A program made the position numbers and the translations under genes. A DNA stretch of 64,000 nt from the NCBI GenBank assembly GCA_965153355.1, contig OZ231126.1:49166001-49230000 (forward strand). Reading direction: 5' to 3'. The notes beneath the pieces were generated by a model. The model did no database searches, was not told the origin of the DNA, and saw nothing but the letters and a program-made list of their open reading frames with translations. The stretch is from Flaccisagitta enflata. Its lineage: Eukaryota. The first letter of the stretch is position 1. Each line of letters begins with the position of its first letter. This document shows, piece by piece, positions 1 through 64,000 of the stretch.

Positions 1-213
1 GAATTACGTGATGAATTGACAATGGATCCCGTTCCGGAATTGATAATGGATAATGGATCTCGTCATGAAAAGATAGACCCCGTGGATGTCGGGGGTTGGG
101 ACGCGCGTATGCGTGACGTGTTTACAAGCTCTTTTTATGAATTCGGAAAAACATTAAATGAGTGGTCAAGTTATGTGGAAAATTATCTTTTTCATAGCTT
201 TACTTGGAAGTAG
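1..213 (+). CDS. Possible coding exon fragment entering from the left edge, product unknown
   Basis: Frame open from base 1 (ELRDELTMDPVPELIMDNGSRHEKIDPVDVGGWDAR...), higher GC than its flank, possible donor GTATGC at 107. No family recognised. Confidence 0.25.
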   Translation, partial: ELRDELTMDPVPELIMDNGSRHEKIDPVDVGGWDARMRDVFTSSFYEFGKTLNEWSSYVENYLFHSFTWK

Positions 214-998
214 CTGACTTAAACAGTTTACCATTTTTTGAAAAATTTATCTAAAATGCTGAGATTGGTCTCAAATGAGAGATAATTGTACATAGATTGT
301 ACATCTGCTTTGAAATATTGGAAATTTTTGATAATTAATGACTTTGTTGATGATTTTGGTCAAACATTGTCAAAATCAAAAGTGGAAATCTTGAAAAAAA
401 TCAATGAAAATCATAAAGATTTTTAAAATTTTCAAATTTTTTGGGTGATCAAAAATCTATAAAAGATTATTATGATATAAAATCAGTCGCAGGGTTTTTA
501 TTCAATTTGTTGAAAAATGCCAAGCAGTTAAAGACAACTACTTCCAAATACAGTAAAAAGTAAAAAACAAAGAAAAGACATGATCAGAACTCACTTGTGT
601 ATTTCAAAGAAATGTGGTCCCTAAACAAATGGTCTAATTGACCTGAAATTTTGCGTGCAAAAAGTGCAGACCAGATTTTTTTAGATCTCTTTTCAGAAAT
701 TGGTTTGAGGACCTAGAAGCACAGATATGTTGATTCTGTATGTTACAACTGCCAAGGGACACCCTATAGTGTGAGGTACGCTGTCCCATTCACACTAAAG
801 TATCTTAAAATGCCCTGTTAAGATAAAAATCCCGTCACACATCAAAAGATTGACGCAAACAAATTGACTGAGGACTGAAAACAAGCTACAACCTTCGTCA
901 ACAAGATAGAACAATTTCAAAAATCATAGTAGGAAATAATTCTAGAGCAAATTTGTTATACTTCATCCCGGTGCAAAATTCAGGATCACCTAGTTTGG

Positions 999-1252
999 TT
1001 TTTAGTTGCGGACACGCAACTCTATAAGAGGCTATGACCGTCCGTTGGTCAGTCAGTCCGTCCGTCCGTCCATTTGTCCGTCCGTCACGCTCAAGTTGAA
1101 AATGCAAAAAAACATGTATTTATGACACTGCAGTTGTTATTGTATGTGTTTTAGGTCTGTCAGTGTGTGGCAGAGGTTATTGGGGTGAGGCAGGGGTATG
1201 AATGCCCCTGCCCACTGGTCCGCAACAATATTGTGACCCTGCGTCACTTGTT
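999..1252 (+). mobile_element. Non-autonomous Helentron/DINE-1-like element (family A)
   Basis: TTTTT-AGTTGCGGAC with adjacent inverted copy, (GTCC)n, GTCCGCAAC subTIR, GTGAC..GTCAC hairpin, CTTGTT end. Confidence 0.8.
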
Positions 1253-1298
1253 ACAACATGCAAGTATTTTTTGTGCATGTTTTTTCTTTTGCCCATCA

Positions 1299-1419
1299 TT
1301 TTTAAGGTGCGACAATGCACCTCTATAACTGGCTGTGTCCGTTGGTTGGTTTGTCGGTCAGATAACGCATTTGTTCGACGATCCACACGTTGCACCTTAT
1401 TGGCCAACTTGGCCTTGTT
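1299..1419 (+). mobile_element. Family A element, AGGTGCGAC subfamily (second copy at 51914-52039)
   Basis: AGGTGCGAC...GT(T/C)GCACCT subTIRs, GGCC(A/T)ACTTGGCC hairpin, CTTGTT end. Confidence 0.8.
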
Positions 1420-1478
1420 TGTTTTACGATGGACTTAAGAAGACAGAAATTGGTGGAGCCAAAGGATTTTGAGCCTCG

Positions 1479-1560
<82 letters not shown>

Positions 1561-2420
1561 AACAAACAGACAAATAAACAAACACACATACACACACATA
1601 CACACGTGGTCACCACATTGTTGCGGACGGGTGGGCAGGGGCGTCCAACCCTTATCCACACTCAAATCCCCAACTCCACACACAAACATTCACAAAAAGC
1701 TCGTTTTTCTACTCTTCAACTCAATCACCATGGACCAACAGACCAACGGACCAACGGACCAATGGACCAACGAACGGACAAAGCCGCTTATAGAGTTTGT
1801 GTCCGCAACTAAAAAGAATATGGGCGCGTTCCTGAGTCACTGATAACTGTATCTTAACAGGCCATTCGCTATGATTGATTGCTCGCATCGCTCACCCCGC
1901 TCACTCGATCCGTGGTGATCCGCTTTGCTACACTCGCTTCACTCGCTGGCTAAGTTCAGGGGCTCGCTCACTCACTTCGCTCACTCCCATGAGGGATGGT
2001 TGAAATTCATTAATATGTGTTCATGCTGTAAATACTAATGGGCGTGTTTACTAATTGTCTTCACAATAAACACGCCCTATCTATGGGGCAAATTTCAGGT
2101 TATTTCCTAGGTTTCCTCATAAGATACAGCCTCTGCTCCAATGCCCTCTACATCACTGCCTCTGCTTGCCCATACGGGACCTCTTTGTACACATGGACGC
2201 AAAATACAGCGTGATGAGGCGCCAATAGCCAAAAAAAATTTAGCACCCCCATTACAGCCATATTGGCTGATTGGAAAATCTTATGGCAAGTCATTTTGAG
2301 TCACTTAGGGGAATACAAATGGCGTCAACAGAGCGATTTTTAAGATTGTAACTAAATCCTTGAAATCTATCATTTTTACTCAGAAAATATACACTCTTGG
2401 AAAAGGACAGAAAATAGAGT

Positions 2421-4140
2421 AACAAGGCCAACACCTATAAGTCGCGTGCCGGACAAAAATAACTGAACTGACCTGACTCCTTATTGTATCATTTTATCGA
2501 AAATCAGACTTAAACGCAACCCATAACAGACCCAAACTGAACTCAAACCAGACTCAAACCAGACTCAAACCAGACTCAAACCAGACTCAAACCAGACTCA
2601 AACCAGACTCAAACCAGAATTAAACCAGACCGAAAACAGACCTAAATCAGACATAAACCAGACATAAACCAGACATAAACCAGATTTAAGCCAGACTCAA
2701 ACCAGACTCAAACCAGACTCAATCCAGACTCAAACCAGACTCAAACCAGACTCAAACCAGACTCAAACCAGACTCAAACCAGACTCAAACCAGACTCAAA
2801 CCAGAATCAAACCAGGCTCAAACCAGGCTCAAACCAGGCTCAAACCAGGCTCAAACAAGGCTCAAACCAGAATCAAACCAGACTCAAACCAGACTCAAAC
2901 CAGACTCAAACCAGACTCAAACCAGACTCAAACCAGAATGAAACCAAACCAAAACCAGACCAAAACCCGACCAAACCAGACCTAAATCAGACCTAAATCA
3001 AACATAAACCAGACAAAAACCAGACATACACCAGACCTAAACCAGACCTAACCCAGACCTAAACCAGACATGAATCAGACATGAACCAGTCTTAAACCAG
3101 ACTTAAACCAGACTTTAACCAGACTTAAACCAGACTTATCTTTAATATCATTTTAACCAGCAGACTTAAACCAGCAGACTTAAACCATTAGACCAGCAGA
3201 CTTAAACCATTAGATTTAAACCAGCAGACTTAAACCAGCAGACTTAAACCAGCAGATTTAAACCAGCAGACTTTAACCAGCAGACTTAACCCATTAGACT
3301 TAAACCAGCAGGCTTAAACCAGCAGATTTAAACCAGCAGATTTAAACCAGCAGACTTTAACCAGCAGACTTAACCCAGCAGACTTAAACCAGCAGACTTA
3401 ACCCATTAGACTTAAACCAGCAGACTTAAACCAGCAGATTTAAACCAGCAGATTTAAACCAGCAGACTTTAACCAGCAGACTTTAACCAGCAGACTTTAA
3501 CCAGCAGACTTCAACCAGCAGACTTTAAACAGCAGACTTTAACCAGCAGACTTTAACCAAAAATGACCAAAAATGACCAAAAATGACCAAAAATGACCAA
3601 AAATGACCAAAAATGACCAAAAATGACCAAAAATGACCAAAAATGACCAAAAATGACCAAAAATGACCAAAAATGACCCAAATGACCTAAAATGACCAAA
3701 AATGACCAAAAATGATCGAAAATGACCAAAATGACCATAATAACCAAAATGACCAAAATGACCAAAAATGACCAAAAATGACCAAGAATGACCAAAAATG
3801 ACCAAAAATGACCAAAAATAATCAAAAATGACCAAAAATGACCAAAAATGACCAAAAATCACCAAAAATGACCAAAAATGACCAAAAATGACCAAAAATC
3901 ACCAAAAATCACCAAAATGACCAAAATGACCAAAATGACCAAAATGACCAAAATGACCAAAAATAACCAAAAATGACTAAAAGCAACCAATAATTCCCAA
4001 AAACAACAAAAAAATGACTCAAAATAACTACAGATGACCCAAAAAGACGAAAAAAAGCAAAGTGTTACGGACGGACGGACCGACCGACGGACGGACGGAC
4101 CGACGGAGCGGGTTGTAGAGTCGCGTGCACGCGACTAAAA
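2421..4140 (-). mobile_element. Family A element carrying ~1.4 kb of internal tandem arrays
   Basis: Starts aacaaggccaacacctataagtcgcgtgc (identical at 55338) and ends (GACG)n...AGTCGCGTGCACGCGACTAAAA. Confidence 0.85.
2540..3975. repeat. Compound minisatellite: (AAACCAGACTC)n, (AAACCAGCAGACTT)n, (AAAATGACCA)n
   Basis: Directly visible 11-, 14- and 10/9-bp units. Confidence 0.97.
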
Positions 4141-4368
4141 AGTGATAAATTTCAAGGTTCTTGGTACAATTTCAAAATTCCCTCTGATGATGCCACTCAT
4201 ATTCCCCTTAGTGACTAAAAATAACTTTCAAAAAGAAATTTCATTCAGCCAAATTAGCTGTAGTGGGGGGTGCTAAAACTTTTGGCGCCTCATCACGCTG
4301 TATTTTGAGTCCATGTGTAGAGATCCTCTCTAGCCATCGATCGCTCACACCTCAAGGGAGGCGAGTAA

Positions 4369-4448
<80 letters not shown>

Positions 4449-4922
4449 ACGACGACGACGACGACGACGACATTTGAGTCATTTTCACGTCTCCCATTGA
4501 CGCCCAAAGTAAACCTTCCTTTAAACGACCTCATTCCCCGTCACTTGATCAAATTAAGAGAAAGGAGACCATTTTGTCTCGAATCAAATGCATTGACAAC
4601 TTTTTGGTTAACCAATTAACTCTAAATCCCAGATTACGCTTATACGTGCAACGGAACAAGCGAATGAAATAAAAACCATGGATCAATTTTGAAATATCAT
4701 TGAAGGAATGAGCGAGCATGTGACAAAGTGAGCAAAAGAACAAGTGACGCTCAGTCACAATATTATTGCGGACGGGTGGGCAGGGGCAGCCAACCCCCAT
4801 CCACACCCAGCACCCCACCCAACTCCCTTTCCAACACAGACACATACGCAAAAAGCTTCAAAACGCTCGTTTTTCCACTCTCCGACTCATGCTCACGGAC
4901 CGACGGACGGAGAAGCCTCTTA

Positions 4923-5443
4923 CAGTCGGGTGTGTCAATATGCAAAAGTATGTTTGATTAGATCATGAACATCGGGGAGTGTAAACAAAAAAATTCTAAG
5001 ACTTTTAGCGTCTTTATTTTTTCAAATTTTGTTCATCTTTTATTTTTTTAGTGCAAGAAAAGATTGTCAAAAATAAAAATACTTCAAGCATCTGCACTGA
5101 GTTTTGCTGAAAGTAAGACTCATAACTACTACAAAAAAGATTGGTTATTGTGTTTTTATACAACTTTGGTGATAAATACACAACTGTTGCTTTGTTGCAA
5201 CTTGAATTAGCACCAAGATATTCATGTGTTGAATCTGATTAAGTTCAGTAACAATGATATTGATAGAAAATCATCAATACAGCAATATACAAATTAGCGT
5301 CTAAAAAGGGGTTTTGAAAAAAATGGAAGATAAATGGAATTTAATAAAATAAAAACGCTAAGGGTCATAAAATTTAATACCTTAAGCTGTCTGATATTGA
5401 TGATCTCATCAAAAAACCTTTTGCATATTGGCACTCCCGACTC
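4923..5443. mobile_element. MITE inserted in the TA of a family A element (host ~4740-5471)
   Basis: TIR CAGTCGGGTGTGTCAATATGCAAAAG / CTTTTGCATATTGGCACTCCCGACTC splits the host's cctctta|..gagtagcgtgtccgcaactaaaa end. Confidence 0.75.
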
Positions 5444-5472
5444 TTACAGAGTAGCGTGTCCGCAACTAAAAG

Positions 5473-5602
<130 letters not shown>

Positions 5603-6251
5603 TAGAGAGAAAAACAACATTCAAATGCAATAGGTTAGCGAATCATTTTTCTGGGAAAATTTTTACAGGTTAATGCAAATTAGCTAAATTCTTCATCGGC
5701 GAGATTTAAGTATCCCTCATATCATTAAGCCGCGCTTGCAGTATTCTACCCCATCATGAACATGTTTTCTCATCACGCTGTCTTTTTCAAATAATAAAAA
5801 ATGAGTGTTGAAGAAGGTTGTAGCTCGTTCTCAGTCCTCCGTCAATTTGTTGGCGTCTATCTCATGATGTGTAACATGATTCTCATCTTAACAGGGCTTA
5901 ATAAGGTACTTGAGTGTATATGGGACAGCGTAGTGTGAGGGACTAGCTGAAGGACCTATAGAAATGGCTTAAGAATAGTATACCACTAGACTAGAACGTC
6001 CCGATTTGATACCTCTCCATGTCGAGCTCGGTTCGGGTAATAGCTGTATAGTCAGTCAGCGCAGTGGGTCAAATTACCCAGCTACTTAATTAGGCTGAAG
6101 AAAATTTCTTGTAAGTTACGTAATCCTTTTCGGGCAGCGGCCCCAGAGGGCCGATGTCCTGTAGGACACAGGGGGCAAATTCGGTATGTATGTCCGTCCT
6201 CCATCCCCTCCTTACCTCTTCAGGCCAGAAACCTCCATCCCGATTGAAATA

Positions 6252-6418
6252 CAGTTAAATCCCACTCTAATGGATATCAAGGTACCAAACAATTTTTTCT
6301 GATATAGGCGGAATTCTGTTCTCACCAACATAGAAAACTGGTTCAAGGGACCAAAAAATAGTATCTGTCACAAGTGGAATTCCATTAAAAGTAGGTCCGT
6401 TGGAACGGGGTTCAACTG
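6252..6418. mobile_element. pogo/Tigger-like MITE (relatives at 14975-15369, 46362-46538, 46651-46830, 47297-47441, partial ~27045-27227)
   Basis: TA|CAGT(T/G)(A/G)AACC ... GGTT(C/T)AACTG|TA termini; 145-190 bp when uninterrupted. Confidence 0.75.
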
Positions 6419-7167
6419 TACATGGAAAATTGACAAAAATTGAAACATATATAAATTCCCATTGAATAATATGCAAACAGGTCACCCAAGGGCAATATGT
6501 GATCAGCGATACCCGTTGCCCTGCTTAGCATGTTTGTAACTGTAGGTGATGGCTAGCAGGGCAGCGGCCCCTAATAAGGCAAAGTAAGCTAACACGAGCG
6601 CCCAATGGCCCCGGTGGATCGACAAACAAATGCGCGAGGACGGACATGACCATGAGTCCATGACTATTGACACTAAGAACCAAAGCACGCCTATAAATGA
6701 CATTCATTAGCGTGTGTTGGTACACATAGTAGCGGGGAGAAAAGAGTCAGCAGGAAGGATCTAACAAAAGAGATGGAGATCTTGAGACACAGACATGACG
6801 AGAGCCATTTTTTTCCCTGGGCATAAAAATTCCTCCCCTTACACAAAGAGACAAAAAAAGAAGGGAAGAAAAAGCGGGAGGAATTATAACGAAGGAAAAA
6901 AAAAATTCCCTCTTTCCATTTTCTATCCAAGTTGAAGAGGAAGAAACGAAGTCTTCCAAGTTGTCGACTTGGCATCACAACCATTCATGGAGCTGACTCA
7001 AAATACTTGAAGAGAGAGAGAGAAACCGGAGAACTTGAAGGAAAATGTATTGAGAAGGTTTATATTAAAAGATAAAACGTTGAACAACGATGTGAATTAA
7101 ATCAAATGAAAAGCTTTCAACTCATATGTGCTTTTTAAAAAAATCCCTGAGGAGCAAGGATAAATGG

Positions 7168-7633
7168 AACAAGCCCAAGAGGGCAACAGTCGCGTGCGTC
7201 TGGAAATGACGAACAAAAGGCCGTGCGATATGTATTGATACAATGTCGATACAATGTTGATACGATATCGAGACGATATCGATACAATATCGATACAATA
7301 CAATACTTAAAGTACCCAAAAATACCCAAAAATACCCAGAAATACCCAAAAATACCCAAAAATACCCAAAAATACCCAAAAGTACCAAAAAGTACCTAAA
7401 AATATCCGAAAATACCCTAGAGTACCCCAAGTACCCGGAACAACTGAGGTACCCTAAAGTACCCTGAAGTACCCTAAAGTACCCTGAAATACCCTAGAGC
7501 ACCTCAAATTACCTTAAAAAACCTTAAAAAGTCATAATTTTAGAAATCTGATGGACCGACGGATGGACGGACGGACCGACCTCCCGACCAACCGACACGG
7601 CAAGGTGTAGAGTCGCGTGCACGCGACTAAAAA
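7168..7633 (-). mobile_element. Family A element with internal (ATATCGATACA)n and (AAAATACCCA)n arrays
   Basis: aacaagcccaagagggc hairpin end, AGTCGCGTGC subTIR, (GACG)n, terminal palindrome AGTCGCGTGCACGCGACT. Confidence 0.85.
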
Positions 7634-8238
7634 GGTGAGAGTTTTAAGATGCGCTGTCGACACCTCGCATCTCTATAAGAAGGTCTATCCGTCGGTCCAT
7701 GTCTCAGTCCGTAACGCCTTGTGGCAAATTGCATTTCTTGGCTGCTTTTAGCCGCAGCAATGTCACACACTGAAGGGTCAACCTCAGAGCAGACAATCAA
7801 AATCATTTTTTTGTAAAAGCATTTCGTCTATTTTATGGTCATAACAATTTTTCAAATTAAGAGGTTATTTCACTTTTCTCACTCGATCTACTTCATCATG
7901 AGGATGATAACACAATGTAATGCGGTTTTTAGTTGCAGACACGCAACTCTATAAGAGGCTTTGTCCGTCCGTCCGTCTGTCGGTCCGTCCGTTGGTCCGT
8001 AATGATCGAGTCAAAAAGTAAGAAAACGCGCATTTCCGCCCCTGCCCACCCGTCCGCAACTGGTGGCCGTGTATGCGGCCTTGTTTAAAAGGCGTTTTCT
8101 GCATCACTCTGCATGTCTCACTCTGCTGTGGTATGTTACGCGTGTGTATTACAATAAGCTGAGAATGATTTTTTCCTTAGCCAGATCGCAATTCATTTGC
8201 TGTCCCTGGCAGCCAGATGTGGATTGAGAAGCGCTCTA

Positions 8239-8829
8239 CACTTTTTTCTTTTATAAGAACATCATTTTTTGGGCAAGCCTTCAATGTTCCTAAATTTTGA
8301 GCAGTTTCAAGGCTTGAACGTTCTTAAATTGTTCTTAATTCAAACTCACTTTTTAACCTACAATTAAGAACGTTATTAATCAGTTTGAGTTAGTCATTAA
8401 GGAACAAGGCCAACACCTTACAGTTGCGTGCTGTTGTTAAGACCAAAAGACAAAAAAATCAAAAAACAAAAAAACTGATTGTAAATTGTCTTGAAATAAC
8501 TTAAAATGACTTGAAAGGACGTAAAACGACAAAAAAAAGCTAAGTGTGACCAACGGAAATGAAACGGAAATGAAAGTAGAAAGATACACGCTATATAAAG
8601 TGAAAAATGGTTTGCTGAAAGGAGAAGACACATAGTATGTCTATTCACGAAGAATAATCGAGTAAAAAACAGCCAAGAAAAAAATGTTCTTAAATTTTTT
8701 TAGATGTTCAGCCTACTGTTCTTAAATTTTTGGAGAAATGAAGCCTTCCAATTTTCTTAGCATGTTCTTAAATTTTTGACGATTTGAAGCCTAACGTTCT
8801 TATAAACTTGTTTCTTATAAAAAAAAGTG
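8239..8829. mobile_element. TA-flanked MITE (CACTTTTT..ATAAGAAC family) with a nested family A fragment at ~8403
   Basis: TA|CACTTTTTTCTTTTATAAGAAC ... TTCTTATAAAAAAAAGTG|TA; related to 48959-49385. Confidence 0.75.
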
Positions 8830-9068
8830 TACTATCAAACAATCTCCAATAATTGTTTCTGCTAGGATTTTCAACATTAAAAATGTGGGGGCGACTTTTA
8901 GAAAATAAGCGTAGAATTCTCTGACCATATTTTTATGTTTTTTTAAGTTATGAAATTGCGTATAACTTGTCAACGATGTACGCTGATGATTTGTAATCAC
9001 CCGAGTTTTTTTTGCGACCTCCTGTTACATTGGTTGCAAAAAAAATCCATCTTCAGATGTGATGGGAA

Positions 9069-9367
9069 CAGGCCTGTATATTGTTCCGTATTCCCCCCCA
9101 AAGGGGTTGGAGAAAGGGAAGGAAAAGGAAGAAGGAAAAAAGAGAAAAAAAAAGAAAACTTGGGGAAAATATAACTTTTGCATGTAACTAAAACATGATA
9201 AGTTAAACACAATTCAACACTATTTAAACCTCAAACACCCAGTTTTAGTGGTTTATGGGGAAGAAAAACTTTGATTTGGTAACGCAACGCGATGCGTCGC
9301 AGGGAAGAAAATCAAAGGCAGGGGGGGAAAATAATCATCAAAGGTTATGGAATTATATACAACCCTG
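9069..9367. mobile_element. hAT-type MITE
   Basis: TIR CAGGCCTGTATA/TATACAACCCTG with exact 8-bp TSD GATGGGAA. Confidence 0.85.
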
Positions 9368-9884
9368 GATGGGAAGTAACTCTTACGTCGCAGCCTAGGC
9401 AAGTAGGAAAGAGAGAGGAACGGAAAACAAGTCCAAATTTGAAAAGGTGTAACGGACAGTGCTTGTTTAGGCCACTCGACGAAGTTTATTTCACCAGCCT
9501 GTCACCAACCCCCTAAATCTACCTAAACCACCTATAACGGACCCCTTTATAGACGCATCTAAACAAGCCCGACCGGGCAACGATGCGTCTGGGCTGTGTC
9601 TCCGCGTGTTTCTAATTTGGTACGGAACATTTGACATATGTGGAGAGACTGAGGGACGAACAGACAGATAAAACGACTGAGTAGCTTAAGAGACTCTCAA
9701 AACATGTTTGTCGATCGTTTATTTTAGTAACCAATCTCGCCGTGGCCAGAAACAGCCAAGAAACGCGGTTTTTGGACGGGCGTAACGGAACGACGGATGG
9801 ACCGACAGATGGACCGACACACCGACGGACAGACCCTCTTATAGACATGCGTTCCTGACGGACGCATCTAAAGCAGGTCGCTCA

Positions 9885-10567
9885 AGCGTCATTATGGTCA
9901 GCGGTTCCCGATGCCCCATTGATATCATTTAGTATTGTGGCTTTGAGGTAATGGGGCAGCGGCTCCGGAGGGATCGATGTCCTATGATTCCACACAGGGC
10001 AATTTTGTTTTGGGTTTTGAATGTGTATGAGGTCTATGACATGACATGTAGGGTCATGAAGGCCTGAAACGAGGTCTAAACAGCCTGGTTTAAGGCCAGA
10101 AAGGTTTGATTTTAGGTCTGAGGGGCCTGATTTGGGGTCTGAGAGGTCTGATTTGGGGTCTGAGAGGTGTAATTTGAGGTCTGAGAGGTCTGAATTGGGG
10201 TCCAATAGGTCTGATTTGAGGTCTAAGAGGCCTGATTTGGGGTCTGAGAGGCCTGATTTGGGTCTGAGAGGCCTGATCTTGGGTCTGAGAGGCCTAATTT
10301 GAAGTCTGAGAGGCCTGGTTTGGGGTCTAAGAGGCCTGATTTGGGGTCTGAGAGGCCTGATTTGGGGTTAAAGAGGCCTGATTTGGGGTCTGTGAGGCCT
10401 GATTTGGGATCTGAGAGGCCTGATTTGGGGTCTGAGAATCCTGATTTGGGGTCTGATAGGCCTGATTTGAGGCTGTGGGGGGGGGGGGGGACGAGAATAA
10501 ATTAAATCAGAAAAATGGCCCTGTGTGGAACCATATGTCATCGACCCCTCGGGGCCGCTGCCCAAAA
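9885..10567 (-). mobile_element. Family B element (~55-bp inverted repeats, internal 21-bp minisatellite GAGGCCTGATTTGGGGTCTGA)
   Basis: GGGCAGCGGC(T/C)CC..ATCGATG..ACACAGGGC inverted at ~9954 and ~10517-10563; tail ATGGTCAGCGGT shared with 25209 and 50414 copies. Confidence 0.8.
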
Positions 10568-11677
10568 GGAGAGTGAAAAATCTGTGTGCAATAACTGCAA
10601 AAACGATGGCAACAAGACTTGGCTCTTAAAAAAACTTGTCACATCATTTTTTGCATCTTTTTCTCTTTTTAACTTTCCCTTTAAACCGGAAGTGGCGTTG
10701 TAGATTGAACGTTCAATGACTACTGCTTACAGTGGCTCGTAGCTCTGTCCGTATTCAATAGCTAAATAATCAGTACCCGATAGGACAACGACATCACGCG
10801 ACATTCATGTTGGGATGCGTATGTCTGTCAGTATGCCCGTTAAAAATCGCGTGGATGACGCACTGCGTTGCTTGACTTGGGTTTCTGCTCTTGTTAACCT
10901 TTTATGATTCTCCTTTCTCTTCTTTTCTTTTCAGTACATAAAGGTTTTGTGTTTATGTTTTGACAGCCATTTGGGAGACGCGCTCTGGTGAATGGGACTA
11001 ACTGCCTGCATGCGCGGTCGCTCAACCCGCTTTCTTCCTCTTCGTTTGTTTTTTATGCCGTTTGTTTGTTATGACTTTCTTTTCCTTTTGTTTACACGAC
11101 GTAAAAATAAAATTCTGTGATTATATTGATTTTTTTTAGCGGTGGATATCAAGTGAAAGTGGGTAAGAGGAAAGTCACCAACCCCGTTGTATCTTGATGC
11201 ATATTACATATATTGGGGAGGATACAATAATAGGTACATATCCTTGTTTTTGTTCAGCGGCCCCAAAGGGACGAAGTCCTGTAGAACACAGGGGGACTTT
11301 CGTTCGTCATTCCATCCGTCCGTCCATCCGTCCGTCCGTTTGTCCCTCCATTAGGCCTCTCAGACCTGAAATCTGCCCTATCAGGCCTGAAATCTGCCCT
11401 CTCAGGCCCACTCAGGCCCACTCAGGCCTGAAATCTATCCTCTTAGGACTAAAATCTACCCTCTCAGCACGGAAATCGGCCCCCTCTGGCTTCTCAGGCA
11501 TCTATTCAGCCCTCAGACCTCGAATCAGCTCTCTCACTCCTCAAATTGGCCATTTCAGGCCATCAATCTACCCTGACAGACTTCAAATCAACCATCTCAG
11601 GACAGACAGACGGACAGAAGGACGAACGAAAGTCCCCCTGTGTTGACAGATGACAAAGCCTCATATAGACTCTATAC

Positions 11678-13070
11678 CAGTAATGGCGGCTGTCGCCGTG
11701 AGGAAAAAAGTCGTAAGCATTGGTCACTTTTTATCAAGCTTTTGTTTTCAGTCACTGCAAATCTTTCTACTTGTTAGATCAAATCAAAAGCACTTGCATG
11801 TATTGGTTGCACTGTTAATCAGAGAAATGTAGGTCTGAGCCAAATGAGCTAGATGAGCTAAAATGCTCAAAGTCACTCAACCACACAACCAGCTATGCTC
11901 GTTGACATGCTTTTTTGTACCGGGTGGACATAAAAAAAGTAGTCACTTTATCTCAATAATATAAAAATTATTTTTAATTGCCTTTTATATGATCATTCAA
12001 AATAAATAAGCCTTTTAATTTGTGTACATGAATATAATATAAAAATTCAAATTATGTTTGGTTAATCAAAAAAATTTTTCTGGGCATTATTGCCTATTTT
12101 AATAAAAAATGATGAATGATAATCATTAGTGTTTTGGATATGAATTTGTTTTTTTATTTTAAAAAAATTGGTGCTCATACTTTCCTGAGACCTACTTTTA
12201 ATCAATTATTGCGATTCTAAAGCAAACTTTGGAGAGAACATTATTTTATACTCAATTTCAAGCAAAATTTTTCAAGTGGTCCCTAATTCAATTCAGTTTT
12301 TTTAAGATAACTTGAAAAATATGGATCTTCATAAAAAATATCCATAATGGAACATAATGTGCACGATCATATCTAAATAACTAAAAAAAATTTTTTTACT
12401 TAGCAGAAATTTTAAAAGTGATATGAAAAAATTAAAAGTTACTTTTTTAAAGTCCACCCGTTATTTGCATTTATGTATTTATCCCATTAAAGATCAGAAA
12501 AAAATACTGAGCTAAATGAGCTAAGTGAGCTAGAATACATTAAAACACCCTCACAAATGAGCAACTGAGCTCAATGACATGCTTTTTTGTATCTGCTTTC
12601 TTAAACATGTATCGAAATATTCATTAATTTATTGCATTTGAAATAAAAAAAAAAGACGGAGCAAAATAAGCTAAATGAGCTAAATGAGCTAAATGAGCTG
12701 AAATGCTCAAAAACGCCCTCACAGATGAGCAGATGTGCTCATAAACTTGCTTTCTTGTATTTGCATGCTCAAACAAACATAAAAAAACTCTTTTATTGAT
12801 CCTACACAAAATTGTAAAAAATCAAAAAAAATTTCATTCGAATTTTTCATAAATAAATCTTTAAAAAATCCTAGCGCGAAAAATATTTGTCGTAGAGCAT
12901 TCTGCTTGGCACCAAATAAAAGAGAATTATCAAATTTACTTACCCTATCAATTTCATTGGAGGCCTCAATCGGTCGGTGAAGAGCCCTAACTTTTGCATA
13001 AGAAAATGAAAACCCTGTTTCTCTCGAATATGTCAAAAAGTCGAAGACTGACTTCGACTTTTTTCCCGAT
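11678..13070 (-). mobile_element. Family C Helentron-like element with nested mariner-type MITE (11920-12461)
   Basis: GGCGGCTGTCGCC hairpin + GGAAAAAAGTCG at one end, AAAAAGTCGAAG..CTTCGACTTTTTTCC at the other; internal (GAGCTAAAT)n; nested TA|CCGGGTGGAC...GTCCACCCG. Confidence 0.7.
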
Positions 13071-13316
13071 TATAGAGTCCCTAGTCCGCGACTAAAAAGG
13101 ATCCACTACTTAAAACATCTACGCTTTTCTTTTTCCGGACAACAATACATCAAAGCGCGGTATATACACTTTAGCTCCTTGAGCCACGATAAAAAAAAAG
13201 AAAAAAAAAGCGTGAAAGTCATTCCTAAACACTTGGGCTTAAAGAGAGGATCAGAGCCAATGTTAATTCTTTGGCTCATTAGGAGGTCGTTTGCCGAAGA
13301 ATGAAATCCATCTTAC

Positions 13317-13406
13317 CGGAAGGTCCTTGCTCCAGGTTGATTACGTGAGTCCTTGCCAAAGCCATACACAGCTGAGCAGCCTTGTTTGGAGATGGGCACT
13401 TGATTT
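13317..13406 (-). CDS. Next ORC1/CDC6-like exon (may instead run on to TAA at 13279)
   Basis: ctctcag|(Q)IKCPSPNKAAQLCMALARTHVINLEQGPS-G|GTAAGA. Phase 1 matches the preceding exon. Resembles the ORC1 P-x7-C-xx-L...LLLVE segment. Confidence 0.6.
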
Positions 13407-13480
13407 CTGAGAGACGAAAGGGGATGGGGGTAGGGAAAGAAAGAGAGGGAAAGAAATGTGTGTTAGTGTGTGTGTGTGTC

Positions 13481-13531
<51 letters not shown>

Positions 13532-13819
13532 GAAAGAAAGGAAAAGCATAATGAATGATGAAAGAGTGAAGGATGCAACTTTGATGAATGTGAAGGATCG
13601 TACAAACTTATATCGGGTAAGATACAGTGGAGGACATACATAATCATTTAATTCCATTCGTCCTGTTAGTGCGCCGAAGCACATTTATAACCGGTGGTTT
13701 TGAACGTCCGTCCGTCCGTTGGTTGGTCTTTTGGTAACTCTTTCGCTTGACAACCGTAAGGGCGCACGTACTGGCCTAGTTGACCATGTTTCCCATCGCC
13801 CAGGATCGTATGTACTTAC

Positions 13820-13941
13820 GTTCTGCTTGGCACAAAGCGATGAGTTTCTCAAAGACTTTGGAGAAGAAAGCGACTTGTTTCTTGCCCGTCAATTCCTCCA
13901 ACATCGCTTTCAAGAACAATTTCTCCAAATTGGTCGCATTT
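13820..13941 (-). CDS. Exon resembling ORC1/CDC6 C-terminal winged-helix region
   Basis: tttttcag|A-NATNLEKLFLKAMLEELTGKKQVAFFSKVFEKLIALCQAE-C|GTAAGT. Resembles, from memory, the ORC1 segment NxSxLEQxFLRAILAEF...FxxxYxxxxALCRME. Strong splice sites. Confidence 0.65.
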
Positions 13942-14269
13942 CTGAAAAACAACAACAGAAATATAAATGAAACGATTCGTTCCATTCTGTGTGTGTGTTT
14001 GTCTGTCGGTCTGTCTGTCTGTTAGTCCGTCTTTTTGTCTTATCGACTGTCTTTTTGTCAGATTATGTGCTTGTGTTACATTTTGTTTGTCATTTTGCTT
14101 GTGTTACATTTTGTTTGTCATTAGTAAAGGATAGTTGTGAGCAATCCGGAGTAAACACCATTGAAAGCTTGCAAGGCTTTCATCCTTTGTAAATTGGAGA
14201 ATTCTGGCCTCCTTTTGTAAGGGCAATGTTGTTTCAACTTTCATTTACTTTCTGTCTGTCTGTCTATCT

Positions 14270-14386
<117 letters not shown>

Positions 14387-14537
14387 AGTTTACTTATTAG
14401 CATTTGAAAATAACATTAGCATTTTGGGATTAGCTGATTAATCCCCAAGATAGTTGTGAGTGTGAAACCTGGCTGCAAAATGTAAATCTTGGGATAAACT
14501 AAAATGCCTTACTCAGCTCAGAACTTACGCTGATTAC

Positions 14538-14585
14538 TTAAGCAAGAAAAAGGTTTGTTCTTGTTTCAAACGAGATAAAACGTAT
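14538..14585 (-). CDS. Possible short upstream exon of the ORC1/CDC6-like unit
   Basis: cctaag|A-YVLSRLKQEQTFFLL-AA|GTAATC. The phase-2 end completes K before NATNLE. Weak donor. Confidence 0.3.
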   Translation of the reverse strand: MRFISFETRTNLFLA

Positions 14586-14593
14586 CTTAGGAG

Positions 14594-14786
<193 letters not shown>

Positions 14787-16370
14787 CATTCAAACAGATT
14801 TTTGTCGAGACTGGGAAAGGAAAATTCCGTCCAACGAAGAATCACCGGTTATTCAATGCACGCATGAATTGCAAAAAGAGCGACAGATGGACTGACACGT
14901 GATCTGATGGCTAGCGAAATCGTTGCGGCGCGCACTGTGCTCCAGACCGCATTGTTCCTTGAATAGTTTTTATACAGTGAAACCTCGCCATAACGGATAC
15001 AAGAGAAAGAAATGAAACAAGGCTGGATACATGGCTACCTCAGTCGCGTGCGGGTGGGCAGGGGCCATATTTGAGGTCACTTGATCACTTGGGCAGGAGC
15101 AGTGAGGCCAAAGAAAGCAAAAACCCAAAAAAGTATAGTGTGATCGACCGATGAACAGACGCTAGACGGACCGATGAACTGCCAGACGCACAAAGCAGGC
15201 TGTAGAGTCGTGCATTACGCGACTAACAAAAATCCATCTGTGATGGACACAAGTCTTTGGTTCCTTCATGCCATTTTCATATATTTCCTTCATTGGCAAT
15301 AATGGAAATCCATCAATAACAAATAAAATCTATTGGTCCCTTGACATCTGTTATTTCGGGGTGTAACTGTATGATAGGAGGAACAATATTCCTCACTAAA
15401 CCCAAACTAAAATAAATGGAAGAGGGCCTTGTGAATCCTCACTGATTAGTTAAAAAGCGTTTTCAACAAAACAGAATCTAAAAAGCTGTCTTTCTTATTA
15501 ACCCAAAAGCAAACCGCTTACCAAAAGTAGTTAAGGGCACTGATTGTTACCTGTTTTACCAAAACTCAACAAATCACCCGAGGGCAACATTCTCAAGAAA
15601 CCATACCCTCAGGCGTGCATTATTTTCTTTCCTTCCGAGTTCCGAGTAACTTATATTTTCCCCTGGGATTTTTCGACTTGCCAATCCCGTCTAACTTCAA
15701 GTTTACCAACCCAGAGTTTTATGGAGATGAATTTGTTTCATCATCAATTATCTAATTTGCATAATGCAGTTTTAAGACTTCTGGTTTTTGAAATGACAAC
15801 CATTCAAACTTTACTCGATTGGAATAAAATCCAAATACTAACACGCTGCTTAAACTAAATAAACAGATAAAATTGACGCTTTCCATGTGCAAAAAGATCA
15901 TACTGGTTTCATTTGTTGTGAAGTTTTGTAAAAATGGATGCATGCAAAGCATTTGATGAATAATTTTTGAAATCCATCTTACCGGAAAAAAAAGCTTGCT
16001 TTAGTCGTTGGAATCTGTCCATGGACTTCTGCTCATTGCGAACTGATAACCTGGCGCTCGAGAGTTGAACACTGATGCCCCAATCATCTAAATGACTTTT
16101 TCCTTTATCCTCTTTTTTTTGTTCTTCTATTTCCTCTTTTTTTTCTTTTTCTTCTTCTTCTTCTTCGTCGAATCGTCTTCTTCTTCTTGCTATTCTTCTT
16201 CTTCCCCTTTTTCTTTTTCTTTGGTCAATTGGCAAACTTTAGAATCTAAATTCATTCAAATTATTTTCCACCATTCTTAGGCAGGAAGGGCATTTAATGG
16301 AAAATTTTCAGTCGCGGATTTACTGTTATAGAGAGATTTATGCATCTCTTTTGCAAAGACTTTAGATATA

Positions 16371-16795
16371 CAGGGTGATTTTTTTCAAGTAGGGGAAAAT
16401 ATTAAGACATCAAATTCTAATTACATTATTTTCAGATGAACAAAATCTAATTTATGGTTTATTGTTCAAGAAAAAAATATATTTTTGACAAATTTCATTA
16501 GTATTAATATTGTTATCAAAACCGAAATTTCATAAAAATCAGATATTCATCTTTTAAAACCAAAATAAGTTATTTTTATGCATAATTGAAACATTCACTG
16601 TTGTAAAAAAAAGACCTAAGCTTAATTGATCGAAAATGGTAAATTATACTCAATCAAAGTAAAAACTTGACAAAAATATTGTTACTCTCTCAAATAATAA
16701 ATATCAAATAATTTGTAACCATTAATTAACTTTGGTTTATCCGAAAATTACATTACTAAAATTTAATGTCTTAATACTTGAAAGAAATCACCCTG
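16371..16795. mobile_element. Tc1/mariner-type MITE
   Basis: TA|CAGGGTGATTT..TTCAAGTA ... TACTTGAAAGAAATCACCCTG|TA. Confidence 0.85.
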
Positions 16796-17163
16796 TATAC
16801 CGGGTGCAAGCATAAAGACATTTTGCTCGAGACTGATGATGCACGAATGCACTAAGAACTATCTCTCCATTTAGATACGTATCTATAAAAGACGTTTCCA
16901 TCTATATTGTCAACGTATCTATAAAAGACGTTTCAATCCATATTGTCAACGGGAAAAAGACTAGCAAAATAGCAAAGAATGTAAAACTACAATTCCATTA
17001 CATTCTTGCATTTGGTATATATCTTAACTCTTTGGAAAAGGTATGCATAAATCTTTATATAACATAAGTAAAAAAAAGCCGAAAGGAGGCTTTGTCCATT
17101 CATCGGTCCATAATTTTATCCGTCGGTCTGTTGTTCCGTAACTTCTAAGTTGCTTTGCTCATA

Positions 17164-17740
17164 CAGTGGGTCTCAACTGGAGGAAGGTATTTAAGTGTCT
17201 TAATTTCATTTGACGAACTTGATATTTGAAATATAAGTTGTTCAATTGATGCTTGTGTCCCTGAGTTTTTTGGTTGCAATGGAAACCAAATTTTTTTTTC
17301 CGAGCATTTATAACTGCTAGAATATCAATATTTTGACAGATATGATCAGGGAACATTGCTCAGAATTAAATTTGCTATAACTTTCCCACAGTATATCATG
17401 TAAAAATATTGCTCGTTTAGCCGTTGCTAAAGGAGCATCACACATAGCAACCAGTAAATGATGCTCCCTAGCAACAGCTAAACAAGCGATATTCATACAG
17501 AACATGCTGTGGGAATGTTGTTGTAAATTTGATTTTTAGCAATGTTCCCTCACTTCATTGGTGAAAACATTGATATTTTAGCAGTTATGACTGTTCGAAA
17601 AAATAATTTTGGATTCCATGGCAACAGGTACACAAGCATCAATTGAACAACTTATATTTCAAATATCAAGTCTGTCAAATGAAATTAAGATACTTAAATA
17701 CCTTCCTCCAGTTTAGTTTGTTATTCCACGAATCCCACTG
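17164..17740. mobile_element. Foldback (near-fully palindromic) TA-flanked MITE
   Basis: TA|CAGTGGG..AACTGGAGGAAGGTATTTAAG arms are reverse-complementary over almost the whole length. Confidence 0.88.
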
Positions 17741-17900
17741 TATCTATCTGCAACCATTCGCACGAACGCAGTAAGAGGGAAAGTCTGCGTATCGTGGAAT
17801 GAGTAAAACGAACTTGGGAAGTTGAAAATTGCCACTTGTCGGCAATTGCCTCAAGGACGGGACAACTTACAAGCTGCTTCGAGTGAAGGCAGAGGACATG

Positions 17901-18350
<450 letters not shown>

Positions 18351-18551
18351 AACAAACAGTATATTGTGTCAATAGATGATATTACATTAGTAGTAAAGAA
18401 CTCTCACGGTAATTTGAAGGAGCGTACACGAGAATGTTGACATCGAAAACATAGCCAGGTCCCCATTTGCCCGTGAGGTGAGCTTCACGGACGTAAGACA
18501 TTTTCCGACTAGGATTTTTAGTATTTCTTTATTCTTTTCTGCTTCCTTTTT

Positions 18552-18647
<96 letters not shown>

Positions 18648-19050
18648 CTTCTTCTTCTCCTTCTTCTTTTTCTTCTTCTTCTTCTTCTTCTTCTTCTTCT
18701 TCTTCTTCTTCTTCTTCTTCTTCTTCTTCTTCTTCTTCTTCTCCTTTTTTTTCTTTTTTTGGTTTCACCTTGGCTTTATTTTGCTTTTAATTCCCTTTTG
18801 TCAAATTTGGGAATTTCACAAATTTCTTTGTTTATGAGACTTTGGCCTTAAAACCAACGATTTTTTTTTGTTTCGTTTTTGTTCTGTTTACGTTGTGCAC
18901 TGGACTGAGTTGCCAACTTTAAAATGTAAACATTTTTTTCTCCTTTGCAGCGGCCTAGCAAAATCTGAAAAAAAACCCGACGACTCAGAGTTTCTCTCCC
19001 TGTTATGCTTCTAAAGAGAGCTATTCTTGGGAAATTGTAAATCAAGAATC

Positions 19051-19268
19051 TTTTTAGTCGCGGACAAGCGACTCTATAAGAGGCTTTGTCCGTCGCGGAC
19101 TAGCGACTCTATAAGAGGCTTTGTCCGTCCGTCCGTCCGTCCGTCCGTCCGTCCGTCCGTCCGTCCGTCGGTCGGTCCGTCACGCTCGAGTCAAAAAGTG
19201 GGAAAACACGCATTTCCGCCCCTGCCCACTCGTCCGCGACTGGTATTGGCCGTGTATCCGGCCTTGTT
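19051..19268 (+). mobile_element. Family A element (close relatives at 7926-8085, 20667-20834, 21847-21993, 24989-25184)
   Basis: AGTCGCGGAC/GTCCGCGACT subTIRs, (GTCC)n, GGCCGTGTATCCGGCC hairpin, TTGTT end. Confidence 0.88.
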
Positions 19269-20025
19269 TATTAGGAAACTGAGCCAGGCAACGTTGTCGA
19301 ACTGTCTGGTTTGCATCAACGCCGGAGATGTGTTTAAAAGAAAATCTTCTGGGCAACATCGAAGGATGAAAGCGTAGGCGAGTCGACGTGAGTAGGGTAA
19401 AGTCAAACGTTGTGTCAAAGACGTACTGGGTGGGCCGTGGAGTGATAGCCAAAAAGGTTATAGCCAAAGAACTGCTTGATTTGCGTTGACTTTTGTGCCG
19501 TTAGGTTCAGCATCTGATCAATGCGAAAAGAAGAATCTATGATACAGAATCTAAGCTTCCCACGAGAAAATTTCCTCTTTTGAGGGATGACTTTTTGGCT
19601 AAGAGTGGGCTTGAATTTCACGCTAAGGCTTATCCTTAAAATGTCTTAAAACTTTGGCAAGACTTCAGCCAGATGTCATCATCAACTTTGACCTCACCCA
19701 GTAAAAAAAGTAAGTGTAATGGACAACTTGATGTGACAGAGGTTTACAGTAGACTGGCGCAAAGGAAGTATAATGGATGTGGAGAACGAGTTAAGGGGGA
19801 AAGAGAGGCTGATGAAGCAGAGCGAGAGCATGAGTGAAGGAGCATGGTAATACTAATAGCAGGTTTATATCTTAGAACTTAATGCTTGCTTTTCTTTACA
19901 TCAAATCGTCACCGTTTATGTGTCCCTCGGTTTGTTACAGGATGTTTTCATCAAATTCTACTCCTTTCCTAAATGTTGACAATCTCTTTTTTTTATCGCT
20001 ACCCTTTCTACAAGCGGCCTTCATC

Positions 20026-20350
20026 TTAAGATGCGTCCTCGCATCTCTATAAGAGGGTGTGTCGGTTGGTTCGTCCGTCCGTCCGTTTGAAACGCGAAAT
20101 CTTAGAGAAATTTCTCTTCATTTCTCTTCATTTCTCTTCATGCCTCTTCATTTCTATTTATTTCTCTTCGTGTCTTTTCATTTCTCTTCTTCTCTCTCTC
20201 CATGTGTCTGTTCATGTGTCCCTTCATGAGTCTCTTCATGTGTCTCTTCATGTGTCTATTTATATATCTCTTTATGCATCTTTTCATGTATCTTAATATC
20301 CTATATCTGAAGAGGACGCATCTATATATTGGACATCTCTTGGCCTTGTT
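20026..20350 (+). mobile_element. Family A element, AGATGCG subfamily, with 10/12-bp internal repeats
   Basis: AGATGCGTCCTC/GAGGACGCATCT subTIRs; (TTTCTCTTCA)n and (TGTGTCTCTTCA)n; GGCCTTGTT end. Confidence 0.8.
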
Positions 20351-22010
20351 TACAGAAACAAGCCATAAACATATCGGACAATATGATACGAAATTGCGCG
20401 AAAGATACATAAAAACTGCTGATTCAGGTGAAACAAAAACTAAATGTCTCCATAAAACGCATCTAAAAAGAAAGAAGAGATGAGAGCGAAGGGGATCAGG
20501 AAAAAAAAGTCTTCATACTTTGCTTTTCTGTTTTCTCATCGCCGTTTTGGCGCAGAAAAATCCTAATTTGCATAAATAATCAATTTCAAGAGAGAATTTT
20601 CCATTGCTCATGGAAGATAATCCTTTTTACACTGACGCAAGGAAAAGTGAGAGACAGGAAGAAAAAAACAAGGCCGGATACACAGTCATCAGTTGCGGAC
20701 GGGTGGGCAGGGGCGGAAATGCGCGTTTTCCCACTTTTCAACTCGATCATTATGGACGGACGGACGGACGGACGGACGGACGGACCGACGGACGGACAAA
20801 GCCTGTTATAGAGTCGCGTGTCCGCAACTAAAAAGAATGGAGTCAGATGACGAAGAGACAGAAATGATATGGAACGAAACAGTCAGTTTCCAGCCGACAA
20901 AAAGAGACAGAGCATCAGATCAATCACTAAGACCGTCAGTCTATGACTAGACAGTTAGTCTCAGGCTAGACTTTGTTATCATGGTTTGCTTCACAGCCAT
21001 TTTACCAATAAAGGCGACTCTCATCGTAGGAAAAAAGTCCTAAGTACGAGGTTTTGGAATTTCTTGTGATTGTGTTTTGGCTGGTTAATTGCGTTTTTTT
21101 CTCTGGGCATCTTTTTGGTTTGTTCCACTCTCTACATGTGTTTCTCTGTTTGTTCTTTGTTTGCCCGTCTTTCTCTCGTCTCTTCTCTCTCCCATTCTCA
21201 TTTTCTCTCTCCCCATTTCTCTCTCTCTCTCTCCCCTTCTCTCATGTAACACGGGTTTACAATATGATTGCGGACAGGTAGACAGAGGCATCCAACCCCC
21301 ATCCACACCCCAACCTCAACCCCCACACACAAGCATCTAGACCACTTGTTTTTCCACTTTTCCACTCGGACAAACAGACGGACCAACAGACCAATGGATG
21401 GCCTGACAGACAAAGCCTCTCATAGCGTCCAGAGTTGAAATGAGAAAGAGACTGTGCTGCCAGGATGCACAATCATCACCTGGGACATTTCAAAGTGCAA
21501 ATAAACTTCAACTAACTCGATTCCTTGTTTTTGGGAAAAATGCGAAAAATGCAAAAAAATATAAAAAGGATTTAAAAAATCATAGCTCCAAAACTATCGA
21601 TCACACAGAATTCTGCTTGGCGTCATCTGAAAGAGGAAAATTAGCTCTAAATAAGCAATTAATTTCATGCGTAGTCCCATTCTGCTCGAAAAATGCAGCA
21701 ACTTCATTAAACGCCTCATAAAACAAAGGGAAATCCGTTTTTCTCTGCAGGACTCAAAAAGACCAAAGGGACTTCGTCTCTTCGACTTTTTTCCAAATAA
21801 ACGCATAGCCAAAAAAAAAAAAAGAAAAAAAAGAAAAAGAAATAAAAACAAGGCCGGATACATGACAATCCAGTCGCGGACGGTTGGGCAGGAACAGTAA
21901 TGCGAAAACCGCTCGCAATTCAAAAATGTTACGGAGGGACGGAAGGACGGACCAACACGGCCAGGTGTAGAGTCGCGTGTCCGCGACTAAAAACTGACTT
22001 CTGAGGTATA

Positions 22011-23585
<1,575 letters not shown>

Positions 23586-25208
23586 TAGGTCTCACCAAAG
23601 CATTCCCTTCCACTTAAATTACTACGTCGCTTGTAAGATTTTTCTCATAAGAAAAGCTATGGAAAGTCGAGGTTGCATTGGGGTAGGAACTGGGCAGGGC
23701 GGTAATCATGTTAACTTACAGCTATCTTCGGACCTAAATTAACTAAATAAGTTTAAAGATTCAGGTTCAATGAATGAGAGAGATACGAATAGTTTTGGTA
23801 CCCAACTTAAGGGTTTAATAACAATTTTGACAAGATGACATATTGCATAACAGTTATAACATCACGTAACAGCCAGTAATAAAAACGCAAACGATTCGAA
23901 GTGGCAAGAACATAGCTCATTGTTCATTGTGACCACAATCAAAATATTGGAATGTCACGTATGAAAGTGCGAGCGGTCAGGGTACAATGCACTTCCCTTT
24001 ACCCCCCCTCCCTCCACAAAGGGAAAAAAAAAGAAAAAAGAAAGAGAGAAAAAATAAAGAGAGAAAAAAAAAAGAAAACAAACAATCCAATGGAAACTAA
24101 AATAGACATTGTTCTCAACAGACAGATGGACGGACTGACATTCAAAGCCTTCCACGAGTATGGCTGGCTGCGTCTGAAAAGCGATAAAGTGCAAATATTA
24201 CAATATTATTTCCATTTTTAAAACATTCCCAATTTCTAATTGCCCCAATTTCATTTGCGAAGGCGGATTCTTCGCTTTAGATTTTTTAATTTCTTCCTTG
24301 CAGTCACAATACCACGTAGTCAAATGAATTTCCATGTTGCAACGCAGTGATGTTGACTTGTATTTTAAATGCTACATCCTGAGAAAATCATGTTAACGTT
24401 GTTGAAAGTGACGCGGGGACATGATATCGTTGCAGACGGGTGGGCCGGGCCATATAACCCCCAGCCATACCCTAACCCACCCCATGCTGACTCACACACA
24501 CAGACAATCATAACTGCAGCATCATAAACGTGCGTTTTCGACTTGATCATTACGAACAAACGGACGGACAAAGCCTCTTATTATTCTTATCGAGTTGCGT
24601 GTCTGTAATTAAAAAACAAAAGAAAGAGAGAGAATAAGATCAAAAACTCGATCATGAAATGCAGTGATTAATTAAAAAAAAAACAGTGTAAAGGTAACGG
24701 CAACATAAAAAAGGAGAAAAGTCATGTGACACCCTCCCATTGTGTCTACTTGAACTCATGAGGTACATACTTCAAGTGCAGAGTGACACTTTTAGGTAAG
24801 GCAACATACCTCGACAATAATCAATGTCCATCGGTCCGTTAGTATGTTGCTCCTTCTGATTCCCTCATATCATTTTTATCACAAATGCCGCACATGGGTG
24901 TGCGAGAACGGACGTCCGAGACGTTAGCTGACGTCCCTGTTTGTCAGACTTACAACCCTGTCAGTGTCAAGCCCATATAGAAAAGGTAAACAAGGCCGGA
25001 TACACGGCCATCAGTTGCGGACGGGTGGGCAGGGGCGGAAATGCGCGTTTTCCCACTTTTCAACTCGATGGTTACGGACCAACGGACGGACGGACGGACG
25101 GACGGACGGACGGACGGACGGACCGACGGACGGACGGACGGACGGACAAAGCCTCTTATAGAGTTGCGTGTCCGCAACTAAAAATGGAAAAAGTAAAAAA
25201 GAAAAATA

Positions 25209-25913
25209 AATAGTCGCAAAAGCGTTAGATGGTAAGCGGTATCCGTTGCCCCTATGTGAGTATATGTGGGTGTGTGGTGGTGAGAGGAGCAGCGGCCCCG
25301 AAGAGACCGATGACCTATGCTTAGTAAGTTTCGAAATTCTAGGCTTGAATTTCAGCATCAATAATGGGATTTGAGCCATGAGGCTGTGATTTGAGCCTCA
25401 AGGCGGTGATTTGAGCCTCCAGGCAATGATTTGAGCCACCAGGCGGTGATTTGAGCCTTGGGGCGGTGATTTGAGTCTGGAGGCTGTGATCTGAGCTTTG
25501 AGACTGTGATTTGAGCCAAGCTGCTGGAATTAAAGCCAAGACGCGACGCTGGGATTTGAGCCTTAAGATATTTGAGGCTTGAGGCTGGGATTTGAGCCTT
25601 GAGGCTGGAATGTGAGCCTTGAGTATAGGATGTGAGCCTCCAGGCTGGGATGTGAGCCTCTAGGCTGGGATTTGAGCATTGAGGCTGGAATTTGAGCCTT
25701 TAGGTTGGGATTTGAGCCTTGAGGCTAGGATCTGGGCATTGAGCCTAGTATTTAGTCCTCTAGACTAGGATTTGGGCCGTAAGGCAGGGATTTGAGCCTC
25801 AAGGCTAGGATTTGAGCTTTGGACAGAGAAGGAGGAGCAGAAAAAGAAGGAGAAATTTCCCCTATGTGTGAAAGCATAGGTCATCGGCCCCTTTGGGGTC
25901 GCCGCCCAAAAAG
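25209..25913 (-). mobile_element. Family B element with 20/21-bp array (GGCTGGGATTTGAGCCTTGA)
   Basis: GCAGCGGCCCC..CCGATGACCTATGCTT and inverted AAGCATAGGTCATCGG..CGCCCAAAA; tail shared with 50414-50892. Confidence 0.82.
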
Positions 25914-26427
25914 GAGAAAAAATTGAGAAAGACTATGAGATTTTTTTTCAAAGTAGGCTGTCATGATATTTCCTTATACAACTATGTAATACAAAATGAA
26001 AAAAAAACTGAATAAGTTATAAACTCTGTTGGGATTTGATTCTTCTTAAAGGTTAAAACTGGTCACCGACGGCCCTTAGAAATTCTGCGCCATACACTAA
26101 AGCGTTTCCCAAATCACGTAATACGTCTTGTGTCATTTGATCTGTGATCTGTGATCATTTGGTCTGTAAAATTGTACGTCTGTCTGTTTGTCTGTTCGTC
26201 TCGCTTTTCGCAAAAAAAAAAGAATCTACTAAATCTATGGTGCTGTGTGCAAGAGCTATGCTCTTACTAAAAACATGAATTGAAAGTGTTGTGCGGATTC
26301 TTATCATTTTGCGTTAAGTCGATTGTTAGGCTTAGGAATACTTTACTACGCTGTACGCAGTACAGTTAACACATTTAAATGTTATAGTTTTAGTAATTTC
26401 ATTATAATATACTTTTCAGAAAAGGTA

Positions 26428-26928
26428 CAGTAGATGTCATCTAGACTTGGAAATACGGGGGAGCTCATAACCTGACTATCAGTACAATAAGGGGATAAAT
26501 ATTTTGCTGCTGAAATGTTTTGACCCTAAGGGGTTGATGATGGGGTATGGCATCCCCCTACGGCTTACCACAAGAAAAAAATTTTTGTATAAAACTAAAG
26601 GATCAATCTTTTATTTTTTGCAGAATTTCAGCTTCATCTATTTGCTTGATTTGCAAAACCAGCCTGAGATTAGAACCTGGAACTTTTAAATAAACTGACC
26701 ATGTTGAATTAGAAGTTAGTTAACCAATAGACCAATTTCAACAAAGAGAAGAAAAGAGAGAATTTGATTTAATATTCAAGAGAATTTTCTATCCACAGAG
26801 CTGGCATACCCCATCGTCAAACCAATAGGACATAAGCATTGTACACACACACAGTTTCATTTCATTTACACAAATGGCATTTAGGAAATGAGGGCCCCCA
26901 TATTTCCAAGTCTAGATGTCATCTACTG
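26428..26928. mobile_element. TA-flanked MITE (relatives at ~57671-58070 and 61413-62578)
   Basis: TA|CAGTAGATGTCATCTAGACTTGGAAATA ... TATTTCCAAGTCTAGATGTCATCTACTG|TA. Confidence 0.85.
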
Positions 26929-27559
26929 TATTCTTTTCAACTTCAAATCACAGCATTATATAATTCGATTCTTTCCGGCAACAAAACTTTTTTATGACAG
27001 TCACTATATCGTGAGAATTCGTCCTCTAATACCGCATTGTTACTATAGCGGAGCACCGCGCCGCTAGAGCGCACCCGCTAATAAGGCATGCTCACCTATG
27101 AAGCATACAGCTTATTGTCCCATGAAAGAAATGAGTAGTTATTTTTATATTGGCAATAAAACAGATTCATTATAAGGCATAATTTTGCTCGATCCCCTGA
27201 CATGCGCTCTAGTGAAGCTCAACTGTAGTCCTAAAACAAAGCCGAGGACGCCTGTAACGGTTACAACGGCCCGGTAACTTAACTTTCAAATTCTGGAACC
27301 ACGGCGAATGATCTGCATAATCAAACCATTACGACCATGGCTTGGGTATACTAGACGATTAGTCTTTCATCCCCCGCCCAACCAACTCCTCTCTCTGTCT
27401 TACGATCCTTTATTTTTCTGTATCTTCTTGGTCCCCTAGTTCATCAACTTCTTCTACCACTCTCTTTCCCTTCCCCTTTCAACCTCCTTTCTTCGTCATT
27501 TTCTTCTTCTTCTTCTTCTTCTTCTTCTTCTTCTTCTTCTTCTTCTTCTTCTTCTTCTT

Positions 27560-27590
<31 letters not shown>

Positions 27591-27869
27591 TTCTTCTTCT
27601 TCTTCTTCTTCTTCTTCTTCTTCTTCTTCTTCTTCTTCTTCTTCTTCTTCTTCTTCTTCTTCTTCTTCTTCTTCTTCTTCTTCATTTTCCTCTTTTACCT
27701 CCTCTTTTCCTTCCTTTTATTCTCCTATTTCTTACTTACTCTGTTTCCTTTCTCTCTTCTCTCTCTTCTTATGGTTACGAACATGTGAGTCCTTTCTCTT
27801 CTTCCACCCCCTACCCTCTGCACCTCGTCATCATCATCATCATCATCATCTCGTCTCATGATCATATAG

Positions 27870-28178
27870 TCAATCGGAGTGAGAATGGGCCGAATTGGAA
27901 TCTTCTCGTCGTTGATAAGCGTAAAGGAAAGATTTGGAAGCTTCTGGTGACGACGACGACGACGACGATGCAGCGGCGGCGGCGGAAATGCCCACGGAAG
28001 TTGCTACAGTGTTGCCACCGGCGCCGACGACGACGTTGGCTTTCACGGCCGTGTCAGAAGATGCTGTTGACGCGGCGTTTGAGGTTGCGGCGGTGGAGCG
28101 CGTCGTCCGCGTCGACATCTCCAAGCGGGGAAACTCCTGCGTCAATCTCACGCCAGGCGGCGATAAAACCCCGTTTAT
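27870..28178 (-). CDS. Possible terminal exon 8 of ACER (Ser/Ala/Thr-rich tail)
   Basis: Pyrimidine-rich acceptor tttcttcctttgatcag|ATA and 103 open codons ending in TGA. GC-rich. Phase 0 matches a weak donor CCA|GTTCGT at 28362. Confidence 0.45.
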   Translation of the reverse strand: MNGVLSPPGVRLTQEFPRLEMSTRTTRSTAATSNAASTASSDTAVKANVVVGAGGNTVATSVGISAAAAASSSSSSSPEASKSFLYAYQRREDSNSAHSHSD

Positions 28179-28331
28179 CTGATCAAAGGAAGAAACAAAA
28201 GGCTTTTTCTCTCTTCTATCTTTTCAAGAGATTTACACCAAGATGATATTCTGAGAAGTTCATTCTCTCTCCCTCTCTCTATGCCTATCATTTTGTCTAT
28301 CTGTCCATCTGGCGGTCCTGTTTTAGAGGGT

Positions 28332-28474
28332 CTAAGTCTTTCTTTCTTCAATGTCACGAACTGGTGCAGTGAGTCCCATTTCTCCGGGTGGTGAAAATGC
28401 AGCTCGAACTCCGCCTCTTCCTCCTCCGGATAGCGACGACTCCTCCGAAAAATCCGACGGCGGATTCCGCAACC
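28332..28474 (-). CDS. ACER: Alkaline ceramidase, probable exon 7 (to TAG at 28332, or spliced at 28362)
   Basis: ctcag|GG TTG CGG completes phase 1 to give ...IPYIGLRNPPSDFSEESSLSGGGRGGVRAAFSPPGEMGLTAP(VRDIEERKT*). GC-rich island between AT-rich flanks. Confidence 0.6.
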
Positions 28475-28880
28475 CTGAGATGATTTTTTTGATTATTCAT
28501 TCGTTCATTTACCCATTCAATCATTCATTCCTTACTAATCAATTCATCCGTTCAGTCATTAGACTTTTCATTCAAATATTTATTCAAAAATTGATTGATT
28601 CATTCATTCATTCATTCAATCATTCATTCATTCATTCATTCATTCATTCATTCATTCATTTATCCATTCAAGTGATTCAAGCAGTCATCTATTCACTAAT
28701 TGATTTCCTCATTAATTCAATAATTCACTCATTCATTCATTCATTCATTCATTCATTCATTCATTCATTCATTCATTCATTCATTCATTCATTCATTCAT
28801 TCATATATTCATTCATTCATTCATTCATTCATACAGATACGAGAGTGATCTTTGCTGAGGCTTCGACTTTGCCAGCGTAC

Positions 28881-29067
28881 CGATATAAGGTATTCCTATC
28901 CAGGTGGCGTCATCGTCCGGCCAGTACATGATGTCTGGCCGTAAAGATTCCGCCACGTAGATGGCGTCAAAATACGCGAAAATGACGCAAGTGGCGTAAC
29001 AACTGATGAACACCAACACGTGCCATATCGAATGCAAATAAGGGAATTTCACTGTTTCGCCCCAAAA
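28881..29067 (-). CDS. ACER: Alkaline ceramidase, coding exon 6
   Basis: cttcag|FWGETVKFPYLHSIWHVLVFISCYATCVIFAYFDAIYVAESLRPDIMYWPDDDATWIGIPYI-G|GTACGC; Zn-binding HxxWH motif (PYLHSIWH) and the YWP...GIPY tail. Confidence 0.92.
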
Positions 29068-29069
29068 CT

Positions 29070-29178
<109 letters not shown>

Positions 29179-29623
29179 GACAGATAGACAGACAGACAGG
29201 GAGAAAGGATTATATATATGACGGAAAATTTTTGAAGGATAATGAAATGTTTCACCATATTTTTTGCATTATTACTAGGACAATAATGAAGCTGGAATGC
29301 TTTGATTGGATAAATTGTCTCTAAAGGTGCAGAAATTTTTATCATATTCTGACCTAAAAAGTAATTTGAACTATGCAATTATAAGAAAACAAGCAAAAAG
29401 AAGATGTTTTTTAGTGAATTTCTGCGCACACATTTTTTTCATTTTCTGAGGTCGAAATTCTAAGAAAGCACAGGGAAATTTTGCATTTTGAAAAACATAG
29501 CTCTCTCTGTCAATTGAGTTGATTTAGGAAGAGAATTATGACATGTCTATGTTTTTTTTTATTTTCATTTTTTCATTTCCTGTACAAATTTAGAATTTTG
29601 ACCAGCCCCTTTTCAATGACAAA

Positions 29624-29865
29624 AACAAGGCCGGATACACGGCCAATCTGTAGTCGCTGCTGGCGGGCAGGGGCAGTAATGTGAGTGGGCAGGGGCAGTA
29701 TATGAGTGGGCGGGGGCTGTATTGACGCCAGGCAGGAGCTGTGATGGTCAGAAATCCGTTTTTCAGTCGATTTCGCGTCATCAACATTTTGGCGTTCCGG
29801 ACAGACAGACCTACTGACCAAGGGACACACCCTCTTATAGAGTCGCTTAGGCAGCGACTAAAAAA
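29624..29865 (-). mobile_element. Family A element, AGTCGCT subfamily (relative at 62598-62853)
   Basis: TAGTCGCTGC/GCAGCGACTA subTIRs, GGCCGGATACACGGCC hairpin, internal 21-bp GGGCAGGGGCAGTAATGTGAGT-type repeats. Confidence 0.82.
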
Positions 29866-32045
29866 CATATACAAATTTTCAAAACAATTTTTTTTTGTAA
29901 CATTGGCTAAACTTGGTCCTCTTGCTAAATAAATGCAATTTTTTTTTTTTATAAACATCATGTCAGAGCCATCTCAATCACTTTTATTCACTTAATTTTG
30001 AATTTTCATTCATACATTTTTTCTATTTTGACCTTCTTTGAAACACAAATATTGCCCTCGTAGGGAGGCCGTCTTATGAATATGAATCATCAATACGAGG
30101 ACTAATGAGCACTAAGGATGGGGGATCAGTGATTCGCCGCCGATAAAACGGTGGAGTGATTGCCAATTTTCACTGATTCGGTGATTTGGATTTTCGGTTT
30201 TTCACCGTTTTTCCCTTCCACCCCCAAGCTGCTCTTTTCTTCGCATTTTTCTGCCGTCATTCAGAGGGAAATGCGCATATGATGGGACAATTTTTCGATT
30301 TCCACCGAAAAAAAATCCCACATAAACCCCTGATTCAGTGGTTACTATACTAACATGAGACAGCACCTCATCCCAGTTTCACTCAGCGCGTTTTTTTTTT
30401 GTTGCTTGCAAAGTGACTCTATAGGAGGGTGTGTCTCTTTGAAGGTCGGCCTGTCTGGACGGCTAGAATTTAGGTGACCCAAAATTGACCAGAAAAGCGA
30501 TTTTCAGCATTACTGCCCCTGCCATGCCACAATACAGCCCCTGTCCACTCCTGCCCACCTACATTACTGCTCCTGCCCACCAACAAACGACTACAGAAGT
30601 AACCATTTGAGAGTTGTGGAGGGACCAAATGTTTAGCACCCCCTCTCAAAGCCAACAATATTGATTCTTTTCCTCTAGTCTGGACAGCGGTTTATACCTA
30701 AATTTATAAAGTGAAAAAAATTTCTTTTATCCAGGCTTTCATTGAGACTTCAAGAATTTCCAGAATTGAACTTTTTAAACTAAAATCTAGGTTTTGTTTT
30801 AAAAGCTCTTGAAATGGAAACAAGGCCGGATACACGGCTACCCTAGTCGCTTGCGGGTGGGCAGGGGCTGTATTTGAGGTCACTAAATCATTTGGGCAGG
30901 CGCGGTGAGGCCAAAGTCCGCAAAAAACAAAAAAAAGTACAGTGTGACAGACTGACGGACGGACCGACGAACGGACCGACCGACGGACCGACAAAGCGGG
31001 TTGTAGAGTCGCGTTGCACGCAACTAAAAATTAAAGATTTGAAATAGTTTATCGTGGAATTTCAAAAATCACCCTGGTGAAAGAATTTGTACTACGTGAA
31101 TAAAAAAACAAGCCGCGCCCTTTTGTAGCTGAGTGGAAGAGACACAAAAAATTAATTTAAAGTTTTTTTGTTCAATTGATTTTGAAGATTTTTGAATTTT
31201 CTTTCATTCTAGACCAACCCCAGGTCTGTATCTCCAAATGAAAGATCTTTTGAAGATCTTCAAAATAGTCTAAGATTTTAATTATTTTGTAATTCATTAT
31301 GATAAATTGTCATTTAAAAGTGCGGCTTTTTTTTTTATTCGCGTAGTAATCATGTAAGGTGTAAACCAGTACCCAAAATAAAGAAATATAAGCAGTAGTG
31401 TGAGCTATAGGGGGGCGCTTCAATTTTGGTCCCTTCACTCCTCTTGTAATGGTTTCTTATGTACTTATAGGCCGTGTATCTGGAGTAATGCCAACACTGT
31501 TTAAAGTTTGTGATGCATGCATAATTCTTATTCATTTTTATTATTTCTATTGTTTCTATTGTCGTGCACTTCCATTCTATCAATTCTTTTATCTTCAATG
31601 GGGAAAAAAAAGAAGAAGGTAACAGATTGAAGACTGAAGATGGGAAAAAAGAAAAAGAAAAGAAAAAAGAAGGAAAAAAAGAAGAGAGGGAGAGAGAGAG
31701 GCAGACTTGAAGCATTTCAAGAGACATGCAGTGTATACAATTATGAAAAAAATTTTTCATCTTTCGACCATGGCGTCAAAGTGTGTGGGAACAGGCTAAA
31801 GGATTGTGCACAACATACACTTTGTTGATCCGTTTCAACTAGCAATTGATTGGGGATGCTGCAGTATAACAAGTGACGGGGGTCACAATATCTTTGTGGA
31901 TGGGTGGGCAGGGGCATGCAACCCCAATTCATACCCTCTCCCATCCAATGCTTACACACACTTATATTCACAACTGTATCATCATAAATGCACATTCTCA
32001 TATTTTTAACATGAGCATGACCAACGGCACCATCCATCCAAATTA

Positions 32046-32623
32046 CCGCCAGGCGGTTTTTAGTTTTACTCTGAATTTTCCGCTTGAATTTACTCAGGAT
32101 GGACTTCCTGAACTAGCATCCAGCTTCAAAGAAATCTTTCTTGTGGCGCTTTTTGAAAAAAATCCAAAATTGATAATTTTTCATTCTATATTGCACCCAG
32201 ATTCTAAAGGGTTGTTAGAAAACCTTTTTAGATAGCATATTTGAATTCCTGATGAAATTTCCTTTTGTTTGATAGGTCGCACTATATATTTTTCAAAAGA
32301 GAACAAATTTTCAATTTTTTAGCCACCGTTACTTTTTGTAACGGTGGCTTAGAAATTAAAAATTTTATTTCTTTTCAAAAACATATAGTGCGACCTATCA
32401 AATGAAAGGAAATGTTAACAGGAATTCAGATATGCTATCTAGAAAGATCTTCTAACAACCCTAAAAATTTTGTTTTCAAAATAAGAGATTAACAATCAAT
32501 TTTGGATTTTTTTCAAAAGGCGCCTCAAGAAAGATTTTTTTGAAGCTGGATTCTTGTTCAGGAGGTCCATATTGAGTGTAAACAAGCGGAAAATCCAGAG
32601 TAATACTGAAAACCACCTGGCGG
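32046..32623. mobile_element. Foldback TA-flanked MITE nested in a family A element (~31869-32695)
   Basis: TA|CCGCCAGGCGGTTTT ... AAAACCACCTGGCGG|TA; arms complementary up to a centre near 32335. Confidence 0.82.
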
Positions 32624-32826
32624 TAGTTTGAACAGATGGTGACGGACCGATGCACCAACTAAGCCTCTTATAGAAGTGCGTATCCGCAACTAGAAATCAC
32701 TGAAAAAAACGGAAAAAACGGTGGTGGAAACGAAAAAACACCAAAAATCGGTGGTGATTGAAAAGCCGAGTCACTCCCATCCTTGAGCACAGATTCAATG
32801 ACTTTGCCAGTTCATAAAGTACTCAC

Positions 32827-32945
32827 TTGGCATAGGAATCTATCGTTGAGCCAGGAAGTGACTGCGATGGCGTAGAGGCAGAGTGATTTGACAGTAAGAT
32901 GACGAACGCGCGAATTTGTAGATCGACGAACTTGAATCACCAAAA
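32827..32945 (-). CDS. ACER: Alkaline ceramidase, coding exon 5
   Basis: ttcag|(I)LVIQVRRSTNSRVRHLTVKSLCLYAIAVTSWLNDRFLCQ|GTGAGT; WxxDRxxC motif; 119 nt, phase 1/0. Confidence 0.92.
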
Positions 32946-33863
32946 CTGAATCAAAAGTCAAATTCAACAATCAACGATAATGTGTGCGAAAAAAAACTAG
33001 CAAAAGAGTGATTTGATCAGTCAGGGCAGCGCACTGTGTACCACAGAAAACTCTCTGTGCAGCGGCGTTTTAGAGCCAAAATTTTTGGTACTGCAAACCT
33101 TGATCTAAACCTATGAGTATTTTGTGTCCTAACAAAAACTAAATTTTCTTATAGTTATAACTAGCAGTGAAATATTGTTTGATAAAATGACAAAGATCAT
33201 TATTTTACAATTTCAAAGTAACTGCAACGAAAACAGTAACTGTGACAAAACTCAACAATATGGGCCAACACCAGGGAAAACAGCTGCAACCTCGTCTTAT
33301 ACACCGGTGAGTCTGGCATACACATGAGGCCTCTTCTAAGGGACCTGTCTTCCACATCCGCGCGAGGAAGGGTAAAAGAGGATGTTTCGTTATTCTGTAG
33401 AGGACAATACTGTGAAGCCATTTTATTACGAAAATCGACTTGATGGTTCTTGTCAAATATTGAGCCAATCTTAATCACAGGGCTTAACGGTTGCGCAATT
33501 TTTTCTTTGGCAAGTAAAACGGTATTGCTCTCGATTCACATCGTTATATTGAATCCTCTCTGATGAGACATTTCCCATATATACGAGACATTTCCCATAT
33601 ATACGATAAGAATTCGCTTTAGCAGAGTCTACAATATGCAAATCAAAAAGAAATTACTCGACATCCTCCGGATGTGCAGCAACACACTTCGATTACCCAT
33701 CTAAAACTTTCATTTCAATTCAAAAATAATCCATGCTTTCATTCATTCATTCATTCATTCATTCATTCATTCATTCATTCATTCATTCATTCATTCATTC
33801 ATCATTCATTCATCCATTTGAATCAGTCATCCATAAAACAGTCCAAATATCACTGCGTCTTAC

Positions 33864-34020
33864 TCATAACGATGGGAATTCCCAAGGAGAAAAGAAAGAC
33901 GCGATTTATGATTGGAAAAGTCGAGTTGAGTATCGAAGAGATGAGGGCAAACGCGTAACAAGTCATTTTGAAGAAGGATCGTCGACACGTCAACACGGGG
34001 AACACCTTGCCCAAGTGGAT
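33864..34020 (-). CDS. ACER: Alkaline ceramidase, coding exon 4
   Basis: gtcag|[59 protein letters not shown]; 157 nt, phase 0/1; hydrophobic segments. Confidence 0.88.
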
Positions 34021-34039
34021 CTGACATGAGGGAGAGAGA

Positions 34040-34139
<100 letters not shown>

Positions 34140-34256
34140 CAGCGAGGGTTTAAAACATGCGCAATACAAATCTTTCTTTCTATCACAATTTCCAATATCA
34201 GCCGGTTGTATTTTCAAATTTTGCCATTATGACGCTGTACCATGCACACAAGGTTA

Positions 34257-34311
<55 letters not shown>

Positions 34312-34512
34312 AATCAACAAAAAAGACTCAGAAGAAATCGCCGAATCTTAAAACACATATCACTTCAATCTCGCTACGTTTTATGCAAAAAGGATAACTT
34401 AACATACATTACACTACAAGTCTACGATCATATCAACACTTCATCCTATACAAAAGGATTTACAACTAGTTACACAGTTACTAAAGTTCTCAGTTCAATC
34501 TACATTGAAAAA

Positions 34513-35395
34513 ATGCCTCCACTAATTAATGCTCTCAGGAACGGCCCAGTTAACCGGCTGGACCACCTGACACACATCTGTGAAGCCCTAAGTATAGATA
34601 TCACAGAAATCACTGAAACAAAAAAGAAACTTGAAAGAAAAGATTTGCACAAAGCCATAGATGACTTCATCACAGTAAACCCAGATCGTGAATCAGAAGT
34701 CCGTGCTATGATCGAAAAAATAAATGGTGATTGGAAAAAGCAAAAGACGGATACGTCTCAAAACACAGACTCATCCACAGCAAGTTCTACACCATCTTCC
34801 TCACTTTCACCATCTGCAGCTCCATTTGAACCACCTCCACCCCCCACCCAACATCCATCACAAACACAACAAACTGAAACAGATCCAATATCACAACAAA
34901 CATGTTTTAACCAAGCTGTATTCACGTTCACTGCTCCATTTCCAAAAGACACCTCCGTCCATATGGACTGTAATGCAGATCCATTTGAGAATGACCAAAA
35001 ACGAAAATTAGCATACGATGAAATGGAAGATGAAAACGAATCTGCTGAGAAACGATCCCGTTTTGAATACTCACCCGCAGATATCAGTGACTTGATCAGA
35101 GACAACAAATTTCTTCGTAAAGCATACCTGAGTGAGAAACAAGCACGAATCAAGGCTGAAAGAGATTGTGACTCCATCCAGCTCACTTGCCAACGGGAAA
35201 TGCGAATTTTTAGTGAAACAATCAAGCGCGAATTACGTGAACAAATCCAACAAGAAATGTCACACGGAATGCAGAAATTGAGCCTCGAGATATCACAGAT
35301 TAAGGACTCCAACATCAACAACGACAACAATAACAACAACAAACAAGAACAACAACAACAAAAACAAAAACAACAAAAACAAAAACAAGAACAAG

Positions 35396-35433
<38 letters not shown>

Positions 35434-35504
35434 AAACAACAAAAACAACAACAACAAAAACCACAAACAACAACAACAATAACACAAACAAAAGCAACAA
35501 AAAC

Positions 35505-35603
<99 letters not shown>

Positions 35604-36405
35604 ACCAAAACATAGACACCCTCCACGTTCAGGTCGCGTTTTATTTATCCATGATTCAAATGGTGCCGATATTGACCCTCCACGGCTAAAACCCGGCCGT
35701 CGTGTAACACGTGCAAAACGCTCAACAATACTAAAAGCAACAGAACACATTCCAAAAATCGAAAAACCTGAACAAGTAGACGACATCATGTTCATGGTCG
35801 GATTAAATGACCTCCGTGATGGACTTTCACCAGTTGAAGTTGAAGAAAAAGCGCATGATATGCTTCTACTCTACCAGGAACAATTCCAAAATGCTCGTTT
35901 CCACCTCGTGGGTATCCCCCCAACTGACGTGGTAAAACACAAAGAGACAAATAAAGCCTTCCAAGAACTAACACAGTCTACAGGGTGCAACTTTGTTTCT
36001 ACTAAAGTTTTCTTGGACAAGACCACCAAGAAAATTAGATCAAATACCATGAGAGACCAAGTTCATTACAACGAATGGGGTGTACGCATCATTGCAAAAG
36101 GTATGAAAAAAAGCCTTTTCTCTGATGCGAACATCGGAAATAGCAAACTTGCAAACCTAAATCGCCTCAAGAAACAAGTTGGGTTGGTTGAAAAAACCCA
36201 ACCCACTGAACCACCCGTCGAACTTACAAAGGTTGAGCCCAGTGTACCATCAGCCAACCCTCATGAAGTAACAAAGACCGTTGAAATTGATCTGACGGCA
36301 GAATGTTCTGATTTAGTTGAAATGAGTAACAATGAAGTGAATCAAAATAAGGACAAGACACCTGTTGATGGCTACAATTCTGCTCTACTAGCGCAATTGT
36401 GCTAG
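34513..36405 (+). CDS. LINE ORF1: helical N-terminus, coiled coil, poly-Q/poly-N, SGNH/GDSL-like esterase domain
   Basis: 630 aa; SGNH-like blocks VLFIHDSNG, DIMFMVGLND and RDQVHYN. Esterase ORF1 domains are known from CR1/L2/RTEX-type elements. Confidence 0.88.
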
Positions 36406-36711
36406 ATCGCGGATGAAAACGCCCACAGTCTCTCAATCGACAATGACTCAAGTGGTATAAACGAAATTGATGACTTTGATGAAATTAAGGAAATAAACGA
36501 AATAGTTGAAATTGATGAAATCATTGACGAAATTGATTATATTGGTGAAATAAATGATATCAATGAAATCAATGATATAAACGATATTGATGAAATTATT
36601 GAAAATGATGGAATCAATGAAATAAATGAGATCAACCCCATTCCGAGTATCCCAAAAAACACAATTTCCCAAAACAAACAAGGAAAACGTGCACTTGGGA
36701 AATGGGATCTC

Positions 36712-39700
36712 ATGTATGCTAATGTCAGAGGTATAAAGAGCAAGATGCTAAGCCTAAAAGCACTCCTCAATGAACAAGCCCCACACGTTTTCCTTCTCAC
36801 TGAAACCCAGCTCCGCGCAGATACTGGCATAAACATACCAGACTATACCTTCTTTGGGAAAAAGAGAGAAGGAAAAAAAGTTGGTGGGGGTGTAGGCATC
36901 CTCGTTAGAAGTGATGTTCGCCATTATACATCAGTCCATTATTCAGAACGAAATCTTGAAATTATATGGATCAGTCTCAGACGAAAAGGTGCCTGTCCCT
37001 TACTAATTGGCACCTACTATGGTAAGCAGGAGAGCCTTAGTAAGCAAGAGATCGAAAAGGAGATGTCTTTACTAAGAGAAGAGATAGCTGAAAGAGAAAA
37101 AGATGGAGAGATATTACTGACCATGGATGGTAATGGAAAGATTGGTATTTTAGGGGAAGATGTCAGCCGAAACGGCGGAGAACTTTTGAAAATGATTGAA
37201 AGTTCCAGTTTACATATTCTCAATAAAAGTAGTAAATGTGAAGGGAAAATAACTCGAAAAAACACAAAAGATGAAAATGAAGTATCAGCCATAGATTTTA
37301 TACTAGCAAGTGATAATGCCGAAAAATGGGTTTCTAATGTCAAAATTGATGAAGAAGGACTCTTCAAGATCTCTGGAAAAAATGACTCCGACCATAACAC
37401 CATATCCATAACCGTACATGTACCATTGATTGAGAGGATACAGATCCCAAAATCCTCTGTATGGAACATCAGAGCCTCTAACGAGAAATGGGGCCAATTC
37501 ACTGAGAAGCTCATTCAACATACACCTAAAGCAACCGAAATTATAACAGACAGCAGCATTCCATTTGACACACGTTACAAGAACTATATAAAATTACTTG
37601 ACTCACTGCTAAGACAGACCATTGGCCGCACAACAATAAAGAACAGTAAAAAGGAAATAGTATCAGATGCAACACGTGACCTACAACAACGGAAGAAAAC
37701 CTTAAAACAGGAAATACAACAAGAAAAAAATAGAGAAAAAAGACTTGAACTCATTAGCGATTACAAAGGATTACAAGAAGAAATTATACAAAATATGAAT
37801 GAAGAAAAAGCGCAGATGATAAAAGAGAAACTCGATAGAATAATCAAAGACCGAAGTAAGAAACTTTACTGGGATGAAAAAAGAAAAATGAGCCGAAATC
37901 CTGCGCTGGAATCCTTAGTCATTAAAAATGAAAAAGGAGAAAGGCAATACAATCCCGAGGATTATAAAGAAACAAATGCAAGATACTTTGAAAGTCTTTA
38001 TAAAAGAAAAAACTACATACCTCATCCTTACCACCAAGAGGTAGAATCAAAAATTTCAAATTACACCAATGACTTGTCATTCGATGACTTAGATTACAAT
38101 CAGACACCGACGAAAAGAGAGATCAAGGAGATTATAGAGAGAAAACAGAATAACAAATCGACCCCAGACTTTCCTAATGAGATTCTCAAAAGACCAGGTG
38201 ACGCAATGGTTGACTTCTTGTACCCATTGATTAAGACTGTCTTCGATGAATTGGTCGTTGCACAGGTTTGGAACAAAGGCAGAATAACGGCACTTTTTAA
38301 GGGGAAGGGTGACAAAGAGGATCTCAACAATTACCGAGGCATCACAACTTCATCAGCCATTGGCACCATTGTTGAAACCCTTATTGATGACCGGATAGAA
38401 AAGTTGGTACCATTTAGCCAAGCCCAAGGAGGAGGCAAGAAAGGAGCCTCACCGTGTGACCATCTCTTCCTCATCCGTTCCATCATTGACATTAGTAGGG
38501 CACAAAAACGTATGACCTTCCTCACATTTTACGATGTATCAAAGGCATACGACAATGTCGATAATAATGACCTACTAGTGACCATGTGGGAAAATGGTCT
38601 AAAAGGCAAAGCCTGGAGAATTCTCCAAGAATTAAACTCCAATCTAAAAGCCGAGATCAAGACAAGGTTTGGACTGACAAGAGAAGTAGAAATGGAAATT
38701 GGAGGCAAGCAAGGGTCACGTCTTACTGGACGCATGTTTGCAAAACTAATGGATTTAATGTTAGATGAATTAACAGAAAAGGGTTTTCAAATAACAGAAG
38801 AACTTTTCATAGCTGTTTTACTATGGGTTGATGACGTAGTCTCATGCGCTGAAGGCGTAGAAGCCCAGAGAGAGATCATGGAAACAATAAATCAATTTGC
38901 AATTAAACATAAAATCAAATGGGGTCGGAAAAAATGCAAAGTCATGCGTGTTGGTAAACATACAAAAGACGAATATAAATGGACCATAGGTGATATGGAA
39001 ATAGACGAGACTGACCACTACAAATACCTGGGCGATGTAGTGAGTAGTAATGGGAGAAATAAAGAAAACATAAAATCGCGACAAGCTAAACTTCAAACCT
39101 CAATTATAAGTGTCAATACTTATGCCAGCAACGAAGTTATGACAAAAATTGAGGCAGCAGTGCTACTCGATCTCTATGAGACAATCGCAATTTCTGGTTT
39201 CATGACTAATGCAGAATCATGGTCTCTTAACAAAGGCGAAGAAAGCGAAATTGAGAAAATAGAGATTCAAGCGCTAAAAAATCTATTTGATCTTCCAATC
39301 CATACTCCTACAGCCGCCGTCATTTTCACCCTTGGCGTGCCCTTTACAAAACAACGTATTGACAAACGAATTCTCTTATTCCTTTACAAAATTTTACACA
39401 AAGACAGTGACGCTTGGATGAAAGAGTTCCTTAACACGCTCGAAGTACTTGATATTGGATGGTGCAAGAAGGTCAAAGAGATTCTCATAGAATATGATCT
39501 ACCACACGACTTTGATGAGATTAAAGACCACAGCCTCCCACAATGGACAAACAGGATCAACACAGCTTTTGAGAAGAAACACAGAGAACGACTGCTTGAA
39601 ATGTGCTACAATAATGAAAATGGAGAACGTACTATCAAAACAAAAACAATGACCATGATTGACAAACTAAACAACGAAAATTACAAAAGACAACCTAGTC

Positions 39701-40017
39701 AAGAGATAATTAAAATGACCAAGCTGGAAGCGAAGACAATTATCACGGCCAGATATGGTATGTTAGAATGCGGAAAAAACCATAAAGGCACATTAAGTCT
39801 GAAGTGTGTAACTTGCGACGTCGAAGACAACGAGGACCACAGACTCAATGATTGTCCAAGATGGCAACAGAGAAATATCAAATGCTCTTATGGACAAGAA
39901 CGAGTCAATTTCGATCAAATATATTCCAATGACATTAGCACCCTGCGAAAAATAATACCTGCCATACAAAATCTATGGAATGTTAAAAGTGCCCATGGCA
40001 CAATGTATAAAGATTAA
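36712..40017 (+). CDS. LINE ORF2: APE endonuclease + reverse transcriptase + C-terminal CCHC finger
   Basis: 1101 aa uninterrupted. APE motifs YANVRG, LTET, GGGVGILV, MDGN, SAIDFIL, SDHN. RT motifs KGKGD..NYRGIT, FYDVSKAYD, KQGS, LLWVDD, KCKVM, YKYLG. C-terminal CVTC-x7-HRLNDC. Confidence 0.97.
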   Translation: MYANVRGIKSKMLSLKALLNEQAPHVFLLTETQLRADTGINIPDYTFFGKKREGKKVGGGVGILVRSDVRHYTSVHYSERNLEIIWISLRRKGACPLLIGTYYGKQESLSKQEIEKEMSLLREEIAEREKDGEILLTMDGNGKIGILGEDVSRNGGELLKMIESSSLHILNKSSKCEGKITRKNTKDENEVSAIDFILASDNAEKWVSNVKIDEEGLFKISGKNDSDHNTISITVHVPLIERIQIPKSSVWNIRASNEKWGQFTEKLIQHTPKATEIITDSSIPFDTRYKNYIKLLDSLLRQTIGRTTIKNSKKEIVSDATRDLQQRKKTLKQEIQQEKNREKRLELISDYKGLQEEIIQNMNEEKAQMIKEKLDRIIKDRSKKLYWDEKRKMSRNPALESLVIKNEKGERQYNPEDYKETNARYFESLYKRKNYIPHPYHQEVESKISNYTNDLSFDDLDYNQTPTKREIKEIIERKQNNKSTPDFPNEILKRPGDAMVDFLYPLIKTVFDELVVAQVWNKGRITALFKGKGDKEDLNNYRGITTSSAIGTIVETLIDDRIEKLVPFSQAQGGGKKGASPCDHLFLIRSIIDISRAQKRMTFLTFYDVSKAYDNVDNNDLLVTMWENGLKGKAWRILQELNSNLKAEIKTRFGLTREVEMEIGGKQGSRLTGRMFAKLMDLMLDELTEKGFQITEELFIAVLLWVDDVVSCAEGVEAQREIMETINQFAIKHKIKWGRKKCKVMRVGKHTKDEYKWTIGDMEIDETDHYKYLGDVVSSNGRNKENIKSRQAKLQTSIISVNTYASNEVMTKIEAAVLLDLYETIAISGFMTNAESWSLNKGEESEIEKIEIQALKNLFDLPIHTPTAAVIFTLGVPFTKQRIDKRILLFLYKILHKDSDAWMKEFLNTLEVLDIGWCKKVKEILIEYDLPHDFDEIKDHSLPQWTNRINTAFEKKHRERLLEMCYNNENGERTIKTKTMTMIDKLNNENYKRQPSQEIIKMTKLEAKTIITARYGMLECGKNHKGTLSLKCVTCDVEDNEDHRLNDCPRWQQRNIKCSYGQERVNFDQIYSNDISTLRKIIPAIQNLWNVKSAHGTMYKD

Positions 40018-40064
40018 CACCCTTGATTTACTATTTTACTATGAAATAATCTGTTACATTTACC

Positions 40065-40316
40065 TTTCTTGTTAACTTGCCTATGGTAATTTTGAACTTT
40101 ATACAAGTCACATTTTGTCGTTTAAGAGAACCCTTATGTACGAATCACCTAAACAGTGATGACGACGCATAGACTTGTAAAAATATTCCTTTCTTTCTTG
40201 TTAACTTGCCTATGGTAATTATGATTGTTATACAAGTCACATTTTGTCGTTTAAGAGAACCCTTATGTACGAATCACCTAAACAGTGATGACGGCGCATG
40301 GGCTTGTAGAAATATT
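40065..40316 (+). repeat. Two-copy 129-bp tandem duplication in the LINE 3' UTR
   Basis: tttcttgttaacttgcctatggtaat...gaacccttatgtacgaatcacctaaacagtgatgacg occurs at 40065 and 40194. Confidence 0.9.
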
Positions 40317-40481
40317 TATTTTTGTGCTGAACTTATTTATTCTGTACCGTTATTTAAAATTCTTTCTTCTTGTACGCATGTACGCTCATAACAATTTTAC
40401 ATTGTTAATGTGATAAATGCACATTTGATGAGCATTACAAATCAATCAAAAAAAAAAATCTCTCTCTGTTTTCATTCTCAC

Positions 40482-40616
40482 CCATGTAGCGACGGCCATG
40501 AGGACGACCCATAAAATAGCGAGCTCGTCTAGTAATTGACCGAAAAGTGAGAGAGTGGCGTGAAAGTAGAATGACCCCGCGCCCACCACCATTAACAGCG
40601 CCCAAACCACGTTGCA
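40482..40616 (-). CDS. ACER: Alkaline ceramidase, coding exon 3
   Basis: ccag|[56 protein letters not shown] SxxxH motif (GSFYFHATL) and QLLDE; 135 nt, phase 0/0. Confidence 0.95.
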
Positions 40617-40835
40617 CTGGTTCAATCAAGGAAAATGAATACGAAAAATATGTATTAACATATCAAAAGAAATCATTGCCACGTACGATTATTTCGACGC
40701 TGAAAAATGACCACCATACGTAGAAAACCTCCAGAAAGTAGAAGGTCATATTGACCCAAATCTTATTTTTACGTATTTGATTTGAAGTCATTTTCCTGGT
40801 TAGATTTCCATTCATTCTTTCGTTCTTTTCTTTTT

Positions 40836-40915
<80 letters not shown>

Positions 40916-41030
40916 GCTTTTTTCTCGCTTTTTTGCTTTTCATTCAATCATTCATTCATTCATTCATTCATTCATTCATTCATTCATTCATTCATTCATT
41001 CATTCATTCGTTCATTCATCCTCCGCTTAC

Positions 41031-41172
41031 CCCGCTGTTGACGTGTTTGGCGTAAGGTCTCCATATGACGAAGAAGATCGGTGGGAAAACGAAGAAGACT
41101 GCGTTTGAGATGGAGTTCCAATATTCGGCGATCGCCTCAGATTTGGCATATCGGCTTACTTCGCTTTCGCAC
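41031..41172 (-). CDS. ACER: Alkaline ceramidase, coding exon 2
   Basis: cttag|G-CESEVSRYAKSEAIAEYWNSISNAVFFVFPPIFFVIWRPYAKHVNSG|GTAAGC; contains the IAE(F/Y)WN(T/S)xSN motif; 142 nt, phases consistent. Confidence 0.93.
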
Positions 41173-41301
41173 CTAAGGGATAGATCATTGCACCGCATCC
41201 ACTACTTACATGAATAAGTTGAAACGCTAATCGCTTTTACATAAGCCGATACATGACTACCAATCACAGATTGACTGTGATTCCGTGTTCTTGGTTACAC
41301 C

Positions 41302-41946
41302 CAGGGCCGTGGAGAGAAATGGCGGGCCCCCCCACTGGCCCCTGTGGCCGGGCCCCTTTCCCCCCCTCGTGTCGAATCATAGTGTTACCCCGGTTTGTTA
41401 AATTTTTAATTTTGTTTTATCAATACATCATTGTGAAATTTGCTTCTGTGCTTATACTTCTTCCTCCAAGACTTGCAACATTAGTGTTTATTGATTGTTT
41501 TTTTTTTTTATGAAACAAAAAATTCAGTAATGTTTCTTTGCCAGACTGCAAGTTTTAATAGAAAACATTTGAGCATTGAATGGCAAATACTTTTGAAAAT
41601 ACAAAACATTTTGAAATACTATCAATGAACTAAAAAAAGTTATTGAATTTTCCCCTTGCCACTTTAACAATAGTTCAAATCTGATTAAATTAGGGGCCTT
41701 TTAAAAATAATTGATACTATATCTTTTGAAAAAATTATGTAAAGTCCAACAAGCCCCAAGCATGATTTGATTAGAATTAGATTGTAATCACTCCTCTTTT
41801 TAGCTTTCCCCTTTTTTTTTTCTATTTTTTTTCTTTTTCAAAAGAACTTTTCATTTTTTTCTCCTACCTCAGAGGGCCCTCTGGGCCCCCCAGGGGCCCG
41901 GGCCCCCCTTCTCAGAGGGGGGTGGACCCCCCTCTCCACGGCCCTG
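41302..41946. mobile_element. hAT-type MITE in ACER intron 1
   Basis: 15-bp TIR CAGGGCCGTGGAGAG with exact 8-bp TSD GTTACACC. Confidence 0.92.
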
Positions 41947-42920
41947 GTTACACCATATATTGCATGCCAGCGAAAACGTATTTGAGAGTTTGGGCTACGT
42001 TCCTGACATGATATTGCAATAGTCTCCTCCCCGCGTCAATTCTGTTAAACTCCGTACCGACCGATCGACCGACCGGTCATGCACTCAAAAACAAAAAATG
42101 ATAGATGAGGTACGCTGCAAGGGAGGCAAAAACAAAAGTGCAATCTATCCAATATGCATTTTTAGATGCGTTGTCCCATATCTCTCTGTTCATCCGCCGA
42201 TCCATCGCTCCGTCGGTCATTCCATCCGTCGGCTGGTCAGTCGGTATGTCCGTTACGCCTCCTCGCAAATTACGTGACAGACGGCACAGATCGCCCGGAC
42301 GCGCCTGTCACATCAGAACTCAGCAATTTGTCGCTACAACCCTTAAAGGGCCCCAGCGGGCCCGAGCGTCCTGTAGGACCAGGGGTACTTTCCATCCGTC
42401 CATCCATCCGTCCATCCGTCCGTCCGTCCCGTCCCCCTCCCCCTTGTCAAGCCTCTCCATTTAATAACATGGGAAATTGATAAACTTGCTATTGAATAAC
42501 ATGGAAATTTAAATGCTAGAAATGCAAATTCAATAAATATGGAAAATGATAAAAACTGAAAAAATATAAAATTCATTGAATTACATGAGAAATTGAAAAA
42601 AATGCAAAATCCTCATTGATTGTTTGCGCCAAAGGCCTCAAATATGCCCTCTCAGGACGTATGGAAATTCACCCCTGTGTCCTACAGAACATCGGCCCTT
42701 AGGGGCCGCTGCCCTGCTCTCACACCACTTCTTCAGCTATCACTCCATGCAGGGCATCGGGTACCGCTGACCATGTGCAATCCTTGGATGACTTGTTTGG
42801 CCTTTGTACCCTGGAATTAGCACTCCCAGGCCTCATCAGGTACCCCTGACCATGTGCGATCCTTGGATGACTTGTTGTCAGTTCTTAAACAATGAATCTG
42901 CTCCAACTAGTGTTTCTTAC

Positions 42921-43012
42921 CAGACGACGTCTGAGGATTCTCTCTTGAGAGATTCGCCGAGCAGATGAACAACTTTGCCGACGAAAACCGAGTAGGCGTC
43001 GTAAGACATCAT
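42921..43012 (-). CDS. ACER: Alkaline ceramidase (ACER family), coding exon 1
   Basis: MMSYDAYSVFVGKVVHLLGESLKRESSDVV-TG|GTAAGA. An in-frame TAA lies upstream of the ATG. The phase-2 donor joins exon 2 to give SSDVVWCE (family motif SSxVDWCE). Confidence 0.85.
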
Positions 43013-43635
43013 CCGCGCTGGCCAAGGAGATGCGGAGGCGGATGAAGAGGAGGAGGAGGCGGAGGAAGAGGATGAGATGGTGGCGAATGAGGAGGTGGAA
43101 GTGGTCACTACCAGGCGGGAGGTCAGATTCACTTATGGGTGAAGCTCATTGGCTATTTTTTCTAATGTCATATCGGTGAAATGATCGATGTTTATGTCCT
43201 CGTTAGACAAGACAAAAATAAAGGGAAAAAAATCTTTAAAAAAAAAAAATAAAGAAAAAAAAATAAAGAAAAAAAAATAAAGAAAACACACCCGCGCTCA
43301 AATTCTCTATCCGATCATGCTTAGGTGGTTGAATTATCAGTTAAATCTAATTTTACATCAAAACCTATCAATTGAATCGCAGTGCGGAAACATTACCACC
43401 TACTCCCTCTTTGTCTGTTTGTTTCGACAATTATTCTAAAGACTATAGAAAGAAACCGGACCCCTTCTCATTAAAACGAGGATGGTAAACGTTATCTAAT
43501 CTTGCCTAATGCATATTTTTGACCCATAAGAAAATCCGACCTTTTTCCTCGATTTTCATCTTATTGGTTGTTATTTATCAAAAGAATTTGCAAGAATTGT
43601 AGTTGTCGTCGCTGTTGTTTGTGTTCATGAAATGC

Positions 43636-43688
<53 letters not shown>

Positions 43689-43690
43689 AT

Positions 43691-43867
<177 letters not shown>

Positions 43868-44224
43868 TGATTCAATTATTCCTGTTGCTGTTATGATTGC
43901 AATTGTTACGAATGTCGTTGAGCAATTTGAATTTGAAATTGATTAAATTTTGGTGACGGTTACGAGGGTACTACAATTTTGGCGAAAAACTATTTCTTTT
44001 TTTTTTTCTCAAAAAAATGGAAGAACAGTCGTTGCGAGACAAATTTCAGATGGCAAGGTTTTTAAAATCAAGCATGGAAAATGTTTCCTACTAATAGTTT
44101 GATAACGCGTGGAAAATTTTTCCTACGAGCGTTTTAATGAGTTTGGCGAGAGTTCAAACATAAAGCAAGTGTTTCTGCATCATCATCACATAGCATGTAT
44201 TCGGCATATTAGAGGAGCCATAAG

Positions 44225-44363
44225 CAGCGGCGTAGGAGGAGGGACTTCAGGGACTTCAATTGCAGTCCCTGCTGTCGGGACACCAAAGTTGTCGGGACAC
44301 CAAAGAAGAAGAAAAGAAAGAGAAAGGAAGAAAAAAAAAAGAAAAAAGAAATAGTAGGGAAAG

Positions 44364-44447
<84 letters not shown>

Positions 44448-44980
44448 ACCGACGGACAGACAGAGAGGAAAAGTAAGAATATATTAGTCAATGCTACAAT
44501 TGTCTTACATTACTGTGAAAACAAATCTTCTTTGTCAAGGCTGCAATTGTCTTACATTACTGTAAGTTAAAGTTATAGATTAAAGGTTAATGCTACAATT
44601 GTCATACATTACTTAAAGTTAAAGATTAAAAGCAATTTATAAAGCAATCAAAATTCTGTGGTTTTTAAGCTTATGTTAGTTTTAAGCAAATAAAGAGGGA
44701 AGTAGGGGAGCAAAGTAAGTAAAAAAAAAGAAGTGAAGATAGGTATTTAGGCACAAGCTGTGGCTGAGAGAAAAAAAAAACTCTTTTCTCCTATACCAGG
44801 TATGATTAAGCCCCATCCCACTTATCCAAGATCTCAAAGAAAACAAGAGTATGGTAGTAATTACTATTTTTCACAATTTTCAAGCAAAAACTACATATTA
44901 TTGTCTGTTGGGACACCAAATTTGTCGGACACTAGTTTGGTGGTTGAAGTCCCAAGAAATCCAGCTCCCCTACGCCGCTG
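44225..44980. mobile_element. hAT-type MITE
   Basis: TIR CAGCGGCGTAGG/CCTACGCCGCTG with exact 8-bp TSD GCCATAAG. Confidence 0.92.
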
Positions 44981-45452
44981 GCCATAAGATTTTACAAAGA
45001 AAAGCGTTTTTTTTATATACGTCTGTGTATCTTTTCTCATAGCCTTTTAAGACCGGCATGAAAAAAATATAGCAGCGACGTGTATTTTCTCAACTTCTAT
45101 TTTTTTTTCTCCGTTCTTTTATTATCCGGTCATGCATTCCAAGTTCCGGTAAAAAGGTCAAATCTCGCTCTTTCTTTCTCTCTCTCTATCTCGACCGTCT
45201 CGTTTTTCGGCAGGACGCAGAGCGTCTATTAACTTGGCGTGCGTCTACAGATTTTTCTCCATTTCCTTTCTTTTTTATATCTTGCTTTCCTTTCTTTTTT
45301 CTCATGCTTTGCTTCCGTTTTCTTTCTCTCTTTCCTTTTTCCTTCACTTTGGCAGGATTCTAGTTTTTCTTTTTTCTGTACTATCAACTCCAGACAATCA
45401 TTGCCATTGGACGCTGGCGGGCTAATAGCGTCCATATATGTCGGTATGTGGT

Positions 45453-45507
<55 letters not shown>

Positions 45508-45916
45508 ATTCTATTAGGGATCAGATGGTTTTGCCTATCTTCTTTCTTCTCTTCTTCTTCTTCTTCTTCTTCTTCTTCTTCTTCTTCTTCTTCTTCTTCT
45601 TCTTCTTCCGCCTCTACACTGTATCCTCAACCCCCTCCTCTTCTTGAAATTTTCTGCCTCTTCATCCTTGTTTCCGTTGGCTTCTAGCGCAACCAATGGC
45701 ATAGATGTTAAAGAGAACGTGACGCCCCGGGGCGAAAAGGTGGGGGGGGGGGGCTGATCCCAGTTCCATTCAGAAATCGATATAAAGGACAAACCAAACC
45801 TTTGCCAGTTTTATGTGCGTGTTAACGATTTGCATATTATGACCCTAAAGACTTTACCCGTTATCGTCTCTTACAGTTACGGTTTCTGTCTGTCTGTTTG
45901 TCTGTCTCTGTTTGTC

Positions 45917-45964
<48 letters not shown>

Positions 45965-46052
45965 CCTTTGACATACACAAAAACAAACAAACAAACAAAC
46001 ATGTCCACGCCTATAGAATAGGCCCGATAGTCGATACACAGGCAGAACTTAC

Positions 46053-46172
46053 ACTAAGACGGTTTGATCGAAGATGTAACCGTAGTTTTCCTTTCCTGGA
46101 ATCGTTGATTCTTTGACGTAACTCATGATGGCGCTGAGGTTCTTCTTTTTTTTGCCGCCGGAAGTGACGCTT
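46053..46172 (-). promoter_or_regulatory. Candidate promoter and first exon upstream of ACER
   Basis: ETS-like CCGGAAGTGAC at ~46158, then GCCATCATG with a short open frame (MSYVKESTIPGKENYGYIFDQTVL) ending at a consensus donor GTAAGT; ~3 kb upstream of the ACER ATG. Confidence 0.3.
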
Positions 46173-47088
46173 TTTTTTAAACTTCAATGAGAGTGACGTC
46201 GATTAAGAGAAATCTAGAAATAAAGTGTAGAGGATGAAGGAAATTTTTATGAGTATTTATGAGTAATTTTGATGAGTATTACGAGTATTATGAGTATAAT
46301 TATGACGATTGACGGAGTTGACCAGGTCACCAAATCAGATTATGAGTGACTATAGTAACTACAGTTGAACCCCGCTCCAACGGACCCGCTTCTAACGGAT
46401 TTCTGCCTATAACAGATAGTAATTCTTGATCTCTTCAACATGTTTTCTTTTATGTCCTATATTGGCTATAACAGAATTCCGCTTCAAACAGATGAAATGT
46501 GTTGATCCCCTGAAACCTCTTAGAGCGTGGTTTAACTGTATATAGTTGCGGGACCCATCCAATGCCAGGAGCAGACATACAAATCTTTCAAACCTTCCAA
46601 GGGGCAGGGATTTCAACCTCAAAGTTTCCTGTCTTAAAGCAATCAAAATACAGTGGAGCACCGCTAGAGCAAACTCGCTAATAAGCCATGCCCGCCTATA
46701 AGGCATACAATATGCTGCCCCATGAGAGATTTTGTAGTTATTTCAATATTGGCAATAAGGCAGCTTCAGTATAACTATAAGGTATGATTTTGTCCGGTAC
46801 CTTGGCATGCGCTCTAGTGAAGCGCAACTGTATAGAAAAAAAGCAAAAAAATATGCATAAATACACTTTTTTTCATTTTAAGACATACAATAAGACAGTT
46901 CTACACCTCATCAAGTGAGGTTGACATTTTGAAGTGAATCAACAGCCCCTGAGATGTGATAGAATTTGAGTTTTGAAGCTGCAGAAATATGCACAGTGCC
47001 ATTTTCCTACACCATGCATCATGTCAATCGTGTCTTTAATCAACCCATCAGCATGTCTCTTTTTTACTCCTTTTTTTTCTTTCTCTCT

Positions 47089-47162
<74 letters not shown>

Positions 47163-48958
47163 TTTTCCCTTCCCTTTCCTTCCGACAAGCTTCCATCCCT
47201 TCCGAGGAGCGGCGCCCCCCGCTCCTCCATAATGTGTATGTCTGGCCAGGAGTTAGCGCTAGGTTTGGTTACGAAAAAGATAATGAGTATAAACTACAGT
47301 TGAACCCCGCAATAACGGATGTGAAGGGACCAATGAATTTCATCCACTATAGGCGGATTTCCATTATTGCTAATATAGAAATTAAAAGAAAATGACATGA
47401 AAGAATTAAGTTCTTGGATCCGTAATAGCGGGGTTTAACTGTATATATATGAGATGAGGAACATATGTAACAACGATCAACAGTTTTCAACCCTGATGAA
47501 CTGATCACGAAATTCAGGTCGAGCATGAGTAACATCTGTCGCATAATTATTGTCACAACTTCAAATAGGAAAAACTATACTAAGTATTGACCTAGTGTTA
47601 TGAAATTTAAATAGGAGATAGCAAAAAACCATTTTTTTGAGAATCAAGAAGGCTCAAAACATTTGTGATTTTTTTAACCACAATAATAGGTTCAAATAAT
47701 AAAACAAAAAAAAACTGATTTTTACTAATGTTTAACTGAATATCTAAAATGGATTAAAAGTCTTTACTGTTGATCATTTTTAATGGATAGCAATCAATAT
47801 GCCACAGCTTTAGTGATTTGCTAGATTGTATTGATACCTGCTAGTCTCATCTTTGAAAGAATGGCACCAGAGAACTCAGAAAATTGATATAAAACAAGAT
47901 TACAACTCTAGATTTTCCATCACTTTCTTTTGTTCAAATTTTCAATATATGTGTCTTACTTTATACTATGAAGGTAATTTGGTCAAAATCACTTTTTTTT
48001 AGTAAATAAATACTAAAATTTAATTCATCGGAAATTTTTGTAAAAAAAAAAACCAACAGTGAAAAAATCTTATGAAGTATTCTAATGTTGTGACGATAAT
48101 TATGCGACAGATGTTAAGGATCGCGATTTTCATTTCATGTCGTAGATGACCACAAGGTTGTATTACGTAAACTGGAAACAGGGAACCGTGCGATCGGGCA
48201 GGAGCAATATACTATCTAGAACATATGTATATCGGCGAGCGTTTTGGGTCATATCTCTGCTAAAAATTAAAAAAAATCATATAAAAATCAGTGAGATTCT
48301 GAAACTTCATCAAATTTCTGATCTAGTGCCACCAACCGCGTTCTTGTAGCTCAATTTGTTTAGAAATGACGGGCAAAACAAGAACGCTACTTCAAATGAA
48401 AATTGCTGAAAAATTATATCTAATTTTTGTCGCTTTAGGTACTTAGCCAAGTGTTATCTTTTTGTTAGTTTAAGGTTGTTGTCAGACTTTAAGGCTGCTA
48501 CAGTGGTGCCATAGGATCGCCATGTCATTTCCATGGTCACTCCAAACTCGGTTATAGATCAGATGGTTGATAAGTAGGCAGCTATGGAGAAGGTATTGCG
48601 CATCATTTGATATGGATATAAAAAATTCTGCTCTGAAGGTGTGAGGGAAGACTGTGTCATCCTTTTCTCAAAATATCTCTTCAAGAGTATATGAAGATAA
48701 TTTAGGCCGTTATTGTTGTTCACAACATACATACAAAAAATCACAAAGATCAAATTATATATTTTCTTTTCATTTGATGAATAAACAGCCTGATAAAGAT
48801 CTTGCCGATATACTTTTGTTCTAGATAGTAGCACTGAAGAAATGCTGACATCGCAAAGTAAAAAATCGTAGATATCCTTAAAAAGATGAATTTGAAACGA
48901 CGCAGACTTATTTTTTTTTTTGCTATTAACTGGACGGATCAAAAGACGCACGGAAGTA

Positions 48959-49895
48959 CACTTTTTTTTTTTATAAGAACCTAGTTTATAAGAACATCAA
49001 GGCTTCAAATTACCCAAAAATTAAGAACATCTTAAGAACATATGAAGGCTTCAAATTCTAAAAGAAAATTTTTTGTAACAATTAAACTTTTATAGATATT
49101 GATAAAATACTTGAAATTAGAAAATATCAAATAAAATTCTGCTATTTTTAATATAAATGCTATAAAAATATCTTTTGACTTTATGATTTAGTATCTATTT
49201 TAGCATTAATTGATAGAAATACATTTATTTTTAATAATTGATAGTGAATTAAAAGGTTTACTATAATTTATTTGTTATCTAGAATTAAGAACGCTCTAAG
49301 AACATTGAAGGCTTGATTTTGCCTCAAAAATAAGAACATGAAGCCTTTGGAGAAAAAATGATGTTCTTATAAAAAATAAAAAGTGTAATAACCCTCTTTA
49401 AAAAAAGCCGTTAGCAGGTGACATAAAAAAGGTAGCTCATTATTTTGTCTTTAATTACTCATTTAATGACCATACGAAATAGTGCCTCTCATAGTTAACA
49501 CTCTTTTCTTTTTATCATTTTTTATTTCTAAGACCAAATTAAGCTTTCAACTTTCTTAAAATGTTCTTGATTTCAAATACTTTATAGATTAAAAGAAACC
49601 TTATAATCTACTATTTTTTGATGATATTTAATATATGTTTATCAATAATCACTAAAATAGATACTAAATAACAAATGGAAATATATTCTAAGGCTATTTA
49701 TCTTTAACATAGCAAAATTTTGTTGTACATATACTAGAATTTTAGTGTTTTATTAATATTTCTTAAGTACTACCCTTAATATTTTTTTTTCTTCAAAAGT
49801 GAAGCCTTCATATGTTTTTAAGATGTTCTTAACTTTCAGGCCATTTGAAGCCTTGATGTTCTCATAAACTAGGTTCTTTTAAAAAGGAAAGAGTG
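48959..49895. mobile_element. Two related MITE copies in inverted orientation (48959-49385 and ~49499-49895)
   Basis: AAGAACCTAGTTTATAAGAACATCAAGGCTTCAAAT at left is reverse-complemented (one mismatch) at right; outer ends TA|CACT..AGTG|TA. Confidence 0.75.
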
Positions 49896-50194
49896 TATGC
49901 ATATGACTTAAACATACGTAACATACGTAACTTCAAATGCACTTCGTCTTGGACGGGACATCTATAAACAATCATGACAAATTGTCCTATCTATAACACG
50001 ATTATGTAAAAAACGTAATCATCAAATCGGCGCAGCCATTTTGTCGCTCGCCGAATGTAGCTGTCGAGAGATTTCACTAAAAGAATGACGAGACGACGTC
50101 ATCAACCGAATCCTTAAAAGTGACGACATATCCAAGTATCTGGTCAGTGGTTCACTTGCTCTTTTATCTTTTTTACAAAAATTAAAGGGGAAAA

Positions 50195-50992
50195 CAGGGG
50201 TGTATATTATTGAGTGGCTTCTGATTTTTTTCCTGCCCCCTGCCTTTGATTTTCCTCCCTGCGATGCGTCGCATTGTATTTTTATATCTATGATTTTCTT
50301 CCCCAAAAGCCAATAAAACAATGAAGTTAAGGTTTAAGTAGTGTTAAATTGTGTTTTACTAATTGTGTTTTATGATTTGGTACTGTCAAAAGTTATATTT
50401 TCCCCAAATTTCCTTTTTGGGCAGCGGCCCCGAAGGGGTCGATGACCTATGCTTTCATTTTCTCCTCCTCCTTCTTATCCTCCTCCTTCGTACCCCCCTC
50501 CCCCAGCCTCCAGGCCCAAATCTCAGCCTGGAGGCCCATATCCCAGCCTCGAGGCCCAAATCCCAGTCTTGAGGCCCAAATCCCACCCTCAAGGCCCCAA
50601 TCCCAATCCCAAGGCCAAGATTCCAGTCTCTAGGGATTTGGGCCTCAAGACTGGGATTTGGGCCTCGAGGCTGGGATATGGGCCTCCAGGCTGAGATATG
50701 GGCCCGGAGGCTGGGGGAGGGGGGTGCGGAGGAGGAGGAGAAGAAGGAGGAGGAGAAAATTCCCCATATGTGTGAAAGCATAGGTCATCAACCCCTTCGG
50801 GGCCGCTGCCCTGCTCCCCCCTCAACTTCATCCACAACCTACTTAAGCAGGGCACGGGTACCGCTGACCATCTAACGCTTTTGCGACTATTTTCTCTTTT
50901 TTCCCCTTTGATTCCCTTCCCCATCTCCAGACCCTTTGATTTTCCCTCCCCCCCCCCACCGGGGGGAGGGAACTCAATATTATACAGGCCTG
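50195..50992. mobile_element. hAT MITE (reverse copy of 9069-9367) with nested family B element 50414-50892
   Basis: CAGGGGTGTATA/TATACAGGCCTG termini, exact 8-bp TSD GGGGAAAA; shares GATGCGTCGC and adjacent internal sequence with the 9069 copy. Confidence 0.85.
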
Positions 50993-52844
50993 GGGGAAAA
51001 TATAAATGGGATGTACATTACCACTTGACTTGGACTTTAACTTAAACTGAACTTATGTTCTTAACAATTTCTTCAATTGCTAGGGCACATGGTCAAAAAA
51101 AGTATTAGTGAGATGAAAACAGCGAAAACTGACTACTGATTACTGACTGCTGACCAACATGCAACAGTACAACAAATGGACTAACACAAAGTGGTTTAGA
51201 AAAAATAGAATCACGTGCACATAAACTGACAAATAAGCAAATTAGAAATTCTTAATTACTTTTTTTACTCTAATGCTCATCGCTACCCTCATGTCCGCTG
51301 CCCAAAAAAGAAAAAGAAAAAAAAAAGGTGAAGAGTCACGCGCGATGAGTTCGTCGTTGAAATCCGGTAGTCGATCTCTGATTGGTCAATCCTACCAACG
51401 ACGAACTACTGGGGGAGAGGTGGCGGATGCGGATGATGATGCTCAATCACGATTACGACGAGAGCGGGTAATCGGTCAACCACTTCTAGTAGCTTCTTTG
51501 TTTTACATCATCGAGCGCGTCGTCATCATAGTTGAAAACTGTATCAATTCTTTTCTCTCTGCTTCGGTTTTGTAAACGTTTGAAGGTGAAACATTTAAGT
51601 TTCGTGAAACGATCTACAATTTCAATTGTCCCACGAGGGAGTGAGCGAAGTGAGTGAGCGAGCCCGTGAACAGAGTAATCGAGCCAAGCAAGTGATCCGA
51701 GTGAGCGGTGCGAGCGAACGAACGTAGCGAGTTAAAAACGCGATTGTCTCTGACTAGAAACGCACCCTCTCTCTGCTTTGAGGTTTGCCCTCGTTTTTCG
51801 TGATCTTTCGCGCGAGAGCCACTTTATTTCGCGTTCACCCCATTTTTAAAAGCCTCTGAATGGTTTCGGTTCAGGACGATCGTGAAGTTGCTTTTTAAAA
51901 TGTCCGTTCATTGTTTTTAGGTGCGACAAAGCACCTCTATAACTGGCTGTGTCCGTCTGTCGGTCTGTCGGTCGGTTGGTCTGTAACGCATTCGTTCGAC
52001 AATCCACACGTCGCACCTATTGGCCTACTTGGCCTTGTTAAAACGTCTTTTCCTGGTTTATGTTGTATCTCCATCTCTGACCCATAGATGCTCTTCATTC
52101 ATTTCTAGCCTTTGGCGGTGGCGGTTCTTTTTCTTTACATTTTTTCCCACTTTTCTTATTCTTCTTGTTCATGTTATTTATCTTTTTCTTTGTCTTTGTC
52201 TTCGTCTTCTATTTCTTCTTCTTTTTGGGCAGCGGACCCCTAATCTTTTTAGATTTTTTTTCTTTTCTTTTTCTATGTCTATGTCTTCGACTTCTATTTC
52301 CTCTTCTTTTTCCTTTTTCTTCTTCTTCTTCTTCTTCTTCTTCTTCTTCTTCTTCTTCTCCTTCTTCTTATTCCTCTTCTTTTATGGGTCACTGGAGAGG
52401 CCAATCATATCAAAACATGTGAAAACGTCACAAGTTTTGAGCTTCTAGAAAGTTATTTTATCTTTGCAATTCTTTTATCCCTTCTGATGTAAATCAATCC
52501 TTCATTGATGAGCCACCTACGCCATGTCAGACTCGTCCTTTTAACGAGCGAATTCTTGCTCGCGTCACGTAATTTAACATACATTGGTAGGTGATTCGAA
52601 CCGTTTGGATTACAGTTACAGTTTTACCCCCAGACGTCTTTATTCTTCTTTTCTGCCGAGAAGCAAAAAATTTTCCCTGAATGCTGCCGACTTGACTTGA
52701 TCCTTGTGTTGAAAGTGGGGATCAGCGCGGCGAAAAAGTTATTGATAAAGCACCCTGCCCCTCCAGGAACGCACTTAACTATTCGAATAAATAATCAATA
52801 TGCAGTGTTAAGGTCAGAGTCACTTCGAAAGGGTCATCCAACTA

Positions 52845-53802
52845 ACTATGGCAAAATAAAAAAAGACAGTAATTTTCAAAATGATATTGTGAGCTCATTT
52901 TTTAGCGCAGCTTTATAATTTTTTAGACCATAATAGCTTGTCAAATTTGCTACCTAGCAAAAAAATCAGATCTTCAAAAAGTTGATTTTTGCACCCATAG
53001 CATTGATTTTTGTAAAATTTGTCTATTGAACAATCGCCGAGTTGGTTTCCGTTTCAGTTTAGACTTAACTTTGAAAATTGACTGTGAGCTCAATTTTTGG
53101 AGCAAGATCAAAATTTTTGAGATGGTGATAGCGTGTCGAATTTCTGACACAGCGAAAAAATCAAAACTCAAAAAAGTTTATTTTTGTAGCTGCAACATCA
53201 ATTTTTGTAAAATCAGTTGAAGTTGGAAGACCAAAATTAAAAAACATTTATTTAGAAATGATTTCAAATGTTCATTTTTTTTAGTAGCTTCACATTTTTT
53301 TTAGTTGATGATAGTATAACAAGTTTTTGACACAGCAAAAAAATCAGAACTCAAAAAAGTGTATTTTTGCATCGGTATCATCAATTTTTGTGAAAAGACA
53401 TCCAATAAAAAATCTGGTATTGATATCCAGTTTTGAAAGATTTTACAAGAATTGATGCAGAAGGTACAAAAATACATTTCTTTGAATTCTGATTTTTTTG
53501 CTGTGTCAACAATTTGACCTGCTATCACCATCTCAAAAATATTGATCTTGCTCTAAAAGTTGAGATCACAGTAAATTTTCAAAGTTGGATCTAAACTGAA
53601 ACTTATTCGGCGATGGTTCAATTGACAAATTTTGCAAAACTCAATGCTACGGGCACAAAAATCAACTTTTTCAAGATCTGATTTTTTTACCAGGTAGCAA
53701 ATTTGACAAACTATCATAGTCTAAAAAATTATGAAGCTGCTCTGAAAAATGAATTCACAATATCATTTTGAAAATTACTGTCTTTTTTTATTTTGCCATA
53801 GT
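52845..53802. mobile_element. ~960-bp foldback element, TA-flanked
   Basis: ACTATGGCAAAATAAAAAAAGACAGTAATTTTCAAAATGATATTGTGA... is mirrored at the right end; arms of ~370 bp. Confidence 0.9.
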
Positions 53803-54840
53803 TAGAACTCCTCTTTGTCATCCAGATCTGACACAACAATAATGCTGCCTCGACTCAAACTCAAAATCAGATAGTGTCATGAGTTTCATGTGTTTTTCGA
53901 GAGTTCATGCTCATCTATTCTACTAGGTATGTAGTTTTTCATGGAATATATAGTCAATGTAAATCTGATTTGCTGAGGGGTGCATGAAACAAATGATGAT
54001 GTAGACAACTTTTGCATGCACATAAGCTATTCTTTATTGATTTTACAATCAGGATGATTTATATCAAGTTACAGAGCAACTTGAAATAACTGTTTTTCAA
54101 GTCAACGAAATAACAATAGAGAAGTCATTAAAAAACTGCGATATGCAAATGATATTTTTGCTGACTTCAATTGCCATTTTTCTCCAACATTGCTTTCTTC
54201 CCTCTTTTCTTTCTTCTTTTCATCATTCTTCTTTTCTTCTTTCTTCTTTTCATCATTCTTCTTTTCTTCTTTCTTCTTATCTTCATCTTCTTCCTACGGG
54301 ACCTGCCGATATCTTCCTCCCCCTGCCGAGAAGCGGCGCTGCTCGCTGCTCCAGAATCAAGAGGCCTGTTTACCACTGGTTATTCTCAAGTGTACAAATG
54401 GGAGTTTTACGCAATAGAGAATTCGCAAAATTGACGCTACCGAGAATTGATGTTTTTGACGCAATAGAGAATTCTGTGTAAGGCTAAAAATATTTAAAAA
54501 TTTCCATGCTCACAACTGAGAATTCCCATCTTCTCTGTCTCTCTGTCTCTCTTTCTTTATCTCTCTCTTCTTTATCTCTCTTCTCTCTCTCTCTCTTCTC
54601 TTTCTTTATCTCCTTTGATCTCTTCTTTCTTTTTTTTTTCTCTCCGTCCTCTTCTTTTTCCTTTTTTTTTTTCTTTTTTTTCTTCTTCTTTTCTCTCTTT
54701 TTTTTCTTTCTTTCTTTTATTGTTTCTGCCTTCTTTTTTCTTCTGTTCCTTCCTTCTTTCTTACTTTACTTTACTTGCTTGCTTACTTACTTACTTATTT
54801 ACTCACTCTTTACTTACTTTCTTTCATACTTTCCCTTTTT

Positions 54841-54876
<36 letters not shown>

Positions 54877-56073
54877 GCTATCTATCTTTCTTTCTTTCTT
54901 TGTTTCTTTTTCTCTTTCTTTCTAAATCACTCACTCAATCATACACACGCTCACACACAACTACAGTTGAAAGTTTCAACTTGAAACCCACAATAACGGA
55001 TGTCAGGGAGGCAATGAATTAATTGGATGGATCAACATAGTGATGGATGGACGGATGGATGGATGGACAAATGGAGAAATGAATGGATATACCCTCTGAT
55101 AGAGATGCGATGATGCATCTAAATCCTCAATATAGCTACTTATAAATGTATTTTAGGTAAAAAGGGGGATTTGAAACCAACTGGAAAAATTGTAACCCTG
55201 AGTTTTATTGGTTTCTTTCCTTGATCAGTTGATGGAATGCAAAACAATGTTGAAAATTTAAAAGAAAATCATTAAAGTATATGATAATTTTATTGGAAAA
55301 ATATAATGATTAACAATTTATGGAAAATTTTAAAAATAACAAGGCCAACACCTATAAGTCGCGTGCGAGACTTACAGATTGACTAAGAATGATTTAGAAT
55401 GGCTTAGAATGACTTAGTTTACCCTAAAATGGCTTAAAGAAATAAAATTGATAAAAAAGGTAAAATGGGGACCGACCAACCAATTGACCGACCAACCGAC
55501 GGACGGACAAAGCGGGGTGTAGAGTCGCGTGCACGCGACTAATAAATGAAAGATAAAAAATGAATTATGAAAATAAAAAAACTAAAAAAGTGAAGAATAA
55601 CAAGTGACATTTGAAAAGTGGCAACAAAATTGAAAAAAACATATGAAAGTGAAAAATGAAAATTAAAGAGTGAACAATAAAAAAAAAAAGTAAGTGAAAA
55701 ATTTGAAAAATAAAATATGAAATCAATAGAAAAAGAATAAGTATAAAGTAAAAAGTTGAATAAAGAGTAAAAGTAATATTTAAGAGGAAAAGAATAACGA
55801 ATGAAAAAAAAGTTTACAAGTTACTGCTAAACAATATAAAACTATGTAAAAAACTTAAGGATACATTTTTTTCAAAGTTGGTTTAGATTGTCTGCTTAAG
55901 TCGGCCCATTCACTGAATCGCGAAAGAAAATCTCAAAAATGGGCCTGTCAAGACTGAAGCACGACGTCGTGCTTCAGTGAAAACAAGTTTAACTTAAGCA
56001 TGAATTTCGCTATTAAGAGGATGCCCCGCTTAAGTCCCTCCACTGAAAAAAAATATGTTTGCAATAAAACTTT

Positions 56074-56155
<82 letters not shown>

Positions 56156-59100
56156 GAGACAGACAGACAGACTAGGAGAGACAGAGAGAGAAGAGAAAAC
56201 TTTTCTCAGTAGTATCAATTATTAGTTTCTTAATCATCACAATAAAGAATGGATATTGAAACGATGGAGAATTGTCAGTAGCATAAAAATGTGTAATTGT
56301 CATCGTTGACGCTACCGAGAATTCTCGGCAGCGTAAGCCACTCGTACAAATCTTTACGAATCGTTGTAGCGGAAGGTCAAAAAAATTGCCCACTCCGTTT
56401 ACATACATTCATGAAAAGAACTGCCGCTCAAAAAAGATCCTTAAAACACACTCTACTAAGTTCCGTTGCCTGAAAGCTTCGCTAGTGAACGGAATTCGTC
56501 GAGTTAGAATTAATTTTATTTTTTTCAAAGACGAAGACGCTCAGTCCAAGGAGTAAAAACGCAATGCTGTTAGCAAGATGATATCAAAGGATGGATTTGT
56601 CATTAATATTCCACGTGAGGAGCTTTGCTTTAGAATCTATAGACTAGTACTGAATAGCTTTCTAATGAAAAAAATGTTTCATGTGATTACGGTCAAAGTA
56701 ATCATGTGATCGGCATACAACTCACCCAGGATTTGTCCAGGGGTTGGATGGTTATTCATGCAAAATTTCAGAAAATATCATAGAATACTTTATTGGCTAC
56801 GCTGATTTGAAATTTTTGGATAGGTAGGCTGGTTCAGCTGGTTGCAATATCTGAAATTTCTTGAATCTTCACATATTAGTAAACAAGGTCAAATAATGTT
56901 ACCATACAAAAAATCAAGTCAATCCGTCAATCCGTTCAAGAGATATGAGCTTTCAAAGTTTGGGTAAAAAAAGTCACGACGATTTCCACCACGTAGAGAA
57001 AAAAAGTCACAAACACGTTATGTTCTCAGACTTAATGTATTTCACGCTTGAGCGCTCATAAAATTATGAACTATGTTTCTCCTTTTGCTTGCCACACCTG
57101 AAATATTAGGAGCATAGGAAAAGTAAGAACAACCGAGGAAAGTGTAAATGCTAGGCTTTCTAATGATGTAAAATTTGATAGTATTATTTTTAAGAATATA
57201 GCAACACGGTCACTCCCTTCAGACCGGCCACCTTAAAAGTTGAATCGGTAAATCCCTCTAGACAGGTGAAGACAAGCGAAGGTTTAAATCTAGATAAGTT
57301 GTAAGTTTGTATCGTTTGCAACGGAGATCGGTAAGCCGGGAAGTCAGGGTAATAACTTTTGTTTCATTTACCTAACAACCAGGAGGCCGCCCTTGGAAAC
57401 GTAACCACAATTCTCTCATGCGTAGTTCTTGAGTCTGGGGGCATCCCATCTCAACCCCCATCGATTGGGCACCATGGTGATTGAGTCGAAAAGCGGAAAA
57501 ATAAGCGTTTCAAGTACTTTTTCAATGAATGTTTGTGTGTGGAGCTAGGGGATTGGAGTGTGGTTGAGGGCTGGACGCCCCTGCACACCCGTCCGCAACG
57601 ATATTGTGATCCCGCGTCACTTGTTTTCAAAACCTCAATGGAGTGTGATCGCTAGCTTTCTAAAATGCTACAGTAGATGTCGTCTGGAAATACGGGGAAC
57701 TCATAAATAGAATACCAGTTATTAATTAAAAATAAAATTGTGAGTGCAATGCTTAGATTCTTAGGGGTTAACTATAAGGTATGGTAGTCCATTGAATCAC
57801 AATTAGTAGAATAATAATTGTGAATTAAAATGTCTTCTCTTTGAATGTGACAAGTTTAAATCTATAATAAGATTCAAAATTTGAGTTGATTATTTTTTTC
57901 TCATTTTTACATCTAAATATTTTTTCTTTAGGTAAGCTATAAAGGGATGCCATACTTAATTGTTAATCCCTCAAACGCGAAATAGTTAAAAAAATAAAAC
58001 ATTTATCTACCTTCATGATAAATATACAAACAATGAGTTCCCCATGTCTGGGCGACATCTGCTGAGCTGTATCATGTAAGAGGAGACGGGAAACAAACAT
58101 AAGACTTCTAAAATATCGCCTTGCGATACCATGTGTATTTAACAAAACCGATAATAAAAAGTTTAACAAACAATAAAGGAAATCTTTTAAAAATAAGAAT
58201 GCTGTGATTGTAAAATAATATTCTCGAGAATAATAGAAATAATACATATAACGACTATTCGTTAGACCGTAATGCTGATTTAGCTGTTATGTAAAGATAA
58301 CGCGTGACTATTTTATGACGAATACTCAGGAAATCGGAAAACAAAACAAAATAAAGCAAAACATCGTCTGAAACGTAATAAAAAAACAGAGAGCGGATCA
58401 GTTTTGTGGTGGAAGATCTCGAGATCTCCAGACCCATCACGGGCCGTATGGACATGCAACACTGTGGTATTGGACATTATCACGAATCTTATCAGAAAAT
58501 AATTGTAAGTTAAGCATAAGGAGCGGCCTGGATTGAAGCAGTTATCGGAGATAGTCACTGTTGCACAAATGGCCATTTTGGAGTAATCGTTACCATGGTT
58601 GATAGATTGAGTTACAGATGTAAATGTCCTATTCTATATTCAACCGTGTAATGACTGATGTCGTCCTAAAACCACAATGCGCAAGCCCCTTTGTGCAATG
58701 CACACTTTGCAAACGATAGAATTTTAAACAATAACAACCTTTCATTTGTAATTCTTGGCGTTGACTAGATCATTAGTCCCATAAAAAGCGATGATTTCAG
58801 AAGCAGCCGTATGGCAAATTAGTATCACTCATTTTAGGCCAAATCATCACCTTTTTTAAGTAAAAAAATAAGATAAAACAAATATTTTTGGTGGAATATC
58901 AACGGATTTGGACCCAGGCGGAATTATTTTACGATTGTTTCTTTTTTTTGTTCGGTCCCAAATTCATGAAATCATATCAACAAATGACGGTGGGTAATAT
59001 TTGTAGCCTTGAGTGTTGAATCTCATTTGAATTTCTTATCGATGGATTCTCTTTGCAGCAAAAAATCTATGGACTATGGTATAACTACGTCCCAACTAAG

Positions 59101-59292
59101 AACATGCGTAATAGACTTTTTCGCAACGCTCCTCGCAAAGCTGTAGTCAAATGGCTGAATTTGAGAAGGTACCAAAACCTAATGAATGATCACGGACGCT
59201 GATCACATCTGTCGTGTAAACAACGCTACATTCAAATAAATCTCTATGTCTTCGGACATGGTGGGATTTGCTTTGATGTGGCTAAAGAATTC

Positions 59293-59486
59293 TTATTGAG
59301 CGAATGTTTTCGGTTTCTTTGGTTTGGAGGGTCCGTCTTGCGCGGCCGGCTTCCAGTTAGGGTCGAAGTGCTTCTTCAAAGGCGCCCAACAGCGATGATA
59401 CTCGGGGTCCACTTTGTCACAAGTCACTTCTCCCCAACGCGTCAACGCCAGACCGAGAGATGTCTCAAACATGAAGGACTGAGTGC
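59293..59486 (-). CDS. HGD: HGD terminal exon
   Basis: accag|(G)TQSFMFETSLGLALTRWGEVTCDKVDPEYHRCWAPLKKHFDPNWKPAAQDGPSKPKKPKTFAQ*; FMFE and YxxCWxxLKxHF motifs. Confidence 0.95.
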
Positions 59487-59585
59487 CTGGTAAATCACAA
59501 GATTGAAAAGAAATGCTTGTCTCTCTCTCTGTGAATCTGCCTCTGTTATATTTCTTATTTCTGTAAGTCTGCCTCTGTGTCTGTT

Positions 59586-59663
<78 letters not shown>

Positions 59664-59671
59664 CTACATAC

Positions 59672-59844
59672 CAACGGCTATTTTCTGTGGTTTCAGTTCC
59701 ATCTTGGAGTTGGCCTCGAAGCACTGCGCGTCCGGTCCATGAGGCGTCATCATGGAATGAAGCGAAGCTCCGCCCGGCAAAAATCCTTCCTCTTTAGCCT
59801 CGTAATTCCCTTTGATCAATCCCATGAATTCCGACATGCAATTT
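59672..59844 (-). CDS. HGD: HGD exon
   Basis: ttcag|(R)[64 protein letters not shown]; iron-ligand motifs HRNCMSE and PHGPD are intact. Confidence 0.96.
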
Positions 59845-60014
59845 CTGAAAGGGATAGCTCGATAATAGTCAAGCGTTTTGGCAAGGGACAATCACGAGCT
59901 AAGGGATAGGTTTTAACAGAAGACCCAGGCCATGGATGTATACACGAGCACAGACAGACAGACAGACAGACAGACAAAGAGGCAGACAGACAGTCTCACA
60001 CGCAGACACACACA

Positions 60015-60081
<67 letters not shown>

Positions 60082-60097
60082 GCACACGCACACACAC

Positions 60098-60296
60098 CTA
60101 TGGTAATAAGGAGGTCGGAAAGAGTGTTCTTGGACGGCCCATCTCGGCGGAAAAATGACGAAATCCGCGATTGCTGTTCCGGGAGAGTTGGAGGGCGCGG
60201 TCAACACGGTGAAGATGGAGGGATCAGCGTGATCGAACAAAGTAGCGTTGATCACCATAAAGTGGTCCAAATTGTACTTGTATGGGTGGTAATTGC
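60098..60296 (-). CDS. HGD: HGD exon
   Basis: cacag|(G)[73 protein letters not shown]. Confidence 0.96.
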
Positions 60297-60368
60297 CTGT
60301 GTTGAATATTGAGTGAAAAAAAAACGGAGAGTAAGAAAAAATTGGATAATTTATGCGGCATGAACGAA

Positions 60369-60600
60369 AACAAGGCTGGAAACACGGCTACCCCAGTCGC
60401 GTGCGGGTAGGCAAGGGCCGTAATTGAGGTCAATGCATCATTTGGGCAGGAGCAGTGAGGCCAGAGACCGCAAAAACCCAAAAAAAGTAAAGTGTGACGG
60501 ACGGACGGACGGACGGACGGACGGATGGACGGACGGACCGACAGACGGACCGACGGACTGACAAAGCGGCGTGTAGAGTCGCGTAGCACGCGACTAAAAA
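60369..60600 (-). mobile_element. Family A element in an HGD intron (relatives at 15016-15226, 30819-31030)
   Basis: AGTCGCGTGC/GCACGCGACT subTIRs, (GACG)n, shared core atttgggcagg.gc.gtgaggcca. Confidence 0.87.
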
Positions 60601-60852
60601 TATGACCATTCGTTGATTTCTCAAAAGTCGACAGGGCCTCTCCACACACACAAACTACCACAACTGCGACATCAAAAGGCGCGTTTTCACACTTTCTTAC
60701 ATGAGTGTGATCAATTGTCGGACGGACGGACAAACGAATGAACGGCCAAAGCTTCTCGTAGAGAAGCTAGTCCGCGACTTAAAACTATCAAACAGACGGA
60801 ACAACCGACAAGTACATGAATTTGATGTCAAAATGCATATCAATGATGTTAC

Positions 60853-60980
60853 CGTGCCATGCGACGACATCGAAAGGCGAGTTGGTCTGCCGGGCGCAGA
60901 AAAGAGAATTTTGATACTTGGATATGATTTGGAATTCGCAGTCGCGATCCTCGAACCAGGCGCTCGGAGCGCTGAAGTCT
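60853..60980 (-). CDS. HGD: HGD exon
   Basis: aacag|A-DFSAPSAWFEDRDCEFQIISKYQNSLFCARQTNSPFDVVAWH-G|GTAACA; phases 2/1. Confidence 0.95.
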
Positions 60981-61135
60981 CTGTTAAGTTAAGCACGATG
61001 ATGAATTTGACGGTGAGGCATGGAACGAATAAAATGCCATACAATGAAACGTCATGCTTATTCATGCCATATACACACATTCACTAACGCAAATATTGTA
61101 AATTCAATTTAATGTTGTTGTTAATGATGTTCTCG

Positions 61136-61260
<125 letters not shown>

Positions 61261-63252
61261 TATTTTCTTCTTTTTTGGGCGCCTATTCTATACTTTTACA
61301 GTGACAGAGCTGCATTCCAAGGGGCAAAAAAAAAAAACAAAAAAAAAATCAAACCTCTCCACAGATGCTTTAGGAACATGCAAACGAATACAGCCAAAAG
61401 CAGCAATTAGCACAGTAGATGTCGTCTAGACTTGGAAATACGGGGGAGATGTCGTCTAGACTTGGAAATACGGGGGAATTCATTACAGGAAGACAAATAT
61501 ACTTAAGACGTCGAATCTGCTAGGGAAAAATAAAGTGTTTCACCCCGCGTTTGTATCAATAATGGACTAATTATTCATCCACAATTGTTTTCATTTCTCA
61601 AGTTGTCACTGGATAGACTTGCTATGTACATCTGTTTCATATTTCACGCTTTAAATCGCCTATTGATAAGCAATTCTCACAGAAAATGGCAAGAAAATGA
61701 AGATTTTTAGTGAAATTTTGTTGACATTTTTTTCTGTTTTCTGAGGTCGAAATTATAAGAAGGCCACACCCAGAAAAATTTTGCATTTTCAAAAACATAG
61801 TTCTCTCTAAAAACGATTTGGGGAGAGAACTATGTTCTTTGTTTTTTCATTTTTTCATTTTCTATGCAAACTTATAATTTCGACCAACCCCTTGTCAGTG
61901 ACAAAAAAGAAATTTGTAGAAATTTTCAGTGAATTGTTTTCAGTAATTTAAGCTAAATCTGCTAATCTTGCTAAATGGATGCAAATTTTCCTTTCAAATA
62001 TCATGTATGTCTTATCTCGATCATTTTTGTTCACTTGTTTTTCTATTTTCACTCATGTATGTTTTTCATTTTGATCTATTTTGATACCCTAAATGTTGGC
62101 TTCGTAGGCACGCTGTCTTAAGAGACTGATATTTGGAATATAGACTAATAAAAGGATGCTTTATTGCCCATGGGTGTTGGTTGCCATAGAAACACATTTC
62201 TATGTATTCATGCTAAAGTAAACACATTTCTATGTATTCATGCTAAACTATCAACATTTTGAGAAATTTTTTGAGGGAACATTGTTTAAAATAAAATTTG
62301 CTACTATTTATAACAGCTCTGTGATGCTCACTAGCAACCACCAAACAAACAATTTTCTTACAGAACATACTGTGGGAAAGCTATAGCAAATTTTATTAAA
62401 AACAATGTTCTCTCAAAAAATTTCTCAAAATCTTGATACTTTGGCCTGAATTCATGAAAATGTGTTTTCATAGCAACCAACACCCATGGGCAATAAAGCA
62501 TCCTTTTATTAGTTTATAATTCAAATATCTTCCTGTTTAGAAATCCCCCGTATATCCAAGTCTAGATAACATCTACTGTAACTCGCTATAAAAAAAAAAC
62601 AAGGCCGGACACATGGCCAATAATTGGTCGCTTGTGGGTGGGCATTGGCAGTAATGTGGGTGGGTAGGGGCAGTAATGTGGGTGGGTAGGGGCTGTAATG
62701 TGGCTGGGCTGTGGGCAGGGGCCAGGGGACGTGATGCTCAGATATCATCATTTCGTCTGATTTTGAATCATCCAAAATTTCACATGACGGACCTTCGGAC
62801 CTTCTTACGTAGGGACACACTCTCTTATAGAATCGCTTAGTAAGCGACTAAAAGCGCTTGCGCGGTGCCAGTGCACAAATGTTATTTTGGTCGATTTCGA
62901 CCGCACAATGACAAAAATATTGTCAGTTGTGCCTGCCTACGCTTCCTTGTTAAACCGCAGAATTCATCCATGCATCATGCGGCTGCGAAAGATGATCTCA
63001 TTTTCTTTAACGACCTTATAGTCGGGCCAACTGAAACTCTGATCTGTACACAATGTATACCACGAGGTTGTCCGATTTCTCTGGGTTAACTTGACACAGA
63101 AGGTAATGAAAAAAAAAAAACACCAAAATGATAACGAAAACAAAATTAAGAAGTAAAATTTCTGATAACATAGAATGAGCGTTTTAAATGTCATTCACAC
63201 TTCGATTCAACCACCTTATTGACCTTAACATTTCAATATTGATTAAACAAAC

Positions 63253-63374
63253 CTGGGATTAGCCAGTCCATTTGCACCAATGGGGCCCAAATTAGGCAAC
63301 TGGAAATGAGTTCCCCAAACTTCGAGAATGTAGCCTCGGGATGGACCCTCCAGCCCAACGTGAAAACGCATGCC
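63253..63374 (-). CDS. HGD: HGD exon
   Basis: ttcag|[63 protein letters not shown] motif. Confidence 0.95.
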
Positions 63375-63759
63375 CTGAACCAATAACGAAAACCAACGAA
63401 TGAACGAATGAATGAATAAAAAACTGGTTAAGAGTCATCAATGGAGCACAAAAGAGATGGAATAAATGCATAAATGTATAAATGAATAGAAAAAAACTAA
63501 TGAATGAATGACTGAGCAGATGATTAAATGAGTTAGTGAATTAAATATTGAATCTAAAAAAAGTAACTCAGGAATGAATGAGCCAGGAGTAGGACAACCC
63601 TAATAGTCACATTCGTTGGGCAGGGGCAGTAATGCAAGAATAACGTCAAACGCTTTACAGGTCAAATGCGGAAAAGTAGCTTTCGGAGACACGAGCACGA
63701 GGCTACAATGAATCAAAAAGATTCATGTGACAACACCGCCATGACGCGACGTCAGTTAC

Positions 63760-63831
63760 CTGTTGAATGACGCAGATTTCATTCGGTTCGACTCGCAATC
63801 TCCCAAATTCGGTGGTGATGTTGAGCGCGCC
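63760..63831 (-). CDS. HGD: Homogentisate 1,2-dioxygenase, internal exon (gene continues beyond window)
   Basis: ctag|GALNITTEFGRLRVEPNEICVIQQ|GTAACT; HGD TEFG...PNEICVIQ motif. Confidence 0.93.
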
Positions 63832-63876
63832 CTAGATCATTGAAAAGATCAAAAGTGAGCATCGCCTTAACTTAAG

Positions 63877-64000
63877 TAGGGATGTGGAAGCGATTGACCG
63901 CTGGGATAGCTACTAGTATTTGAACTACAAAATGGAAGCGGAATCGGAAGCGGAAGCGGAAGCGGTGGAAGCGACGTGAAAATGGACCGCTTCCACATCC
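63877..64000. mobile_element. Small hAT-like MITE cut by the window end
   Basis: TAGGGATGTGGAAGCG ... CGCTTCCACATCC with internal (GGAAGC)n; TSD cannot be checked. Confidence 0.65.

What the first reader, a model, noticed from the sequence alone, without database searches (positions are those of the whole stretch)
36403..36714. LINE ORF1 and ORF2 are in one frame, separated by a single TAG: candidate stop-codon readthrough polyprotein
Seen: ORF1 ends TGC TAG (36403-36405). The same frame stays open for 102 codons with no ATG and runs directly into ORF2 (36712-36406 = 306 nt). The residues that should form the first APE beta-strand (KWDL-MYANVRG) begin upstream of the first Met. Known: most two-ORF LINEs use overlapping frames or a short spacer with re-initiation, whereas gag-TAG-pol readthrough is the gammaretrovirus strategy. 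Inference: leaky TAG decoding (or non-AUG re-initiation) could yield a ~1834-aa esterase-APE-RT fusion at sub-stoichiometric level.
Basis: partly seen in the sequence, partly recalled or inferred. Interest (0 to 1): 0.8.

Follow-up and report, generated by a model that had tools for sequence, protein, structure and literature searches.

The report
LINE with conserved in-frame ORF1/ORF2 stop
An intact jumping gene (LINE) has its two genes in one reading frame split by a single stop codon, a layout kept across its whole family, so its enzyme is probably made by ribosomes passing or restarting at that stop.

Summary
ORF1 (34513-36405, esterase type) ends in TAG. The same frame then runs 102 sense codons without ATG into ORF2 (ATG 36712, stop 40017).

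It is not a private nonsense mutation. In 4 of 4 assessable relatives from metagenome contigs (39-41% ORF2 identity to the window, on four branches of the family tree), ORF1 and ORF2 are also in one frame with exactly one stop (TAG, TAG, TGA, TGA). Their spacers are open, unalignable and 34-47 codons long. No fused form appears among 120 listed ORF2 relatives or 150 listed ORF1 relatives.

The spacer looks translated. The first endonuclease strand (KWDLMYAN) starts 4 residues before the first Met. One relative has no ATG until 70 residues past the catalytic Asn.

The mechanism is open. Readthrough explains the frame, the single non-TAA stop and the missing AUG, but I found no leaky context and no 3' structure. 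Two relatives have ATG directly after the stop, which fits termination-coupled restart. My odds are readthrough 0.40 and AUG-independent restart 0.35.

Other copies in the host genome and the RNA could not be resolved.

The parts
34311..40458 (+). Full-length non-LTR retrotransposon (LINE). The boundaries are inferred.
   Evidence: (TC)24 lies at 34262-34310 just upstream. An A11 run at 40448-40458 is followed by TCTCTCTC. No second copy is in the window.
34513..36405 (+). ORF1, 630 aa, ending in TAG
   Evidence: The frame has no internal stop.
35310..35603 (+). (CAA)n tract that encodes the poly-Q/poly-N stretch of ORF1
   Evidence: tandem repeats; translation.
35632..36132 (+). SGNH/GDSL-type esterase domain of ORF1
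   Evidence: Pfam Lipase_GDSL_2 scores E 0.0021, below the curated cut-off. A profile of 4 family members matches SGNH hydrolases in the PDB at E 3e-6. The motifs DSN, G-x-N-D and H-Y are visible in alignment A4. The profile has 968 relatives at E<=0.001 in the representative library.
36370..36402 (+). Last 11 codons of ORF1 (GYNSALLAQLC), a short hydrophobic-periodic tail directly before the stop
   Evidence: A comparable helix-like pattern lies in the last 32 aa of 17 of 33 long ORF1 relatives. It occurs in 0 of 33 control windows placed 40 aa upstream.
36403..36405 (+). The single in-frame TAG between ORF1 and ORF2
   Evidence: Equivalent single stops occur in L004 (TAG), L005 (TAG), L006 (TGA) and L008 (TGA).
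36406..36711 (+). Spacer of 102 sense codons with no in-frame ATG. It holds 13 out-of-frame ATGs, is acidic and low in complexity, and ends in a basic patch.
36463..36635 (+). Degenerate tandem array inside the spacer, period 9/18/27 nt (whole codons)
36700..36723 (+). First beta-strand of the endonuclease (KWDLMYAN). It begins 12 nt upstream of the first ATG.
   Evidence: AlphaFold2 model, strand at residues 21-28, block pLDDT 98. Trp at -4 is kept in 24 of 41 relatives that extend that far.
36712..36714 (+). First ATG of the ORF2 frame. It is residue -1 of the Y-x-N catalytic motif.
   Evidence: This position is M, L, F, V or I in relatives that start further upstream.
36700..37425 (+). Apurinic-like endonuclease (APE) domain
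   Evidence: Pfam Exo_endo_phos, E 1e-6. Foldseek matches LINE-1 EN 1vyb and TRAS1 EN 1wdu at probability 1.00.
38314..39033 (+). Reverse transcriptase domain
   Evidence: Pfam RVT_1, E 1.5e-15, residues 637-876 of the 1203-aa frame.
39805..39855 (+). C-x2-C ... H-x4-C motif near the ORF2 C-terminus
   Evidence: C1032, C1035, H1043 and C1048 are invariant in alignment A1 of 36 sequences.
40015..40017 (+). ORF2 stop, TAA
40064..40316 (+). 3' UTR tandem duplication, 2 x 129 nt, 93% alike

Best explanation
Shown: this is an intact esterase-type LINE. Its layout ORF1 - one stop - open spacer - ORF2, all in one frame, is the conserved design of its family and not damage to this copy.

Strongly inferred: the spacer is translated. 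It is a fast-evolving linker that supplies a basic patch and the first half of the first endonuclease strand. A working ORF2 protein therefore cannot begin at ATG 36712 and must be decoded from upstream without an AUG.

Inferred mechanism, my first choice by a small margin: a small fraction of the ribosomes that translate ORF1 decode the TAG as a sense codon and carry on. This gives a rare ORF1-linker-endonuclease-RT fusion of about 1834 aa beside abundant ORF1 protein. It is the same stoichiometry trick as gag-UAG-pol, and it would tether the enzyme to the ORF1 particle on its own RNA. Low, unstimulated readthrough would be enough, because a LINE needs very little ORF2 protein.
For: (1) In 5 of 5 family members whose junction can be read, ORF1 and ORF2 share a frame and are split by exactly one stop. 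These are the window plus L004, L005, L006 and L008, at 39-56% pairwise ORF2 identity. They sit on four separate branches of the family tree.

(2) The spacers are 34-99 codons long and unalignable, yet always open. P(open) by dinucleotide shuffling is <0.0002, 0.019, 0.096, 0.011 and 0.147, while the other frames hold stops.

(3) No AUG is available where one is needed. The window has none in 102 codons. L005 has none until codon 117, which is 70 residues past the catalytic Asn.

(4) Strand 1 of the endonuclease starts 4 residues before the window's first Met. Trp at -4 is kept in 24 of 41 relatives. Position -1 is M19/L15/F5/V2/I1 in the 42 relatives that start upstream, so it is not a universal start. 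BLAST similarity to the sister protein P0001 runs about 14 window residues into the spacer upstream of the Trp.

(5) Scanning from the TAG to ATG 36712 would meet 13 out-of-frame ATGs.

(6) The junction stop is TAG x3 and TGA x2, never TAA. The ORF2 stops of the same elements are TAA x3 and TAG x2.

(7) The stop is not a private mutation. No fused form appears among 120 listed ORF2 relatives (longest 1216 aa) or the 150 best ORF1 esterase relatives (longest 863 aa).
Against: - No readthrough signal was found. The base after the stop is A, G, G, A, T, and no shared CAR-YYA or CUAG-type context is present.
- The 128 nt 3' of the stop fold no better than shuffles: z = +0.82, -1.23, -0.22, +0.32, +0.11. 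The program does not predict pseudoknots.
- L006 has ATG as the first codon after the stop and L008 as the second codon. That is unlikely by chance and typical of stop-start restart. On the tree I read the two as lying in one basal part of the family, so this may be a single event.
- The shared frame may be inertia. Human and rat L1 also have in-frame ORFs with 63 and 60 nt spacers, yet these hold two in-frame stops and are thought to use termination/reinitiation (passages of PMC2241872; PMC5972666).
- Every two-ORF LINE studied so far makes ORF2 protein separately (review passages).
- There are only 5 junctions, and no protein or ribosome data. The RNA run gave 2 poor reads.
Confidence: 0.4

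Rival explanations
1. Termination-coupled restart that does not need an AUG. Ribosomes finish ORF1 at the TAG and release ORF1 protein. Some 40S subunits stay on the RNA and restart at or within a few codons of the stop: at AUG where one is present, otherwise at a non-AUG codon such as the ATC that directly follows the TAG here. The products are a separate ORF1 protein and an ORF2 protein of about 1203 aa that carries the spacer as its N-terminal extension. The shared frame is then a relic of an ancestral 'stop-ATG' junction.
For: - L006 reads TGA ATG and L008 reads TGA TGT ATG. L004 has ATG at codon 11.
- Stop-start coupling is the mechanism reported for the LINEs SART1 and L1 (passages of PMC5972666; PMC3708506).
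- That L1 ORF2 can start without its AUG is recalled from Alisch et al. 2006. That paper is not held here.
- In-frame ORFs coexist with restart in human and rat L1.
- An open spacer from the stop onward is equally required by this model.
- The outgroup L051 has an in-frame TAA, the least leaky stop, and no ATG until after its catalytic Asn.
- A peptide-dependent form of coupling is in print (abstract of PMC3923131). ORF1 proteins of this family often end in a helix-like motif right before the stop (17 of 33 against 0 of 33).
Against: - The window and L005 have no AUG at all where restart is needed.
- No UGGGA-type TURBS motif 1 lies in the 120 nt upstream of the stop in any of the 6 elements scanned, and the only hexamers shared by 4 of the 5 family members are GAAATG and AATGAA.
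- No downstream structure of the SART1 kind is predicted.
- The model does not explain why the frame never changed across the family, or why TAA is absent at the junction (0 of 5).
Confidence: 0.35
2. ORF2 starts at ATG 36712 by internal entry or shunting, and the spacer is an untranslated inter-ORF region that happens to be open. The endonuclease works with a shortened first strand.
For: - 57 of the 120 listed ORF2 relatives were called from exactly this Met.
- Met is fixed at this position in the large crown group that holds the window.
- Much of the window's spacer is a codon-period tandem array, which can stay open without selection.
Against: - In the model the strand begins 4 residues upstream of the Met.
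- Trp at -4 and a basic patch are encoded upstream of the Met in the window and kept in relatives.
- The position is L, F, V or I in 23 of 42 relatives that start upstream, and F, F and I in L004, L005 and L008.
- Spacers are open in all 5 elements.
- 13 out-of-frame ATGs precede the Met.
Confidence: 0.12
3. A private nonsense mutation in a single-ORF element, or a dead copy with no biology at the junction.
For: Only one copy is in the window. Other copies in the host genome could not be read at the TAG.
Against: - 4 of 4 assessable relatives have a stop at the same junction.
- No fused form is found.
- Both ORFs are intact over 1833 sense codons.
- Diverged copies in the same organism differ from ORF2 mostly at third codon positions, in 34 of the 38 listed sites. 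This shows purifying selection.
Confidence: 0.03
4. The host reads TAG (or TGA) as an amino acid, so this is a plain single ORF. Alternatively a 2A-type skip or a small intron removes the stop.
For: In each of the five elements the junction stop differs from the ORF2 stop: TAG/TAA three times and TGA/TAG twice.
Against: - Each element has exactly one in-frame stop in about 1200-1830 codons. A reassigned codon would be scattered through the ORFs.
- TAG ends ORF2 at the homologous C-terminus in L006 and L008.
- No NPGP motif occurs in any of the five.
- L008 has no in-frame GT..AG pair spanning its stop within 150 nt. RNA data to test splicing are lacking.
Confidence: 0.03

Closest known systems
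Mammalian LINE-1 (human, rat): unconventional termination/reinitiation of ORF2
   Same: It is a bicistronic LINE RNA. ORF1 and ORF2 are in one frame (63 and 60 nt spacers). ORF2 is made rarely and depends on what happens at the end of ORF1 (passages).
   Different: The L1 spacer is short, non-coding and holds two in-frame stops, so readthrough is impossible there. L1 ORF2 has its own AUG before the endonuclease. Here there is one stop, a 34-99 codon open spacer, and no AUG before essential residues. The ORF1 type also differs: RRM/coiled-coil in L1 against esterase here.
SART1 (silkworm LINE): UAAUG stop-start coupling
   Same: Translation of ORF2 is coupled to termination of ORF1. L006 (TGA ATG) and L008 (TGA TGT ATG) resemble it.
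   Different: In SART1 the codons overlap, so the frames differ, and a downstream RNA structure is needed (passages). Here stop and start do not overlap, the frames are the same, no structure is predicted, and the window has no AUG.
Gammaretrovirus gag-UAG-pol readthrough
   Same: One in-frame UAG lies between the structural and the enzymatic reading frames. The downstream frame lacks its own start. The outcome would be a rare fusion.
   Different: The retroviral case (recalled) depends on a pseudoknot 3' of UAG-G and on a protease that cuts the fusion. No structure is predicted here, and LINEs encode no protease. The element is a non-LTR retrotransposon, not a virus.
Esterase-type ORF1 LINEs of the CR1/L2 group (e.g. 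zebrafish ZfL2-1)
   Same: ORF1 has a C-terminal SGNH esterase, and ORF2 has APE and RT domains (passages of PMC3905857, PMC4120745 and PMC13343379).
   Different: The passages I read do not describe how ORF1 and ORF2 are joined in those elements.
Single-ORF non-LTR elements with 2A (StopGo) sequences
   Same: One reading frame is made to give two products (PMC3708506).
   Different: No NPGP motif is present in any of the five elements, and a real stop codon is present.

Membership tests
APE-type non-LTR retrotransposon (LINE) | N-terminal apurinic-like endonuclease fold in ORF2 | tested here: met
   Pfam Exo_endo_phos, E 1e-6. AlphaFold2 model with pLDDT 92. Foldseek matches 1vyb, 1wdu and 7n8k at probability 1.00.
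APE-type non-LTR retrotransposon (LINE) | Reverse transcriptase domain downstream of the endonuclease | tested here: met
   Pfam RVT_1, E 1.5e-15, 57.9 bits against a cut-off of 29.6.
APE-type non-LTR retrotransposon (LINE) | No LTRs, an A-rich or simple-repeat 3' end, and target-site duplication | tested here: inconclusive
   An A11 tail lies at 40448-40458 and (TC)n lies on both sides. A true duplication cannot be told apart from insertion into a microsatellite.
CR1/L2-group LINE with esterase-type ORF1 | SGNH/GDSL esterase domain at the C-terminal part of ORF1 | tested here: met
   Pfam is below its cut-off (19 bits against 32.9). The family profile hits SGNH hydrolases in the PDB at E 3e-6. 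Ser (DSN), G-x-N-D and His blocks are aligned.
CR1/L2-group LINE with esterase-type ORF1 | RT phylogeny places the element inside CR1 or L2 | not testable with these tools
   No named reference LINE sequences were available. All relatives found are unnamed metagenome proteins.
Programmed stop-codon readthrough | A single in-frame stop conserved among relatives, with coding sequence continuing in the same frame and no start codon needed | tested here: met
   Met in 5 of 5 junctions. Spacer openness is given, and the AUG-less L005 and window.
Programmed stop-codon readthrough | Leaky stop context or a stimulatory 3' RNA structure | tested here: not met
   The +4 bases are A, G, G, A, T with no shared motif. 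Fold z-scores are +0.82 to -1.23. Pseudoknots were not testable.
Programmed stop-codon readthrough | A fusion protein exists | not testable with these tools
   This needs immunoblot, mass spectrometry or ribosome profiling.
Termination-reinitiation (stop-start coupling) | Restart AUG overlapping or within a few nucleotides of the upstream stop | tested here: inconclusive
   Met in L006 and L008 and marginal in L004 (codon 11). Not met in the window or in L005.
Termination-reinitiation (stop-start coupling) | A cis element that holds the 40S subunit: TURBS motif 1 upstream, or a downstream structure as in SART1 | tested here: not met
   No UGGGA lies in the 120 nt upstream in 6 elements, and no structure lies downstream. 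The motif itself is recalled and comes from no call.
2A / StopGo | NPGP at the junction | tested here: not met
   absent in all five elements.

The most novel reading that the evidence does not exclude
A whole family of marine LINEs makes its endonuclease/reverse transcriptase only as a rare readthrough fusion with ORF1, as retroviruses make Gag-Pol. The short helix that ends ORF1 directly before the stop may sit in the ribosome tunnel and tune how often termination fails. This would be, as far as my searches show, the first non-LTR retrotransposon found to use stop-codon readthrough.
Probability: 0.35. Interest if true: 0.8.

Novelty: new variant of a known kind. Interest (0 to 1): 0.6.

Why it matters
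How the second ORF of a bicistronic LINE RNA gets translated is still described as unclear in the papers I read. The studied cases (L1, SART1) have junctions that rule out readthrough.

This family has a junction kept over deep divergence that allows both readthrough and restart, and it includes members whose ORF2 has no usable AUG. A few reporter constructs could therefore separate the two mechanisms: tandem stops, a one-base shift after the stop, or a stop placed in the spacer.

If readthrough holds, LINEs and retroviruses reached the same way of setting the ratio of structural protein to enzyme. An ORF1-ORF2 fusion would also give a simple physical basis for cis-preference.

Tried and rejected
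**Data sources that gave nothing**
- The window has no second copy of the element; the self-BLAST found only simple repeats.
- No RNA holder is listed among the sequencing runs.
- The polyA RNA run X8 was sampled at about 6 in 100 and gave 2 reads, both under 90% alike and both inside ORF2. This says nothing on expression or splicing.
- The read-laying table listed 40 differences and left 245 more unshown. None of the 40 listed falls in 36403-36405, so the state of the TAG in other copies is unknown.
- A contig in X1 joins 36177 to 36350, skipping 172 nt. The tool marks it 'between: not known', so it may be a replaced stretch and I did not interpret it.
- The scan of viral contigs found no relative.
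- The scan of genome contigs with ORF2 found only distant LINEs. With the esterase profile it found none.
- The word-based search with ORF1 found 1 relative.
- phmmer of the endonuclease against PDB sequences found nothing. The fold search did.

**Ideas tested and dropped**
- My recollection that Candida Zorro3 has an in-frame single stop was wrong. The passages describe an inter-ORF region and a needed first ATG.
- I suspected that the N-terminal extension of P0001 was homologous to the window's ORF1 tail, which would have meant a sense codon at the junction. The similarity is not significant, E 6.8.
- L004 and L005 share only short nucleotide strings around the stop (ATAGGAT, TGGACAAC), which their shared coding explains.
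- There is no TURBS motif and no informative shared hexamer around the stop. There is no 2A motif.
- A variant genetic code was rejected, because each element has only one in-frame stop.

**Literature**
- Searches for a LINE with ORF1-stop-ORF2 readthrough returned no such report.
- The library lacks most subscription journals. Alisch 2006 and Kojima 2005 are not held.
- Repbase entries were not searchable.
- So 'not found' is weak evidence that the idea is not in print.
Full report
**1. The observation**

The sequence reads ...CAA TTG TGC TAG ATC GCG... with TAG at 36403-36405. ORF1 starts at ATG 34513 and has 630 codons. The next ATG-initiated ORF on the + strand starts at 36712 and ends at 40017, and both starts are in the same frame.

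**2. What the element is**

- ORF2 carries Exo_endo_phos and RVT_1 domains.
- ORF1 has a weak GDSL_2 match. A profile of four family members matches SGNH hydrolases of known structure at E 3e-6, and the Ser, G-x-N-D and His blocks align.
- In the papers I read, esterase-type ORF1 is reported for CR1 and L2 lineages (passages of PMC13343379).
- The element runs from about 34311 to 40458. It lies between (TC)n tracts, has an A11 tail and a duplicated 129-nt unit in its 3' UTR.
- No second copy lies in the window.
- No genome is held.

**3. Is the spacer coding?**

- An AlphaFold2 model of window:36640-37500 (41-row alignment, pLDDT 92) puts the first strand at K-W-D-L-M-Y-A-N. Half of it therefore lies upstream of the first Met.
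- The model matches the LINE-1 and TRAS1 endonucleases.
- Of the 120 listed ORF2 relatives, 57 were called from exactly this Met, 42 start further upstream and 21 start downstream of the catalytic Asn.
- In the 42 that start upstream, the Met position is M19/L15/F5/V2/I1. The residue at -4 is Trp in 24 of the 41 that reach it. The window encodes that Trp, and a basic patch before it, upstream of its first ATG.
- Similarity to the sister protein P0001 extends about 14 window residues further into the spacer.
- The spacer has 0 stops in frame, 6 and 22 stops in the other frames, and 13 out-of-frame ATGs.
- Caveat: 36463-36635 is a degenerate 9/18/27-nt tandem array. Openness of the window's spacer alone is therefore weaker evidence than the shuffle P value suggests.

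**4. The comparative test**

A protein search with the junction read through (X at the TAG) found 149 relatives, of which 120 are listed. All come from assemblies of unnamed samples, are 1035-1216 aa long, and match the endonuclease side only.

A scan of metagenome contigs with an ORF2 alignment returned 49 loci.
- Eight are family members (39-60% identity).
- Four of these (L001, L002, L003, L007) begin inside ORF2 and cannot be assessed.
- In all four others the upstream ORF and ORF2 share a frame and are separated by exactly one stop:

| Locus | Stop | Position |
|---|---|---|
| L004 | TAG | 2003 |
| L005 | TAG | 581 |
| L006 | TGA | 2821 |
| L008 | TGA | 212 |

- The upstream ORF holds the esterase in L004, L005 and L006.
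- In L008 only 70 codons are on the contig. Their end resembles the C-terminus of the 829-aa esterase relative P0142.
- The spacers are 34-47 codons up to the conserved Trp and are unalignable with one another except L004/L005. All are open, with P 0.019, 0.096, 0.011 and 0.147 by shuffling.
- Pairwise ORF2 identity among the five elements is 39-56%.
- In a FastTree of the five, 60 of the 120 listed relatives (every second one) and an outgroup, they fall on four separate branches. The window sits in the large crown group.
- Among five distant LINEs whose junction I looked at (L018, L025, L031, L050, L051; the other distant loci were not examined), one has an in-frame single stop (L051, TAA). 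Four have overlapping or differently framed ORFs.

**5. Not a private nonsense mutation**

- No fused form appears.
- A full HMMER search with the esterase profile gave 968 relatives at E<=0.001. The best 150 are at most 863 aa long.
- In the 127 of those 150 that reach the end of the domain, ORF1 stops 0-188 aa later, median 49.

**6. Copies in the host and RNA**

- In a DNA run of the same organism, a 660-nt contig is identical to 36145-36804.
- Other copies with 10-15% differences exist. Of the 38 listed differences in ORF2, 34 are at third codon positions, so several lineages are under purifying selection.
- Between 36212 and 36339 only the identical contig aligns. The ORF1 tail and the spacer therefore diverge much faster than the domains.
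- No listed difference falls on the TAG, but 245 rows were not shown, so this point stays open.
- RNA gave nothing usable.

**7. Which mechanism?**

For readthrough:
- One assumption, a slightly leaky stop, explains the shared frame, the single stop, the open spacer and the missing AUG. The window has none in 102 codons, and L005 has none until codon 117, which is 70 residues past the catalytic Asn.
- It also fits the absence of TAA at the junction (0 of 5), although ORF2 ends in TAA in 3 of 5.

Against readthrough:
- The +4 bases are A, G, G, A, T, and no known context is shared.
- No 3' structure is predicted, with z from +0.82 to -1.23.
- L006 and L008 carry ATG at codon 1 and 2 after the stop. 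I read them as lying in one basal part of the tree, so this may be one event.

On restart:
- Termination-coupled restart has precedent in LINEs (SART1, L1).
- Human and rat L1 also have in-frame ORFs, with two stops in a short non-coding spacer. Frame alone is therefore not diagnostic.
- Restart needs AUG-independent initiation exactly at the stop in the window and in L005.
- No TURBS-like motif is present.

On initiation at ATG 36712:
- It fits the fixed Met of the crown group.
- It does not fit the fold, the conserved Trp, or the relatives that have L, F or I at that position.

I put readthrough at 0.40, restart at 0.35, initiation at ATG 36712 at 0.12, and the remainder on the other readings.

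**8. Other readings rejected**

- A reassigned stop codon is rejected. Each element has exactly one in-frame stop, and TAG ends ORF2 in L006 and L008.
- 2A is rejected because there is no NPGP.
- A conserved intron over the stop is unlikely. L008 has no in-frame GT..AG pair there. This was not tested with RNA.

**9. A further feature**

ORF1 proteins of the family tend to end in a short hydrophobic-periodic motif 1-21 residues before the stop. It is found in 17 of 33 long relatives and in 0 of 33 control windows. Examples are ...FLKMALQCLGNNA and ...FLNMAMACLNNI, and ...ALLAQLC in the window. It follows a linker of very variable length. It may simply be a functional end of ORF1 protein. Its constant nearness to the stop, together with one published case of peptide-dependent coupling (abstract of PMC3923131), makes a role at termination worth testing.

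**10. Literature and novelty**

- Five full-text searches found no report of readthrough between the ORFs of a LINE.
- The reviews I read list restart, 2A and frameshift-like options.
- The library misses most subscription journals and Repbase, so the arrangement may have been noted elsewhere.
- I rate this a new variant of a known kind: a LINE family with a conserved, readthrough-compatible junction and AUG-less ORF2.

**Verdict**

Noticed in passing
window 34028-34135, 34262-34310 and 40459-40468; L006:1-50: The element sits between (GA)54, (TC)24 and a downstream TCTCTCTC. The contig of relative L006 also begins with a (TC)n-like run. The family may insert into TC/GA microsatellites, or the flanks may be a target duplication.
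   Followed up: no
ORF1 C-termini: window 36370-36402; proteins P0122, P0133, P0137, P0152, P0159, P0184, P0185 and others: A short helix-like hydrophobic motif lies directly before the ORF1 stop in 17 of 33 long ORF1 relatives and in 0 of 33 control windows. It follows a linker of 24-120 aa.
   Followed up: partly
L051:139-5724 (contig filed under a Bacteroidetes genome bin): This is a distant LINE whose ORF1 is Cys/His-rich; I read it as zinc-knuckle (gag-like), but Pfam found no family. It shows the same layout: ORF1, one in-frame TAA at 1897-1899, then ORF2 with no ATG until codon 39, which is past its catalytic Asn. It is eukaryotic DNA inside a bacterial bin.
   Followed up: partly
L018:1262-1273: A distant LINE with an ATGA-type overlap of the ORF1 stop and the ORF2 start, the classic stop-start arrangement.
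   Followed up: no
window 34513-34680 and the N-termini of ORF1 relatives (alignment A5): ORF1 proteins share an N-terminal motif M..L...L...P.K....L..IC..L.L...GT...LR..I. From memory it resembles a SAP-type DNA-binding motif. Pfam gave only a weak HTH_26 hit.
   Followed up: no
window 35310-35603; also 14594-14796, 18547-18765 and 43597-43868: The (CAA)n tract that encodes poly-Q/poly-N inside ORF1 has look-alike arrays elsewhere in the window. They look like simple repeats rather than element copies.
   Followed up: no
window 59293-59793, minus strand: An open frame matches the C-terminal domain of homogentisate 1,2-dioxygenase (Pfam HgmA_C, E 1.6e-7). It is probably an exon of a host gene.
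   Followed up: no
window 36177-36350 (run X1): A more abundant contig type (depth 198 against 88) joins 36177 to 36350, skipping 172 nt of the ORF1 tail. The tool cannot say whether other letters replace them. If it is a clean deletion, it would change the ORF1 frame of that subfamily relative to the TAG.
   Followed up: no
window 40064-40316: The 3' UTR holds two tandem copies of a 129-nt unit, 93% alike.
   Followed up: no
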